From: Ammonifex sp.
Lineage (GTDB): Bacteria; Bacillota; Desulfotomaculia; Desulfotomaculales; DYER01
Reading direction: 5' to 3'
Assembly (NCBI GenBank): GCA_020725605.1
Contig: DYER01000026.1
Coordinates: 1 to 57,743, forward strand
Length of the DNA: 57,743 nt
The notes below the pieces were generated by a model. That model was given only the letters and a program-made list of their open reading frames with translations, was not told the DNA's origin and did not search any database. The position numbers were made by a program, and so were the translations under genes. Shown here one piece after another: positions 1 through 57,743 of the stretch (positions are counted from its first letter, which is position 1; each line of letters starts with the position of its first letter).

Positions 1-1
1 G

Positions 2-895
2 GTGGACCAGTACATCGGCGGGGTGGAGCACGCCATCCTCCACCTGCTCTACTCCCGGTTTTTGACCAAGGTGCTGTACGACCTCGGACTGGTCGGCGTT
101 GACGAACCCTTCACCAATCTCCTCACCCAGGGGATGGTGCTGAAGGACGGCGCCAAGATGTCCAAGTCCAAGGGCAACGTGGTCAGTCCGGAGGACATCG
201 TGGACCAGTACGGGGCAGACACCACGCGCCTTTTCATCCTGTTTGCCGCCCCGCCGGAGCGGGACCTGGAATGGAGCGAGCAGGGGGTGGAAGGCTGCTA
301 CCGGTTCGTAAACCGGGTCTGGCGATTGGTCGTCGGTGTGGCGGACCTGGTGCGAGGGGCGCCGGAAAACCCGCCCGCCGGATTGCGCGGGGTGCATCGG
401 GAGGTACGCCGGATCTTACACCAGACCGTCAAGAAGGTCACCGAAGACATCGAGCAGCGCTTCAACTTCAATACGGCCATCAGTGCCGTCATGGAACTGG
501 TGAATACCCTGTACCAGTACCGGGAACGGGTGCCCGAGGTGGAGCAGCACCCGGCCCTGTGGCGGGAGGCCGTGGAAAAGCTCTGCCTGCTGCTGGCGCC
601 CTTTGCGCCCCACCTGGCCGAGGAATTGTGGGAACTGACCGGACACCGGGAAAGCGTGCACCGGCAGGCCTGGCCGGATTACGACCCGGCAGCCCTGGTG
701 GAGGAGGAAAAGCTCATCGTCGTACAGGTCAACGGCAGGGTGCGGGACCGGGTACTGGTCCCGGCCACCCTTACCGGCGAGGCCCTCGAGCGGCACATCC
801 TGGAGCAGCCGCGGGTGCGTGCGTGGCTGGCCGGCAGGGAAATACGCCGGGTGGTGACCGTGCCCGACAAGCTGGTCAACATCGTGGTCGGCTGA
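2..895 (+). CDS. leuS: Leucine--tRNA ligase, C-terminal part (5' truncated by window)
   Basis: [24 protein letters not shown] motif, [12 protein letters not shown]-terminal VVQVNGRVR...LVNIV. Confidence 0.98.
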
Positions 896-993
896 AAGCC
901 GACGTCCACGGCTGGCGGCCCATGGCCCGCGCCGCCGGCGTTGCGTAACGGCAGGAGCGCATGCCGGCGGTGGGATGAAGGGGGTGCGAATTT

Positions 994-1755
994 TTGCCCT
1001 TTACGTGGCGGCGGGTATACTTTTTCAACCGCCGTGGTTTGCGTCTGGCCGGACTGCTGTACGCCGGCGGGCCGCGGCCGGCGTTTTTGCTGCTGGTGGC
1101 CCACGGTTTCCTGGGCACGAAGGAAGGGCGGGGCAAGGCCCTGGAGATGGCCGAGGCCGTGGGCACGCTGGGGTACGCCACCCTGCTCTTCGACTTTGCG
1201 GGCAACGGGGAAAGCGAGGGTGACTTCGCCGACGTGAGCCTTACCAACCACGTGGCGGACCTGGACTGCGCCTTCCGCTTTGCCCGGGAGGCCGGTTTTG
1301 ACCGGGTGGTCCTGTGCGGAAGGAGCTTCGGCGGCGCGGCGGCCCTGGTCTATGCCGCCGCCAATCCCGACGTGGCCGGTGTCTGCACCTGGGCCGCGCC
1401 GGCCCACCCCTTCCGGCTTTTTCGGGCCGCGGCGGAACCGCTCCGGGTCGATGCAGATGGCCTGGTGCCGCTGGGCTCCGGGGTGCGGGTACGTCCGGAA
1501 TTCTTTGCCGACCTGCAACAGCACGACCTGTTACGGGCCGCGGGGGAGATTTCCCCTCGGCCCTTGCTGATCGTGCACGGGACCGAGGACCGGGTGGTGC
1601 CCTTCTCGGACGCCCGGGACCTCTACGGGGCGGCCCGTGAACCGAAGGAACTGAAACCCATTCCGGGTGCCGACCACCAGTTCACCGGCCGGCACCCGGA
1701 AGTCTGGGAGACCCTCTTCGCCTGGCTTGACAGGCATTTTGCCGTGGGGGATTAG
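994..1755 (+). CDS. Alpha/beta-fold hydrolase
   Basis: HGF oxyanion motif, GRSFGG nucleophile elbow, HGTEDRVV Asp, ADHQF His; RBS GAAGGGGG before TTG. Confidence 0.9.
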   Translation: MPFTWRRVYFFNRRGLRLAGLLYAGGPRPAFLLLVAHGFLGTKEGRGKALEMAEAVGTLGYATLLFDFAGNGESEGDFADVSLTNHVADLDCAFRFAREAGFDRVVLCGRSFGGAAALVYAAANPDVAGVCTWAAPAHPFRLFRAAAEPLRVDADGLVPLGSGVRVRPEFFADLQQHDLLRAAGEISPRPLLIVHGTEDRVVPFSDARDLYGAAREPKELKPIPGADHQFTGRHPEVWETLFAWLDRHFAVGD

Positions 1756-2684
1756 TCCTTCCGGGATTTTTTGAGGTACTGGTACAGGCCCATGGAGTTG
1801 AGGTCCAGGTCGAAGGTCAGGTTCTCGGGGTCCGGCCTGCAGTCCGGGGGCAGTAGTTCGGTGGTGATCCATTCCCGGTAGCGGTGCCTGACGGCGGGCC
1901 AGTCCCCGCCGGCCTCGATGACGCTTTGCGCCATGGCCGTCATCTGCCGCACCAGGTCGCAGTAACGGTCCAGGAGTTCCACGGCCCCGGCGGCCCGGCC
2001 GAAGTGGGTAAAGTAGACGTATTCGGGCTCCAGGGCCCGCAGGCGCCGGGCACTGGCGATGGCCGCCTCGGGTTCGAACTGCGGGGGCACGGCCGAGGGC
2101 AGGAGGAATTCCAGGCCGCACTTCTTAACCAGGGAATAAAACCGGATGCCGGCCGCGTCCCCCGGAAAGACGCCCCGGGTGGCGGAATCGTACACCGAGA
2201 GGCAGTGGGGGGCGTGGCCGGGCGTGTCGTAGAAGGTGAGCACCCGGCCCCCCAGGTCCAGGGTTTCGCCGTCCGTGGGGCTGTGGAGCCGGTCCGCCGG
2301 CACCGGTACGACTTCTCCGAAGAAGCGGTCGAAATTGGCGCCGTAGATTTCGCGGGCCCCGGCTATCAAACGTGAGGGGTCGTTGAGGTGCCGGGCGCCC
2401 TTGGCATGGACGTAGACCCGGGCGTTGGGTAGATGCTTTAGCAGGTAGCCGCTACCACCCGCGTGATCCAGATGAATGTGGGTCACGAGGATGTAGTGTA
2501 CCTCTTCCGGCCGCACGCCGAGGGCCTTGAGGCCGGCCAGCACGTAAGACGCTCCGGGTGTGGGCCCCGATTCTATGAGGGCCGTGCGCTCGCCGCGCAA
2601 AACGTAGACCGCGGTCCGCTCCGGAATGCCCATGTCATGAACGTCGATCTGATAGGTCCTACCACCGAGATCAACCAGGGACAA
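1752..2684 (-). CDS. MBL-fold metallo-hydrolase
   Basis: THIHLDHAGG, TPGHAPH, GDAAG motifs; TTG start at 2684 after GAGGAGGGG RBS. Confidence 0.92.
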   Translation of the reverse strand: MSLVDLGGRTYQIDVHDMGIPERTAVYVLRGERTALIESGPTPGASYVLAGLKALGVRPEEVHYILVTHIHLDHAGGSGYLLKHLPNARVYVHAKGARHLNDPSRLIAGAREIYGANFDRFFGEVVPVPADRLHSPTDGETLDLGGRVLTFYDTPGHAPHCLSVYDSATRGVFPGDAAGIRFYSLVKKCGLEFLLPSAVPPQFEPEAAIASARRLRALEPEYVYFTHFGRAAGAVELLDRYCDLVRQMTAMAQSVIEAGGDWPAVRHRYREWITTELLPPDCRPDPENLTFDLDLNSMGLYQYLKKSRKD

Positions 2685-2721
2685 GTCTTTCCCCTCCTCG
2701 CGCAGGGCATTGATACGGGCT

Positions 2722-2749
2722 ATTCGTTGGCCGCGGGCCGGATTCCTGC
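2722..2749 (-). promoter_or_regulatory. SigH-like promoter for the MBL hydrolase
   Basis: Minus strand gcAGGAatc...acGAAT, 18 nt between AGGA and GAAT. Confidence 0.5.
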
Positions 2750-2783
2750 CGCGGGACCTTTGGTGGCGGGACCGGACAATACG

Positions 2784-2811
2784 GCAGGAGAGGGGGGACG
2801 TGGTGCCGAAT
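2784..2811 (+). promoter_or_regulatory. SigH-like promoter for comEA
   Basis: gcAGGAgag...ccGAAT, 18 nt spacing, about 20 nt before the ATG. Confidence 0.5.
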
Positions 2812-2829
2812 CCCGTTCGGGGTGGTCCG

Positions 2830-3438
2830 ATGGGCGGCGATTTCCTGGGCAACAGACGTCAGGTGGCCGTGGCCCTGCTCATAGCCGCGGCCCTTCTGGT
2901 CGGCGTGGCCATCAGGTACGCGGCGGGTTCCCGGGCCTCACCGCCGCCCGCCGTGGTGCAGGGCGGGTCCGGGGCCACGGGCCAGCAGGAAATAGTGGTT
3001 CACGTGGCCGGTGCCGTGGAGAGGCCGGGTATCTACCGCCTTCCTTCGGGGTCCCGGGTGGCCGACGTGCTGGAAAGGGCCGTCCCCAAGCCCGCCGCCG
3101 ACCTGGACGCGCTGAACCTGGCGGCGCGCCTGAACGACGGGCAGAAGGTAACGGTTCCGGAGCGCCGGCCCCCGGCCGCTGCGGGGCCCGCCCCGCAGGG
3201 TACCGGCGCCAGTAATCCCTTTCAGGCGCCCGGTTCCGGCGACAGGAAGGTCAACATCAACACCGCGGACCAGGCCGAACTGGACCGGCTCCCGGGCATC
3301 GGTCCGGCCCTGGCCCAGCGCATCATCCAGTACCGGGAAACCCACGGCCCGTTCGCGGCGCCGGAAGACCTGAAGCTCGTCCCCGGGATAGGCGACAAGA
3401 AATTTCAGGCCTTAAAGGACATGATCACGGTTCACTGA
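2830..3438 (+). CDS. comEA: Competence DNA-binding protein ComEA
   Basis: N-terminal TM helix, SLBB domain VHVAGAVERPGIY...LNLA, HhH domain KVNINTA..LPGIGPALAQRII. Confidence 0.96.
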   Translation: MGGDFLGNRRQVAVALLIAAALLVGVAIRYAAGSRASPPPAVVQGGSGATGQQEIVVHVAGAVERPGIYRLPSGSRVADVLERAVPKPAADLDALNLAARLNDGQKVTVPERRPPAAAGPAPQGTGASNPFQAPGSGDRKVNINTADQAELDRLPGIGPALAQRIIQYRETHGPFAAPEDLKLVPGIGDKKFQALKDMITVH

Positions 3439-4176
3439 TTAAAAAGCGTATTTTCGTGCCCGCGTCACGTAGCGCTCCAGGGTGGTCTTGCGCCCTTCTT
3501 CCAGGTACTCCCTCATCGCGCGCGTCCTGCGCGCCAGCGCCCCCTGGGGTAACACGGTGAGGGCGAGGTGGAGCGGCAGGGGCAGAACGGTCTCCCGGTT
3601 CAGGGTTGACGTAAGGGGTACCAGTTCCGTTTCCAGAAGGCTCAGGGCCGTAAAGGCCTGGTCCACGATCCTTGCGGGCCTTTTGATTGGTCCGGCCGGT
3701 CGGGCGTGGGGACATGCCGGCCTCGGGCCGCGCAGGACTGCGGCCGGGATGACGAGACCGTACCGTTCCCGGTAGTAGTCGGCCAGTTCCTGCATGGCGG
3801 CGGGCGGCCGGCGCCTGATGGGCAGCCGTTCGGGCGGCGCCAGTCCCCAGGCGCGGCAGGCGAAGGGCCGGGCCGGGTAGATGAGGCAGGTATTGGTCCC
3901 GTCCAGGAAGGGGCAGCGCAAGTCGGCCTCGGCATGTTCCAGGAAGAAATACTCCGTAACGCGAGTGAGGATATCGGGCCACCTGGGGCGCAGGTGGCTT
4001 TTGATGTGCTGGTAGGCGTAAAGATATTCGATCAGGAACGCCGGTGGCGCGTCGTAGCAACACTCGCCGCACCGCGCGCACGTGACACCCGGCAGGGCCC
4101 CGTAAAGGCCTTCCAGGCGCTGAAAGAGCGGTTGGGCGTAATCAAGAACCCGGTACAGGGTTTCCGGGGGTAGCAT
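3439..4176 (-). CDS. YkgJ-family cysteine-cluster (CxxCxxCC) putative Fe-S/Zn protein
   Basis: CARCGECC, CPFL, CLIYPARPFACR; ATG at 4176 after GAGGAGAGG RBS. Confidence 0.88.
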   Translation of the reverse strand: MLPPETLYRVLDYAQPLFQRLEGLYGALPGVTCARCGECCYDAPPAFLIEYLYAYQHIKSHLRPRWPDILTRVTEYFFLEHAEADLRCPFLDGTNTCLIYPARPFACRAWGLAPPERLPIRRRPPAAMQELADYYRERYGLVIPAAVLRGPRPACPHARPAGPIKRPARIVDQAFTALSLLETELVPLTSTLNRETVLPLPLHLALTVLPQGALARRTRAMREYLEEGRKTTLERYVTRARKYAF

Positions 4177-6547
4177 GTCGTTCCTCTCCTCGTGTTGGGA
4201 ATTGTTGTGGACCCGCCCGTTGGTTACGCTTTCGGGTACCTTCGCTGTTGGAATTCTCGCTTCCGGCCCCAAAATCCTTGCCGTGCCCGCGGTCCTGATT
4301 CTGGGAATGCTGGCCCTGGTAGCCGTGCCGGGAGTCTGGAGACGGAGTCGGGTGCTGGCGGGGGCCGCCCTGCTGGTGGCTTTTTTCGCGGCCGGGCTGG
4401 CCCGCGGGTTCACGGCCCTCAATCCCCCCGGTTCGGACCTCGGAGCTCATGTGGGGCACTACGTGACATTGACGGGCCTGGTGTCCGAGGCCCCGGACCC
4501 GCGTGCCGACCGGATATACTACGTCCTGGCGTACGGTGACACCCGGGTCCTGGTACGGGTGCCCCGGGGGCCGCTGGAGTGCGAGTACGGAGACCTTATC
4601 GAGGCCAGGGGCCTGCTCCTGATACCGCGGGACCCTGGGAATCCCGGGGAATTCGACTACCCGGCCTACCTCCTCCGCCGCGGGATAAAGTACCTTCTGA
4701 AGGTGGAGTCCCCCGGTGAACTGCGCCGCGTCGGCCGGGGTACCGCCAGCCCGGTTCTCGGCACGGCCCTGGCGTTGCGCGACCGGATGGCCCTGGTCTT
4801 CGACCGGACCATGCCGCCCGAGCAGGCGGCCCTTTTGAAGGGTATGGTACTGGGCCTGCGGGGCGAGATCGAACCCGGCGTGGTGGAGACGCTGGTAAGG
4901 ACCGGGGTGGTTCACGTCCTCAGCGTTTCGGGGCTGCACGTGGGGTTCGTCCTCGGCTTCTGGCTCGCGGTGGCCCGGGGGCTGCACCTGACCCGGGTAC
5001 CGCTGTTCGTCGGGAGTGTGCTTTTGCTGGCCCTTTACACCCTGGTGACCGGGGCCCGGCCACCCGTGGTGCGGGCCGCCGTCATGGCGGGACTGACCCT
5101 CGGGGCCTGGACCCTCGGCCGGGAAAGGGACTGGCCCTCGGCCCTGGCCCTGGCCGCCCTGGTCCTGCTGGTACGCCAGCCGCTGGTCCTTCACGACCCC
5201 GGTTTCCAGCTTTCCTTCGTAGCCACCTGGGGGATCCTGTACCTCGCCCCTCTGGTGCAGAAATACGTTCCCGCCTGGCTTGCGGGCACCCTCGTGGTAC
5301 CCCTAGCGGCCCAGGTGGCCGTCTGGCCCCTGGTGGCCCATTACTACCACGTTTTTTCCCCCATCGCGCTTTTGGCCAACGCCCTGGCCGTCCCCCTGAC
5401 GGCGGGCATCATGGCCCTCGGTTTGCTGTCCGCCGGGGTAGGACTGGTATTCCTGCCGCTGGCGAAGGTACTCAATGCCACCACCGGATTACTCCTCGCA
5501 CTGTTCACGGCCGCCAACGAATGGCTTTCCGGCTGGCCGGGGGCCTGGTGGTACGTGGGCAGTCCTTCGTTCGCGCTCCTGGCCCTCTGGTATCCGGCCC
5601 TGTGGGCCGCCGGGCAGGTAGGTTACCGGTCTTCGTGGCGCCGGGCCCTCGTGGGGCAACGGGGCCGCCTGGTCCGGGGGCTGGTCTGGGTCCCAGCTGT
5701 GCTCCTCGCCCTATTGCTGGTATGGCCCCCGGCGGACCGGGGCCTCACCTGCTACTTCCTGGACGTGGGGCAGGGCGACGCCACGGTGCTGGTTACCCCG
5801 GCCGGGCGTACCGTGGTGGTGGACGCCGGCGGTTGGCCCGGGGAGTACGAAACGGGCCGCGGGGCGGGCGAACGGGTGGTGGTACCCTTCCTGCGCCACC
5901 TCGGCGTGCGGCGGGTGGACGTGCTGGTGCTGACCCACGCCCACGAGGACCACGCGGCGGGAGCCCGGGCCCTCGTCGGGAATTTCCCGGTGGGCCTGGT
6001 GGTCGTGGGGCCGGACCGGCCGGGGGCCGACAGGCCACCGGGCTATACGGCGTTGCTCGGGGAGATGGCCGCGAGGGGCATACCCGTAGAGCGGGTGGCG
6101 GCGGGGGCCCACATCGTGGTGGATCGGAGCCTGAGCCTCCGGGTTCTGCACCCGCCGTCAACCGCTCCCCGGTACGCCCGTGCCGAGGAGAACAATCATT
6201 CCCTGGTGCTGAGGGTGTCGTACGCCGGGACCGCCCTGCTGCTGGCGGCGGACGTGGAGGCGGAGGCCCAGGCCGACCTGCTGGCCGCCGGAGTTGAACT
6301 CGCGGCCGACATCCTGAAGGTGCCACACCACGGCAGCCGGTTTTTTAACCGGAATTTTCTGGCCGCGGTTCACCCGCGCCTGGCGGTCATCAGCGTGGGG
6401 GCCCGCAACACGTTCGGCCTGCCGGCGCCGGAACCGGTGGCCGCCCTGGAGGAACTGGGCGCCAGGATCTGCCGCACGGACCGCCACGGCGCGGTGGTGG
6501 TGCACGTGAATGGCAGGGGCTGGCGGGTGGAAACCGGGCGCCGGTAG
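4175..6547 (+). CDS. comEC: DNA internalization competence protein ComEC/Rec2 (exact start uncertain, 4175-4205)
   Basis: NPGEFDY, HVLSVSGLH, PGFQLSF competence domain; C-terminal MBL domain LDVGQGDA, THAHEDH, KVPHHGS. Confidence 0.97.
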   Translation: MSFLSSCWELLWTRPLVTLSGTFAVGILASGPKILAVPAVLILGMLALVAVPGVWRRSRVLAGAALLVAFFAAGLARGFTALNPPGSDLGAHVGHYVTLTGLVSEAPDPRADRIYYVLAYGDTRVLVRVPRGPLECEYGDLIEARGLLLIPRDPGNPGEFDYPAYLLRRGIKYLLKVESPGELRRVGRGTASPVLGTALALRDRMALVFDRTMPPEQAALLKGMVLGLRGEIEPGVVETLVRTGVVHVLSVSGLHVGFVLGFWLAVARGLHLTRVPLFVGSVLLLALYTLVTGARPPVVRAAVMAGLTLGAWTLGRERDWPSALALAALVLLVRQPLVLHDPGFQLSFVATWGILYLAPLVQKYVPAWLAGTLVVPLAAQVAVWPLVAHYYHVFSPIALLANALAVPLTAGIMALGLLSAGVGLVFLPLAKVLNATTGLLLALFTAANEWLSGWPGAWWYVGSPSFALLALWYPALWAAGQVGYRSSWRRALVGQRGRLVRGLVWVPAVLLALLLVWPPADRGLTCYFLDVGQGDATVLVTPAGRTVVVDAGGWPGEYETGRGAGERVVVPFLRHLGVRRVDVLVLTHAHEDHAAGARALVGNFPVGLVVVGPDRPGADRPPGYTALLGEMAARGIPVERVAAGAHIVVDRSLSLRVLHPPSTAPRYARAEENNHSLVLRVSYAGTALLLAADVEAEAQADLLAAGVELAADILKVPHHGSRFFNRNFLAAVHPRLAVISVGARNTFGLPAPEPVAALEELGARICRTDRHGAVVVHVNGRGWRVETGRR
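4253..4280 (-). promoter_or_regulatory. SigH-like promoter inside comEC, pointing toward the YkgJ-like gene
   Basis: Minus strand caAGGAttt...gaGAAT, 18 nt spacing. Confidence 0.45.
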
Positions 6548-6572
6548 CCGGCGAGTGGGAAGTACCGTTCCG

Positions 6573-6599
6573 GCAGGAAAAGGGTGGGCCACGTAGAAG
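6573..6599 (+). promoter_or_regulatory. Possible SigH-like promoter for the CGGC gene
   Basis: gcAGGAaaa...taGAAG, 17 nt spacing, one mismatch in the -10 element. Confidence 0.35.
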
Positions 6600-6708
6600 T
6601 AAAAACGGCGGGGGCCGCGAGTGGTGGGCCAGCCGGGGGCCTTCGGGTGACGTACCGCGGGCGGCGGCGTACCGGGCGGCCGAGATTTTCAACGAGGGGT
6701 GACGCACG

Positions 6709-7056
6709 ATGCAGAAGGTGTTCATCGTGGGGTGCGGTGCGTACATGGATGCCGGTTACGGATGTCCCGGGGAGTGGCGTTGTCTCAAGGCCGCCGCCCT
6801 TGGCGAGGGCAAATTCGGGGCCCCGGTTCAGGTGATGGGGTTCATCCGCTGCGAATGCCCGGGCAGGACCATTGCGCCCACCGTGGGCATGACCGCCAGG
6901 CTGGCGGAGGTCAAGCCCGATGCCATTTACTTCAGCACCTGCCTGGTGGACGCCAGGCCGGGGTGTCCTTACGGGTCGGCCGAGGACCTGGCAAAGATTC
7001 TGGAAACAAAGGCCGGGGTTCCGGTAATCCTCGGCACCCACGAATACAAGGGTTAG
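6709..7056 (+). CDS. CGGC-domain putative metal/Fe-S binding protein
   Basis: Cys pattern GC..CPG..C...CECPG...STC...CP and C-terminal GTH; RBS GAGGGG. Confidence 0.8.
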   Translation: MQKVFIVGCGAYMDAGYGCPGEWRCLKAAALGEGKFGAPVQVMGFIRCECPGRTIAPTVGMTARLAEVKPDAIYFSTCLVDARPGCPYGSAEDLAKILETKAGVPVILGTHEYKG

Positions 7057-7128
7057 GATGGGGGAGGCAAGGACCTTCGAGGACACCGGTACCAGGAAGC
7101 GGAGCACAATGCGAAGGAGTCGGGAGCG

Positions 7129-7281
7129 GTGCTTCCCAGGACCCTAATCTTCATTCTGCTCGGGCTATTACTGGTGGGGATCGGTTTGCAGGGTAGCCTG
7201 GCCCCTCCCTGGTCCACCCTTGCCTTTGCCGTGGGCGCCGGGATTCTGGTGGGAGTCCTGTGGCGCCGGGGCGGCGGGTGA
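7129..7281 (+). CDS. Small two-TM membrane protein (50 aa), not in ORF track
   Basis: GTG after AAGGAG/GGGAG; VLPRTLIFILLGLLLVGIGLQGSLAPPWSTLAFAVGAGILVGVLWRRGGG. Confidence 0.6.
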   Translation: MLPRTLIFILLGLLLVGIGLQGSLAPPWSTLAFAVGAGILVGVLWRRGGG

Positions 7282-7462
7282 GGGCGGTGAAGGGCGGGCC
7301 CGGGCGGCCCGCACATCCTAACGTGTGCTCCGGGAGCGTGGTGGTTTACGCGGACGCGCGGGCCGGCGAGGAAGGGCTCATGGCCGTGCCCGCCATGGGT
7401 GGGGGAAGGGCCGGCCAGATCGCCGCGCTCTTCCGGAACAGGTTTGCGGGGGACGGGACCGA

Positions 7463-8254
7463 GTGCCGACGCAAGTCGTGACCCTGGCCATAGTGCAATC
7501 CCGGCGCACATCGGACCTCCGGGACAACCTGGCCCGCATGACCCGGCACCTGGAAGGGCTCGGGGCGGCGGACGTGGTCCTGCTGGCCGAGAACTGGCTG
7601 GCCGACCACCTGGTTTCCTGGCAGGAATACCTGGACAGCGTGACCGCGTTAAGTAATCTTCTTCCCCCGCAAACACTTCTGGTGGGCGGCGCCCAGTACG
7701 TGAGGGCTCCGGAGGTTGTTTCCCGGGGCGCCTTTTTGCGTGCCGGAACCGTGGTGGCCCGGTACGAGAAACTCTTTCCCTCCCAGGCCGTGGGCGAGCG
7801 GGGGGTTTTCACGCCGGGGGTGGAGGTGCCCGTGGTGGAACACGGGGGTGTGAGGCTCGCCGCCGTAGTCTGCGTGGACCTCTTCTACCCCGAGGTGGTG
7901 CGCCGCCTGGCGCTGGCCGGCGCCCTCCTGGTACTCAATCCGGCCAGCATTCCCTATTCCAGGGTGTCCCTGTGGCAGGCCCTGGGTCGGGTCCGGGCCG
8001 CCGAGAACACCATTTTCGTGGCCATGGCCTGCAACACAGGAACCCATTACCCCGACGGCCGGGCCGTGTCCGGCGGCAGTTTTGTGGCCTACCCCGACGG
8101 TCGGCCGGTCTATCCCCTGGGCCCGGAAGAGGGGATTTTCCGGGTCTCCCTGGACCTGGGCCTGATCGCGCAGGTGCGCGAGCGCTGGCCCTACCTGGAG
8201 GACGTCCGGACTGTCCGGACTAAGGAATTACTTTGTTCAGCGGATACTCGATGA
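7463..8254 (+). CDS. Carbon-nitrogen hydrolase (nitrilase superfamily)
   Basis: Glu (LLAE), Lys (YEK) and Cys (VCVDLFYPE) triad; RAAEN motif. Confidence 0.88.
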
Positions 8255-9089
8255 TGTCCTGGGCGCCGGTCCTCTTGAGGGCCGGGATCAGGTCGCGCAC
8301 CTGTTTCTCGTCGAGCACCACCTCTACGGCCACCCAGTCCCCGTTGTGCAAAGGCGCCACGGTGGGGTGCTTCATGGCCGGGAGGATGGCCAGCACCGCC
8401 GGGAGCCTGTCTCCCGGCACGTTCATTTTTAGCCCCACCTTACTTTCGGCCCGCAGGGCCCCTTCCAGGAGTACGGCCAGATTTTGCAGCTTTTCGCGCT
8501 TCCATGGGTCGGCCCAGCTGGCCCGGTTGGCGTGGAGCCGGGTGGTGGACTCCAGGATGGTTGCGATGACGCGCAGGTTGTGGGCCCGCAAAGACGAGCC
8601 GGTTTCGGTGAGATCCACGATGGCGTCCACCAGGTGGGGGACCTTGACTTCGGTGGCGCCGTAGGAAAATTCCACCGTGGCGTGTACCCCGTGTTGCGCC
8701 AGATAACGTCGGGTCAGATTCACGTATTCGGTGGCTATCCGCTTGCCGTCGAGGTCGGCCACTTTATGGAAAGGGCTGTCCTGGGCCACGGCCATGACCA
8801 CCCGTACCGGGCGCAGCCCCTGCTTGGCGTAGACCAGGTTGGCCACTTCAACCACGTCGGCTTCGTTTTCCACGATCCAGTCCAGACCGCTCAGGCCCGC
8901 GTCCAATACGCCTTCATGGACGTAACGGGGGATTTCCTGGGCCCTCATCAAGGTCACTTCCAGTTCGGGGTCGTCGATGGCCGGCTGATAGGAACGCGCG
9001 CCGACGGTGAGGGTATAGCCGGCCTTCCGGAAAAGCTGGAAGGTGGCCTCCTGGAGGCTACCCTTCGGGAGACCGAGACGGAGTTTCAA
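8220..9089 (-). CDS. hisG: ATP phosphoribosyltransferase, long form
   Basis: [39 protein letters not shown]-terminal regulatory domain. Confidence 0.97.
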
Positions 9090-9255
9090 GCCGTGTCACC
9101 TCTGACAACGCAAATTGCGGGGTCAGGCGGCCTAAGGCCGGGCCGAGCCCCCCATTCATTTTACTACGTTATGGCCCGGGAGCCAAGGGTGACTCGCCCG
9201 CAGTTGCCGGTATGTGGGGTATTAAGGCCTGGCTTTGCGCAGGGCGGCCCACCCA

Positions 9256-9691
9256 TCATTCCCGCCAGGCCACCAGGTGGGGTCTGGGGGTCCAGAAAGG
9301 AAAGATACTGGCCCCGCACCCCGTATTACGCCGGGGGATCGAGTTTCTTATAGCGGTAATACTTGGCCAGACGGTCCGCCGACCGCATCCAGCCCAGGCG
9401 CTTGACCCGCAGGTCGCTGGCGGCCCCCCTGAGCTCAGTTATGTTCCAGGGGAAACGTCCGCAGTGCTGGGGGTCCCCGCCAGCGGTAGGGAAAGTCCGG
9501 CCGGTAACGGACCATGAAGGGCCGGTAATACTGGTGGGCCCGCCAGAATTCGTCCTCGCGGTAATGGTTTTCGTCCCACATATCATAAAGGCGGAAGTAA
9601 TAGACCTCGACCTGCGGGTCCGCCGCCAGCCGCGGGAGTTCCTCGGCCGCGGTCCTCGAAGACCTCGTCCGCGTCCAGAATCAGGGTCCAC
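9256..9691 (-). pseudogene. C-terminal remnant of a GT2-family glycosyltransferase
   Basis: Pieces in three frames join to ILDADEVFED / YYFRLYDMWDENHYREDEFWRAHQYYRPFMVRY / PQHCGRFPWNI..RLAKYYRYKKLDP / YGVRGQYLS..PHLVAWRE; frameshifts, an in-frame TAA, no N-terminus. Confidence 0.8.
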
Positions 9692-9948
9692 CGCCGGGTA
9701 CTGGGCTACCGGACCTGGAGCTTCGGCGTGGTCAACGCCTCCACCACGATCGCCCCGGCCACCGTGAAGCTCCAGATTAGCCCGGACGGCACCAACTGGA
9801 TCGACGAGGCCGGCCCGGTCACCCTGAACACCGGGGACGTGAGTGCCCTGGTCTCGACCATCTTCTGAAATACGCCCGCATCTACTACGCCGCGGCTAAC
9901 GCGGCCAGTACCGTGACCCTGAATATTTTCCTCCGGGCCCAGGCCTGA
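9692..9948 (+). pseudogene. C-terminal remnant of a DUF6385-like protein
   Basis: YRTWSFGVVN..ATVKLQISPDGTNW..STIF(frameshift)KYARIYY..LNIFLRAQA-stop; no start codon or RBS. Confidence 0.7.
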
Positions 9949-9951
9949 GAG

Positions 9952-9995
9952 AAAAGGCGGGGAGCCTTGCGGCCTCCGGCGCCGCGGGCTCCCCC
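9952..9995 (-). terminator. Hairpin terminator downstream of dedA
   Basis: GGGGAGCC...GGCTCCCC stem; short T-run on the minus strand. Confidence 0.5.
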
Positions 9996-10057
9996 AGAGT
10001 CTGGTTTCAGGGTCAGAGCTGATGCCGCGCTTTCCCTGCTTGCGCCTCCGGGGTAGT

Positions 10058-10678
10058 TTACCTTTCGCTTCCTGACTTTTCTTCCGGCGGGGGGATTGGC
10101 TCCGGCTTCTTTCGGCCGCGCAGGATTTTCCATACTACCAGCCCGCCGAAGGACAGCACGAGCGTCAGGGCGATCACGGCGTGCAGGCTGACGTAGGACT
10201 GCCAGACGTGGATGAGGTACCTGGTGAATTCCAGCAGGAGCACGTTGAAAAGGAGCGAGCCCAGGGCCGTCCAGAAGGTGAAACTCAAAAGGTTCACCCG
10301 GGCAAAGCCGGCCACGAAGGAGGACCAGGGCCGCACGTAACCTACGAAGCGGGTAGCAAACACGGTGAGGGCCCCGTAGCGGGCGTACCAATCCCTGAGT
10401 TTTGTACGGGTCCTGAGGAACTCCCTATTGCCAGCCAGCCGGCGGGCAAGGTACCCTTCGCCCCAGTACCCCACCCCGTAGGCCGCCAGACTGCCGGTGA
10501 GGTGGGCCGCGGTGAGAAGGAGGACCATCAGCGGGTACGAAAAGCCCCTTTGAATCAAGAGGTAGGCCAGTACGTAGCTCCCTTCGATGGGAAAGGGAAG
10601 CCCCAGGTTTTCCACCATGACACTCAAGAAAATTCCGCTCAGTCCCAGGGAGCCCCAAAAGCGGTGGAGGGCCTCCAT
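10058..10678 (-). CDS. DedA-family membrane protein
   Basis: ENLGLPFPIE, AYGVGYWG, TRFVGYVRPWSSFVAG; RBS AAGGAG. Confidence 0.93.
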   Translation of the reverse strand: MEALHRFWGSLGLSGIFLSVMVENLGLPFPIEGSYVLAYLLIQRGFSYPLMVLLLTAAHLTGSLAAYGVGYWGEGYLARRLAGNREFLRTRTKLRDWYARYGALTVFATRFVGYVRPWSSFVAGFARVNLLSFTFWTALGSLLFNVLLLEFTRYLIHVWQSYVSLHAVIALTLVLSFGGLVVWKILRGRKKPEPIPPPEEKSGSER

Positions 10679-10691
10679 GCCGTTTCGCTCC

Positions 10692-11501
10692 TTACGGGCG
10701 TGGCGAACTGAAGAGTTCGTTTTCACGTATGAAACTGAGGAGCAAGGGGCGCAAGAAAGGGTTCTTCAATTGGGTACGGTACTCCAGCACGGCGGCCGTC
10801 TTGGCCTTCTTGGCCTCGGGGGAGGGGCAGAATTTCAGCCACCTCTGATCAAACGTCAGCATGGCCACCGGAGGCAGGAGGAAATTCTGTCGGGCCAGCA
10901 TTTTGGGCTGGGGGAAGTAAGGATGGTGCACGAGGTAGCGGTAGGCCCGGACTTCCGGACCGCACGCCAGTACCTCCTCCACGGTGCGGCCGAGTACCGC
11001 GTGGTCCGGGTGGCGGTCCTCCGGGTGGGGGTAGAAAATCACGGTCGGTTGGAACTCCGCGATGGCCTGTCCCACGCGGGCCGCCAGGACGTCGCGGTGT
11101 TCGGCCAGCTGTCCGTCCGGGTATTCCCAGAACTCCAGTTGATGGGGCGGCACGCCCAGGAGGCTCGTGGCGTGCCGGAACTCGCGATAGCGCTGGTTTT
11201 TTAGCCCGTGCTTGTTGCCGTCGGTGGCCAGCACGATGCGCACCGGGGCGCCGGACCGGGTAGCGGTAAACATGTAGGCCCCGGCGCCGATGGTCTCGTC
11301 GTCGGGGTGCGGGGCGAAAACGAGTACCCGTTCTTCCGGGGTCGGTAGCTCGAGATCCGGGAGCAGGTAAAAGGCGGCCCCCGGAAGCACTTCGTACGCG
11401 TAGGTGTAGGCGAGATAGGCCACAAACGGTACCAGAACGAACAATACGATGGTAAGCTTTCTCTTATGTCGGGTCCACCAGTCTTTTATAAACGTCTTCA
11501 A
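10692..11501 (-). CDS. PIG-L-family N-acetylglucosamine deacetylase with N-terminal membrane anchor
   Basis: APHPDDETIG, TDG, DRHPDH motifs; hydrophobic N-terminal helix. Confidence 0.92.
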   Translation of the reverse strand: MKTFIKDWWTRHKRKLTIVLFVLVPFVAYLAYTYAYEVLPGAAFYLLPDLELPTPEERVLVFAPHPDDETIGAGAYMFTATRSGAPVRIVLATDGNKHGLKNQRYREFRHATSLLGVPPHQLEFWEYPDGQLAEHRDVLAARVGQAIAEFQPTVIFYPHPEDRHPDHAVLGRTVEEVLACGPEVRAYRYLVHHPYFPQPKMLARQNFLLPPVAMLTFDQRWLKFCPSPEAKKAKTAAVLEYRTQLKNPFLRPLLLSFIRENELFSSPRP

Positions 11502-12636
11502 TACAGCGCAAACTCCCGTCGAGCTTGTGGGCAACCACCTTTTCCAGACTCCGCCGGCCCATCCTGTGGCGCAAAGCCGGATCCCCCAGGAGAGCCAGAA
11601 TTTTTTCCGCCAGGTCGCGGGCGTCTCCGGGACGGAACAGCAGCCCGTTGTCGCCGTCCTCTATCAGTTCGGGCAGGGCCCCGGCGCGCGCCGCCACCAC
11701 CGGCAGGCCCGAGGCCATGGCCTCCAGGGTAACGATACTCTGGGTTTCGTGGGGCGAGGGGATCACGAAGCAGGTGGCCAGCTGGTAAAGTTGCGGCAGT
11801 CTGTCGCTCTCGTGTGCGAAAGGCCCGAGAAAGCTGACGTGGGACGCAAGACCGGCCCTTCTGGCCTGCCTTTTCAAACGCTCGGTCAGGTTGCCGCCGC
11901 CGCACAGGACGAAATGCGCCTCACGGCAGGCCAGCACGTGGGGTACGGCCGCCAGCAGGGTTTCGAGGTCCTTGTCCTGGTCGAGGCGGCCCACGTACAA
12001 AACCAAAGGTTTGTTCGGCAGGTTGAACTCGGCCCGTATGGTGGCCGGCGGCACGTAGGAGAAAAACCGGTTCAGATCCACCCCATTCGAAATGGCGATT
12101 ACGGGAGCCCTCAGACCCAGGGCCAGGAGGGTGGCTCGTACCGTTTCACTCGGGCAGATGACGTACTGGCAACGGTTGTAAAACCGTATCATGGCCGCGG
12201 TGAGCGTACGTCTGAGCCAGGGGTGGAAGGGCCTGAGGAACCTTAAATAAGACAGGACGTACTCCAAGGTAAAATGGTTGCTGATCACCACCGGCACGCC
12301 CCTGGCGCCGGCCTCGGCCAGCAGGGTGGAGCCGATGGAAGTGGGGTCCTGGAGGTGCACGACTTGCGGCCGGACGACCTCCACTATGGCCCGCACTTCG
12401 CGGCGCGGCCATACGGTGACGCGGAAGCCTTTGCGAAAGGGATGGGGAACGGAACGTATGCGCCACACCGCGAAGCCGTCCGGGTGGGTTTCCAAGAAAG
12501 TCCTGCGGTTCGGGGAAGGGGCCACCACCACGACCTCGTGGTTTCGTTGCGCAAGGTAGCGCGCGAGGTTAAGGGTGGTGACCGCCACCCCGGAAATGTT
12601 GGGGTAAAAGGATTCCGTGCCGATTAAGACCTTCAT
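11464..12636 (-). CDS. GT4 glycosyltransferase (diacylglycerol glycosyltransferase-like)
   Basis: ESFYPNISGV, YVGRLDQDK, ETQSIVTLEAMASGLPVV. Confidence 0.92.
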   Translation of the reverse strand: MKVLIGTESFYPNISGVAVTTLNLARYLAQRNHEVVVVAPSPNRRTFLETHPDGFAVWRIRSVPHPFRKGFRVTVWPRREVRAIVEVVRPQVVHLQDPTSIGSTLLAEAGARGVPVVISNHFTLEYVLSYLRFLRPFHPWLRRTLTAAMIRFYNRCQYVICPSETVRATLLALGLRAPVIAISNGVDLNRFFSYVPPATIRAEFNLPNKPLVLYVGRLDQDKDLETLLAAVPHVLACREAHFVLCGGGNLTERLKRQARRAGLASHVSFLGPFAHESDRLPQLYQLATCFVIPSPHETQSIVTLEAMASGLPVVAARAGALPELIEDGDNGLLFRPGDARDLAEKILALLGDPALRHRMGRRSLEKVVAHKLDGSLRCIEDVYKRLVDPT

Positions 12637-12721
12637 TGCAGCCCTTTCCCGCGCAAGTATTCAAGTATTTCGGCGCCGGCGAAAAATCCCCTGCCGGCCG
12701 TAATCGTTTGTCTTCTCCGCC

Positions 12722-12751
12722 TTGTCACGGGGTCCGCACTCAGTTTATAAT
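12722..12751 (+). promoter_or_regulatory. SigA-type promoter for holA
   Basis: TTGTCA-18-TATAAT. Confidence 0.6.
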
Positions 12752-12820
12752 ATGAGCAGAAGATCTTTTAAGTATTTGTGACAGGTAACGCATGGTAAGG
12801 CGGCAGGGAGGCCATACGCC

Positions 12821-13822
12821 GTGGACCGGCTGGCGGCACTGGAGCAAAGGCTGGCGAAGGGCGACATCGCTCCGGTCTATCTGTTTTACGGGGCCGAAGA
12901 GTACTTAAGGGAGCGGGCCCTGGCCCTCTTGCGAGAGAAACTCCTGTCTCCCCCGGCCCTGACCTGGAATTATCGCGTGCTATTCGGCGACGAAGCCGCC
13001 CCGGAAGCCATCGTGCAGTGGGCTACAACCCCCCCTGTGGGCGCTCCTCGGCGCCTTGTCGTGGTGCGCCAGGCGGTCTTTTTTGGCACGCGCTCGGGAA
13101 TATCGGTGCTTGAAGAATACTTCACGCGGCCGGTACGGTCCGCGTGCCTGGCCTTCGATACCGCGACCGTGGACCGGGAGGGCCCTTTGTTCAAGGCCTT
13201 GCAGGCTGCCGGCGAGGCCGTCGAATTCACCCCCGTCAAAAAACCCCTTCTCTACCGTTGGGTTCTGCAGGCGGCGAGGGAGGCCGGGCGGCAGATTACG
13301 GAGGAGGCCGTCAGAGAGCTGGTTAACAGGCACGAGCGTCTCACGGACCTGGCGGCCGAATTCGCGAAGCTTGCGGATTTTGTCGGCCCCGATCGCTCCA
13401 TCACGGCCCGAGATGTGCGGGAGGTAACCGCACCCCGTACCGAAGACCGCATTTTCGCCGTCCTCGACGCCGTCGGAGAAAAAAAATACGCCCAGGCAGT
13501 GGCGGGCCTGCGGTACCTGGTTGGGGGCGGGGAAAACCCGCAGGCGGTTCTGGGCCTGCTGGCCCGGCACTTTCGGTTGTTGATACTGGCCAAGGAATCC
13601 GTGGTTGCCGGCCGGGGCCGCGAGAATTTGGCCGGACAATTGGGTGTAGCCCCCTTCGTGGCCAGGAAGCTGTTGCTGCAGGCGGGCAACTTCAGCATGT
13701 CCCGGTTAAAGGGGGCCCTGGCGGGCCTGCTGGCCGCCGAGGTGGCGGTTAAGACAGGCGCATGTGACTATCAAACGGCTCTGGAAACCTTCCTGGCCGG
13801 ACTGTGGGCCGGTCCGGGGTGA
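12821..13822 (+). CDS. holA: DNA polymerase III delta subunit
   Basis: PVYLFYGAEEYL, RRLVVV, EFAKL, PFVARK, AVKTG; canonical position next to rpsT. Confidence 0.93.
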   Translation: MDRLAALEQRLAKGDIAPVYLFYGAEEYLRERALALLREKLLSPPALTWNYRVLFGDEAAPEAIVQWATTPPVGAPRRLVVVRQAVFFGTRSGISVLEEYFTRPVRSACLAFDTATVDREGPLFKALQAAGEAVEFTPVKKPLLYRWVLQAAREAGRQITEEAVRELVNRHERLTDLAAEFAKLADFVGPDRSITARDVREVTAPRTEDRIFAVLDAVGEKKYAQAVAGLRYLVGGGENPQAVLGLLARHFRLLILAKESVVAGRGRENLAGQLGVAPFVARKLLLQAGNFSMSRLKGALAGLLAAEVAVKTGACDYQTALETFLAGLWAGPG

Positions 13823-13841
13823 CGGAAAGGGGGGAGTACCC

Positions 13842-14045
13842 GTGTACAAGTGGAAGTGCGATTACTGTAACTACTCCACCCAGGCCGAGGTTCCGCCGGA
13901 AAAGTGTCCTTCCTGCCGCCGGGGATGCACCTTCATCCTGGTCGACTGTTACACGCCCGATTGCGGGGGGCCGGAGGCCGGCGGCGTGGACCTGACCCTG
14001 TACCAGCGGTCTCGACCCCGCAAAAAGGCGGATAGGCACGCGTGA
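13842..14045 (+). CDS. Small rubredoxin-like metal-binding protein
   Basis: WKCDYC...PPEKCPSC...CYTPDCGG; RBS GGGGAG. Confidence 0.8.
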   Translation: MYKWKCDYCNYSTQAEVPPEKCPSCRRGCTFILVDCYTPDCGGPEAGGVDLTLYQRSRPRKKADRHA

Positions 14046-14082
14046 AGCTCCCCATCCGCCTTCTTTTCCGACTTCCCAACGG

Positions 14083-14361
14083 TTACGACGCCACCCCGCC
14101 CGTGGCACGGTTCAGCTTGCACGCGAGACGGGATTTCTTGCGGGCCGCCGTGTTCCTGTGCAAAACGCCCTTGCTGGCCGCCTTGTCGATGCGGATGACG
14201 GCTTCCCGCAAATAGCGCCGTGCCAGCTCCATGTCCGCAGCAGTCAGGGCCCGCTCGAATTTTCGGATGGCCGTCTTCACGGCCGATTTAATGCTGCGGT
14301 TCCTCAGGGCGCGGCGGCGGGCCACCGCCACCCGTTTGGCGGCGGTACGCGACTTGGGCAC
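14083..14361 (-). CDS. rpsT: 30S ribosomal protein S20
   Basis: RNRSIKSAVKTAIRK, IDKAASKGVLHRNTAARKKSRL. Confidence 0.98.
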   Translation of the reverse strand: MPKSRTAAKRVAVARRRALRNRSIKSAVKTAIRKFERALTAADMELARRYLREAVIRIDKAASKGVLHRNTAARKKSRLACKLNRATGGVAS

Positions 14362-14389
14362 CGGGCCTCACCTCCCCGTACGCCGTTAT

Positions 14390-14418
14390 ATTCTACCACT
14401 GGCAGGAGGAATTTGCAA
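14390..14418 (-). promoter_or_regulatory. SigA-type promoter for rpsT
   Basis: TTGCAA-17-TAGAAT with extended TG. Confidence 0.7.
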
Positions 14419-14487
14419 CGGTATAATCTGCGGTAGATCTGGTTAAAGATATATCCAAAGAATTGCTTCCCGGGGGAGGTGAGGGCA

Positions 14488-14829
14488 TTGCGCCAGTGGT
14501 TGGGCGTCATCGTGCGGTTTGTGGTGTCGGCGCTGGTACTGATGGTGGTGAGCTGGTTATCGCCTGGTTTTGTGGTACGGGGGGGCTTTGTAGGGGCCCT
14601 CATTGCCGCCGCCGTCATTGCCGCGCTGGGTTATGTTGCGGAGACCCTGTTGGGAGACAGGATCACGCCCCACAGCCGCGGTCTGGTGGGCTTCATCGTG
14701 GCCGCGGTGGTAATCTATCTGGCCCAGTTTATCATCCCGGGGTTGCTGAGCGTCAGCATCATCGGGGCGCTCATCTCCGCTTTCGTCATCGGCCTTATCG
14801 ATGCCTTTGTGCCCACCTTGCTGCGGTGA
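14488..14829 (+). CDS. Four-TM membrane protein (YvlD/DUF360 'phage holin family')
   Basis: RFVVSALVL..PGF..GALIAA, RGLVGFIVAA, IDAFVPT; RBS GGAGGTG. Confidence 0.85.
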   Translation: MRQWLGVIVRFVVSALVLMVVSWLSPGFVVRGGFVGALIAAAVIAALGYVAETLLGDRITPHSRGLVGFIVAAVVIYLAQFIIPGLLSVSIIGALISAFVIGLIDAFVPTLLR

Positions 14830-14878
14830 GGTGACGGCACCGGCACAAAAAACCACCCGTTGCTCCGGGGTGGGGACT

Positions 14879-14908
14879 TCATAATCCCTCTCGTGGCAGA
14901 CATATGAT
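14879..14908 (+). promoter_or_regulatory. SigE-like (mother-cell) promoter for spoIIP
   Basis: TCATAAT-15-CATATGAT. Confidence 0.65.
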
Positions 14909-14935
14909 GTACCAGCATGTCCGCCGGGAGGGATT

Positions 14936-15820
14936 GTGTTTTTGCCGCGCGCTTTGGCCGGTTTTCTGGCCCTGGGTCTGGTCTGGGTGGCGGGGTGGGG
15001 GTTGGTGCGGGTTGCCGTTGACCCCGGCTCGGACCCCGTGCGACTGGTCGCCGTGGCGCTGCCCGCGGTAGCCCGGGACCACCGGGGTCTGCCCTGCACG
15101 TTACCCCGTGGGCCGGAGGAGTGGCTGGCATTCCAGCTACCCTTTCTCAACCCGCAGGTGGTGGTGCAGACCGCGGCCCAGGTGGCGGTGGCCGCCGGGG
15201 TCACCCCGGTGGAGTCCGACGGCAGGATACGGGTGGGCATCTACCATACCCATACAGGCGAAACCTACCAAGACGACGGGAGGGCCCGCATAGAGGGGGG
15301 GCGCGGGGGGGTCGTGCGCGTGGGTGCGGTGCTGGCGGAAACCCTCCAGGGGGAGTACGGGATAGGGGCCGCGCATTCGGATCGCATCCACGACGAAATT
15401 TACGGCCGGGCCTACCTGCAGTCGGAACAGACCGCGCGCCAAATGCTGGCGCAGTACCCGGAAATCGAGGTGCTGCTGGATATTCACCGGGACAGCGAAC
15501 GTTCGCGCCGGGATGCCGTCGCCGTCATCGGGGGCCGGGAAGTCGCCAGGATCCTGCTGGTAGTCGGTTCCGATGCCCGCCGGCCTTTTCCCAACTGGCG
15601 CGAAAACTACGAATTTGCCCGCCGCCTGGCCTCACATATGGACCAACTGTACCCCGGGCTTTCCCTGGGCGTAAAGATAAAGGAGGGACGTTATAACCAG
15701 TACCTGCACCCGCACGCCCTCGTAGTAGAAGTGGGTAGCACCAGCAATACCAAAGAGGAAGCCGAGCGGGCCGCGCGGCTCCTGGCCGACGTGCTGGCTC
15801 GGGAACTTACAGCACAATAG
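14936..15820 (+). CDS. spoIIP: Stage II sporulation protein P
   Basis: IYHTHTGETY, LDIHRD, RYNQYL, VEVGS motifs. Confidence 0.93.
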   Translation: MFLPRALAGFLALGLVWVAGWGLVRVAVDPGSDPVRLVAVALPAVARDHRGLPCTLPRGPEEWLAFQLPFLNPQVVVQTAAQVAVAAGVTPVESDGRIRVGIYHTHTGETYQDDGRARIEGGRGGVVRVGAVLAETLQGEYGIGAAHSDRIHDEIYGRAYLQSEQTARQMLAQYPEIEVLLDIHRDSERSRRDAVAVIGGREVARILLVVGSDARRPFPNWRENYEFARRLASHMDQLYPGLSLGVKIKEGRYNQYLHPHALVVEVGSTSNTKEEAERAARLLADVLARELTAQ

Positions 15821-15849
15821 TTGACAAAGGCTGCGTTAGGTGCTATGTT
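15821..15849 (+). promoter_or_regulatory. SigA promoter of the hrcA-dnaK operon
   Basis: TTGACA-17-TATGTT with extended TG. Confidence 0.8.
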
Positions 15850-15863
15850 TTATTGGAGGGCTT

Positions 15864-15890
15864 CTAGCACTCGATACATGAGAGTGCTAA
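15864..15890 (+). promoter_or_regulatory. CIRCE element (HrcA operator)
   Basis: CTAGCACTC-N9-GAGTGCTAA, one mismatch to TTAGCACTC-N9-GAGTGCTAA. Confidence 0.95.
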
Positions 15891-15904
15891 CAGGGGTGTC
15901 CGCC

Positions 15905-16939
15905 ATGGGGATGAATGAGCGCAAGCAACGGATACTCCTTGCCATCGTTCAGGATTACGTGGCCACCGCCGAACCGGTGGGGTCCCGGACCATCGCCCGC
16001 AAGTACGGGCTCGGAATAAGCCCAGCTACCATCCGGAACGAGGTGGCGGACCTCGAAGAACTGGGGTACGTGGAACAGCCCCACACCTCGGCCGGCCGCA
16101 TCCCGTCGGAGCGGGGCTATCGTTATTACGTTGACCATTTGATGCGCCGGGAGGTCCTGAGTCCGGAAGAGGAAGAAGTTATCAAGAGCAGCTATGCACT
16201 CGCGGGGAGCGAAATTACCTCCCTGTTGCAGCAAACGGGCCGTCTGCTGGCCCGGTTGACCCGCTACACGGCCTTCGTGATGGCGCCCGTGGCAGGCCGC
16301 AGCGTGGTGCATTACGTTCAGGTGGTCCCAATGGGCCCGGCGCGGGCGGTGGTGGTCGTGGTTCTGGTCACCGGGAAGGTCCTGCACCGTTTCTGGGAGC
16401 TACCGGAAGAGGTTGAGCCGGTGGTCGTGGAGCAACTGGCCAGGGTCGTCAACGCCAGGGCCCGCGGGCTGGTACTCAACGAGGCCGTACGACGGCTCAG
16501 GGAAACCGAAATACCCCCGGGCGTGAGCAAGGGGTTGTTCATGGACCTGGTGGGCGTGCTGGCCGACATGAGCACCGGGCAGTACGAGGAACGCGTCATC
16601 ACCGAGGGCCTGTTTAACATCCTGGAACAGCCCGAATTTCGAGACGTGGAGCGGGTAAAGGTCCTGTTCGGTACTCTGGAAAAGGGAGAAGTGATCCGCG
16701 ATCTCCTGGCCAGTCACCAGGAGGAAGGCGTCACCGTCCGTATCGGAGGCGAGATTCGCTACCCCGCCATGAGGGAATGTAGCGTCGTGGTGGGTTCCTA
16801 CCACATGAAGGGTCGGGTGGCGGGCTCCCTGGCGGTACTGGGCCCCACGCGTATGGTTTATGCGCGGGTGGTGACGGTGATGGACCGCGTTGCCCGGCAG
16901 CTGAGTGCAACGCTGGACCGCCTTTACGCCGGGCGTTAG
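15905..16939 (+). CDS. hrcA: Heat-inducible transcription repressor HrcA
   Basis: EPVGSRT, SPATIRNE, QPHTSAGRIPS..GYRYYVD, LGPTRM. Confidence 0.98.
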   Translation: MGMNERKQRILLAIVQDYVATAEPVGSRTIARKYGLGISPATIRNEVADLEELGYVEQPHTSAGRIPSERGYRYYVDHLMRREVLSPEEEEVIKSSYALAGSEITSLLQQTGRLLARLTRYTAFVMAPVAGRSVVHYVQVVPMGPARAVVVVVLVTGKVLHRFWELPEEVEPVVVEQLARVVNARARGLVLNEAVRRLRETEIPPGVSKGLFMDLVGVLADMSTGQYEERVITEGLFNILEQPEFRDVERVKVLFGTLEKGEVIRDLLASHQEEGVTVRIGGEIRYPAMRECSVVVGSYHMKGRVAGSLAVLGPTRMVYARVVTVMDRVARQLSATLDRLYAGR

Positions 16940-16951
16940 GGGGAATGGCCT

Positions 16952-18523
16952 TTGAGCCTGAAGCAACAGGCCAGCGGCAACGCCGAGGTTAACGAGCGGC
17001 TGGCCGCCTTGATGACCAACGCCAACGCCGTGCGGGCCATTGCCGCCGCGGTGGAAGGCACTCTGGGCCCGAAGGGTCTGGATACCATGCTGGTCGACAG
17101 GTTCGGCGAGGTGGTCATTACCAACGACGGAGTCACCATCCTGACCATGATGGAGGCCAACCATCCCGCGGCCAGGATGGTCATCAACACGGCCAAGGCC
17201 CAGGACGAAGAGATCGGCGACGGCACCACGACGGCCACGGTCATGGCCGGCGCGCTGGTGAGCACCGGCGTGGAGCTGGTGTCCAGAGGGGTTCCGGTCG
17301 CCCGGGTGCTGGAAGGGTTGCGGGCCGGCATACGGAGGGCCCTGGAGGTCATGCGGTCCCACGCCCAGCCCTTGGAGGGGCTGGACGATCCCCGGCTCCG
17401 CCAGGTGGCCCTGGTGGCCGGGCGGGACCACGAGGACATCGCGGACCTGGTGGTGCAGGCCGCCAGGCTCATCGGCGAGGAGAAACTCAGGGACCCGTCC
17501 TTCAAATTTGCCGATACGGTGGTGGCCGAAGAAGGAGCGGAAAACCAGGTTTTTCTGGGAGTCATCATCAACAAGGAGCGCGTGAACCGCCAGATGCCGC
17601 GCGAGCTTCGCGACGTGGCGGTGCTGGTGGTCGACGATGCCCTGGAACCGGAGGAACTGGAAGAGGAGGCCCTGGCCACCGAGGCCGGTTTTGCCCGCTA
17701 TATGGAACTGAGGAAAGAGTTCCGCGAGAACCTGCTCAAGATCCCGGCCCTGGGCGTGGGCCTGGTGCTGGTGGACCGGGGTATTGACGACGTCGCCGAG
17801 GAAATCTTCACCGACGCCGGTATCATGGCGGTCCAGAGGGTACTCCACAAGGAGTTGCGCAAAGCGGCCGAGCACACCGGGGCGCGTATGATCAAGAGGA
17901 CGGCCCTGCGAAAACCCCTGGAGGAGCTGCGCCAGTGCCTCGGGCGGGCCGGCCGGGTGTACAACGACGAAAAGCTGGAGCAGGTCTGGATCCTGGAGGG
18001 CGGCGGCAAGCCCATGGCCACGGTGCTGGTGGGGGCGGCCACCGCCGAAGTGGTGGGCGAAAGGGAGCGCATCGCCCGGGATGCCGCGGCCGCCGTGCAG
18101 GCGGCCCTCAAAGGGGGCGTGGTGCCGGGCGGAGGGGCCCTGGAACTGGCGGTGGCCCGCGAAGTGCAGAAGTTGCGCGACGACATGCGGGGCATGGCCG
18201 CCTACGGCGTGGATTGCGTGGTGGAGGGGCTGAGGCGGCCCCTGGCCCAGATCGTGTCCAACGCGGGATTCAATCCTCTGGAAAAGATTGGTGATTGCAT
18301 TGCGGCCCAGGCCGCCTCGGGTAAGATCTCCCTGGGCATCGACTGCGACACGGGTGAGATCAGGGATATGCTGGAGATGGGCGTACTGGACCCCGCCCTC
18401 GTGAAGATCCACGCCCTGAGGGCGGCCGGTGAGGTGGCCGAGGCGATCCTGCGTATCGATACCATCATCAAGAAGCGGGAGGAAAGGGACACGGGTGGGC
18501 GCGAGACCACCACGGAAGGTTGA
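16952..18523 (+). CDS. Thermosome-like (group III, TCP-1/cpn60 family) chaperonin
   Basis: TLGPKGLDTML, ITNDGVTIL, GDGTTT, VPGGGALE, AEAILRID; group II-like features rather than GroEL. Confidence 0.92.
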   Translation: MSLKQQASGNAEVNERLAALMTNANAVRAIAAAVEGTLGPKGLDTMLVDRFGEVVITNDGVTILTMMEANHPAARMVINTAKAQDEEIGDGTTTATVMAGALVSTGVELVSRGVPVARVLEGLRAGIRRALEVMRSHAQPLEGLDDPRLRQVALVAGRDHEDIADLVVQAARLIGEEKLRDPSFKFADTVVAEEGAENQVFLGVIINKERVNRQMPRELRDVAVLVVDDALEPEELEEEALATEAGFARYMELRKEFRENLLKIPALGVGLVLVDRGIDDVAEEIFTDAGIMAVQRVLHKELRKAAEHTGARMIKRTALRKPLEELRQCLGRAGRVYNDEKLEQVWILEGGGKPMATVLVGAATAEVVGERERIARDAAAAVQAALKGGVVPGGGALELAVAREVQKLRDDMRGMAAYGVDCVVEGLRRPLAQIVSNAGFNPLEKIGDCIAAQAASGKISLGIDCDTGEIRDMLEMGVLDPALVKIHALRAAGEVAEAILRIDTIIKKREERDTGGRETTTEG

Positions 18524-18549
18524 GCCGTCCGCCGGTGGAAGGTGAAAAC

Positions 18550-21043
<2,494 letters not shown>

Positions 21044-21070
21044 AGGGCGCACCCAGGGTGGTGGGAAGGC

Positions 21071-22213
21071 GTGGGCGGCAGGCGCGACTATTACGAGGTC
21101 CTGGGGGTCAGCCGGGACGCGAGCCAGGAAGAAATCAAGAAGGCCTATCGCAAGCTGGCGCGCCAGTATCACCCCGACGCCAATCCACAAGACAAGGACG
21201 CCGAGGCCAAATTCAAAGAGATTGCCGAAGCCTACGCCGTGTTGAGCGATCCCGAGAAGCGTGCCCAGTACGACCGTTTCGGCCACGCGGCCTTCCAGCA
21301 GGGCGGTGCCGGAGGGCCCGGTTTCGACTTCGACACCTTCGCCCGCCAGGGCTTCGGAGGATTCGACGATCTCTTCGACATGTTCTTCGAGGCCTTCGGA
21401 GGCGGGCGGGCCCGCACGCGGCCCCAAAAGGGCGCGGACCTGCGGGTGGACCTGGAACTCTCCTTCAAGGAAGCCGCCTTCGGCGTGGAAAAGGAAATCC
21501 AGGTACCGCGTTCCGAGAGGTGCGAGGTCTGCGGCGGCTCCGGCGCCGCGCCCGGGACCAAACCGGAAACCTGTCCCCTGTGCCGGGGTACCGGTCACGT
21601 ACAGTTCGCCCAGCAGACCATATTCGGCCGCATGGTCCAGACGCGTACCTGCGACCGCTGCCGCGGCGAGGGCCGCGTCATCACCCGGCCGTGCCCCAAC
21701 TGCCAGGGCAGCGGCCAGGTCCGGCGTACGCGCCGGATCCAGGTCAAGGTCCCCGCCGGCGTGGACGACGGTTTTCGCCTGCGGCTGGCGGGCGAGGGCG
21801 AGGCCGGCGCTTTGGGCGGACCGCCGGGAGACCTCTACGTCTACATCCACGTGCGGCCGCACCGTTTGTTTCAGCGTGACGGTCACGACATCTGGTGCGA
21901 GGTCAACGTTTCCTTTGTCCAGGCGGCCCTGGGGGACGAAATCAGGGTCCCCACCCTGGACGGGGAGACGATTTTGCGAATTCCCGAGGGCACGCAGACG
22001 GGTACGGTTTTCAGGCTCAAGGGCAAGGGTATTCCCTACCTCCACGGTCACGGGCGCGGTGACCAGCACGTGCGGGTAAAGGTGGTCACCCCCACGCGCC
22101 CCACCGAAAGGCAAAAGGAACTCCTGCGGGAGTTTGCCCGCCTGAGCGGCGAAGAGATGCCGCGGGAGGAGAAGGGCTTCTTCGGCCGCATGAAAGACGC
22201 CTTCATGGGTTAG
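21071..22213 (+). CDS. dnaJ: Chaperone DnaJ
   Basis: J domain with HPD, G/F region, four CxxCxGxG repeats. Confidence 0.99.
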
Positions 22214-22273
22214 GTGCCCCGCGATGGGGTCGGACCCCCAAACTTCCGGGCACGGCGGTGTGCGCAAGAGTCC

Positions 22274-23161
22274 ATGAAATGGCTTGAGGTTACCGTACGC
22301 GTAGTCCCCACCGAGGCAGAACTGGTGGGCAACGTCTTCCTGGAGCTGGGCAGTGGCGGGGTGGTTGTAGCAGACCCCGCCTCTGTTTTAGACCCCCGCC
22401 TGAGGGTGACCGGGTATTTTACGGTGGACCGGGATCTGCCGGCCAGAATGGCGGCTTTGCGCCGTTTCGTGGGCTCGGTTCTGAGGGGCGCCGGGATTGT
22501 GGTCCGCGAGGTGGACGCGGCCGGGTGGGCCAACTGGCGCGAGGTCTGGCGTCCGGTGGCCGTGGGCCGGCGGTTGCTGGTCAGGCCGCCCTGGGCGGCG
22601 GAGGCCGAGAACCGGCGCGCGGAACCCTGTGCTCCGGCCGGCACCGGCGGGCGTATCGTGGTGGAAATCGAGCCCGGCCCGGCCTTCGGGTACGACCACC
22701 CCACCACGATCCTGTGCCTCGAATTCCTGGAGGAGTGCGTCAGGGGCGGGGAGCGGGTGGCCGACGTGGGGACCGGATCCGGCATCCTGGCCATTGCCGC
22801 CGCGCGGCTGGGGGCGGCCCGGGTACTGGCGGTGGACTCGGATCCGGTGGCGGTGCGCGCCGCGCGGGAGAACGTGGCCCGGAACGGCGTGACGGCACTG
22901 GTTACGGTTTGCGAGGGATACCTGCTGGACGGGGTGAGGGGCCCCTTTGACCTCGTGGTGGCCAACCTGACCCTCGAGGCGATCGGGGAACTGTTGCCTG
23001 CGGCGGCCGGGGTGCTGGTGCCGGGGGGCCGGCTCATTGCCTCGGGCCTTGTGAGGTGCAGGCGGGACGAGGTATTCGGGGCCCTGGCCGGGGGAGGCTT
23101 CGGGCTGGCCGGGGAGCGGACCGCCGGCGGGTGGCTGGCTTTCGTTGCCGAACGGGGGTGA
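22274..23161 (+). CDS. prmA: Ribosomal protein L11 methyltransferase
   Basis: MKWLEV, PGPAFG..HPTT, DVGTGSGIL, DLVVANL; canonical position. Confidence 0.9.
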   Translation: MKWLEVTVRVVPTEAELVGNVFLELGSGGVVVADPASVLDPRLRVTGYFTVDRDLPARMAALRRFVGSVLRGAGIVVREVDAAGWANWREVWRPVAVGRRLLVRPPWAAEAENRRAEPCAPAGTGGRIVVEIEPGPAFGYDHPTTILCLEFLEECVRGGERVADVGTGSGILAIAAARLGAARVLAVDSDPVAVRAARENVARNGVTALVTVCEGYLLDGVRGPFDLVVANLTLEAIGELLPAAAGVLVPGGRLIASGLVRCRRDEVFGALAGGGFGLAGERTAGGWLAFVAERG

Positions 23162-23165
23162 GGCC

Positions 23166-23906
23166 GTGCCGCACTTTTTCGTGGCGCCGGAGGCCGTGGC
23201 GGACGGTCGGGTTTCAATCACCGGTCCGGACGTGCGCCACATTGCACGCGTGTTGCGGATGGGGCCCGGGGATTACCTCACGGTGTCGGACGGACGATTT
23301 TTCTACCGCGTGGAAATCAGGTCCGTCCGGCGGCAAGAGGTGGAGGCGGTGGTGCACGAACAGTGGGAGGCCGCCGTTGAGCCGCGTTACCGGGTACGGC
23401 TGGTCCAGGGGGTTCCGAAGGGGGATAAAATGGACTCCGTGGTACGGCAGGCCACCGAGGTGGGCGCGGTGGAGATCGTCCCCCTGCTCTCGAGGTACGT
23501 AATACCCGAGCGAGCCCCCGAGGTCTGGGACCGGCGGGTGGAGCGCTGGCGGCGCATCGCCCGTGAGGCCGCGAAAAGTAGCGGCCGGGCCGTGGTACCC
23601 CGCGTGCGGGAGCCGGCCGGATGGGAGGAGGTGCTCGCGCTGCTCGGGCCCGGGACTTTGGGTATACTACCCTGGGAACAGGCCGCGGGGCCGAGTTTGC
23701 GGCAGCTGTTGCACCGTCACCCGCTGCCCCGCGATATCTACGTTCTGATCGGGCCCGAGGGCGGGTTCGCGACCGAGGAAGTGGAGCGGGCACGGGCCGC
23801 CGGGGCGCTCATCGTCTCCCTTGGCCCGCGCCTGCTAAGGACCGAAACGGCCGGGCCCCTCACGGTGGGCCTGATCCTGTACGAGGTCGGCGACATGGGA
23901 GGCTAG
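23166..23906 (+). CDS. rsmE: 16S rRNA m3U1498 methyltransferase
   Basis: HIARVLR, KGDKMD, IGPEGG, LGPRLLRTETA. Confidence 0.96.
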   Translation: MPHFFVAPEAVADGRVSITGPDVRHIARVLRMGPGDYLTVSDGRFFYRVEIRSVRRQEVEAVVHEQWEAAVEPRYRVRLVQGVPKGDKMDSVVRQATEVGAVEIVPLLSRYVIPERAPEVWDRRVERWRRIAREAAKSSGRAVVPRVREPAGWEEVLALLGPGTLGILPWEQAAGPSLRQLLHRHPLPRDIYVLIGPEGGFATEEVERARAAGALIVSLGPRLLRTETAGPLTVGLILYEVGDMGG

Positions 23907-23911
23907 GGTTT

Positions 23912-25252
23912 TTGCGCAGAGTCAGCATATGCACCCTGGGATGCAAGGCTAATCAGGCGGACTCGGCCGCCCTGGCCGGGCTCTTTCGGGAGCGCGGCTA
24001 CGAGGTGGTGGAGTTTCCGGCGCCCGCCGACGTGTACGTAATCAACACGTGTACGGTCACGCATCTGGGAGACAAGAAGTCGCGCCAGATGATCCGCCGT
24101 GCGGTCCGCGCCAACCCCGACGCGGTGGTGGTGGTGACGGGGTGCTACGCCCAGGTGGCGCCGGAGGCCGTGGCCGGCCTGCCCGGCGTACGGCTGGTGG
24201 TGGGCACCGCGGACCGCGGGCAACTGGTGGACCTGGTGGAACAGGTGGCGCGTACCGGGCGGCCCCGCGTGCTGGTGGGGGATCCTCGCCGCCGGCGGGA
24301 ATTCGAAGAATTGGGGCCGGCTTTCTTTGATACGCGGGCCCGGGCCTGGGTGAAGATCCAGGACGGGTGCGATAATTCTTGCACCTACTGCATCGTGCCG
24401 CGGGCCAGGGGACCGGTGCGGAGTCGCCGGCCCGAGGGCGTGCTGCGCGAGGTCCAGCGCCTGATAGGGGAAGGGTACAGGGAGATCGTGCTGACCGGCA
24501 TCCACATCGGCGCCTACGGCCAGGACCTGGGGGATGCGGGCCTGGTGGACCTCCTGCGCCGGCTGATAAACCTGCCGGGCTTAAAGCGCCTGCGGCTCAG
24601 TTCCATCGAACCCCCCGAGGTGACTCCGGAACTGATCCACTTCATGGCGGACTCTCCCGTCATCTGCCGGCACCTTCACATTCCCCTGCAGAGTGCCGAC
24701 GACGGGATTTTGCTCCGCATGGGACGCCGCTACACCGGTGAGGAGTATCGCCGGCTGGTGGAGGCAATTAAAGGGCGGATTCCCGGCGTGGCCATTACCA
24801 CGGACGTCATGGTGGGTTTTCCCGGGGAGGACGAGGACGCCTTCCGGCGCACCAGGGAGTTCGTGGAAACCGTGGGCTTCGCCCGCACCCACGTTTTCCA
24901 GTACTCGCGGCGGCCGGGCACGCCCGCGGCCGGCTTTGCGGACCAGGTTCCACCCGCGGTCAAGGAGGAGCGCAGCCGGGAGATGATCGCCGTGGCGGCG
25001 CGTGCGGCCCGCCGTTTCGCGGAGCAATTCGTGGGAGCCACCATGGAGGTGCTGGTAGAGAGGTCGAGGGATCGGGGCTGGTGGGAGGGTCTGACCGACA
25101 ACTACCTGCGCGTCCTGTTCCGGAACGGTGAGCAGCTGGAGGGCCAACTGGTGGCCGTACGGTTGATCGGCCTCGCCGGTACGGTTTTACTGGGTGAAGG
25201 GTGCGAAAAAGGGACTGACCGGGGGAGGAATTGCGGCGGCGCCGTTGAATAG
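23912..25252 (+). CDS. mtaB: tRNA threonylcarbamoyladenosine methylthiotransferase
   Basis: TLGCKANQ, INTCTVT, KIQDGCDNSCTYC radical SAM motif, GLTDNY. Confidence 0.96.
   Translation: MRRVSICTLGCKANQADSAALAGLFRERGYEVVEFPAPADVYVINTCTVTHLGDKKSRQMIRRAVRANPDAVVVVTGCYAQVAPEAVAGLPGVRLVVGTADRGQLVDLVEQVARTGRPRVLVGDPRRRREFEELGPAFFDTRARAWVKIQDGCDNSCTYCIVPRARGPVRSRRPEGVLREVQRLIGEGYREIVLTGIHIGAYGQDLGDAGLVDLLRRLINLPGLKRLRLSSIEPPEVTPELIHFMADSPVICRHLHIPLQSADDGILLRMGRRYTGEEYRRLVEAIKGRIPGVAITTDVMVGFPGEDEDAFRRTREFVETVGFARTHVFQYSRRPGTPAAGFADQVPPAVKEERSREMIAVAARAARRFAEQFVGATMEVLVERSRDRGWWEGLTDNYLRVLFRNGEQLEGQLVAVRLIGLAGTVLLGEGCEKGTDRGRNCGGAVE
25224..25250 (+). promoter_or_regulatory. SigH-like promoter for HIT-rpsU
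   Basis: ggAGGAatt...ttGAAT, 17 nt spacing. Confidence 0.5.
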
Positions 25253-25279
25253 AATGTTAGACCCGGGGGAGGTAGGGGA

Positions 25280-25624
25280 ATGAATTCCTGCATCTTCTGT
25301 CAGATCGTACAGAAGGAGATTCCGGCCGAGATCCTGTACGAGGACGACCGGCTGATCGTATTCAGGGATATCAAACCCACGGCGCCGGTGCACCTCCTTT
25401 TCGTTCCCAAAAAGCACATCCCGACCCTGATGGACCTGACCGAGGAAGATGCCCAGGTTATCGGTCACCTGCATTTGGTGTCCACCCGGCTGGCCCGGGA
25501 ATTGGGATTGGTCGGCCGCGGTTTCCGCATGGTGACCAACTACGAGAAGGACGGCGGCCAGCTCATCTACCATCTTCACTACCACTTCCTGGGAGGACGC
25601 CCCCTGCAGTGGCCACCGGGTTAG
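25280..25624 (+). CDS. Histidine triad nucleotide-binding protein (HinT type)
   Basis: [27 protein letters not shown]. Confidence 0.95.
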
Positions 25625-25658
25625 GGGAGAGCAAGTACGCACGGGGGGAGGGACGGTA

Positions 25659-25835
25659 ATGGCGGAAGTCCGGGTTGGCAAAGACGAGACGCTCGACCAA
25701 GCCCTCCGTCGCTTTAAGCGCTCCTGCCAGCGGGCAGGGGTTTTTGCCGAGGCCAGGCGCCACGAGCATTACGAACCGCCGAGCGTGCGCCGCAAGAAAA
25801 AGTCGGAGGCCGCCCGCAAACGACGGTATCGCTAG
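25659..25835 (+). CDS. rpsU: 30S ribosomal protein S21 (58 aa, not in ORF track)
   Basis: [58 protein letters not shown]; RBS GGGAGG. Confidence 0.97.
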
Positions 25836-25874
25836 TCCAGGTACCGGCGCGGCTGTTTTCACGGGTTTAACTCG

Positions 25875-25908
25875 GGCGGGGACCCCGCGGGGGCTCCGCC
25901 GTGTTTTT
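25875..25908 (+). terminator. Probable intrinsic terminator after rpsU
   Basis: GGCGGGG..CCCC/GGGG..CTCCGCC stem followed by GTGTTTTT. Confidence 0.55.
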
Positions 25909-25929
25909 CGTCCGGGGAGAGGTTTAGCC

Positions 25930-26409
25930 GTGCCCCGCACCTGCGCGTTCTGCAAAATCGTCCACGGGGAGGCGCAAGCCTACATCGTATTCGAAGACGA
26001 ACTTTCCCTGGCTTTTCTGGACCTGCGGCCGCTCTTCCCGGGTCATTTGCTGCTGGTTCCCAGGGAGCACTACCAGACCCTGGTCGACCTGCCCCCTTCT
26101 TTTGTCGCACCTCTGTTTGCCAACGTGCGCCTGCTGGCTCGGGCGGTGGAGGAGGGCCTGGGGGCCCAGGGTTCCTTCGTGGCCATCAACAACCGGGTGA
26201 GCCAGAGCGTGCCGCACCTGCACATCCACGTGGTACCCCGGCAAAAGAAAGACGGACTGCGGGGCTTTTTCTGGCCCCGACGGCGATACAGGGACAGGGA
26301 AGCCATCCTGGAGGTACAGACCGCCTTGCGTTCCGCCATAAATCGGCTGCGGACCCCGCAGGTGGGGGCGGTGGGGGACGGTCCAAACGGCCGTGGGCCG
26401 CTGGTCTAA
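25930..26409 (+). CDS. Second HIT-family protein
   Basis: CAFC, LDLRPLFPGH, QSVPHLHIHVVPR. Confidence 0.92.
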   Translation: MPRTCAFCKIVHGEAQAYIVFEDELSLAFLDLRPLFPGHLLLVPREHYQTLVDLPPSFVAPLFANVRLLARAVEEGLGAQGSFVAINNRVSQSVPHLHIHVVPRQKKDGLRGFFWPRRRYRDREAILEVQTALRSAINRLRTPQVGAVGDGPNGRGPLV

Positions 26410-26451
26410 ACCGGCGATTGCCGGGGCACCTTAGTTCCGGGGGATCTGGCC

Positions 26452-26742
26452 ATGGAAGATGGGGTGCTCCGGTTGTTTGCGGAAAGGGTTAAGGCCCTGA
26501 CCCTGGCCATGGAAAAGATGAAGCTGGCCGAGTACGTCAATCTGCTCGAGCGGCCGTGGCGGCTGATGTACATTAACTTCCTGGCCGGGCTGGCGCGCGG
26601 GGTGGGCACGGCGGTGGGCTTCACGCTACTCGCCGCCCTGGTGGTATATATTCTGCGGTGGCTGGTAATGCTCCATTTACCGGGTATCAGCGGCTTCATC
26701 GCCGAAATCGTGCGTATGGTCCAGCTGCGCCTGGGATACTAA
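26452..26742 (+). CDS. DUF5665-like membrane protein
   Basis: LAEYV.LL..P.R....NFLAGLARGVG..VG. Confidence 0.8.
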   Translation: MEDGVLRLFAERVKALTLAMEKMKLAEYVNLLERPWRLMYINFLAGLARGVGTAVGFTLLAALVVYILRWLVMLHLPGISGFIAEIVRMVQLRLGY

Positions 26743-26762
26743 GGCCGGGGGGGCCAGAGGCT

Positions 26763-27365
26763 TTGGATCTGGAACGCTTGAAAAGGATGTTGCTTCAGGA
26801 GAAACAGGAACTAACAAGGCGCCTCGAGGCGCTTGAGGAGGGACTCCACACCACCCTGGGGAGTTCCGTGGGCGAACTCTCGACTTACGACAACCACCCG
26901 GGCGATATCGCCACCGAGACCGCCGAACGGAGCAAGGACCTGGCGCTGCGGGAGGACGTTCAGGACCGGCTGGTCGCCGTGGAAAACGCCCTGCAGAAGA
27001 TGGCGGAGGGGACCTACGGACGGTGTGACCTCTGCGGAGGGCAGATTTCCGAGGCCCGCCTGGCCGCCATTCCCTATGCTAACTTTTGCTACGGGTGCCA
27101 GCTTGAGGTGGAGAGGAGCATCCTGCCGCGACGCCGGCCGGTAGAGGAAGGGATCCTGCGCTACGACCTCCGTTTTCCCGCGGGCCCGGGCACGGGTGGT
27201 GTCGGGTACGACGGTGAGGACGCCTGGGAAGACGTGGCCCGCCACGGCCTCTCTTATGAGGGCCAGCGCTACGATGACGACGACCGGGGGTTCGTGGACG
27301 CGGTGGACGGCATACCCTACCGCAAGGAGAACGGAATGTTTTTCGGCGTGGAAGGCCCGGGGTAG
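26763..27365 (+). CDS. TraR/DksA C4 zinc-finger protein (YteA-like)
   Basis: ELSTYDNHPGD, GTYGRCDLC, RLAAIPYA..CYGC, YDGEDAW. Confidence 0.9.
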   Translation: MDLERLKRMLLQEKQELTRRLEALEEGLHTTLGSSVGELSTYDNHPGDIATETAERSKDLALREDVQDRLVAVENALQKMAEGTYGRCDLCGGQISEARLAAIPYANFCYGCQLEVERSILPRRRPVEEGILRYDLRFPAGPGTGGVGYDGEDAWEDVARHGLSYEGQRYDDDDRGFVDAVDGIPYRKENGMFFGVEGPG

Positions 27366-27381
27366 ATTAAGGGGCGTCTTG

Positions 27382-28266
27382 ATGGTGGATGACTATCTGG
27401 TTAGGGCCATAGATGAGGGGCGGCAGGCCCGGGTTTTCGCGGTCCGCAGCACCCATGTCGTGGAGGAAGCACGCCGGCGCCACGGCACCCGGCCGGTAGC
27501 CACGGCGGCCCTGGGGCGGGCCCTGTCGGCGGGCCTCCTTCTGGGGGCCAACCTGAAAGGCGAGGACCTGCTGACGCTGCGCATCCTCGGGGACGGCCCC
27601 CTCGGTGCCGTTGTGGTGACGGCGGACGCCCGGGGCAACGTGCGCGGTTACGTACAGAATCCCGGCGTGGACCTGCCCCCCACGGCGGAGGGCAAGCTCG
27701 CCGTGGGGGCAGCTGTGGGCCGGGGCTACCTTTACGTCACCCGGGATCTGGGTTTCGGGGCTCCGTTTACCGGAGGGGCGGCCCTGATCAGCGGGGAGAT
27801 CGCCGCGGACCTGACCCACTATCTGGCGACCTCGGAGCAGACCCCCTCGGCGGTGGTGCTGGGGGTGCGGGTGGGGGCCGCCGGCGAGGTGGTCGGCGCA
27901 GGGGGCCTTCTGGTCCAGCTGTTCCCGGACCCTTCCGAGGACCTGGCGGCCCGGTTGGAGGAAAACCTGCAGGGGCTGAGGGAGATATCCGCCCTTCTGG
28001 CCGGGGGGGTAACCCCGGAAGAGCTGGTGGCCCGGGTGCTGGCCCCTGAAGTGCCGACCATACTCGGACGTACCCCGGTGCGCTTTGCGTGTACCTGCAA
28101 CCGGGAAAAGGTGGCGGATCTGCTGGCGGCGCTGGGCGAGGAGGAGCTGTCGGCTCTCGCCCGCGAACGCTCCGAAATCCTCGTGCGCTGCCACTTTTGC
28201 GGTGAAGAATACCGGTTCGGGCGAGCGGAAGCCCTGGAGGTTCTGAAGCCCATGAAGGCGGAGTGA
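27382..28266 (+). CDS. hslO: Hsp33 redox-regulated chaperone
   Basis: GDGPLG, SGEIA.DL..Y...SEQTPS, CTC...CHFC. Confidence 0.96.
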   Translation: MVDDYLVRAIDEGRQARVFAVRSTHVVEEARRRHGTRPVATAALGRALSAGLLLGANLKGEDLLTLRILGDGPLGAVVVTADARGNVRGYVQNPGVDLPPTAEGKLAVGAAVGRGYLYVTRDLGFGAPFTGGAALISGEIAADLTHYLATSEQTPSAVVLGVRVGAAGEVVGAGGLLVQLFPDPSEDLAARLEENLQGLREISALLAGGVTPEELVARVLAPEVPTILGRTPVRFACTCNREKVADLLAALGEEELSALARERSEILVRCHFCGEEYRFGRAEALEVLKPMKAE

Positions 28267-28679
28267 TGCCGGTGGAAGGCAGCGGTTACTGGCGGAGGGC
28301 CGAAGCCCTCCTGGAAGAGGCCCGGGATATGGCGGGCGCGGGAGACTACTCGGGCGCCGTACGTAAGTGCGAAGAGGCGGTGGGCCTCGCGTTGGGCGGC
28401 CTGCTGGCGGTGGCCGGCCACGGGGCTCCCACCACCCTGACCGCGGCCCGGGGCATCGTAACCGGAGATCTGGTGCGTCGGGGCTGGCTGAAAGAGCCGG
28501 CCGCCAGGCAGCTGGCCGGCCATCTGGAAGAGCTGAGCCTGATCTTCGAACCGGGTCCCGGCGAATTCACGCGGGAGGAAGCGGAAGAAGCACTGTGGGA
28601 GGCCGGATGGGTACTGGACCTCACCTTTGCCGCGGCCCTGCCGCGGCTTCTCATGGAGGAGGGCGTCGACGCGGACTGA
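28266..28679 (+). CDS. HEPN-domain protein (stand-alone, degenerate)
   Basis: W..A...L..A......Y..A....EA...AL..LL and T.EEAEEAL..A helical pattern. Confidence 0.65.
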   Translation: MPVEGSGYWRRAEALLEEARDMAGAGDYSGAVRKCEEAVGLALGGLLAVAGHGAPTTLTAARGIVTGDLVRRGWLKEPAARQLAGHLEELSLIFEPGPGEFTREEAEEALWEAGWVLDLTFAAALPRLLMEEGVDAD

Positions 28680-28693
28680 TGGAAACCGCGCCA

Positions 28694-28723
28694 TTGACGG
28701 AGGTTCGCGAAACGGCGTATAAT
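28694..28723 (+). promoter_or_regulatory. SigA promoter for htrA
   Basis: TTGACG-18-TATAAT. Confidence 0.7.
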
Positions 28724-28770
28724 TGGGTCCCAGCAGCACATGTTGCGGGACAGGCATTGGGGGCGAAAGC

Positions 28771-29937
28771 ATGGCGAGGGATTGGAAGCGCGGACTGTTG
28801 TTTGCCGCCGTACTGGCCTTCGTGGCGGCCCTGGTTTTCACCGGGACGAACTTGCTGCTGGGGGCGGCGCTCGCGCCTGTCAAGAACGCGGTTCAGGGGG
28901 ACGCCACCATCACCAGGGCCAGCGCCAGTCCGCCGGGGGTGGGGCCGGAGACCATCGCCGACATCGTGGACCGGGCCGGGCCGGCGGTGGTGAAGATCGA
29001 CACCCTGGTGGTCAGCCAGGACACGCGGTGGGACCCCTTCTTCAACGACCCGTTTTTCCGGGAATTCTTCGGCCAGCAGCTGGTACCCCGCCAGCGCCTG
29101 GAGCCCGGGCTGGGGTCCGGTTTCATTATTTCCGAGGACGGCTACATCCTGACCAACGAACACGTCATCGACCAGGCGCGGGAAATAAAGGTCACGATCA
29201 AGGGTTTCGAGCAGCCCTTTCCGGCCCGGGTGGTGGGGGCTGACTATGACCTGGACCTGGCGGTGCTGAAGATCGAGGCCCCGCAGAAGCTGCCGGTGTT
29301 GAATCTGGGTGACTCGGACCGTGTGCGCGTGGGGGACTGGGTGATCGCCATCGGGAATCCCTACGGACTGGACCACACGGTGACCGTGGGTGTGATCAGC
29401 GCCACCGGGCGCCCGGTGACGGTGGAGGGCAGGCGCTACAAGAACCTCCTCCAGACCGACGCCTCCATCAACCCGGGTAACAGCGGGGGCCCGCTGCTCA
29501 ACCTGCAGGGAGAGGTCGTGGGCATCAATACGGCCGTCAACGTCAAGGCCCAGGGCATCGGGTTCGCCATTCCCACCAGCACGGTGAAGGCGGTGCTCAA
29601 CGATCTGATCCAGAACGGAAGGATCGTCCGGCCGTGGCTGGGGGTGCAGGTCGGCCCGGTGGACGAGGAAGTGGCCCGGCGCCTCGGGCTTCCGGCCGCG
29701 GAAGGGGCCCTGGTGGTGGGAGTGGTGCCCGGCAGCCCGGCCCAGCGGGCGGGCATCAGGCAGTACGACGTGTTCGTGGAGTTCAACGGTCGCGGGATAA
29801 AGACCCCCGACGACCTGGTGAACGCCATCCGTGAGGCCGGGGTGGGGCAGACCATTACGGCGGTCCTTTACCGCAACGGACAGCGGCTGCAGGTCAGCCT
29901 GGTGGTGAACGAACGGCCCGCCTCTTGGAGGGGCTAG
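28771..29937 (+). CDS. htrA: HtrA/DegP-like serine protease with one PDZ domain
   Basis: GSGFII..TNEHV, DLAVLK, QTDASINPGNSGGPL, RPWLGV. Confidence 0.95.
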   Translation: MARDWKRGLLFAAVLAFVAALVFTGTNLLLGAALAPVKNAVQGDATITRASASPPGVGPETIADIVDRAGPAVVKIDTLVVSQDTRWDPFFNDPFFREFFGQQLVPRQRLEPGLGSGFIISEDGYILTNEHVIDQAREIKVTIKGFEQPFPARVVGADYDLDLAVLKIEAPQKLPVLNLGDSDRVRVGDWVIAIGNPYGLDHTVTVGVISATGRPVTVEGRRYKNLLQTDASINPGNSGGPLLNLQGEVVGINTAVNVKAQGIGFAIPTSTVKAVLNDLIQNGRIVRPWLGVQVGPVDEEVARRLGLPAAEGALVVGVVPGSPAQRAGIRQYDVFVEFNGRGIKTPDDLVNAIREAGVGQTITAVLYRNGQRLQVSLVVNERPASWRG

Positions 29938-29942
29938 CGGCC

Positions 29943-30371
29943 TTGGCGGACCTACCCCCCGCACTGGCGGCGGAACTGGAAAGGGCCTTTCGCACCCATC
30001 CCTTTGGAGGGCTGATGGGGATCAGGCTGGCGTCCGCGGGGATCGGGCGTGCGATGCTTACCTTCACGGCCTCGCCCCACCAGGCCAACCTCCACGGCAC
30101 CCTGCACGGCGGGGCCATCGCCACCCTGCTGGACATGGCCATGGGCGCGGCGGTGTACACCCTGAACGTCAGGGCCGTGACCGTGGAACTGGTGGTCACC
30201 TATCTGGCGCCGGCAAATCCCGGAGAGCTGGTCACGGCCACCGGGGAAGTGACGCACCGGGGGCGGCGCATCATCGTGGCCCAGAGTACGGCCCGGGGGC
30301 CCGCCGGAACGGTGGCCAGGGGCCACGGTCTGTATTTGCCGCGCGGTTCCGTTCTCGAGTTTGAGTCTTAA
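29943..30371 (+). CDS. PaaI-family thioesterase
   Basis: N..GTLHGGAIATLLD.AMG hotdog motif. Confidence 0.9.
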   Translation: MADLPPALAAELERAFRTHPFGGLMGIRLASAGIGRAMLTFTASPHQANLHGTLHGGAIATLLDMAMGAAVYTLNVRAVTVELVVTYLAPANPGELVTATGEVTHRGRRIIVAQSTARGPAGTVARGHGLYLPRGSVLEFES

Positions 30372-31476
30372 CCCTCGTGCCACCCGGAAGGGTGGCTTTT
30401 AGTTTGGCCGTCCCCAGCAGCAGGAGGGGTACCAGAATCTGCATGGTCAGGGAGTAGGGGGGCCAAGTCTTGGAGACCCAGGTGGTCATTTCGGGTATGC
30501 TGTCGAAAAAGAACACGGCCCATACGATTTCAACGAGTACCAGGGGGAGGAGCAGGGGGCGGTAGTCGCGCAGGTCGAGCAGCTGGGCCGTGGCCAGGGT
30601 TCCCACATAGAACCAGACGGTGAACTTGGCAAAATTGCCGGCCACCCAGATGATCATGATGACGGCGTCGATGCGGGTGATGAAGTCCGCGATGTTCACC
30701 TGGCGGGCCAGTTCGAAGAAGGGAAAGATGAGCCGTGCGGCGGAGGCCCCGAAAACCGCGGTGGTGAAGGCGGCGTTGATCGACAGTACCAGGGTTACGA
30801 TCAGCAGACCCGCCAGACCGGCCGCAAAACCCGTTCGCGCCGGGTAGACGAAGGGAAGAAGATAGGCCGCAAAGGTGACCTCGCCCATCCAGGCGGCGGG
30901 GGGCAGGGCCCCGCGTACCACGGCCGCGGGTCGGGTCTCCAGTACGGGGCGGAGGTACTGGAAATTCACCATGTTAAGTAGCAGCAGCAGGATGACCCCG
31001 AAGGATATCAGAATGAGGGGGACGATGAGGGTCGTTACCCGTGCCACCACCTCGAGACCGCTGCGGACGCAGTAGACGCTCAGGAGCCCCACCAGACCCA
31101 TGAACACCAGAAGCGGCGTGGTGGGCATGAAGGCAATGGTTATGAATTCGGCGAATTCGCGCAAGATGACGGCGGCCGGAATGAACACATAAAGGATCAG
31201 AAACAGCCCGACGATTTTGCCCGCGACCTCGCCTAGGGTCGATCTGGCGTACTGAATCGGCGTCAGACCGGGAAAGCTCTTGCTCAGGCTCCAGACCAGT
31301 CCTAGGGCGGCCATCCCCTGGAGGAGCGCGGCCCAGGGGACGATCCAGGCGTCCCGCCGGGCCACTTCGGCGGCAAAGGCCGGAAGAAAGAGGATGGCCG
31401 TCGGTAAAATAACGGCTATTACCAGGAACATGGCCTGCGGCCCGGATATCTGCCCGCGTTCCAGCACCGGCACCAC
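30271..31476 (-). CDS. Spore germination protein, GerAB/KB (B-subunit) family
   Basis: About 10 TM helices; ILFLP, DAWI, TTP, GLEVVAR, FITRIDA. Confidence 0.9.
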   Translation of the reverse strand: MVPVLERGQISGPQAMFLVIAVILPTAILFLPAFAAEVARRDAWIVPWAALLQGMAALGLVWSLSKSFPGLTPIQYARSTLGEVAGKIVGLFLILYVFIPAAVILREFAEFITIAFMPTTPLLVFMGLVGLLSVYCVRSGLEVVARVTTLIVPLILISFGVILLLLLNMVNFQYLRPVLETRPAAVVRGALPPAAWMGEVTFAAYLLPFVYPARTGFAAGLAGLLIVTLVLSINAAFTTAVFGASAARLIFPFFELARQVNIADFITRIDAVIMIIWVAGNFAKFTVWFYVGTLATAQLLDLRDYRPLLLPLVLVEIVWAVFFFDSIPEMTTWVSKTWPPYSLTMQILVPLLLLGTAKLKATLPGGTRVKTQTRERNRAANTDRGPWPPFRRAPGPYSGPR

Positions 31477-31481
31477 CCGAG

Positions 31482-31509
31482 AAAAAAGGGGGGGACGTAC
31501 CCCCCTTTT
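31482..31509 (-). terminator. Intrinsic (bidirectional-type) terminator immediately upstream of the gerB-like gene
   Basis: AAAAAA-GGGGGGG-acgta-CCCCCC-TTTT; on the minus strand a G6/C7 stem followed by T6. Confidence 0.75.
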
Positions 31510-31570
31510 CGTGTGTCGGCCTTCCGCCGGGGTCTCACCCCGGCCCGTGGCCCGGTCCTACCCGTTCCCG

Positions 31571-31705
31571 TCAGCCCTTTCTTGTTAGGGCCAGCAGGTA
31601 AATCTCCTTCTGCTGTTTGTCCTTGTTGAGTTTTTTCTCCAGGTCCTGAAGCTGGGTCAGCTGAACCGCGTTGAGGTGCGCCAGTTCCATGCCCGCCAGG
31701 TCCAT
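31571..31705 (-). CDS. Small 44-aa hypothetical protein
   Basis: RBS GAGGAGG; MDLAGMELAHLNAVQLTQLQDLEKKLNKDKQQKEIYLLALTRKG. Confidence 0.7.
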   Translation of the reverse strand: MDLAGMELAHLNAVQLTQLQDLEKKLNKDKQQKEIYLLALTRKG

Positions 31706-31757
31706 GGGGGTAACCTCCTCTCGCGCGTTATTATATCCTGACGATGAGAAAATAATC

Positions 31758-31786
31758 TTGACTCGGGTGGGATTGAGAGATATAAT
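31758..31786 (+). promoter_or_regulatory. SigA promoter for feoA
   Basis: TTGACT-17-TATAAT. Confidence 0.8.
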
Positions 31787-31800
31787 CATTCACAAAAGAT

Positions 31801-31815
31801 TGAGAATGGTTCTCT
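31801..31815 (+). promoter_or_regulatory. Fur-box-like operator upstream of feoA
   Basis: TGAGAAT-G-GTTCTCT, resembling the 7-1-7 TGATAATnATTATCA; an ATAATCATT half-site also overlaps the -10. Confidence 0.65.
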
Positions 31816-31825
31816 ATGCTGCGGG

Positions 31826-32056
31826 GTGGGGGACGTGACTCTGGACCGCGTGCGGCGCGGGCAGGTTCTGCGTATCGCCGGCCTTCCCGACGGCGTCTTC
31901 CGGGCTCAGGCCCTGCGTTTCGATCTGGGCGAAGGGGCCGTGGTGACGTGTCGCGAGGTGATACCGGCCGGGCCGGTGGTACTGGCCCGGCGGCGTCAGG
32001 AGGTGGCCATCGGGCGGGACCTCGCCCGGCTCATTATGGTGGAGCCCGTGCGGTAG
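31826..32056 (+). CDS. feoA: Ferrous iron transport protein A
   Basis: SH3-like FeoA pattern: TL..V..G..., LR..L.EG, GPVV......VAIGRDLA..I.V. Confidence 0.88.
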   Translation: MGDVTLDRVRRGQVLRIAGLPDGVFRAQALRFDLGEGAVVTCREVIPAGPVVLARRRQEVAIGRDLARLIMVEPVR

Positions 32057-32081
32057 TAGTTTTATTTTTTTGCTTCCTCGT

Positions 32082-32102
32082 TGAAAATGGTTTTTATTCT
32101 CA
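32082..32102 (+). promoter_or_regulatory. Second Fur-box-like operator upstream of rtcB
   Basis: TGAAAATGGTTTTTATTCTCA; 13/19 match to GATAATGATAATCATTATC and 11/15 identical to the feoA box. Confidence 0.55.
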
Positions 32103-32123
32103 TGGAAAAATAAGGTTCCACCC

Positions 32124-32153
32124 TTGCGTAAGTGGTACCGTTAAGGGTATACT
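32124..32153 (+). promoter_or_regulatory. SigA-type promoter for rtcB-feoB
   Basis: TTGCGT-18-TATACT. Confidence 0.55.
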
Positions 32154-32183
32154 TTCAATGGCGGGCAAGGGGGTGGAAAAAAC

Positions 32184-33605
32184 ATGGATCTGGTACGGGA
32201 GGGACCCAACCGGTACCGGCTGCCGCGCCGGGGGGCCATGCGGGTGGACGGAGTGGTCTATGTAACCGAGGCCCTGCTGAGCCACCTGCGGGAGGACAAG
32301 TCCCTGGAACAGCTGGCCAACGCGGCGTGCCTGCCGGGGGTGGTGAACCCCGTGGTCGGGATGCCGGATATCCACGAGGGCTTCGGGTTACCCATCGGTG
32401 GGGTTATGGCCGTGGCCGAGGGAGGGGTCATTTCGGCCGGCGCCGTGGGCATGGACATTAACTGCGGCGTGAGGCTGATTCGCACCGACCTGGCGGCCGG
32501 GGAGTGCGATAAGCCCCTTCTGCGCCGGCTCATGGACCGTATCGAGGATTACGTGCCCACGGGGGTGGGCAAGAAGGGCAAACACAAGGGCATTACCGGG
32601 GACATTTTCGAACGGGTGGTGCACGTCGGCGCCCGCGGTGTGGTGGAGGAGGGCTACGGCTGGGAAGAGGACCTCCCCTGCACCGAGGAGGAGGGCTGCC
32701 TGCCCGGCGCGGACCTGGGGGCCGTGAGCGCCGAGGCCGTCAAGCGCGGTGCCGTGCAACTGGGGACCCTGGGCGGGGGTAATCATTTCATAGAACTGCA
32801 GGAAGTGGACCACGTGTGGGACCACGAGGTGGCAAGGCAGTTCGGCCTTTTCAGGGGCCAGCTGGTGGTCATGGTCCACACCGGAAGTCGCGGGTTCGGT
32901 CACCAGATCTGTACCGATTACAGCAAGAGCCTGCTTCAGGCCGCCAAGAAGTACGGGGTGGAGGTCCCGGACAAGGGTTTGGCCTGTGCTCCCGTAGACA
33001 GCAAGGAGGGGCGGGCCTACTACGCCGCCATGGCCTGCGCCGTGAATTTTGCCTTCAGCAACCGCCAGCTGATCACCCACGACGTGCGGCGGGCCTTCGG
33101 CGACGTCCTGGGCCGCGACCCCCGGACCCTGGGTATGAGGGTGGTCTACGATGTGGCCCACAACATTGCCAAGTGGGAGGAACACGGGGGTCGCCGGTTG
33201 CTGGTGCACCGCAAGGGGGCCACGCGGGCGCTACCGGCGGGACACCCCGGAAATCCGGCCGTCTACCGGGCCACCGGGCATCCCGTTCTGGTACCGGGAA
33301 GCATGGGCACAGCCTCCTACGTGCTGGTGGGCACACCGGCGGCGGCCGCCACCTTCTTTTCGGTGAACCACGGCGCGGGGCGTACCCTTTCCCGCCACGC
33401 GGCGGAAAGGTCCATTACCAGGGAGCAATTCGAGGCCAGTATGGGAGACGTGCTGTACAACACGCGCAATTTCAGGGACATCGTGGACGAGGCGCCCCTG
33501 GCCTACAAGGATATTCACCAGGTGGTGGACACCCTCGTAGAGGTCGGGATGATGCGCAAGGTGGCCCGCATGCGTCCGCTGGCGGTGATTAAGGGTAAGG
33601 ACTGA
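32184..33605 (+). CDS. rtcB: RtcB RNA ligase (3'-phosphate/5'-OH)
   Basis: MPDIHEG, GMDINCG, QLGTLGGGNHF, HTGSRG, HN, HRKGAT, PGSMG, HGAGR. Confidence 0.97.
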   Translation: MDLVREGPNRYRLPRRGAMRVDGVVYVTEALLSHLREDKSLEQLANAACLPGVVNPVVGMPDIHEGFGLPIGGVMAVAEGGVISAGAVGMDINCGVRLIRTDLAAGECDKPLLRRLMDRIEDYVPTGVGKKGKHKGITGDIFERVVHVGARGVVEEGYGWEEDLPCTEEEGCLPGADLGAVSAEAVKRGAVQLGTLGGGNHFIELQEVDHVWDHEVARQFGLFRGQLVVMVHTGSRGFGHQICTDYSKSLLQAAKKYGVEVPDKGLACAPVDSKEGRAYYAAMACAVNFAFSNRQLITHDVRRAFGDVLGRDPRTLGMRVVYDVAHNIAKWEEHGGRRLLVHRKGATRALPAGHPGNPAVYRATGHPVLVPGSMGTASYVLVGTPAAAATFFSVNHGAGRTLSRHAAERSITREQFEASMGDVLYNTRNFRDIVDEAPLAYKDIHQVVDTLVEVGMMRKVARMRPLAVIKGKD

Positions 33606-33620
33606 GCGGGAGGTGGGGAG

Positions 33621-35591
33621 GTGGATTGTTGCGGCCGGCAGTTCGCGGGCGATGGCGTACCGCCCGGGGGCCGGCGCATCGTGCTGGCCGGCAACCCCAA
33701 CGTGGGGAAATCGGTCTTTTTCAATGCCTTCACCGGGCTTTACGTTAATGTTTCCAACTACCCCGGCACGACCGTGGAAATCGCCCGCGGCCGGTGGGGA
33801 CCGGACCTGGTGCTGGATACCCCGGGGGTCTACGGGTTATCCTCCTTCAACGAGGAGGAGCGCATCGCCCGGGACATCATCCTGCAGGCCGACCTGGTGG
33901 TTAACGTGGTGGACGCGGTCCACCTGGAAAGGGACCTCTTTCTCACCCGACACATTATCGACACCGGCGTGCCGGTGGTCGTGGCCCTAAACATGGTGGA
34001 CGAGGCGCGCAGGCAGGGGCTCAAGATCGACGTGCCGCGGCTGGAGCAGGAACTGGGGGTACCCGTGGTGCCCACGGTGGCCGTTACGGGTAAAGGTCTG
34101 GCCGAGCTCCGGCAGCGCCTCCATACGGCCCGGCCCGGGCGGGTGGATCCGGATCTGGTGGCCCTGCTGGACGAACTGGTAGCGGCCACCGGCGGTAGGA
34201 TAAGCAGGGGCGAGGCCCTGCTGGTGCTGGAGGGCGACGAGGAGATAGCCCGGCGCTACGGCCTGCCCCCCGGGGACCGCCGCGAGGCCCTTTACCGGGT
34301 ACGGCGGGCGGAGGTCAACCGCATCGTGGAACTGGTGGTGCGGGAGGGGGCGCCCCGGGCGGATCTGGGGTCCCGCCTGAGCCACTGGATGTTGCAGCCC
34401 CTGACGGGCTGGCCGTTACTGGCCCTGACCCTGTGGTTGATCTACGAGTTCAACGGGGTGTTCATCGCGGGCACGGTGGTGGGGTTCGTTGAAGGGAGCC
34501 TGATGCAAGGCTACTACGAACCCGCGGTGAGGGATCTGGTAGGGTACCTGCTGCCTACCGGACCTTTAAACACCCTCCTGGCGGGGGATTTCGGCATCCT
34601 GACCATGACCGTGACTTACATTCTGGGCCTGCTGCTACCCCTGGTGGCCGGATTTTACCTGGCGCTGGGGCTCCTGGAGGACGTGGGTTACCTGCCGCGC
34701 ATTGCGGCCCTGGTGGACAGGTTCCTCGTCGGGTTCGGCCTCAACGGGCGGGCCGTCATTCCCCTCATCATGGGCTTCGGCTGCGTGACCATGGCCTCCA
34801 TTACGACGCGCCTGCTGTCCTCGGACCGGGAGCGGCGCATTGCCATTTTCCTGCTGGGTCTCTCCATTCCGTGTTCGGCTCAGCTGGCGGTGATCGTTAC
34901 CATGCTGGCGGGGCTGGGCCCCGGTTACGCGTCCCTGTACGCCCTGATCATCGGCAGCCTCCTGGTGGCCACCGGCACCCTGCTGGGGCGTTTTTTGCCC
35001 GGGGAGGCCACGCCTTTGTTCATCGACCTGCCGCCGTTGCGGCTGCCCCGCTGGCGTAACGTCCTGAAGAAAACCGCGGTGCGGACCTGGCACTTCCTCG
35101 GGGAGGCCACGCCTTTGTTCGTGATCGGTTCCCTGGCTTTGAGCGTCATGCAGGTGAGCGGACTGCTGGGAAGGCTCCAGTCCTGGCTGGCCCCCCTCAC
35201 CGAGGGCTGGCTCAAACTGCCGCGGGAGACCGCCAACGCCTTTATCATGGGTTTCGTACGGCGGGACTTCGGGGCCGCCGGACTCTACCAGCTGCCCCTG
35301 AACCCGGATCAGACCCTGGTGGCCCTGGTCACCATCACCATCTTCGTGCCCTGTGTCGCCTCGACCCTGGTGATTTTCAAGGAGCGGGGCCGCAGGGAAG
35401 CCCTGGTCATCTGGCCCACCATCTTCGTCCTGGCCTTCGTCATCGGGGGCATACTGGCCCACCTTTTCGCCTTTTTCCGCGGGATGGCCGGGGAATCCGT
35501 GTTGCCCCTGGTAATCGGCAGCGTACTCCTGTTCCTGGCCGCGGTCCTGGGCTTGACGAGCCTGCGCCGTACCCGCTGGTCGGGAGGCTAG
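33621..35591 (+). CDS. feoB: Ferrous iron transport protein B
   Basis: GNPNVGKS, NYPGTTV, DTPG, NMVD GTPase motifs; LEDVGYLPR, MGFGC, IPCSAQ, PCVAS. Confidence 0.97.
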   Translation: MDCCGRQFAGDGVPPGGRRIVLAGNPNVGKSVFFNAFTGLYVNVSNYPGTTVEIARGRWGPDLVLDTPGVYGLSSFNEEERIARDIILQADLVVNVVDAVHLERDLFLTRHIIDTGVPVVVALNMVDEARRQGLKIDVPRLEQELGVPVVPTVAVTGKGLAELRQRLHTARPGRVDPDLVALLDELVAATGGRISRGEALLVLEGDEEIARRYGLPPGDRREALYRVRRAEVNRIVELVVREGAPRADLGSRLSHWMLQPLTGWPLLALTLWLIYEFNGVFIAGTVVGFVEGSLMQGYYEPAVRDLVGYLLPTGPLNTLLAGDFGILTMTVTYILGLLLPLVAGFYLALGLLEDVGYLPRIAALVDRFLVGFGLNGRAVIPLIMGFGCVTMASITTRLLSSDRERRIAIFLLGLSIPCSAQLAVIVTMLAGLGPGYASLYALIIGSLLVATGTLLGRFLPGEATPLFIDLPPLRLPRWRNVLKKTAVRTWHFLGEATPLFVIGSLALSVMQVSGLLGRLQSWLAPLTEGWLKLPRETANAFIMGFVRRDFGAAGLYQLPLNPDQTLVALVTITIFVPCVASTLVIFKERGRREALVIWPTIFVLAFVIGGILAHLFAFFRGMAGESVLPLVIGSVLLFLAAVLGLTSLRRTRWSGG

Positions 35592-35596
35592 GGGAT

Positions 35597-36775
35597 TTGC
35601 GGTTCTGGATTTTCCTTGCCTCGTTCCTGTATTTCTGGCCGGGCCCCGGGGGGGTCGCGTGGGGCGCTACGCCCGCCGGGGAACCCGAAGTTGTGGCCCG
35701 GGCGGCGGTGCTCGCGGATGCCCGGACCGGACAGGTGCTGTGGGCCAGGAATCCCGACTTGCGGATGTACCCCGCCAGCACCACCAAGATCCTGACGGCC
35801 CTGGTGGTGGTCATGAGGGCCGATCTGACCGAGAGGGTGCGCGTGGTGCCGGAGGATACGAACGCGGGCGGCTCGGCCATCTGGCTGCAGCCGGGTGAGG
35901 TGTTGAGCGTCGAAGACCTTCTTTACGCCCTGCTCCTCAACTCGGCCAACGATGCCGCCGAGGCCCTGGCCAGGCATGTGGCGGGCTCGGACCGGGACTT
36001 TGCCCGGCTCCTGAACGATACGGCTCTGGCCCTGGGGGCCACAAATACCCATTTTACCAACCCGAGCGGCATGCCGGACCCCAACCACTACACCACGGCC
36101 CGGGACCTGGCAACAATTGCCCGGGCGGCCCTCGCCCACCCGGTGCTCCGACGTATCGTAGCCACCCGTACGTACGAGATCGGGCGCCAGGACCCGGAGG
36201 CCGTACGCTACCTGGTGAACCACAACAAACTCCTCTGGCGCTATCCGGGCGCCATCGGGGTAAAGACCGGATATACGGTCGAGGCCGGCCAGTGCCTGGT
36301 GGCGGCAGCCCAAAGGGGCGAACGCACCCTGATCGCCGTGGTGCTCGGCAGTCAGGGAGCGGCCGTGTGGAGCGACGCGACGGTGCTGCTGGACTACGGG
36401 TTTGCCTCTTTCGAGAGCCGCGAACTCGTACCGGCGCACCTGCCGGTCAGCCGTGCGCCGGTTCGTTACGGTAGCCGCGACCTGGTGGCAATTACCGCCG
36501 ATTCGTTTACGTATAACTTCCGCGCGGGAGAAGAACCGCAGGTCAGGCAGGAACTCCGGCTGGACCGGCATTTAAGGGCCCCGGTGGCCGCGGGGGCCAA
36601 GGTTGGCGAACTGGTCCTTTTCGACCGGGATACCGAGTTGGGCCGGGTGGACCTGGTGGCGGCCGAGAGGGTTCCGCGCAAGGCCTACACCAGCTGGTGG
36701 TTCTGGGTGCTGGTGGCGACCGGAGTTGTGACCGTACGCCGGCTGGTACGCCGCCGGGGCTTCCGGTACCGTTAG
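35597..36775 (+). CDS. D-alanyl-D-alanine carboxypeptidase (peptidase S11)
   Basis: PASTTK, SAND, KTGYT; signal peptide and C-terminal TM. Confidence 0.95.
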   Translation: MRFWIFLASFLYFWPGPGGVAWGATPAGEPEVVARAAVLADARTGQVLWARNPDLRMYPASTTKILTALVVVMRADLTERVRVVPEDTNAGGSAIWLQPGEVLSVEDLLYALLLNSANDAAEALARHVAGSDRDFARLLNDTALALGATNTHFTNPSGMPDPNHYTTARDLATIARAALAHPVLRRIVATRTYEIGRQDPEAVRYLVNHNKLLWRYPGAIGVKTGYTVEAGQCLVAAAQRGERTLIAVVLGSQGAAVWSDATVLLDYGFASFESRELVPAHLPVSRAPVRYGSRDLVAITADSFTYNFRAGEEPQVRQELRLDRHLRAPVAAGAKVGELVLFDRDTELGRVDLVAAERVPRKAYTSWWFWVLVATGVVTVRRLVRRRGFRYR

Positions 36776-36800
36776 CGGCCCCGCTACCGGGGGTAATCCC

Positions 36801-37673
36801 TTAGGGGACAAAGGCCAGTAGCCTGGCCGCGGCCGGTAGAAGGGGCAGGGCCGCGAGGCTGGAAATGACGTTGAACAGGGTGTGGGCGTTGGCTATTTGC
36901 CTGGCCGGATCCTGGGCCGTCAGGACCACCAGGTGGGCGAAAAGGGGTAGCAGCGGCAGGAAAGAGAGGGTACCGGCCAGGTTGAGCAGCAGGTGGAAGA
37001 CCGCCACCTGCCGGCCTATCCTGGCGCCGGCCAGGCTGGCCACCAGGCCGGTGGCACACGTGCCGATGTTGTTGCCGAACACCAGGGCCAGGGCTGCCGG
37101 GAGTTCCAGGAGCCCTTCGCGCACCAGGGCCACCGCCACTGCGGTGGCGGCGCTGCTGCTGTGCAGGAGCGCCGCCAGAAGGCTGCCGGCGGCTACGGTG
37201 TGGAGCGGATTGCGGGTCGCCCCCGAGATCCAGTGGCCAAACCCGGCCTTCAGCGGTGTCAGGGCGTACTGGAGCAGGTAGAGGGCGGCGAAGACCAGGC
37301 CGAAGCCCAGACAGGCGATGCCTAAATTTTGCAGTGGGGGGCGTTTGGAGCAGAGGCGCAAGGCGAGGCCGGCCAAAACGGCGGGCAGAGCCACGGTGCC
37401 CGGGTCATGGGAGAGGATTTGTACCGTGGCGCAGGTGCCGATGTTGGCGCCGAGGACCACGGCCATGGCGCGGGGCAGGTCCAGCAGCCGGGCGTTGGCG
37501 AGACCTATGGTGAGGAGGGTGATGGCCGTACTGCTCTGGGCCAGGGCGGTGGCCACCAGTCCGGCGCAGAAGGCGCTCCAGGTGGACCCGGCCCACCGCG
37601 CGAGCAGGCGCCTGACACCCGGGCCGGCCATGCCCGTGAGGCCGGTCTGGATGCCGTACATTCCCAGCAGCAA
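36801..37673 (-). CDS. Na/Pi cotransporter family protein (membrane part only; start uncertain)
   Basis: QSSTA, GANIGT, HSSSA, GNNIGT, IANAHTLFN. Confidence 0.88.
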   Translation of the reverse strand: MLLGMYGIQTGLTGMAGPGVRRLLARWAGSTWSAFCAGLVATALAQSSTAITLLTIGLANARLLDLPRAMAVVLGANIGTCATVQILSHDPGTVALPAVLAGLALRLCSKRPPLQNLGIACLGFGLVFAALYLLQYALTPLKAGFGHWISGATRNPLHTVAAGSLLAALLHSSSAATAVAVALVREGLLELPAALALVFGNNIGTCATGLVASLAGARIGRQVAVFHLLLNLAGTLSFLPLLPLFAHLVVLTAQDPARQIANAHTLFNVISSLAALPLLPAAARLLAFVP

Positions 37674-37760
37674 CAGGGTCGGGACCGTCAGTAACAGTAA
37701 TGCCGTGGCTTCACAGGCCTCCCGTATATGCTTTTATCAGTAACAAGCTATGTTACGGGT

Positions 37761-37789
37761 TTGACAGGGATTACGGTAAGTTTTATACT
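37761..37789 (+). promoter_or_regulatory. SigA promoter for the fur-family gene
   Basis: TTGACA-17-TATACT. Confidence 0.8.
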
Positions 37790-37819
37790 AGACTTGATTC
37801 CGGTCGGGCGGTGGTTGAC

Positions 37820-38260
37820 GTGGAAGAGCTGGTGTCCAGGGCGGGACGAAAGCTGAAGGCCAAAGAGTACAAGCTGACGCCCCAGCGCGAGGAAATTCTT
37901 AGGGTACTCTATCAGCACCGGGATAAGCACCTGAGCGCCGAGGACATTCATTTCCTGGTGAAGCAGCGCACGCCCGACGTGGGTCTGGCCACCGTCTACC
38001 GCACCCTGGAACTCCTCCTGGATTGCGACCTGGTGCACAGGATCGATTTCGGTGACGGACGGCAGCGCTACGAGGTGGTCACGGGCCCCGACGCCGGCCA
38101 CCATCACCACCACCTGATCTGCACCCGCTGCGGACGCATCCTGGAAGTCGAGGAGGACCTCCTCGAGGCCCTCGAGCAGCGCGTGGCCCTCGCCTACGGT
38201 TTTCAGGTCACGGACCACCAGCTCAAGATGTTCGGCACCTGCCGGGAGTGCCGGGAATGA
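37820..38260 (+). CDS. fur: Fur-family transcriptional regulator
   Basis: LTPQR, HLSAED, GLATVYRTLELL, HHHHHLICTRCG, GTCREC. Confidence 0.93.
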   Translation: MEELVSRAGRKLKAKEYKLTPQREEILRVLYQHRDKHLSAEDIHFLVKQRTPDVGLATVYRTLELLLDCDLVHRIDFGDGRQRYEVVTGPDAGHHHHHLICTRCGRILEVEEDLLEALEQRVALAYGFQVTDHQLKMFGTCRECRE

Positions 38261-38394
38261 AGGTCGAGTCCGGGAAAACCTCCGGAGTACCGCCCACGGC
38301 CGCCGCTGAGGCGGTTTAAATTTTCTAACGTAGTGACATGTTTCCCCCGCTGTGTCATAATGGGAGAAAGCGATCAGGGAAGGGGGAACAACCC

Positions 38395-38802
38395 GTGTCG
38401 CCGGCGATGCTGGAACTCATAGTGCAGAGTCCGACCGTGCTCTTCGCGCAGTGGGATTTTCCGTTCCTCTGTGAGCAAGAGTGTGTGATGCGTTTGTACC
38501 GCTTGCCGGACGTCGGTGCCCTGCCCCAGTACGGTAGCGTGTGCCTGGAGTTGCCTCTTCCCCAATCGGCGGGCAGCATGTATTTTTACCGGCTGACCCC
38601 CGGCCATCATTACGTGGTGGAGATCGGGATCCGGCGGGAGGGTGTTTTCTATCCCTTACGGCGTTCCAACGTGGCCACCACCCCCCGTACGGAAGCGGCG
38701 ACGGAGGAGCCCGAACGAGTGGCGGCGGTGGTAGTGCCGCTGGCGGTTGCGGACTGGTTCGCCGAAGGTTCCGGTGCCGCACCTTACTACCCGGGCGAGT
38801 AG
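38395..38802 (+). CDS. DUF4912-like protein
   Basis: L.VQSP..LFA.W, RLY, YVVEIG...RSN...TP. Confidence 0.78.
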   Translation: MSPAMLELIVQSPTVLFAQWDFPFLCEQECVMRLYRLPDVGALPQYGSVCLELPLPQSAGSMYFYRLTPGHHYVVEIGIRREGVFYPLRRSNVATTPRTEAATEEPERVAAVVVPLAVADWFAEGSGAAPYYPGE

Positions 38803-38813
38803 GGGGGAGCCTC

Positions 38814-41564
38814 ATGGCACGGGGTTACCTGGCCTTGGTCCTGCATGCGCATCTGCCCTACGTCCGGTCCCGGGTCGGGGCCCTGGAAGAACGGTGGTTC
38901 TTCGAGGCCATGACCGAGTGCTACCTGCCCTTGCTGGAGGCCTGGGAGAACCTGGCCCGAGAGGGCCGCGCCTTTCGACTCACCCTTTCGCTGTCGCCGC
39001 CCCTGCTGGAAATGCTGGCCGACGAAAGCCTAAGCCGCCGGTATGTTGTCCACCTGGACAACCTGCTGTTGCTCGCCGAAAAGGAGGTGCAAAGGACCAG
39101 AAAAGACCCGCCCGTCTGGCGTCTGGCCCGGATGTACCGCGAGAACCTGGAAAGAATCCGCCACGCTTATGTGGAGGAGTATTATCGCAACCTGCTGGCC
39201 CCCCTGGCCCGTCTGCAGCGGGAAGGGTTTCTGGAATTGATAACCACCGCGGCCACCCACGGTTACCTGCCCCTGATGAGCAGCGAGAGCGTGCGGCGCG
39301 CCCAGATCGCCGTGGGGGTGGCCCTCTTCCGCCGGCACTTCGGGTGGCACCCGCCGGGCTTCTGGTTGCCCGAGTGCGGGTACGTGCCCGGAGTGGAGGA
39401 ACTGCTTAAGGAGTTCGGGCTGCGGTATTTCGTCCTGGACAGCCACGGGGTACTCAACGCACGACCCGCGCCCCGCCACGGGGTCTACGCCCCGGTGCTG
39501 ACCCGCTGCGGGGTGGCGGCCCTGGGACGGGACCCCACCAGTTCGCGCCAGGTATGGGACCAGCGCACCGGGTATCCCGGTGACTTCTACTACCGGGAAT
39601 TCTATCGGGACATCGGCCACGACCTGGACCCCGACTACCTGGCGCCCCACCTCCCGGAGGGCTGGGTCCGGGTGGACACGGGCCTGAAGTATTACCGGAT
39701 CACGGGCCCCACCGCGGACAAGGCCTTTTACGAGCCGGATCGGGCCCTGGAGCGGGCCGCGGAGCACGCGGCCCACTTCGTCGCCGAGCGCCAGCGGCAG
39801 GTGCGGAGTCTGGCCAAACACATGGAGGTGCCGCCCCTGGTGGTGGCGCCCTACGACGCCGAGCTCTTCGGCCACTGGTGGTACGAAGGCCCCCGGTGGC
39901 TGGAGCTGGTCCTGCGCCGGCTGCAGGACCAGGATACGGTGGCCCTCACCACGCCCGGCCGCTACCTGGACGCGTACCCCCACCATCAGGTGGTGGAGCT
40001 CGACCTGTGCAGTTGGGGCGAGGAAGGGTACAACAAGGTGTGGCTCAACCCGGCCAACGACTGGATTTACCGTTTCCTCCACCGGGCCGAAGCCGCCGTG
40101 GCCGAGCTGGCCGACCTTTACCCGTTTGCGGCCGGCCGCACCCGGCGGCTGCTGAACCAGGCGGCCAGGGAACTGCTCCTCGCCCAGAGCAGCGATTGGG
40201 CCTTCATCCTCCACACGGGGACCGCGGTGCAGTACGCCCGGCAACGCCTGACGGTTCACCTTGAAAACTTAAAACAATTAATTGGTGAATTAGAATCCGG
40301 AGCCAGAGCCCCCCTGGAGAAGCTGGAGGCCGAATATCCCTTCGCGCAGGATATCGATTACCGGGTTTTCAGCCGCTTTTTCCGGGGCAACCGGTCCGCG
40401 AGCCGCAGGCGGTTCCGCGTAGCCATGTTCTCGTGGGAATACCCCCCGAAAACCGTGGGCGGGCTGGGCCGCCACGTGTACGACCTTTCCCGGGCCCTGG
40501 TGCGACTGGGCGACGACGTGGTGGTGCTCACCTGCCCGGCGGGCGACCTGCCGTCCTGGCAGGTGGTGGACGGAGTGCGGGTATACCGCACGGACGGGTC
40601 CGGGGCGCCGGAGGGCAGCTTCCTGGACTGGGTGGCCTGGTTTAACGGCGCCCTGGTGGACCTGGCCGGGCGCGTCCTGCGGGACCACGGGCCCTTCGAC
40701 CTGCTTCACGCCCACGACTGGCTGGTGGGTCGGGCCTGCCTGGAGCTGCGCGCCCGGCACGGGCTCCCCCTGGTCACCACCATCCACGCCACGGAGCACG
40801 GCCGGAATCTGGGGCTCCACAACGAGACCCAGTGGCGCATCCACCAGGCCGAGGCGGAACTGGTGCGGGAGAGCGACCTAATCATTTGCTGTAGCCGTTA
40901 CATGGCCCGGGAAGTGACCGGCCTGTTCGCCGTGGCTCCCGACAGGGTACGGGTGGTACCCAACGGCGTGGAACCCCAAAACCTGGGCGTGGATCGGTGG
41001 TTGGGCCGGGACCGTACCGGCCGGATGGTGCTGTTCATGGGGCGGCTGGTGCCCGAAAAGGGCGTGCAGGTTCTGTTGCGTGCCTTTGCCAGATTGGAGG
41101 GGGAGCTACCGGATTTGTCCCTGGTGGTCGCGGGACGGGGGCCTTACGAGGATTACCTGCGGCAGCTGGCGGCCGAACTCGGCCTTAACGCGCGGGTTTG
41201 TTTTACGGGTTTTGTGGACGGAAAGAGGCGGCAGCAACTTTACCGGGACGCCGGTCTCGCCGTTTTCCCGAGCCTTTACGAGCCCTTCGGCATCGTGGCC
41301 CTGGAGGCCATGGCGGCCCAGGTGCCCGTAATCGTCAGCGACACCGGGGGCCTCAGTGAGGTGGTGGAACACGGTGCCACGGGCTTCAAGGTGCCGCCGG
41401 GCGATGTGGAGGCCTTGAGCTACTACATGGCCCACGTCCTCTCCCACCCGGAGGTATCCCGAACCCTGTGCTGGCGGGCCTGGCGGGAGATCCTGACCAG
41501 GTACAACTGGCAGTATCTGGCGGGAGAGACGCGCGAAGTATACCGGGAACTGCTGGCCGGTTGA
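38814..41564 (+). CDS. Fusion of GH57 1,4-alpha-glucan branching enzyme (DUF1957) and a GT4 glycosyltransferase
   Basis: HAHLPYV, WLPECGY, PYDAELFGHWWYEG, AQSSDWAF; then MFSWEYPP..GGLG.HV, HAHDWL, YEPFGIVALEAM in one frame. Confidence 0.92.
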   Translation: MARGYLALVLHAHLPYVRSRVGALEERWFFEAMTECYLPLLEAWENLAREGRAFRLTLSLSPPLLEMLADESLSRRYVVHLDNLLLLAEKEVQRTRKDPPVWRLARMYRENLERIRHAYVEEYYRNLLAPLARLQREGFLELITTAATHGYLPLMSSESVRRAQIAVGVALFRRHFGWHPPGFWLPECGYVPGVEELLKEFGLRYFVLDSHGVLNARPAPRHGVYAPVLTRCGVAALGRDPTSSRQVWDQRTGYPGDFYYREFYRDIGHDLDPDYLAPHLPEGWVRVDTGLKYYRITGPTADKAFYEPDRALERAAEHAAHFVAERQRQVRSLAKHMEVPPLVVAPYDAELFGHWWYEGPRWLELVLRRLQDQDTVALTTPGRYLDAYPHHQVVELDLCSWGEEGYNKVWLNPANDWIYRFLHRAEAAVAELADLYPFAAGRTRRLLNQAARELLLAQSSDWAFILHTGTAVQYARQRLTVHLENLKQLIGELESGARAPLEKLEAEYPFAQDIDYRVFSRFFRGNRSASRRRFRVAMFSWEYPPKTVGGLGRHVYDLSRALVRLGDDVVVLTCPAGDLPSWQVVDGVRVYRTDGSGAPEGSFLDWVAWFNGALVDLAGRVLRDHGPFDLLHAHDWLVGRACLELRARHGLPLVTTIHATEHGRNLGLHNETQWRIHQAEAELVRESDLIICCSRYMAREVTGLFAVAPDRVRVVPNGVEPQNLGVDRWLGRDRTGRMVLFMGRLVPEKGVQVLLRAFARLEGELPDLSLVVAGRGPYEDYLRQLAAELGLNARVCFTGFVDGKRRQQLYRDAGLAVFPSLYEPFGIVALEAMAAQVPVIVSDTGGLSEVVEHGATGFKVPPGDVEALSYYMAHVLSHPEVSRTLCWRAWREILTRYNWQYLAGETREVYRELLAG

Positions 41565-41612
41565 GGGGTTGCGGCCTGTGGCGGGGCGCGGAAAGGGTTA
41601 GGAGGGCGTTCG

Positions 41613-43643
41613 GTGGCGAGACCCCTGGTTGTCGGGAACGGTTCCCTGGTGGTGGCCTTCGACGCCAATATGAACATGCGCGACCTGTACTACCCCTACG
41701 TGGGACAGGCCAACCACATTATGGGCAACAAGAACCGCCTGGGTGTGTGGGTCGAAGACCGCTTCTCGTGGTGCGAAGAAGAAAACTGGGAGAAGAAACT
41801 GACCTACCGCTCGGATAGCCTGGTAACGGACGTGGCCTTAAGCAACCGGGATCTGGAGCTGACCCTGCACCTGAACGACGCCGTATACCATCGGGACAAC
41901 GTTTTCCTGCGGCGGCTGGAAGTGGTGAATCTGTCGGAGCGCGAGCGTGAAGTGCGGTTATTCTTCACCCACGACTTCTCCATCGACGAAAGTGAGGTCG
42001 GGGATACCGCCTTCTACGAACCCTACTCCCATACGGTTTACCACTACAAAAGAAACCGGTACTTTTTGATCAACGGTCAGGCGCCGGAAGAGGGGCTATT
42101 CCAGCATGCCACGGGCAAAAAGCGCTTTCGCGGGGCCGAGGGGACCTGGCGGGACGCCGAGGACGGGGTTCTGAGCAACAATCCGGTGGACCAGGGCTCG
42201 GTGGACAGTACCGTCAGCCTGCGGGTGCGGCTGGCGCCGCGGGGTAGGGAGGTCCTTTACTACTGGATCGCGGTGGGCAGGAACTTCCAGCAGGTGAGGG
42301 ACCTCAACAGGATGGTTCTTTCCACCGGGCCCGGGGTGCTTCTGGAGCAGGTGGAAAACTACTGGCGCACCTGGGTGCGTCAGGCCCCGCCCCTTTTGAG
42401 CGGCCTGCCCGCCGAGGTGGCGGACCAGTACCGCCGGAGCCTCCTGCTGGCCCGGCTACACCTCGATCGTCGCGGGGCCGTGGTGGCTTCCGTAGACTCG
42501 GACATCATGGCCACCAATCGCGACCACTACTGTTACCTCTGGCCGCGGCAGGGAGCCTTCGTGGTACAGGCCTTCATCCGTGCCGGTTACGGGGCCCTGG
42601 CCGAGCCCTTCTTTGCCTTTTGTGCCGACGCCCTAACGGAGGAGGGCTACCTTCTGCACAAGTACAACCCGGATGGTACGGTCGGGTCCACCTGGCATCC
42701 CCGGCTCCTGGGGGGACGGCCCCAGTTGCCCATTCAGGAGGACGAGACCGCTCTGGTCCTGACCGTCCTGTGGGAATATTACAAACGCGGGGGCAATCTG
42801 GAATTCGTCCTGGACCACTACCCCACCCTGGTACGGCCGGCGGCCGAGTTCCTGTACCACTACTTCGACGAACAACTCGGCCTGCCCAGGCCTAGTTGGG
42901 ACCTGTGGGAGGAACGCTGCGGGATCTTCACCTTTACCGCCGCGGCGGTCCACGCCGGGTTGCGCGCCGCGGCCGCCATGGCCCACCTGGTGGGGGACAG
43001 GGAACGTGCCCGACGCTGGAACCGGCGGGTCGGCCATTTACAAAAGGGCATTACCCGCCAACTCTTCGACCCCGGTCAGGGGCGGTTCCTGCGCGGTCTG
43101 GTCTGGGACGCGCGGCGGGGGCACCTGACGCCCGACCCCACCCTGGAAAGCAGCGTCGCCGGTCTGGTACTCTTCGGGGTGTTGCCGGTGGACGACCCCC
43201 GGGTGGTGGCCACCATGAGGGCGGTGGAGCAGGGACTCTGGGTCAGGACCGAGACGGGCGGCATTGCCCGCTACGCCGGGGACTGCTATTTCCGGTGCGC
43301 GGTGGATCAGTTCAACGTTCCGGGGAATCCGTGGTTCGTAACCACCATGTGGCTGGCCGAGTGGCACCTCGCCGCCGCCACCACGCCGGAGGAACTGGAA
43401 CGGGCCGCGCGGCTTTTGCGCTGGGCCGCGGGCAACAGCCTGGGCACCGGAGTGATGCCCGAGCAGATGGATCCCTATAGCGGGGGGCCCCTCTCCGTGG
43501 CCCCGCTGGCCTGGTCCCACGCGGCCTTCGTCAAGGCGGTTCTGGACTATGAGGAAAGGTACCACCAGTTGCATGCCAAGGGCGAGGCCGTGCCGCTGGC
43601 GAGGGAGGAGGCACCCGCCGGACCCAGCTGGCGCTGGTGGTGA
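41613..43643 (+). CDS. GH15 glucoamylase/trehalase-family hydrolase
   Basis: YCYLWPR, QEDETAL, DLWEE, MPEQ..P....SVAPLAWSHA. Confidence 0.93.
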   Translation: MARPLVVGNGSLVVAFDANMNMRDLYYPYVGQANHIMGNKNRLGVWVEDRFSWCEEENWEKKLTYRSDSLVTDVALSNRDLELTLHLNDAVYHRDNVFLRRLEVVNLSEREREVRLFFTHDFSIDESEVGDTAFYEPYSHTVYHYKRNRYFLINGQAPEEGLFQHATGKKRFRGAEGTWRDAEDGVLSNNPVDQGSVDSTVSLRVRLAPRGREVLYYWIAVGRNFQQVRDLNRMVLSTGPGVLLEQVENYWRTWVRQAPPLLSGLPAEVADQYRRSLLLARLHLDRRGAVVASVDSDIMATNRDHYCYLWPRQGAFVVQAFIRAGYGALAEPFFAFCADALTEEGYLLHKYNPDGTVGSTWHPRLLGGRPQLPIQEDETALVLTVLWEYYKRGGNLEFVLDHYPTLVRPAAEFLYHYFDEQLGLPRPSWDLWEERCGIFTFTAAAVHAGLRAAAAMAHLVGDRERARRWNRRVGHLQKGITRQLFDPGQGRFLRGLVWDARRGHLTPDPTLESSVAGLVLFGVLPVDDPRVVATMRAVEQGLWVRTETGGIARYAGDCYFRCAVDQFNVPGNPWFVTTMWLAEWHLAAATTPEELERAARLLRWAAGNSLGTGVMPEQMDPYSGGPLSVAPLAWSHAAFVKAVLDYEERYHQLHAKGEAVPLAREEAPAGPSWRWW

Positions 43644-43705
43644 GCGGGCCCGGCGGCCCTACCGACACCTTTTTATATGGCGGTGTACCAAGGGGGGTCT
43701 TCATT

Positions 43706-44794
43706 GTGCTGACGTCTCTGGGTGGCCTGGCCACCGGAATCGGAAGTCTGCCCGGGGAGGACCCGCAGGCCGCGGTGGAACTGGTCCTCCGGTACTTCCG
43801 CGAAATTCCCCACTGGCCCCAGCTGCCCCGCCGGGGGCCGGTGGAGCATTTCGTGTACCAGTTTCTTTACCCGCTCTTTCGGCTCGGATTGCTGGCGGAA
43901 GAGGGGGGCCGGGTGTACTTGGCCACCCGGCGGCCCGACTGGGCCGAGCGCCTCACGGAATTCTACTCGGCCTATCTGGCCCTGGAAGGGGGCGAGGAGG
44001 CGGCGCTGGATTTCTTCGCGGTCCCGCCGGAGGCGGCCGCGGGCCTTTACGCCTTCGTGCAGGCGGCTGCGGGCGGCGACTTCTGGCTCGTCAAGGGTCA
44101 GGTAGCTGGTCCCCTTACCGTGGGCCTGAATGTCAGGGATGCCGACGGGCGGGTGGCCTACTACCGGGACGAGCTCCGCGAGCTCCTGGTCCACGCCCTG
44201 GTGGGCCACGCGCGGTGGCAGGTGCGGTTGCTTTCGCGCCTGGGCCGGCCGGTGCTCCTCTTCGTGGACGAGCCCGGTGTTGGCGTCTACGGCCAGTTCG
44301 GATACATCACCATTACCCGGGAGCGCATCGTAGAGGACCTGAGCGCGGTCCTCGGGGGCATCAGAGGCCAGGGCGGGCACAGCGGGGTGCACTCCTGCGC
44401 GGCCTGCGACTGGTCCCTGGTTTTCGAGGTCGGGCCGGACGTGGTGAGCGTGGACGCTTACGGCTTTTTCAAATCGCTCCTCCCCTACGTCACCCAACTG
44501 GGCGACTTTTTGCGGAGGGGCGGGGTGGTGGCCTGGGGCATCGTGCCCACGGCGGAAAGCGTGCTGGGGGAAAGCGTGGCCACGCTGCTCGCCCGCCTCC
44601 GGGACCAGTGGAGGGAACTGGCCGCGCGCGGGATACCCTTGACCCTCTTGCGGCGTCAGGCCCTCATCACCCCGGCCTGCGGGACCGGCCTCTTGGAACC
44701 AGCCCTGGCCGAGAATATCTACCGCCTCACGGCCGGGGTGGCCCGGGCCGTCAGGGCGGAACAGGAGCACGGAGGCGAGGACCATGCCCGTTGA
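43706..44794 (+). CDS. Core-MetE-like (MesB-type) methylcobalamin:homocysteine methyltransferase
   Basis: TGIGSLP, WPQLP, KGQVAGPLT, FVDEP, HSC zinc motif, WGIVPT, TPACG; single-domain length. Confidence 0.75.
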   Translation: MLTSLGGLATGIGSLPGEDPQAAVELVLRYFREIPHWPQLPRRGPVEHFVYQFLYPLFRLGLLAEEGGRVYLATRRPDWAERLTEFYSAYLALEGGEEAALDFFAVPPEAAAGLYAFVQAAAGGDFWLVKGQVAGPLTVGLNVRDADGRVAYYRDELRELLVHALVGHARWQVRLLSRLGRPVLLFVDEPGVGVYGQFGYITITRERIVEDLSAVLGGIRGQGGHSGVHSCAACDWSLVFEVGPDVVSVDAYGFFKSLLPYVTQLGDFLRRGGVVAWGIVPTAESVLGESVATLLARLRDQWRELAARGIPLTLLRRQALITPACGTGLLEPALAENIYRLTAGVARAVRAEQEHGGEDHAR

Positions 44795-45587
44795 CTACCA
44801 CTGTCACACGGCCCGCTGCGGCCACGCGCAGGGGACCGTGGAGGAATACCTGCGCCGGGCGCGGGCCCTGGGCCTGGAAGAGGTGGGGTTTGCCGATCAC
44901 CTGCCCCAGTACTTCCTGCCGCCCGGGAGGCGCGACCCGGGTCTGGCCATGGCCGAGGAGGAACTGGCCGACTACGTGGCCGAGGTGCTGGCCGCGGCCG
45001 CGGCGGGTCCCGGCCCCGCCGTGCGGCTCGGGTGCGAGGCCGATTACGTGCCGGGGCGCGAGGCGGACCTGGCGGCGTTCCTGCGGGCCCACCCCTTCGA
45101 TTACGTCCTGGGCTCGGTGCACTACCTGGACGGGTGGGGCTTCGACAACCCCGCCCACCGGAACGGCTATGCCACCCGGGACCGGGGAGAGCTGATCGTC
45201 ACGTACTTTCGCCTGGTGCAGCGGGCGGCCACAAGCGGGCTTTTCGACGTCCTGGCCCACCCGGACCTGATTAAGAAGTTCGGCCCGCGGTTGCCGCCGG
45301 GCCTTACGTCCCTCTACGAGGAGACGGTGCGGGCCATAAAGAAGGCCGACGTATGCGTGGAGGTGAACACGGCGGGCCTGAGGCATCCCGTGCAGGAGAT
45401 ATACCCCACCGAGGAATTCCTGAGGCTGTGCCGGGCCCACCGCGTGCCGGTGTGCCTGGGTTCGGACGCCCACCGCCCGGCGGACGTAGGGGCCGGCCTG
45501 GAGCAGGCCGTGGCCCTGCTCCGCGAGGTGGGGTACCGGGAGATAGCCCTTTTCCGGGGGCGCCGGAGGATCCTGAGGGAACTGTAA
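44784..45587 (+). CDS. Histidinol-phosphatase, HisJ/PHP family
   Basis: DYHCH, FADH, DYVLGSVH, AHPDLIKK, EVNTAG, GSDAH. Confidence 0.9.
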   Translation: MPVDYHCHTARCGHAQGTVEEYLRRARALGLEEVGFADHLPQYFLPPGRRDPGLAMAEEELADYVAEVLAAAAAGPGPAVRLGCEADYVPGREADLAAFLRAHPFDYVLGSVHYLDGWGFDNPAHRNGYATRDRGELIVTYFRLVQRAATSGLFDVLAHPDLIKKFGPRLPPGLTSLYEETVRAIKKADVCVEVNTAGLRHPVQEIYPTEEFLRLCRAHRVPVCLGSDAHRPADVGAGLEQAVALLREVGYREIALFRGRRRILREL

Positions 45588-45607
45588 CGCGCCGCGGGTG
45601 CGATATG

Positions 45608-45630
45608 AGCCGGCAAGGGCCGGCTTTTTT
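45608..45630 (+). terminator. Intrinsic terminator
   Basis: AGCCGGC-aagg-GCCGGCT followed by TTTTT. Confidence 0.85.
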
Positions 45631-45650
45631 ATTTGGGATTTTATTTGGGA
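45627..45650 (+). repeat. Perfect 12-bp tandem duplication TTTTATTTGGGA
   Basis: Two adjacent copies at 45627-45638 and 45639-45650. Confidence 0.8.
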
Positions 45651-45653
45651 CCG

Positions 45654-45680
45654 GCAGGAACTTTCCCCGCCGGGTCGAAT
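45654..45680 (+). promoter_or_regulatory. SigH-like promoter for mraZ/dcw
   Basis: gcAGGAact...tcGAAT, 17 nt spacing. Confidence 0.6.
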
Positions 45681-45710
45681 AAGTGGGGACAAGTGGTGGA
45701 AAGTGGGTAA
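45681..45710 (+). promoter_or_regulatory. MraZ-binding direct repeats
   Basis: AAGTGG repeated three times with 10-bp periodicity upstream of mraZ. Confidence 0.8.
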
Positions 45711-45734
45711 ACCGGGCCGGAAGGTGGGCCGGAA

Positions 45735-46163
45735 GTGTTTACGAGCGAGTATGTGCACACCCTGGACGCCAAGGGACGGCTTTTCATTCCGGCCCGGCTG
45801 CGGGAAGGCCTGGGTGCCAGATTTGTTCTTACCAAGGGGCTGGACCGCTGCCTTTTCGCCTACCCCCCCGCGGAATGGGAAGCCCTGGGGCAGAAGTTTC
45901 GGGACCTGCCCTTTGCCCGGGCCGACGTGCGGGCCTTCGCGCGCCTGTTTTTTTCCGGGGCCTGCGAATGCGAGTGCGACCGCCAGGGGAGAATTCTGAT
46001 CCCGGCCTATCTCCGCGAGTACGCCGGCCTCGCCAGGGAAGCCGTAATCCTGGGCGTGGCGTCCCGGGTGGAGATCTGGGCCCGGGATGAATGGGAGCGT
46101 TACCGGGCCCGGGCCACGGCGGCCTACGAAGAGGTGGCCGAAAAACTTGTAGACCTTTTCTAA
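45735..46163 (+). CDS. mraZ: Transcriptional regulator MraZ
   Basis: LDAKGRLFIP, DRQGRILIP, RVEIW. Confidence 0.97.
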   Translation: MFTSEYVHTLDAKGRLFIPARLREGLGARFVLTKGLDRCLFAYPPAEWEALGQKFRDLPFARADVRAFARLFFSGACECECDRQGRILIPAYLREYAGLAREAVILGVASRVEIWARDEWERYRARATAAYEEVAEKLVDLF

Positions 46164-46166
46164 GCG

Positions 46167-47126
46167 GTGGGGAGCGCCTTGTACCATCAGCCGGTGATGG
46201 TGGCCGAGGTACTGGCCGGCCTCGGTTTGAGGCCCGGCGGCACCTACGTGGACTGTACCGTGGGCGGGGGCGGGCACGGCTACGCGCTCCTGGAGCGCCT
46301 GGAGGGGCGGGCCCGTCTCATCGGCATCGACCGCGACCCCGAGGCCATAGCGGCGGCCCGAGAGCGGCTGGCACCCTTCGGCGACCGGGTGGTGCTGGTG
46401 AGGGGCGAATTCAGTGCCTTGCCCGACATCCTCAGGGAGCTGGGTGTGCCCGGGGCGGACGGCGTCCTCTTTGACCTGGGGCCCTCCGCCCATCAGCTCA
46501 CCACACCCCGCCGGGGTTTCAGTTACCAGGAGGACGGCCCGCTGGACATGCGCATGGACCCGGAGCAGGAGCTGACGGCGGCCAAGCTGGTTAACATACT
46601 CTCGGAGCACGAACTGGCGGACCTGATCCGCCGGTACGGCGAGGAAAAGTGGGCCACCCGCATCGCCCACCACATCGTGGAGGCACGACGCCGGCGGCCG
46701 ATAACCCGGACCCTGGAACTCGCCGAAATAGTAAGAAAGGCCATTCCCGCCGCGGCCCGCCGGCGTGGCCCGCACCCGGCGCGGCGCACCTTCATGGCCC
46801 TGCGGGTGGCGGTGAACCGGGAACTGGAGGTGCTGGATAAGAGCCTGAGGGACGCGGCCCGCATTTTACGTCCGGGCGGCCGCCTGTGCGTCCTCGCCTA
46901 CCACTCCCTGGAGGACCGCGTCGTTAAGAACGTGTTTCGCGCCCTGGCCGGGACCTGTACCTGCCCGCCGCGCGCGCCCAAGTGCCTTTGCCGCCCCGTT
47001 GCGATATTGAAAATTGTCACCCCGCATCCCTTGCGGCCTTCCGCGGCCGAGGTGGAGGCCAATCCCGCGGCCCGCAGTGCCCGCCTGCGCGTGGCCGAAC
47101 GCTGTCCGCCGGGCGAGCCGTACTAA
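46167..47126 (+). CDS. rsmH: 16S rRNA m4C1402 methyltransferase
   Basis: [29 protein letters not shown]. Confidence 0.97.
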
Positions 47127-47149
47127 AACGAGGGGGAGGTGCGTAGAAC

Positions 47150-47641
47150 TTGATCGTAGCGCAAGAAAAGCGCATCCACAGGGTCGACGTCCCGGAACCC
47201 CGGATTTGGGCGCGGCGCGCCAGAGCCTGGCAGGAGGATAAACTGGTGCTGACGGGACTGGTTTTCCTGGCCTTCGTCCTGGGGCTTCTGCTGGTGTTTT
47301 ACTATTCCCAGGTATCCGTGGTGGGCAAACAATTGACCGACCTGAAGAAAGAACTGGTGGCCCTGAGGTCCGAGAGCGAATATCTCGAGGCCACCATCCG
47401 CGGCTACTCTTCCCTCGGGCGCGTGGAACAGCTGGCGCGGGACCACCTGGGCATGGTGGAGCCGACCAGAAAGGAAGTACTGGCCCTGACCCTGCCTCCG
47501 GCGGGCCCGCAGGAGACCGGGGCTTACCGGGAAGACAACCGTACGCCGGAGCCCAACGCCATCATCGCGGCCTTCACGGCCCTGATCGATCACATGGGAC
47601 AGAGACTGAAATCCACGGTGGCGGCCGGAACCGGGGTATAG
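47150..47641 (+). CDS. ftsL: FtsL-like cell division protein
   Basis: One TM helix plus coiled coil and RVEQLA...LGM; position between rsmH and the PBP gene. Confidence 0.8.
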   Translation: MIVAQEKRIHRVDVPEPRIWARRARAWQEDKLVLTGLVFLAFVLGLLLVFYYSQVSVVGKQLTDLKKELVALRSESEYLEATIRGYSSLGRVEQLARDHLGMVEPTRKEVLALTLPPAGPQETGAYREDNRTPEPNAIIAAFTALIDHMGQRLKSTVAAGTGV

Positions 47642-47648
47642 GAGAACC

Positions 47649-49799
47649 ATGCCAACCACCAGCATCGTGGTGCGCAAGAGGGTGGCTGGACTTTTCCTGC
47701 TGACGGTGGTGGCCTTTTTTTTGCTCGCCGGGCGCCTGGCATGGCTCCAGCTGGTTAAGGGAGAGGAACTGCGGCGGCGCGCGCTGGAAGCCCGCATGCG
47801 GGACGTGCCGGTGGAGGCCCGGCGGGGAACGATCTGCGACCGCCATGGACGGGAACTGGCCGTCAGCGTCAGCGTGGAATCCTGCTACGCTTTTCCGCCC
47901 CAGGTCAAAAAGCCGAAGGAAACGGCCGCCCGCCTGGCACCCCTGCTGAAAATGGACGAGGCCAGACTGGAGGCCCTCTTAACACAGCAGCAGGCCTTTG
48001 TGTGGCTGAAGCGCAAGCTCGAGCCCGAGGTGACCAGAGAGATTAAGGCATTGAGGCTGCCCGGTATCGGTTTTGTGGAGGAGAGCCGGCGCTTCTACCC
48101 TCAGCACACCCTCGCGGCCCACGTGCTGGGCTACGTGGGAATCGATAATCAGGGGCTGGGGGGTGTGGAGTACGCCCTGGAGAAGGAACTTCAGGGGGAA
48201 CGGGGACGCATCGTCATCGAGCACGACGCCCTGGGCCGGGCCGTTCCGGATGCCCTCCACTACTACATACCGGCCCAGCAGGGGCACGACGTCCTGCTGA
48301 CCATAGACCAGACCGTGCAGTACTTCGTGGAACGGGAACTGGATAAAATTGTGGCTACCTACCAGCCCCGGTACGCCGTCATAATAGTGATGGACCCGCG
48401 CACGGGCGAGATTCTGGGTATGGGCAGTCGCCCCACCTTCGACCCGGCGCAGTACCAGGAGGTGGCGAGCGAGGTCCGGGACCGGAACCCGGCGGTGTGG
48501 TACAACTATGAGCCCGGATCCACCTTTAAGATCGTTACCCTGGCCGCGGCCCTCGAGGAGCATGTGGTGAACGAGAACTCCCGGTTTTTCGATCCCGGGT
48601 ACATAAAGGTGGCGGACCGCTGGATCCGCTGCTGGTACGACGGCGGGCACGGCAGCCAGACCCTGGCCGAGGTGGTACAGAACTCCTGCAATCCGGGCTT
48701 CATACAGATCGCCCTGGACCTGGGCCGGGAACGCTTCTACAAGTACGTGCGCGCCTTCGGTTTCGGCCATCCCACCGGGGTGGGACTGCCCGGCGAGGCC
48801 GAGGGACTGCTGATTCCCGAAGAGAAGGCCACCAACCTCAACGTGGCCACCATGGCCATCGGGCAGTCCATCGCCGTAACGCCCCTGCAATTGCTCTCGG
48901 CTGTGGCGGCCGTGGCCAACGGCGGAGTCCTGATGAGGCCCCAGATCGTGAAGGTCATCCGAAGCCGGGACGGAAAGGTATTGCATGAATCCCGCCCGGA
49001 GGCGGTGCGCCAGGTCGTCTCCCGGGAAACCGCACGGCAGGTAACGGCCTTACTGGAAAGTGTGATCACGAAGGGTACGGGCCGCAACGCTTTTCTCGAG
49101 ACTTACCGTGCCGCGGGCAAGACCGGTACCGCGCAAGTTGTTGGCGCGGGCGGAGGCTACGTCCAGGGCAAGTACGTTTCGTCGTTTGTGGGCTTCGCCC
49201 CGGTTCAGGATCCCCGGGTGGCCATCTTGGTCGTGGTGGCCGAACCGCAGGGGGGCGTTTACTACGGGAGTATTGTGGCGGCTCCGGCCTTCAAGGCCGT
49301 GGCCCGCGACGTCCTGCGTTACCTGGGCGTGCCCGAGGAGGTGGGCCTGGAGCGGCCGCGGCAGGTGTGGCCTCCCCCGGAGGTCCGGGAAGAGGTGGAG
49401 GTTCCCCACGTGGTTAACATGACGCCGGAGGAAGCCCGGCGGCTGCTGGCCCAGGCGGGTCTCGGTGTACGGGTGCGCGGGGAGGGCAACGTGGTTTCCC
49501 TTCAGATGCCGGTGGGAGGGGTGAAGGTGCTCAAGGGTACGGCCGTGGTACTGGAGTTGGGGCCGCGGGCCCGGGATGGTGCCGGCGAAGTTACCTTGCC
49601 CGACCTCACGGGCCTGAGTATGAAGGAAGTGGGGCGGCTGCTGGAGCAAATGCAATTGCAGCTCGAGGCCGAGGGTAGCGGGGTGGCGGTCAGACAGAGC
49701 ATCCCGCCGGGTCAGCGGGTACCACGGGGGACCACCGTACACGTGGAATTCGCTCCGCCCTCGGCGCAGGATACCCTGGCCAGTCCTTTGCGGGATTGA
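47649..49799 (+). CDS. spoVD: Class B penicillin-binding protein (SpoVD/FtsI-like) with two PASTA domains
   Basis: RGTICDR, YEPGSTFK, SCN, GKTGTAQ. Confidence 0.88.
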   Translation: MPTTSIVVRKRVAGLFLLTVVAFFLLAGRLAWLQLVKGEELRRRALEARMRDVPVEARRGTICDRHGRELAVSVSVESCYAFPPQVKKPKETAARLAPLLKMDEARLEALLTQQQAFVWLKRKLEPEVTREIKALRLPGIGFVEESRRFYPQHTLAAHVLGYVGIDNQGLGGVEYALEKELQGERGRIVIEHDALGRAVPDALHYYIPAQQGHDVLLTIDQTVQYFVERELDKIVATYQPRYAVIIVMDPRTGEILGMGSRPTFDPAQYQEVASEVRDRNPAVWYNYEPGSTFKIVTLAAALEEHVVNENSRFFDPGYIKVADRWIRCWYDGGHGSQTLAEVVQNSCNPGFIQIALDLGRERFYKYVRAFGFGHPTGVGLPGEAEGLLIPEEKATNLNVATMAIGQSIAVTPLQLLSAVAAVANGGVLMRPQIVKVIRSRDGKVLHESRPEAVRQVVSRETARQVTALLESVITKGTGRNAFLETYRAAGKTGTAQVVGAGGGYVQGKYVSSFVGFAPVQDPRVAILVVVAEPQGGVYYGSIVAAPAFKAVARDVLRYLGVPEEVGLERPRQVWPPPEVREEVEVPHVVNMTPEEARRLLAQAGLGVRVRGEGNVVSLQMPVGGVKVLKGTAVVLELGPRARDGAGEVTLPDLTGLSMKEVGRLLEQMQLQLEAEGSGVAVRQSIPPGQRVPRGTTVHVEFAPPSAQDTLASPLRD

Positions 49800-49857
49800 T
49801 GTGGAAGCAGGTTCCTCGCACGGGATATAATAGTAAAGGGGTTTGCCCGAGGTGGAA

Positions 49858-51357
49858 ATGCACGCCCTTCTGTCAGGCCTTGAGATTCTGGCCTGTGGCG
49901 GTCCCACGGACGTTGCGGTGCAGGAAATAATTTACGACTCCCGGCAGGCCGTGCCCGGGTCCCTTTTCGTGGCCATTAAGGGGTTGAGCACCGATGGTCA
50001 CCTCTACATTCGGGACGCGGCGGCACGCGGGGCCGTGGCGGTGGTAATGGAACGGGAAGCGGAAACGCCGTCCGGCATGGCCTGGGTGCGCGTGCCCGAC
50101 AGCCGCCGGGCCCTGTCGCACCTGGCGGCCGCCTTTTACGGCCACCCGGCGCGGCGGCTGAAGCTGGTGGGGGTCACCGGAACCAACGGTAAGACCACCA
50201 CCACCCACCTGCTCGCGGCCATGTATCGCGCGGCCGGCCAGAGGGTGGGCCTCATCGGCACCGTGGAGAACCGCATCGGGGAGCGCGTGCTGCCCGTGAC
50301 CCACACCACACCCGAATCCCTGGACCTCCAGCGGCTCCTGGCCGAGATGCTCGAGGCCGGAGTCACCACGGTGGTGATGGAGGTCTCCTCCCACGCCCTC
50401 AAACTGCACCGGGTGGCGGACTGTGAATTCGACCGCGCCGTATTCACCAACCTCACCCAGGACCATTTGGATTTTCACGGTACCCTGGAGGACTACCTGG
50501 AGGCCAAGGAGAGCCTTTTCCGGGGCCTGGCCGGCGGGGTCAAGGCCGGCCCCAAGTACGCCATCATAAACGGGGACGACGCCCGGGCGGGACGGATTGT
50601 GGCCGCCAGTACCGGTATCAACGTTACCTATGGTTTCGCCTCCGAGGCCGACGTCAGGGCGGAAGCCGTAGAGCTGGGACCTCGCGGCAGTTCTTTCGTG
50701 GTGGAGGGTCTGGGCGCGAGGTTTCCGCTGCGTTTGCGCCTTCCCGGCCGTTTCAACGTGGCCAACGCCCTGGCGGCCTGTACCGTGGGCCTGGTGGAGG
50801 GACTGCCGGTAGAAGTTATAACCGAGGGCCTGGAGTCGGTCCGGGGCGTTCCCGGCCGCTTCGAGCCGGTGGATTGCGGTCAGGATTTCACGGTGGTGGT
50901 GGACTACGCCCACACGCCGGACGGCCTGGAGCAGGTCCTCAGGGCCGCCCGTCCGCTAACGGCGGGGCGCCTGATGGTGGTCTTCGGGTGCGGGGGGGAC
51001 CGGGACCGGACCAAGCGGCCCAGAATGGGCGAGGTGGCGGCCCGGCTGGCCGATTTTACGGTGCTAACCTCCGACAACCCGCGGAGCGAGGAGCCCTTGA
51101 GCATCATCGAGGAAATAGAGGCCGGCTACCGCGTGGTCCGCCGGCACGGCTACGTGGTGGAGCCGGACCGCCGGGCCGCCATCAGGCGGGCCCTCGAGGA
51201 GGCGCGGTCCGGCGATATGGTGGTCATTGCCGGCAAGGGCCACGAGACCTATCAGATCGTGGGGCAGACCCGGATACCGTTCGACGACCGGGAGGTCGCC
51301 GCAGCTACATTGAAAGAACTTCTGGGTGGGTGCCGTGCGGAACACGAAAATCGGTAA
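49858..51357 (+). CDS. murE: UDP-MurNAc-dipeptide--meso-DAP ligase
   Basis: GTNGKTT, MEVSSH, DYAHTPD, DNPR (DAP specificity). Confidence 0.97.
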   Translation: MHALLSGLEILACGGPTDVAVQEIIYDSRQAVPGSLFVAIKGLSTDGHLYIRDAAARGAVAVVMEREAETPSGMAWVRVPDSRRALSHLAAAFYGHPARRLKLVGVTGTNGKTTTTHLLAAMYRAAGQRVGLIGTVENRIGERVLPVTHTTPESLDLQRLLAEMLEAGVTTVVMEVSSHALKLHRVADCEFDRAVFTNLTQDHLDFHGTLEDYLEAKESLFRGLAGGVKAGPKYAIINGDDARAGRIVAASTGINVTYGFASEADVRAEAVELGPRGSSFVVEGLGARFPLRLRLPGRFNVANALAACTVGLVEGLPVEVITEGLESVRGVPGRFEPVDCGQDFTVVVDYAHTPDGLEQVLRAARPLTAGRLMVVFGCGGDRDRTKRPRMGEVAARLADFTVLTSDNPRSEEPLSIIEEIEAGYRVVRRHGYVVEPDRRAAIRRALEEARSGDMVVIAGKGHETYQIVGQTRIPFDDREVAAATLKELLGGCRAEHENR

Positions 51358-52726
51358 GGTGGTGGAGGTCATCGGTGCGCGCCTGCTCCGGGGCGACCCG
51401 GGCACTCCGGTAAGCGGGGTGAGCACGGACTCGCGGTCCGTCCGGGCCGGCGAACTTTTCTTTGCGCTACGCGGCGAGCGCCACGACGGGCACGACTTTG
51501 CCGCGCAAGCAGTGGCCCGCGGGGCCGCCGGGGTGGTCGTCTCCCGGCCGTTATCGCTAGAGTCCCCTGTGGCGGTGTTGCTGGTAGAGGACCCGCTCAG
51601 GGCCCTGCAGGCCCTGGCGGCCTGGTGGCGGGGGACCTGCCGGGTACCGGTGGTGGGCGTCACGGGGAGTACGGGTAAGACCAGCACCAAGGACATGATC
51701 GCCGCGGTGCTGGGCGTTAGAATGCCGGTGTGGAAGACCCCCGGCAATCTCAACAACGAGATCGGCTTGCCCCTCACCCTGCTGGGTTTGGAACCCGGCA
51801 CCGGGGTGGCGGTGGTGGAAATGGCCATGCGGGGACCGGGGGAAATCGCGGCCCTGTGCGACATTGCGCGGCCCACGGCGGGGGTCGTCACCAACATCGG
51901 CGAAACCCACCTGGAGCGCCTGGGTACCGTGGACGCCATCGCCCGGGCCAAGGGCGAACTGCTGGCGGCCATCGGCCCCGAGGGGTTCGCGCTCGTGCAC
52001 GCCGAGAGCCCCTATGCGGAACGGGAGGCGGCCCGCTGCCGCGGGCGGGTGCGGTATTTCGGCCGGCGTCCGGGGGTTGATTTCCGGCTCGTCGACTGGC
52101 GGCCCGAGGGCTACGGCACCCGTTTCACGGTGGAGGTGGCGGGCCGTGTGGCGGAGTTCGCGCTGCCGGTGCCCGGCGAACACAACGTTCTGAACGCCCT
52201 GGCCGCCATCGGGGTGGGATCCGAGATGGGCCTCGGCTTTGAGGAGATTGCCGAAGGCCTGCGGCGCGTGAGCCTGTCGGCCATGCGCCTGGAGATCCGC
52301 CCGTGGGCCCGCGGGGAAATCATCAACGACGCCTACAACGCCAATCCCACATCAACCAGAGCGGCCCTGGCAGTCCTTTCGGACCTGGCGGGAGGCCGCC
52401 CCAGGGTGGCCGTGCTGGGGGACATGCTGGAACTCGGCCCCCGGGCCGAAGCCGGGCACCGCGAGGTGGGGGAGGCGGCGGCCCGGTACGCGGACTATCT
52501 TGTGGCCGTGGGTGACCTGTCGCGATATACGGCGGAAGGCGCCCTGGCGGCAGGTCTGCCGCCGGATCGGGTGTACTGGTGCGCGGACCGGGAGCAGGCC
52601 GCCGGCGTCCTCCGGGACCTCCTGCGGGGGGACGAACTCGTACTGGTCAAGGGTTCCCGGGGGATGCGCATGGAAGAAATCGTGGCCCGGTTGACCCTCT
52701 CCGAGGGTGCGCAAGCCCATGGGTGA
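51335..52726 (+). CDS. murF: UDP-MurNAc-tripeptide--D-Ala-D-Ala ligase
   Basis: GSTGKTSTK, NNEIGLP, NDAYNANP, LVKGSRG. Confidence 0.97.
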   Translation: MRNTKIGKVVEVIGARLLRGDPGTPVSGVSTDSRSVRAGELFFALRGERHDGHDFAAQAVARGAAGVVVSRPLSLESPVAVLLVEDPLRALQALAAWWRGTCRVPVVGVTGSTGKTSTKDMIAAVLGVRMPVWKTPGNLNNEIGLPLTLLGLEPGTGVAVVEMAMRGPGEIAALCDIARPTAGVVTNIGETHLERLGTVDAIARAKGELLAAIGPEGFALVHAESPYAEREAARCRGRVRYFGRRPGVDFRLVDWRPEGYGTRFTVEVAGRVAEFALPVPGEHNVLNALAAIGVGSEMGLGFEEIAEGLRRVSLSAMRLEIRPWARGEIINDAYNANPTSTRAALAVLSDLAGGRPRVAVLGDMLELGPRAEAGHREVGEAAARYADYLVAVGDLSRYTAEGALAAGLPPDRVYWCADREQAAGVLRDLLRGDELVLVKGSRGMRMEEIVARLTLSEGAQAHG

Positions 52727-53702
52727 CTTCGGGTGGGCTTTTCTGGTCTCTTTGGCGGTTACTCTGGCCAGCGGCCCGCTGGTCATTCCGTTGCTCCGCC
52801 GCCTGAAGTTCGGGCAGTGGGTACGCGAGGACGGTCCGGCCCGACATCTCACCAAGGCCGGCACCCCTACCATGGGCGGCATTATGTTTCTGGCCGGAAT
52901 CGCCGTCAGCGGCCTGGTTTTCTTGCGTTCCTCACCTGAGGGCCTGCTCATGCTGGCGGCTACCCTCGGTTTCGGGGCCATCGGGTTCGTCGACGACTTC
53001 CGAAAGGTGGTGTTGAGGCGGCCCCTGGGCCTGCGCGCCCGGGAAAAGCTGCTGGCTCAGGCCCTGCTCGCCGCCCTGGTGGGTGCCATGGCCGTTTCCC
53101 ACCTGGGCCGGGGGACCGATTTCGTGGTCCCCTTTTCGGGCTACGTGGTGCCGGGCGGCTGGCACCTGGACTGGGACTGGTGGATATATCTCATCCTTGA
53201 GGTGCTGGTGATCGCGGGCACGGCCAATGCCGTCAACCTGACCGACGGGCTGGACGGGCTGGCCGCCGGCGTAACCGTTCCGGCCGCCCTGGGCCTGAGT
53301 GCCATCGCCGCCGTCACCGGGCGTTCGGGTGTGGCGGTATTCCTGGCGGCCCTGGTGGGAGGCTGCCTGGGGTTTCTCTGGTACAACCACTACCCGGCCA
53401 GGGTTTTCATGGGGGATACCGGGGCCCTGGCCCTGGGAGGGGCCCTGGGTACCGCGGCCGTGATCACCAGGAGCGAACTTTTCCTGCTGGTGATGGGCGG
53501 GGTATACGTGGCAGAGGCCCTTTCCGTAATTTTGCAGGTGATCTCCTTTCAGCTGACCGGACGCCGTATTTTTAAGATGAGCCCACTCCACCACCACTTC
53601 GAGCTGTGCGGGTGGTCCGAGGTGCGGGTGGTACGTACCTTCTGGCTGATCGGCGTGGTTCTGGCGGCCGTGGGGCTGGCCGGGCTATACCGGCTGGGCT
53701 GA
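52719..53702 (+). CDS. mraY: Phospho-N-acetylmuramoyl-pentapeptide transferase
   Basis: KAGTPTMGG, NLTDGLDGL, FMGDTG, PLHHHFE. Confidence 0.98.
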   Translation: MGDFGWAFLVSLAVTLASGPLVIPLLRRLKFGQWVREDGPARHLTKAGTPTMGGIMFLAGIAVSGLVFLRSSPEGLLMLAATLGFGAIGFVDDFRKVVLRRPLGLRAREKLLAQALLAALVGAMAVSHLGRGTDFVVPFSGYVVPGGWHLDWDWWIYLILEVLVIAGTANAVNLTDGLDGLAAGVTVPAALGLSAIAAVTGRSGVAVFLAALVGGCLGFLWYNHYPARVFMGDTGALALGGALGTAAVITRSELFLLVMGGVYVAEALSVILQVISFQLTGRRIFKMSPLHHHFELCGWSEVRVVRTFWLIGVVLAAVGLAGLYRLG

Positions 53703-53743
53703 GAACCCGGCCGGGGCAATAGCTGAGTTGGGGGCGCAAGGAC

Positions 53744-55102
53744 ATGGACTGGCGTGGCATGAAGGTGACCGTGGTTGGGGCCGGCGAAAGCGGGCTGGGG
53801 GCCGCGGGGCTTTTGCTGTCCCGGGGGGCGCAGGTGACCGTGGCCGACGCCAGCGCACGGCTGGAGCCGGAACGTCAGGCGGCCCTGCAGGAATTGCGGC
53901 GCAGGGGTGCGCGTGTGCACCTGGGCGGGTATCCCGCAGATCTGGGAGACCTGGTGGTGCTCAGTCCCGGGGTACCGTCGACCGTTCCGCCCGTAGTGGA
54001 GGCCCGCCGGCGCGGGATACCCGTGTGGGGGGAATTGGAGCTGGCCTGGCGTTGCGCCCGGGCGCCGGTGGTGGCCATCACCGGCACCAACGGCAAGACC
54101 ACCACCACCGCCCTGATCGGCGCCATCTGCCGGGCGGCGGGCATACGCACCGGCGTGGCGGGCAACATCGGCACGGCCCTGAGCGCGGTGGTGGACCGGT
54201 ACGGTCCCGACGACCTCCTGGTGGTAGAGGTTTCGAGTTTTCAACTGGAGACCGCGGAAACCTTCCGGCCCCGCGTGGCCGTGATCCTCAACGTTACGCC
54301 GGACCATCTGGACCGCCACGGCACCATGGAGGCCTACGTCGACGCCAAGGCCAGGATCTTTGCCCGACAGGGGGAGGGGGACTTCACGGTGCTCAACGCC
54401 GACGATCCCGCGACCCCGGCCCTGGCGGCCCGCACCCCGGGACGCGTCCTCTACTTCAGCCGGCATGGGATTGTGGCCCAGGGCACCGGGGTGGAGAACG
54501 ATTTCATTACGGGCCGACTTGACGGGCGTGTCTTCGATTTCGGGCCGGTGGCCGACGTGGCCCTGCCGGGTGCCCACAACCTGGAAAACTGTCTGGCCGC
54601 CGCCGCGGCGGCCCTGGCCCTGGGCATCGACGCCGACGTGGTCAGGCACGTCCTGCGGGGCTTTCCCGGGGTTCCCCACCGCCTCGAGCCGGTGGCCACC
54701 ATCGACGGGGTGCGCTACGTCAACGATTCCAAGGGCACCAATCCCGGGGCCACCATCAAGGCCCTGGAGGCCTTCGACGCCCCCATCGTACTCATCGCGG
54801 GGGGCAAGAACAAGGGGGCGGACTTCAGCGAGCTGGCCCGCAAGATCAGGGAAAGGGTGCGCGCGCTGGTGGTTCTGGGCGAAAGCGCGCCGCTGCTGAC
54901 GGCCGCGGCCCGCGCGGCGGGATGTGAGGTGATTCTGGAGGCCGAGTCCCTGCCGGAAGCGGTCCACCTGGCCAGGGCCGCGGCCCGGCCGGGAGACGTG
55001 GTTCTGCTTTCCCCCGCGTGCGCCAGCTGGGACATGTTCCGCAACTACGAGGAGCGCGGGGACCTGTTCCGGCAGGTAGTGCTTCAACTGGGGAGGGGAT
55101 GA
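53744..55102 (+). CDS. murD: UDP-MurNAc-L-Ala--D-Glu ligase
   Basis: GTNGKTT, EVSSFQ, NDSKGTN, SPACASWD. Confidence 0.98.
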   Translation: MDWRGMKVTVVGAGESGLGAAGLLLSRGAQVTVADASARLEPERQAALQELRRRGARVHLGGYPADLGDLVVLSPGVPSTVPPVVEARRRGIPVWGELELAWRCARAPVVAITGTNGKTTTTALIGAICRAAGIRTGVAGNIGTALSAVVDRYGPDDLLVVEVSSFQLETAETFRPRVAVILNVTPDHLDRHGTMEAYVDAKARIFARQGEGDFTVLNADDPATPALAARTPGRVLYFSRHGIVAQGTGVENDFITGRLDGRVFDFGPVADVALPGAHNLENCLAAAAAALALGIDADVVRHVLRGFPGVPHRLEPVATIDGVRYVNDSKGTNPGATIKALEAFDAPIVLIAGGKNKGADFSELARKIRERVRALVVLGESAPLLTAAARAAGCEVILEAESLPEAVHLARAAARPGDVVLLSPACASWDMFRNYEERGDLFRQVVLQLGRG

Positions 55103-55103
55103 G

Positions 55104-56192
55104 GTGCGCAAGAACCCGCCCGATTTCCTCCTGTTGCTCAGCGTCATCATCCTGGTGGCCCTCGGCGTCATCATGGTTTTCAGCGCCAGCGAATACAGCA
55201 CGCTGGTGCGTTACAACGATAGCTTTTACTTTTTCAAGAGACAGGTGGTGTGGGCCGCCATAGGGTTCGCCGCCATGTTCGTGGCCCTCAATTACGACTA
55301 CCGGCGGCTCAGGCGCTGGGCCGGTCTGGCCCTGATTCTGGCCTTCGTGCTTCTGGTTGCCGTGTTCGTTCCCGGGGTGGGGCGTTCTTCCCACGGCGCC
55401 TCGCGCTGGATCGGGATGGGGCCCCTCACCTTTCAACCTTCGGAACTGGCGAAACTCTGTCTCATCCTGTTCGCGGCCCACCATCTGGCGGGGGCCAGGG
55501 GCCGGATCGGTGAGGTGCGCACCTGGCTGCCCCTGCTGGGGGTCACGACGGCCGCGGCCGGGCTGGTGCTGGCCCAACCGGACCTGGGGTCCGCCGCCAG
55601 CCTGACGGGAACGGTGATGGTAATGCTCTTTGCCGCCGGGCTGCCCTGGGGGCACCTCGTAGCCCTGGGGCTGGCGGGAACGGCGGCGGTGGCCGCGGCC
55701 ATTTATGCCGAATCCTACCGTTTCCGGCGTTTCATGGCCTTCCTCGACCCCTGGCGCGACCCGCAGGGAAGCGGGTTTCACATCATTCAGTCCCTGTACG
55801 CCCTGGGTTCGGGGGGGTTGCTGGGCGTGGGCCTGGGGCATGGGCGGCAGAAACTCCTCTATATCCCAGAGCAGCACACGGACTTCATCTTCGCCGTGCT
55901 GGGGGAGGAACTGGGATTTGTAGGCGCGGTTCTGGTCCTGGGCCTCTTCCTGCTCTTCATCTGGCGCGGGCTGCGGGTGGCCATTACCTCCGGCGACCCC
56001 TTTGCCACGTTGTTAGCCACCGGCATTACGGCCAATATCGGGCTACAGGCCATAGTTAACATCGGGGTGGTTACGGGAAGCCTTCCCGTTACGGGCATTA
56101 CGCTTCCCTTCATCAGTTTCGGCGGCACCTCCCTCATCCTGTCCCTGGTCCAGGCGGGGATACTCCTGAATACCTCGCGTTTTGCGAGGTGA
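55104..56192 (+). CDS. ftsW: SEDS protein FtsW/SpoVE
   Basis: FQPSELAK, QPDLG, PEQHTDFIF, GITLPFISFGG. Confidence 0.93.
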   Translation: MRKNPPDFLLLLSVIILVALGVIMVFSASEYSTLVRYNDSFYFFKRQVVWAAIGFAAMFVALNYDYRRLRRWAGLALILAFVLLVAVFVPGVGRSSHGASRWIGMGPLTFQPSELAKLCLILFAAHHLAGARGRIGEVRTWLPLLGVTTAAAGLVLAQPDLGSAASLTGTVMVMLFAAGLPWGHLVALGLAGTAAVAAAIYAESYRFRRFMAFLDPWRDPQGSGFHIIQSLYALGSGGLLGVGLGHGRQKLLYIPEQHTDFIFAVLGEELGFVGAVLVLGLFLLFIWRGLRVAITSGDPFATLLATGITANIGLQAIVNIGVVTGSLPVTGITLPFISFGGTSLILSLVQAGILLNTSRFAR

Positions 56193-56197
56193 CCCTC

Positions 56198-57313
56198 ATG
56201 GGCGTGCGTTGCGTGGTCACGGGCGGCGGCACGGGGGGCCATATTTACCCGGCCCTGGCCATCGCCCGCGGTTTGCGGGAAAGGTACGGAGCGGAAGTCC
56301 TGTACGTAGGGACCGACCGCGGCCTGGAGGCGGACCTGGTTCCCCGCGCGGGATTACCCTTTGCCGCCATCAGCGCCGGGGGCCTGCGCCGCCGCGTGGA
56401 CCCCGGTAACCTCGCCGTTCTGGCGCGCACGGTGCGGGGTCTTTTTCAGGCTTGGGCCCTGCTGGGCCGCTGGAAGCCCGCCGTGGTGGTGGGCACCGGG
56501 GGTTACGTTTGCGGACCCACGGTCCTGGCAGCCGTGGCGCGCGGAATCCCCACCTTCATCCACGAGCAAAATGCCTATCCCGGGCTAACCAACCGCCTGC
56601 TGGCCGGCCTGGTGCGGCAGGTGGCCCTGACCTTTCCCGAGGCCGCGGCCCACCTGCCGCGTCGGGCCAGGGTCGTGGTCACCGGGCTACCGGTGCGGCC
56701 CGAAATCGTTACGGCGGACCGGGGTGCGGCGCGGCAGGCCCTGGGTATCGATCCGCACACCAGGGTGCTGCTGGTTTTCGGGGGTAGCCGGGGAGCCCGC
56801 AAGATCAACGATGCCATGATCGGGGTGCTGGAGGCCCTCTCCGGCAGACCCGGGGTGCACGTCATTCAGGCCACCGGTAAGGCCGAATACCGGGATTACG
56901 CGGCCCGCCTGGAGGCCGCAGGAATAAAAATTGGCTCCGGTGGGAATATTACCCTTACGCCCTACCTCTACGACATGGCCCAGGCCCTGGCGGCCGCGGA
57001 TCTGGTGGTGTGTCGTGCCGGTGCTTCTACCATTGCGGAACTCACCGTGAGGGGTTTGCCGGCCGTTCTGGTGCCCTATCCCCACGCCACGGCGCGGCAC
57101 CAGGATTACAACGCCCGGGCCTGCGCCCGGGCCGGGGCCGCGGTGGTGATCCCGGACCGGGAGCTTGACGGACCGCGCCTTCTGGCGGTCGTGGGACAGC
57201 TCCTGGGCGACGAGGAACGATTGCGCGCCATGGGGGCCGCCAGCCGCCGGCTGGCGCGTCCGCAGGCCTTAGAGGATATCCTGGGCTGCATAGAGAAGAT
57301 TATGCGTCAGTAG
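56198..57313 (+). CDS. murG: Undecaprenyl-PP-MurNAc-pentapeptide GlcNAc transferase
   Basis: [26 protein letters not shown]. Confidence 0.98.
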
Positions 57314-57393
57314 CGCCACAGGTACGTTCGGCCGCGCGGGGGACAAGTTGCCCCTCCCGTCGACCCGTGCATAAGATAGAGGCGGGGAGTGGG

Positions 57394-57743
57394 ATGGTGG
57401 ATCTTACGCCACGCTGGGTACACCTCATTGGTATAGGCGGGGCGGGAATGAGCGGTCTCGCCAGGATCCTGCTCGAACTGGGGTGGAAGGTCAGCGGTTC
57501 GGACCTGAAACTTTCGCCCGTGACGGACCGGCTGGTCTCCCTGGGGGCCACGGTCTTTCGGGGGCACGCCGCAGAATATGTGGGGCCCTGCGATCTCGTG
57601 GTGGTCTCCAGCGCCATCAAACCGGACAACCCGGAACTCGCCGCGGCCCGGGCCCGCGGCATTCCGGTGCGGCACCGGGGCGAGATGCTGGCCGAGTTGA
57701 TGAGGCTACGGAAGGGTATCGCGGTGGCCGGGGCCCACGGCAA
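57394..57743 (+). CDS. murC: UDP-MurNAc--L-Ala ligase, N-terminal part (3' truncated; not in ORF track)
   Basis: [38 protein letters not shown]. Confidence 0.96.

Follow-up and report, generated by a model that had tools for sequence, protein, structure and literature searches.

Why should the gene for an RNA ligase lie between the two genes of a ferrous-iron transporter? In a 57,743-nucleotide stretch of DNA from an Ammonifex sp. assembly (57.7 kb; hereafter the window), rtcB separates feoA from feoB, an arrangement that an earlier note had interpreted as possible co-induction of RNA repair with iron import. Our analysis favors, at somewhat better than even confidence, a lineage-specific insertion of rtcB into a Fur-controlled feo transcript, an incidental change in gene order rather than a functional coupling. 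The features of the locus are listed in Table 1.

Table 1 Features of the feoA–rtcB–feoB locus and its flanks, in window coordinates.
Feature	Position	Strand	Description
Small ORF divergent from feoA	31571–31705	−	44 aa from ATG, with GAGGAGG RBS
feoA promoter	31758–31786	+	TTGACT-17-TATAAT; scan 11 of 12
Fur-box-like site 1	31801–31815	+	TGAGAATGGTTCTCT; 10 of 12 to TGAnAATnATTnTCA
feoA	31826–32056	+	76 aa, GTG start; PF04023 38.4 bits
Fur-box-like site 2	32082–32102	+	TGAAAATGGTTTTTATTCTCA; two overlapping 7-1-7 motifs offset by 6 nt
Putative weak internal promoter	32124–32153	+	TTGCGT-18-TATACT; 8 of 12, read from sequence
rtcB	32184–33605	+	473 aa; PF01139 534.7 bits, model positions 1–426 of 426
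feoB	33621–35591	+	656 aa, GTG start, RBS GGGAGGTG; FeoB_N+Gate+FeoB_C
DacF-like D-Ala-D-Ala carboxypeptidase	35597–36775	+	Peptidase_S11 and PBP5_C; starts 5 nt after feoB
fur	37700–38260	+	PF01475; 2.1 kb downstream

The three genes form one string in the same direction. In the ORF list, feoA is not directly 5′ of feoB but 1564 nt away, and this 1.56 kb consists of a spacer carrying the second Fur-box-like site and of rtcB itself. A gap of 15 nt, which contains the feoB ribosome-binding site, lies between the rtcB stop codon (33603–33605) and the feoB GTG; gene calls, Pfam matches, and the junction sequence all agree with this order and spacing as first described. The reported absence of a terminator also held, as the scan called none in the feoA–rtcB and rtcB–feoB gaps and RNA folds at both junctions were no better than those of shuffled sequences (z +1.0, −0.4, and +0.8). 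A U-rich tract directly follows the feoA stop codon. Downstream, dacF is probably on the same transcript as feoB; because this unrelated gene abuts feoB so closely, a common function cannot be read from adjacency at this locus. An Rfam search of 31400–38400 returned no match.

Fur-repressed operons for ferrous-iron uptake include feoABC of E. coli and feoAB of Firmicutes. The window locus shares with these a FeoA SH3-like protein and a FeoB GTPase-permease encoded in one direction, a 7-1-7 Fur-box-like operator after the promoter, and a linked fur gene, but it differs in having rtcB and a spacer that split feoA from feoB, in the abutting dacF, and in lacking feoC. FeoB has the domains PF02421, PF07670, and PF07664 and the G1 motif GNPNVGKS, scores 367 bits against TIGR00437 (cut-off 316), and has orthologues of 53–64% identity in 40 of 41 genomes of the same order. 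FeoA is 43–64% identical to the FeoA encoded immediately 5′ of FeoB in 27 relatives. The fur gene, which the earlier note had placed about 2 kb downstream, was found there, and its true start probably lies downstream of a promoter at 37761–37789. Its product scores 181.9 bits against the Bacillus-type Fur model NF051892, short of the cut-off of 220, whereas the PerR and Zur models give 94 and 70. Of the assembly's three Fur-family genes, it most resembles Fur; the C13 paralogue scores 83 bits, and the C64 paralogue is PerR-like.

RtcB enzymes catalyze the GTP- and Mn2+-dependent joining of RNA ends bearing a 3′-phosphate or 2′,3′-cyclic phosphate to 5′-OH ends. The window protein, encoded by the only rtcB copy in the assembly, matches most closely the Thermus thermophilus protein TTHA1785 (PDB 2epg, E 7e-140) and Pyrococcus horikoshii RtcB (E 3e-138), identifying it as a long, Pyrococcus/Thermus-type RNA 3′-phosphate ligase. 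The catalytic residues are matched in the alignment by Asp91, Cys94, Asn200, His201, His232, His326, and His396. In the P. horikoshii enzyme, the metal site and guanylylated histidine comprise D95, C98, N202/H203, H234, H329, and H404; the numbering of D95 and C98 was checked by counting in the alignment. The cysteine claimed for the metal site is thus present within the standard Asp/Cys/His set. The protein is predicted to be an ordinary GTP/Mn2+-type ligase, and because its metal ligands are the usual ones, nothing in the sequence points to the use of Fe2+.

The known partners of RtcB in RNA repair, which the note had missed in the window, did not turn up in searches of the assembly (85% complete) either. 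Searches for RtcA (PF01137), RtcR (PF06956), archease (PF01951), and TROVE/Ro returned nothing, and the same searches detect RtcA and RtcR in E. coli and archease in 6 of 14 control genomes, including Thermus and archaea. In E. coli, rtcB reportedly belongs to an rtcBA RNA-repair operon with a sigma54 activator, RtcR (Tanaka & Shuman 2011, in the reference list of PMC9600594). The window gene encodes a ligase of the same family with the same catalytic residues, but it is not of the E. coli type (NF007153, 206 bits versus a cut-off of 407), RtcA and RtcR were not found alongside it in this assembly, and its control would lie with Fur and sigma-A, not with RtcR and sigma54. The RtcB–archease ‘tRNA splicing operon’ of archaea and Thermus, for which PMC9600594 cites Desai et al. 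2014, involves RtcB of the subtype seen here (E 1e-138 to 1e-140), whereas no archease was detected in the window’s assembly at its 85% completeness.

The position of rtcB is exceptional. The statement that feoA and feoB are normally adjacent was borne out in relatives of the same order, where feoA lies directly 5′ of feoB in 27 of 29 FeoB-orthologue loci, at gaps of −23 to +156 nt, and the remaining two are cut by contig ends; rtcB occurs in none of the 29. The flanking genes are partly shared: dacF follows feoB in 5 of the 29 relatives, fur follows feoAB-dacF in one (L140), and a homologue of the small divergent ORF lies 5′ of feoA in two (L137 and L140). This ORF, which a mechanical reading extends to 31789 (72 aa), gave no match in Pfam and NCBIfam searches. 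Because feoA and feoB are contiguous in 27 of 29 relatives, none of which has rtcB there, and the flanking genes are partly shared, rtcB is an immigrant in the feo locus.

Among the 308 other RtcB loci examined, the embedded order occurs once (0/29 RtcB loci from 40 relatives, 0/80 genome loci, 1/80 metagenome loci, and 0/119 loci phylum-wide). The single case, L143, is a metagenome contig of ~89% DNA identity with the same gene order, both Fur boxes, a 30-nt rtcB–feoB junction, dacF after feoB, and the small ORF at 89–95% amino acid identity. Between the two lineages, rtcB has a dS of 0.32, within the range of its neighbors (0.26–0.45), and is under tighter constraint than any other gene there (dN/dS 0.03, 98% amino acid identity), with feoA at 0.09. 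Conservation of the order, both boxes, and the short junction at dS ~0.3 indicates that the arrangement is real and fixed. The neighborhood survey proposed earlier therefore gave a divided answer: the arrangement recurs in a second lineage, but it is confined to one genus-level clade and comes close to being unique to this genome.

Elsewhere, the rtcB genes of same-order relatives, whose products are 71–74% identical to the window protein, usually occupy another site, often as alr-rtcB-cca within all or part of the string acpS-yjeF-alr-rtcB-cca-nlpC. In Ammonifex, Desulforudis, and Desulfopertinax-like genomes, the orthologous rtcB is preceded by alr and followed, at 7–125 nt, by a gene for a PolyA_pol+HD nucleotidyltransferase of the CCA-adding type, unlike in the window; cca adjoins rtcB in 11/80 and 2/80 loci of the two sets of 80 and in 10 of the relatives’ loci, and this neighborhood is an RNA-related pairing. 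In the window genome, acpS-yjeF-alr lies on another contig (C39) and lacks an adjoining rtcB, the next gene being a convergent HTH gene; rtcB is found in the feo operon instead.

The regulatory signals are the basis for linking rtcB to iron. Scanning the window with TGAnAATnATTnTCA at up to two mismatches gave exactly two matches, 31801–31815 and 32082–32096, confirming both reported sites; 0.17 were expected, and two were reached in 1 of 100 shuffles. Local dinucleotide shuffles yielded a site in 18/2000 (feoA leader) and 19/2000 (spacer). Site 1 directly follows the core promoter, as expected of a Fur operator, beginning 15 nt after the −10 element and lying 11 nt upstream of the start of feoA; it is unaltered in L143, whereas the flanks on both sides vary, and both promoter hexamers are identical there. 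Site 2 (10 of 12 and, for the shifted motif, 9 of 12 by manual count) keeps 19 of 21 positions in L143 and has the fifth-best PWM score in the genome. It ends 21 nt 5′ of the putative internal −35, so it does not cover that promoter and is not in the classical repressor position.

In relatives, a Fur box precedes feoA in 20 of 27 loci, and neither a counterpart of site 2 in the feoA–feoB spacer (0/27) nor a box upstream of rtcB (0/90 regions) was seen. The absence of site 2 from relatives and its retention in L143 hint that Fur control of the rtcB–feoB part has been selected for, which a purely neutral reading would not predict. The whole 2.2-Mb assembly contains 28 sites of this type, and none of the other good matches lies beside a recognizable iron gene, so these matches do not validate the motif as this organism’s Fur operator. 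Nevertheless, with the only two boxes in the window against 0.17 expected, boxes before feoA in most relatives, a linked fur gene, and no terminator between the genes, Fur control of the locus is credible, and binding of Fur is predicted. A weak promoter-like site in the 3′ end of rtcB (33526–33553, 9 of 12) could drive feoB separately.

These observations suggest the following history. A single intact rtcB would have been relocated into the short feoA–feoB spacer before a narrow clade, roughly of genus rank, diversified. Its members are thermophilic, Desulfotomaculia-like Bacillota from hot-spring and subsurface habitats, and the surrounding block (small ORF, feoA, feoB, dacF, and fur) is otherwise conserved. 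The compact feoA-rtcB-feoB-dacF unit is most likely one transcript from the Fur-boxed feoA promoter, to which the weak internal promoter, itself preceded by site 2, perhaps adds transcription. When Fur leaves the DNA under iron limitation, RtcB would be made together with the Fe2+ importer. In this clade only, rtcB is thus probably transcribed with feoB behind Fur-box-like sites, and rtcB–feo co-regulation is plausible. The identities and order of the genes, the motifs, and how conserved and how rare these are elsewhere were observed directly; Fur binding, co-transcription, and iron-responsive expression are what we infer from sequence. The placement itself is best interpreted as a tolerated, lineage-specific rearrangement in a genome that is small and densely packed, and it is no evidence of a functional tie between RNA ligation and iron uptake.

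An unlikely alternative is that the internal promoter is the main, constitutive driver of rtcB, either alone or together with feoB, site 2 being non-functional or only a block to read-through, so that rtcB would lie inside the feo operon without being regulated by iron. The earlier claim of a separate promoter before rtcB stood in part: a promoter-like match is present, with a −10 block, GGGTATACTTTCA, identical in L143 and a −35-like TTGCGT that reads TTGCGC there, but it is weak and was not called by the promoter scan. The location of site 2 upstream of the −35 and not over it would suit such independent expression, as would the U-rich tract after feoA, which could weaken read-through; however, no credible terminator hairpin follows feoA, and the rank and conservation of site 2 argue against its being idle.

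Less probable still is an adaptive coupling, in which this clade uses RtcB as a true part of its Fur/iron-starvation regulon, with the enzyme repairing RNA broken during metal stress or starvation, receiving its divalent metal through Feo, or working with Fe2+. The apparent novelty of site 2 in the lineage and its retention, together with the strong constraint on rtcB, are consistent with this. So is a second Bacillota family, f85 (two genera; G120, G160), in which rtcB again lies two genes from a Fur-boxed feoAB, within 1 kb and in the same direction, in the order endoIII – RNaseH/beta-propeller – rtcB – DUF2680 – feoA – feoB. There, however, rtcB is upstream of and outside the feo unit, separated from feoA by the DUF2680 gene, an inverted repeat (hairpin), and a feo promoter with three Fur boxes; all boxes follow the DUF2680 gene, and none precedes rtcB. 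Moreover, by a rough estimate one or two chance co-localizations are expected (the calculation gives ~0.3–1 events for 85 RtcB-bearing genera, taking ~2 feoB loci in each 2.5-Mb genome and an interval of 5 kb). Table 5 of PMC10434189 lists an RtcB-family gene of B. thetaiotaomicron as 2.7–3.6-fold up under iron depletion, but it is one of 323 genes, with P up to 0.437. In agreement with the earlier statement that no such link was known, a literature search that paired RtcB with FeoB, ‘Fur regulon’, or Fe2+ turned up no publication that makes this connection. With the embedded order in 1 of 308 loci, feoA–feoB almost always uninterrupted in relatives, no boxes before their rtcB genes, and the usual metal ligands, the functional link between iron and RNA repair that the note had proposed is not supported. 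The specific version in which a new operator (32082–32102) evolved before the inserted gene, recruiting RtcB as a working Fur-regulon member switched on with Fe2+ import in starvation, is no less doubtful. If true, it would be the first case of iron-controlled RNA repair, and the ligase might rejoin tRNA or rRNA after cleavage by starvation-activated ribonucleases, or take metal imported by Feo.

Finally, misassembly was rejected as the source of the gene order: the assembly is fragmented and MAG-like (115 contigs), so an rtcB fragment joined to a feo locus could be imagined, but the same order occurs on a 133-kb metagenome contig from a related species, contigs from three other studies (runs X1, X2, and X3) bridge both junctions, one of them covering 31504–35800 in a single piece, and GC content is even across the junctions, leaving a chimera a negligible chance.

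Under the favored reading of a lineage-specific insertion, the locus looks like a local accident of gene order and not like a sign of any general connection of RNA repair with iron. As evidenced, it is mainly a clean, datable case of a housekeeping-type gene dropping into an existing operon, inheriting the operon’s predicted regulation, with the operon in turn perhaps acquiring an operator that compensates. It also cautions that genes packed tightly together in small thermophile genomes do not necessarily share a function, as with dacF. Should RtcB truly be Fur-controlled, the locus would show in nature how an RNA-repair enzyme can be tied into metal homeostasis, and it would offer a handle on the purpose of the stand-alone RtcB proteins of bacteria, which is still poorly understood.

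The feoA, rtcB and feoB genes lie on the same strand within a compact block whose features are collected in the table. The feoA-spacer-rtcB-feoB order reported in the earlier note, with a 15-nt rtcB-feoB gap and no terminator, held up against the gene anatomy, a terminator scan and RNA folding. The gap between the rtcB stop and the feoB GTG contains a strong RBS, no terminator was called in either the feoA-rtcB or the rtcB-feoB gap, and the RNA folds at both junctions were no more stable than shuffles. A U-rich tract behind feoA (32060–32072) was rejected as a terminator, lacking a convincing hairpin before it. The gap between feoB and dacF is 5 nt, versus ~100–220 nt in relatives (genomes of the same taxonomic order), and the whole feo-dacF block is compacted in the window's clade. 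The downstream fur gene claimed earlier is real: its top NCBIfam rank is Bacillus-type Fur (181.9 bits; PerR 94, Zur 70), and the two further Fur-family genes of the window's own genome assembly are less Fur-like. Downstream of fur lies a 1007-aa ORF (38541–41564, + strand) that resembles, by eye, a glycoside-hydrolase/glycosyltransferase-type fusion.

Features of the feoA-rtcB-feoB region of the window
Feature	Position	Strand	Remarks
Spore-germination permease	30271–31476	-	
Small conserved ORF, divergent from feoA	31571–31705/31789	-	44–72 aa, no family match
feoA promoter	31758–31786		near-consensus TTGACT-17-TATAAT, promoter scan
feoA	31826–32056	+	
rtcB	32184–33605	+	stop 33603–33605
feoB	33621–35591	+	GTG start 33621
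DacF-like D-Ala-D-Ala carboxypeptidase (dacF)	35597–36775	+	
Na/Pi cotransporter	36801–37673	-	
Fur-family gene (fur)	37700–38260	+	

The feoA-rtcB-feoB order is real. Contigs from three runs in three studies, one of which may be the window's own source, span both rtcB junctions, a single bridging contig covers 31504–35800 entirely, and GC content is even through the region, with no break at rtcB. The same succession of permease, small ORF, feoA, rtcB, feoB and dacF is found in L143, a 133-kb metagenome contig with ~87–89% DNA identity to the window, where the rtcB-feoB gap measures 30 nt. Between the two, dS is 0.26 for feoB, 0.32 for rtcB, 0.38 for dacF and 0.45 for feoA; because the rtcB value falls within the range of its neighbours, the insertion is older than the split between the window and L143. 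rtcB is also the most constrained gene of the block (dN/dS 0.03, 98% amino acid identity to L143). Mobile-element traces were sought around rtcB, and neither meaningful direct or inverted repeats nor a GC break was found.

Gene order in relatives points to rtcB as the gene that moved. We collected 29 loci of FeoB orthologues (53–64% identity) from 40 same-order genomes. In 27 of them a FeoA orthologue sits directly upstream of FeoB (intergenic distance -23 to +156 nt), the remaining two being truncated by contig ends, and rtcB is present in none of the 29. Since relatives keep the feoA-feoB block without it, rtcB is the insertion, and the resident block comprises the small ORF, feoA, feoB and dacF, with fur as a possible further member; dacF follows feoB in five of the 29 loci, the small ORF precedes feoA in two (L137 and L140), and fur follows in one. 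The small ORF (31571–31789 at its longest) is conserved in L143 and may share a putative Fur-controlled divergent promoter region with feoA.

We then probed 308 RtcB loci with the window's FeoA and FeoB; the genome-derived sets probably overlap in species, so not all loci are independent. No FeoA or FeoB was detected within ±1.5 kb of 29 RtcB loci from relatives, 19 of them orthologues at 57–76% identity, or within flanks of up to ±6 kb around the best 80 genome loci. Among the best 80 metagenome loci there was one match, L143. An even phylum sample of 401 genomes contributed 119 loci, counted after excluding the window's assembly and four genomes already covered and merging two split matches, and yielded two matches in two genera of a single Bacillota family, f85 (genome G120, L348:2784-9071; genome G160, L349). 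There the order is endoIII, an RNaseH/beta-propeller fusion, rtcB, DUF2680, feoA and feoB. Unlike in the window, the f85 rtcB lies outside the feo unit, separated from it by the DUF2680 gene and an inverted repeat, and all three Fur boxes are located past DUF2680, ahead of feoA, with none before rtcB. The neighbourhood survey proposed earlier thus found the embedded order beyond the window's genome in L143, but nowhere outside the window's clade among the loci examined. Many Bacillota RtcB matches at ~50% identity (e.g. G172, G231, G269, G320, G394) show one in-match TAG, TAA or TGA, possibly because the alignment runs past the natural stop codon.

Elsewhere in the order, rtcB keeps different company. 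Ammonifex-, Desulforudis- and Desulfopertinax-like relatives carry acpS, yjeF(nnr), alr, rtcB, a cca-type nucleotidyltransferase gene (PolyA_pol+HD) and nlpC, and further relatives show yet other contexts. A cca gene adjoins rtcB in 11/80 genome loci, in 2/80 metagenome loci and, among the relatives, in 10 loci; this CCA-adding-type gene follows 7–125 nt after rtcB in relatives' loci L040:2898-9840, L039, L050, L051, L052 and L061, and the two may form a tRNA end-repair pair. On contig C39 of the window's assembly, rtcB is missing from this string: after acpS-yjeF-alr come a T-rich stretch and an HTH gene in convergent orientation. These varied contexts, together with the absence at C39, indicate that rtcB switches neighbours within this order. 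The assembly encodes two PolyA_pol-family nucleotidyltransferases (C44:1145-1528 and C61:20797-21159, in open frames of 885 and 492 aa); the 492-aa frame adjoins an NlpC/LysM gene and may be a former rtcB partner.

Both Fur-box-like sites described in the earlier note are present and are the only matches to TGAnAATnATTnTCA (≤2 mismatches) in 57.7 kb, at 31801–31815 and 32082–32096. This compares with 0.17 matches expected, and two were reached in 1/100 shuffles; when the local AT-rich segments were shuffled, a Fur-box-like site arose in 18/2000 and 19/2000 trials. Box 1 lies 15 nt past the feoA -10, a standard repressor position, and is identical in L143 although both flanks differ. Because 20 of 27 relatives have at least one box scoring at least 10/12 in the 200 nt ahead of feoA, and commonly a pair spaced ~45–50 nt apart, box 1 is the predicted ancestral feo operator. 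Box 2 extends to 32102 through a second, overlapping 7-1-7 unit (9/12, counted by hand). The separate rtcB-feoB promoter claimed previously was not called by the promoter scan, but a weak pair read by eye, TTGCGT-18-TATACT (32124–32153, 8/12), begins 21 nt past the end of this site. L143 keeps 19 of the 21 positions of box 2, one of the two changes improving the match, and the -10 block of the putative internal promoter is identical.

Counterparts of box 2 were found neither in 90 rtcB upstream regions nor in the 27 feoA-feoB spacers of relatives (best score 9/12), and the 127-nt feoA-rtcB spacer is without a paralogue elsewhere in the genome, its sole homologue among the loci compared being that of L143. 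Box 2 seems, from these comparisons, to be no older than the rtcB insertion, and no other feature hints that Fur control of the genes downstream has been selected. The 2.2-Mb assembly holds 28 sites of the TGAnAATnATTnTCA type. Its other AT-rich, intergenic-looking matches (C47:285, C95:13874, C83:28034) have no iron gene beside them, their neighbours being Cas1, proteins without a Pfam match, or a sodium:solute symporter; no box precedes the second feoA-feoB locus on contig C75 (best 8/12) or fur itself (best 7/12). The motif is therefore not validated as a Fur regulon here. At the C75 locus (C75:14767-16688, L226), feoA scores 69.9 bits, and the GTPase and membrane parts of FeoB appear to be separate.

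The window's RtcB belongs to the long Pyrococcus/Thermus type (E = 7e-140 against 2epg, 3e-138 against P. horikoshii RtcB). Asp91, Cys94, Asn200/His201, His232, His326 and His396 align with residues that we take to serve as metal ligands, GMP contacts and nucleophile. The sequence carries no sign of an altered metal preference, which argues against the earlier suggestion that this RtcB uses Fe2+. Searches of the 85%-complete assembly for archease, RtcA, RtcR and Ro/TROVE gave no match, in line with the reported lack of these partners, and Rfam (31400–38400, E up to 1) returned no riboswitch, Y RNA or any other family.

Comparative evidence argues against a general functional link between RtcB and iron. 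We count one embedded event, in the window's clade, and one loose co-localisation, in f85, across roughly a hundred or more lineages; the rough chance expectation is 0.3–1 events (assuming ~2 feoB loci in a 2.5-Mb genome, a 5-kb span and 85 genera with RtcB). In the literature searched, no paper ties RtcB to Feo, Fur or Fe2+. The one hint comes from B. thetaiotaomicron, where an RtcB-family gene is one of 323 listed as raised under iron depletion (PMC10434189, Table 5); the retrieved passages of PMC9600594, on RtcB, are unrelated to iron, and the available text of PMC4805248 matched only through its reference list.

In iron-replete cells, Fur-Fe2+ would bind box 1 and shut the feoA promoter, and might also bind box 2, where it could stop read-through or hamper the weak promoter before rtcB. 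Once iron ran short, feoA-rtcB-feoB(-dacF) would be transcribed together, with RtcB working as an ordinary 3'-phosphate ligase. The proposed tie between RNA repair and iron is partly supported: rtcB may plausibly be co-regulated with feo in the window's clade, but the evidence does not support a biological link between the two processes. We read the locus as a feo operon with Fur boxes that has acquired rtcB.
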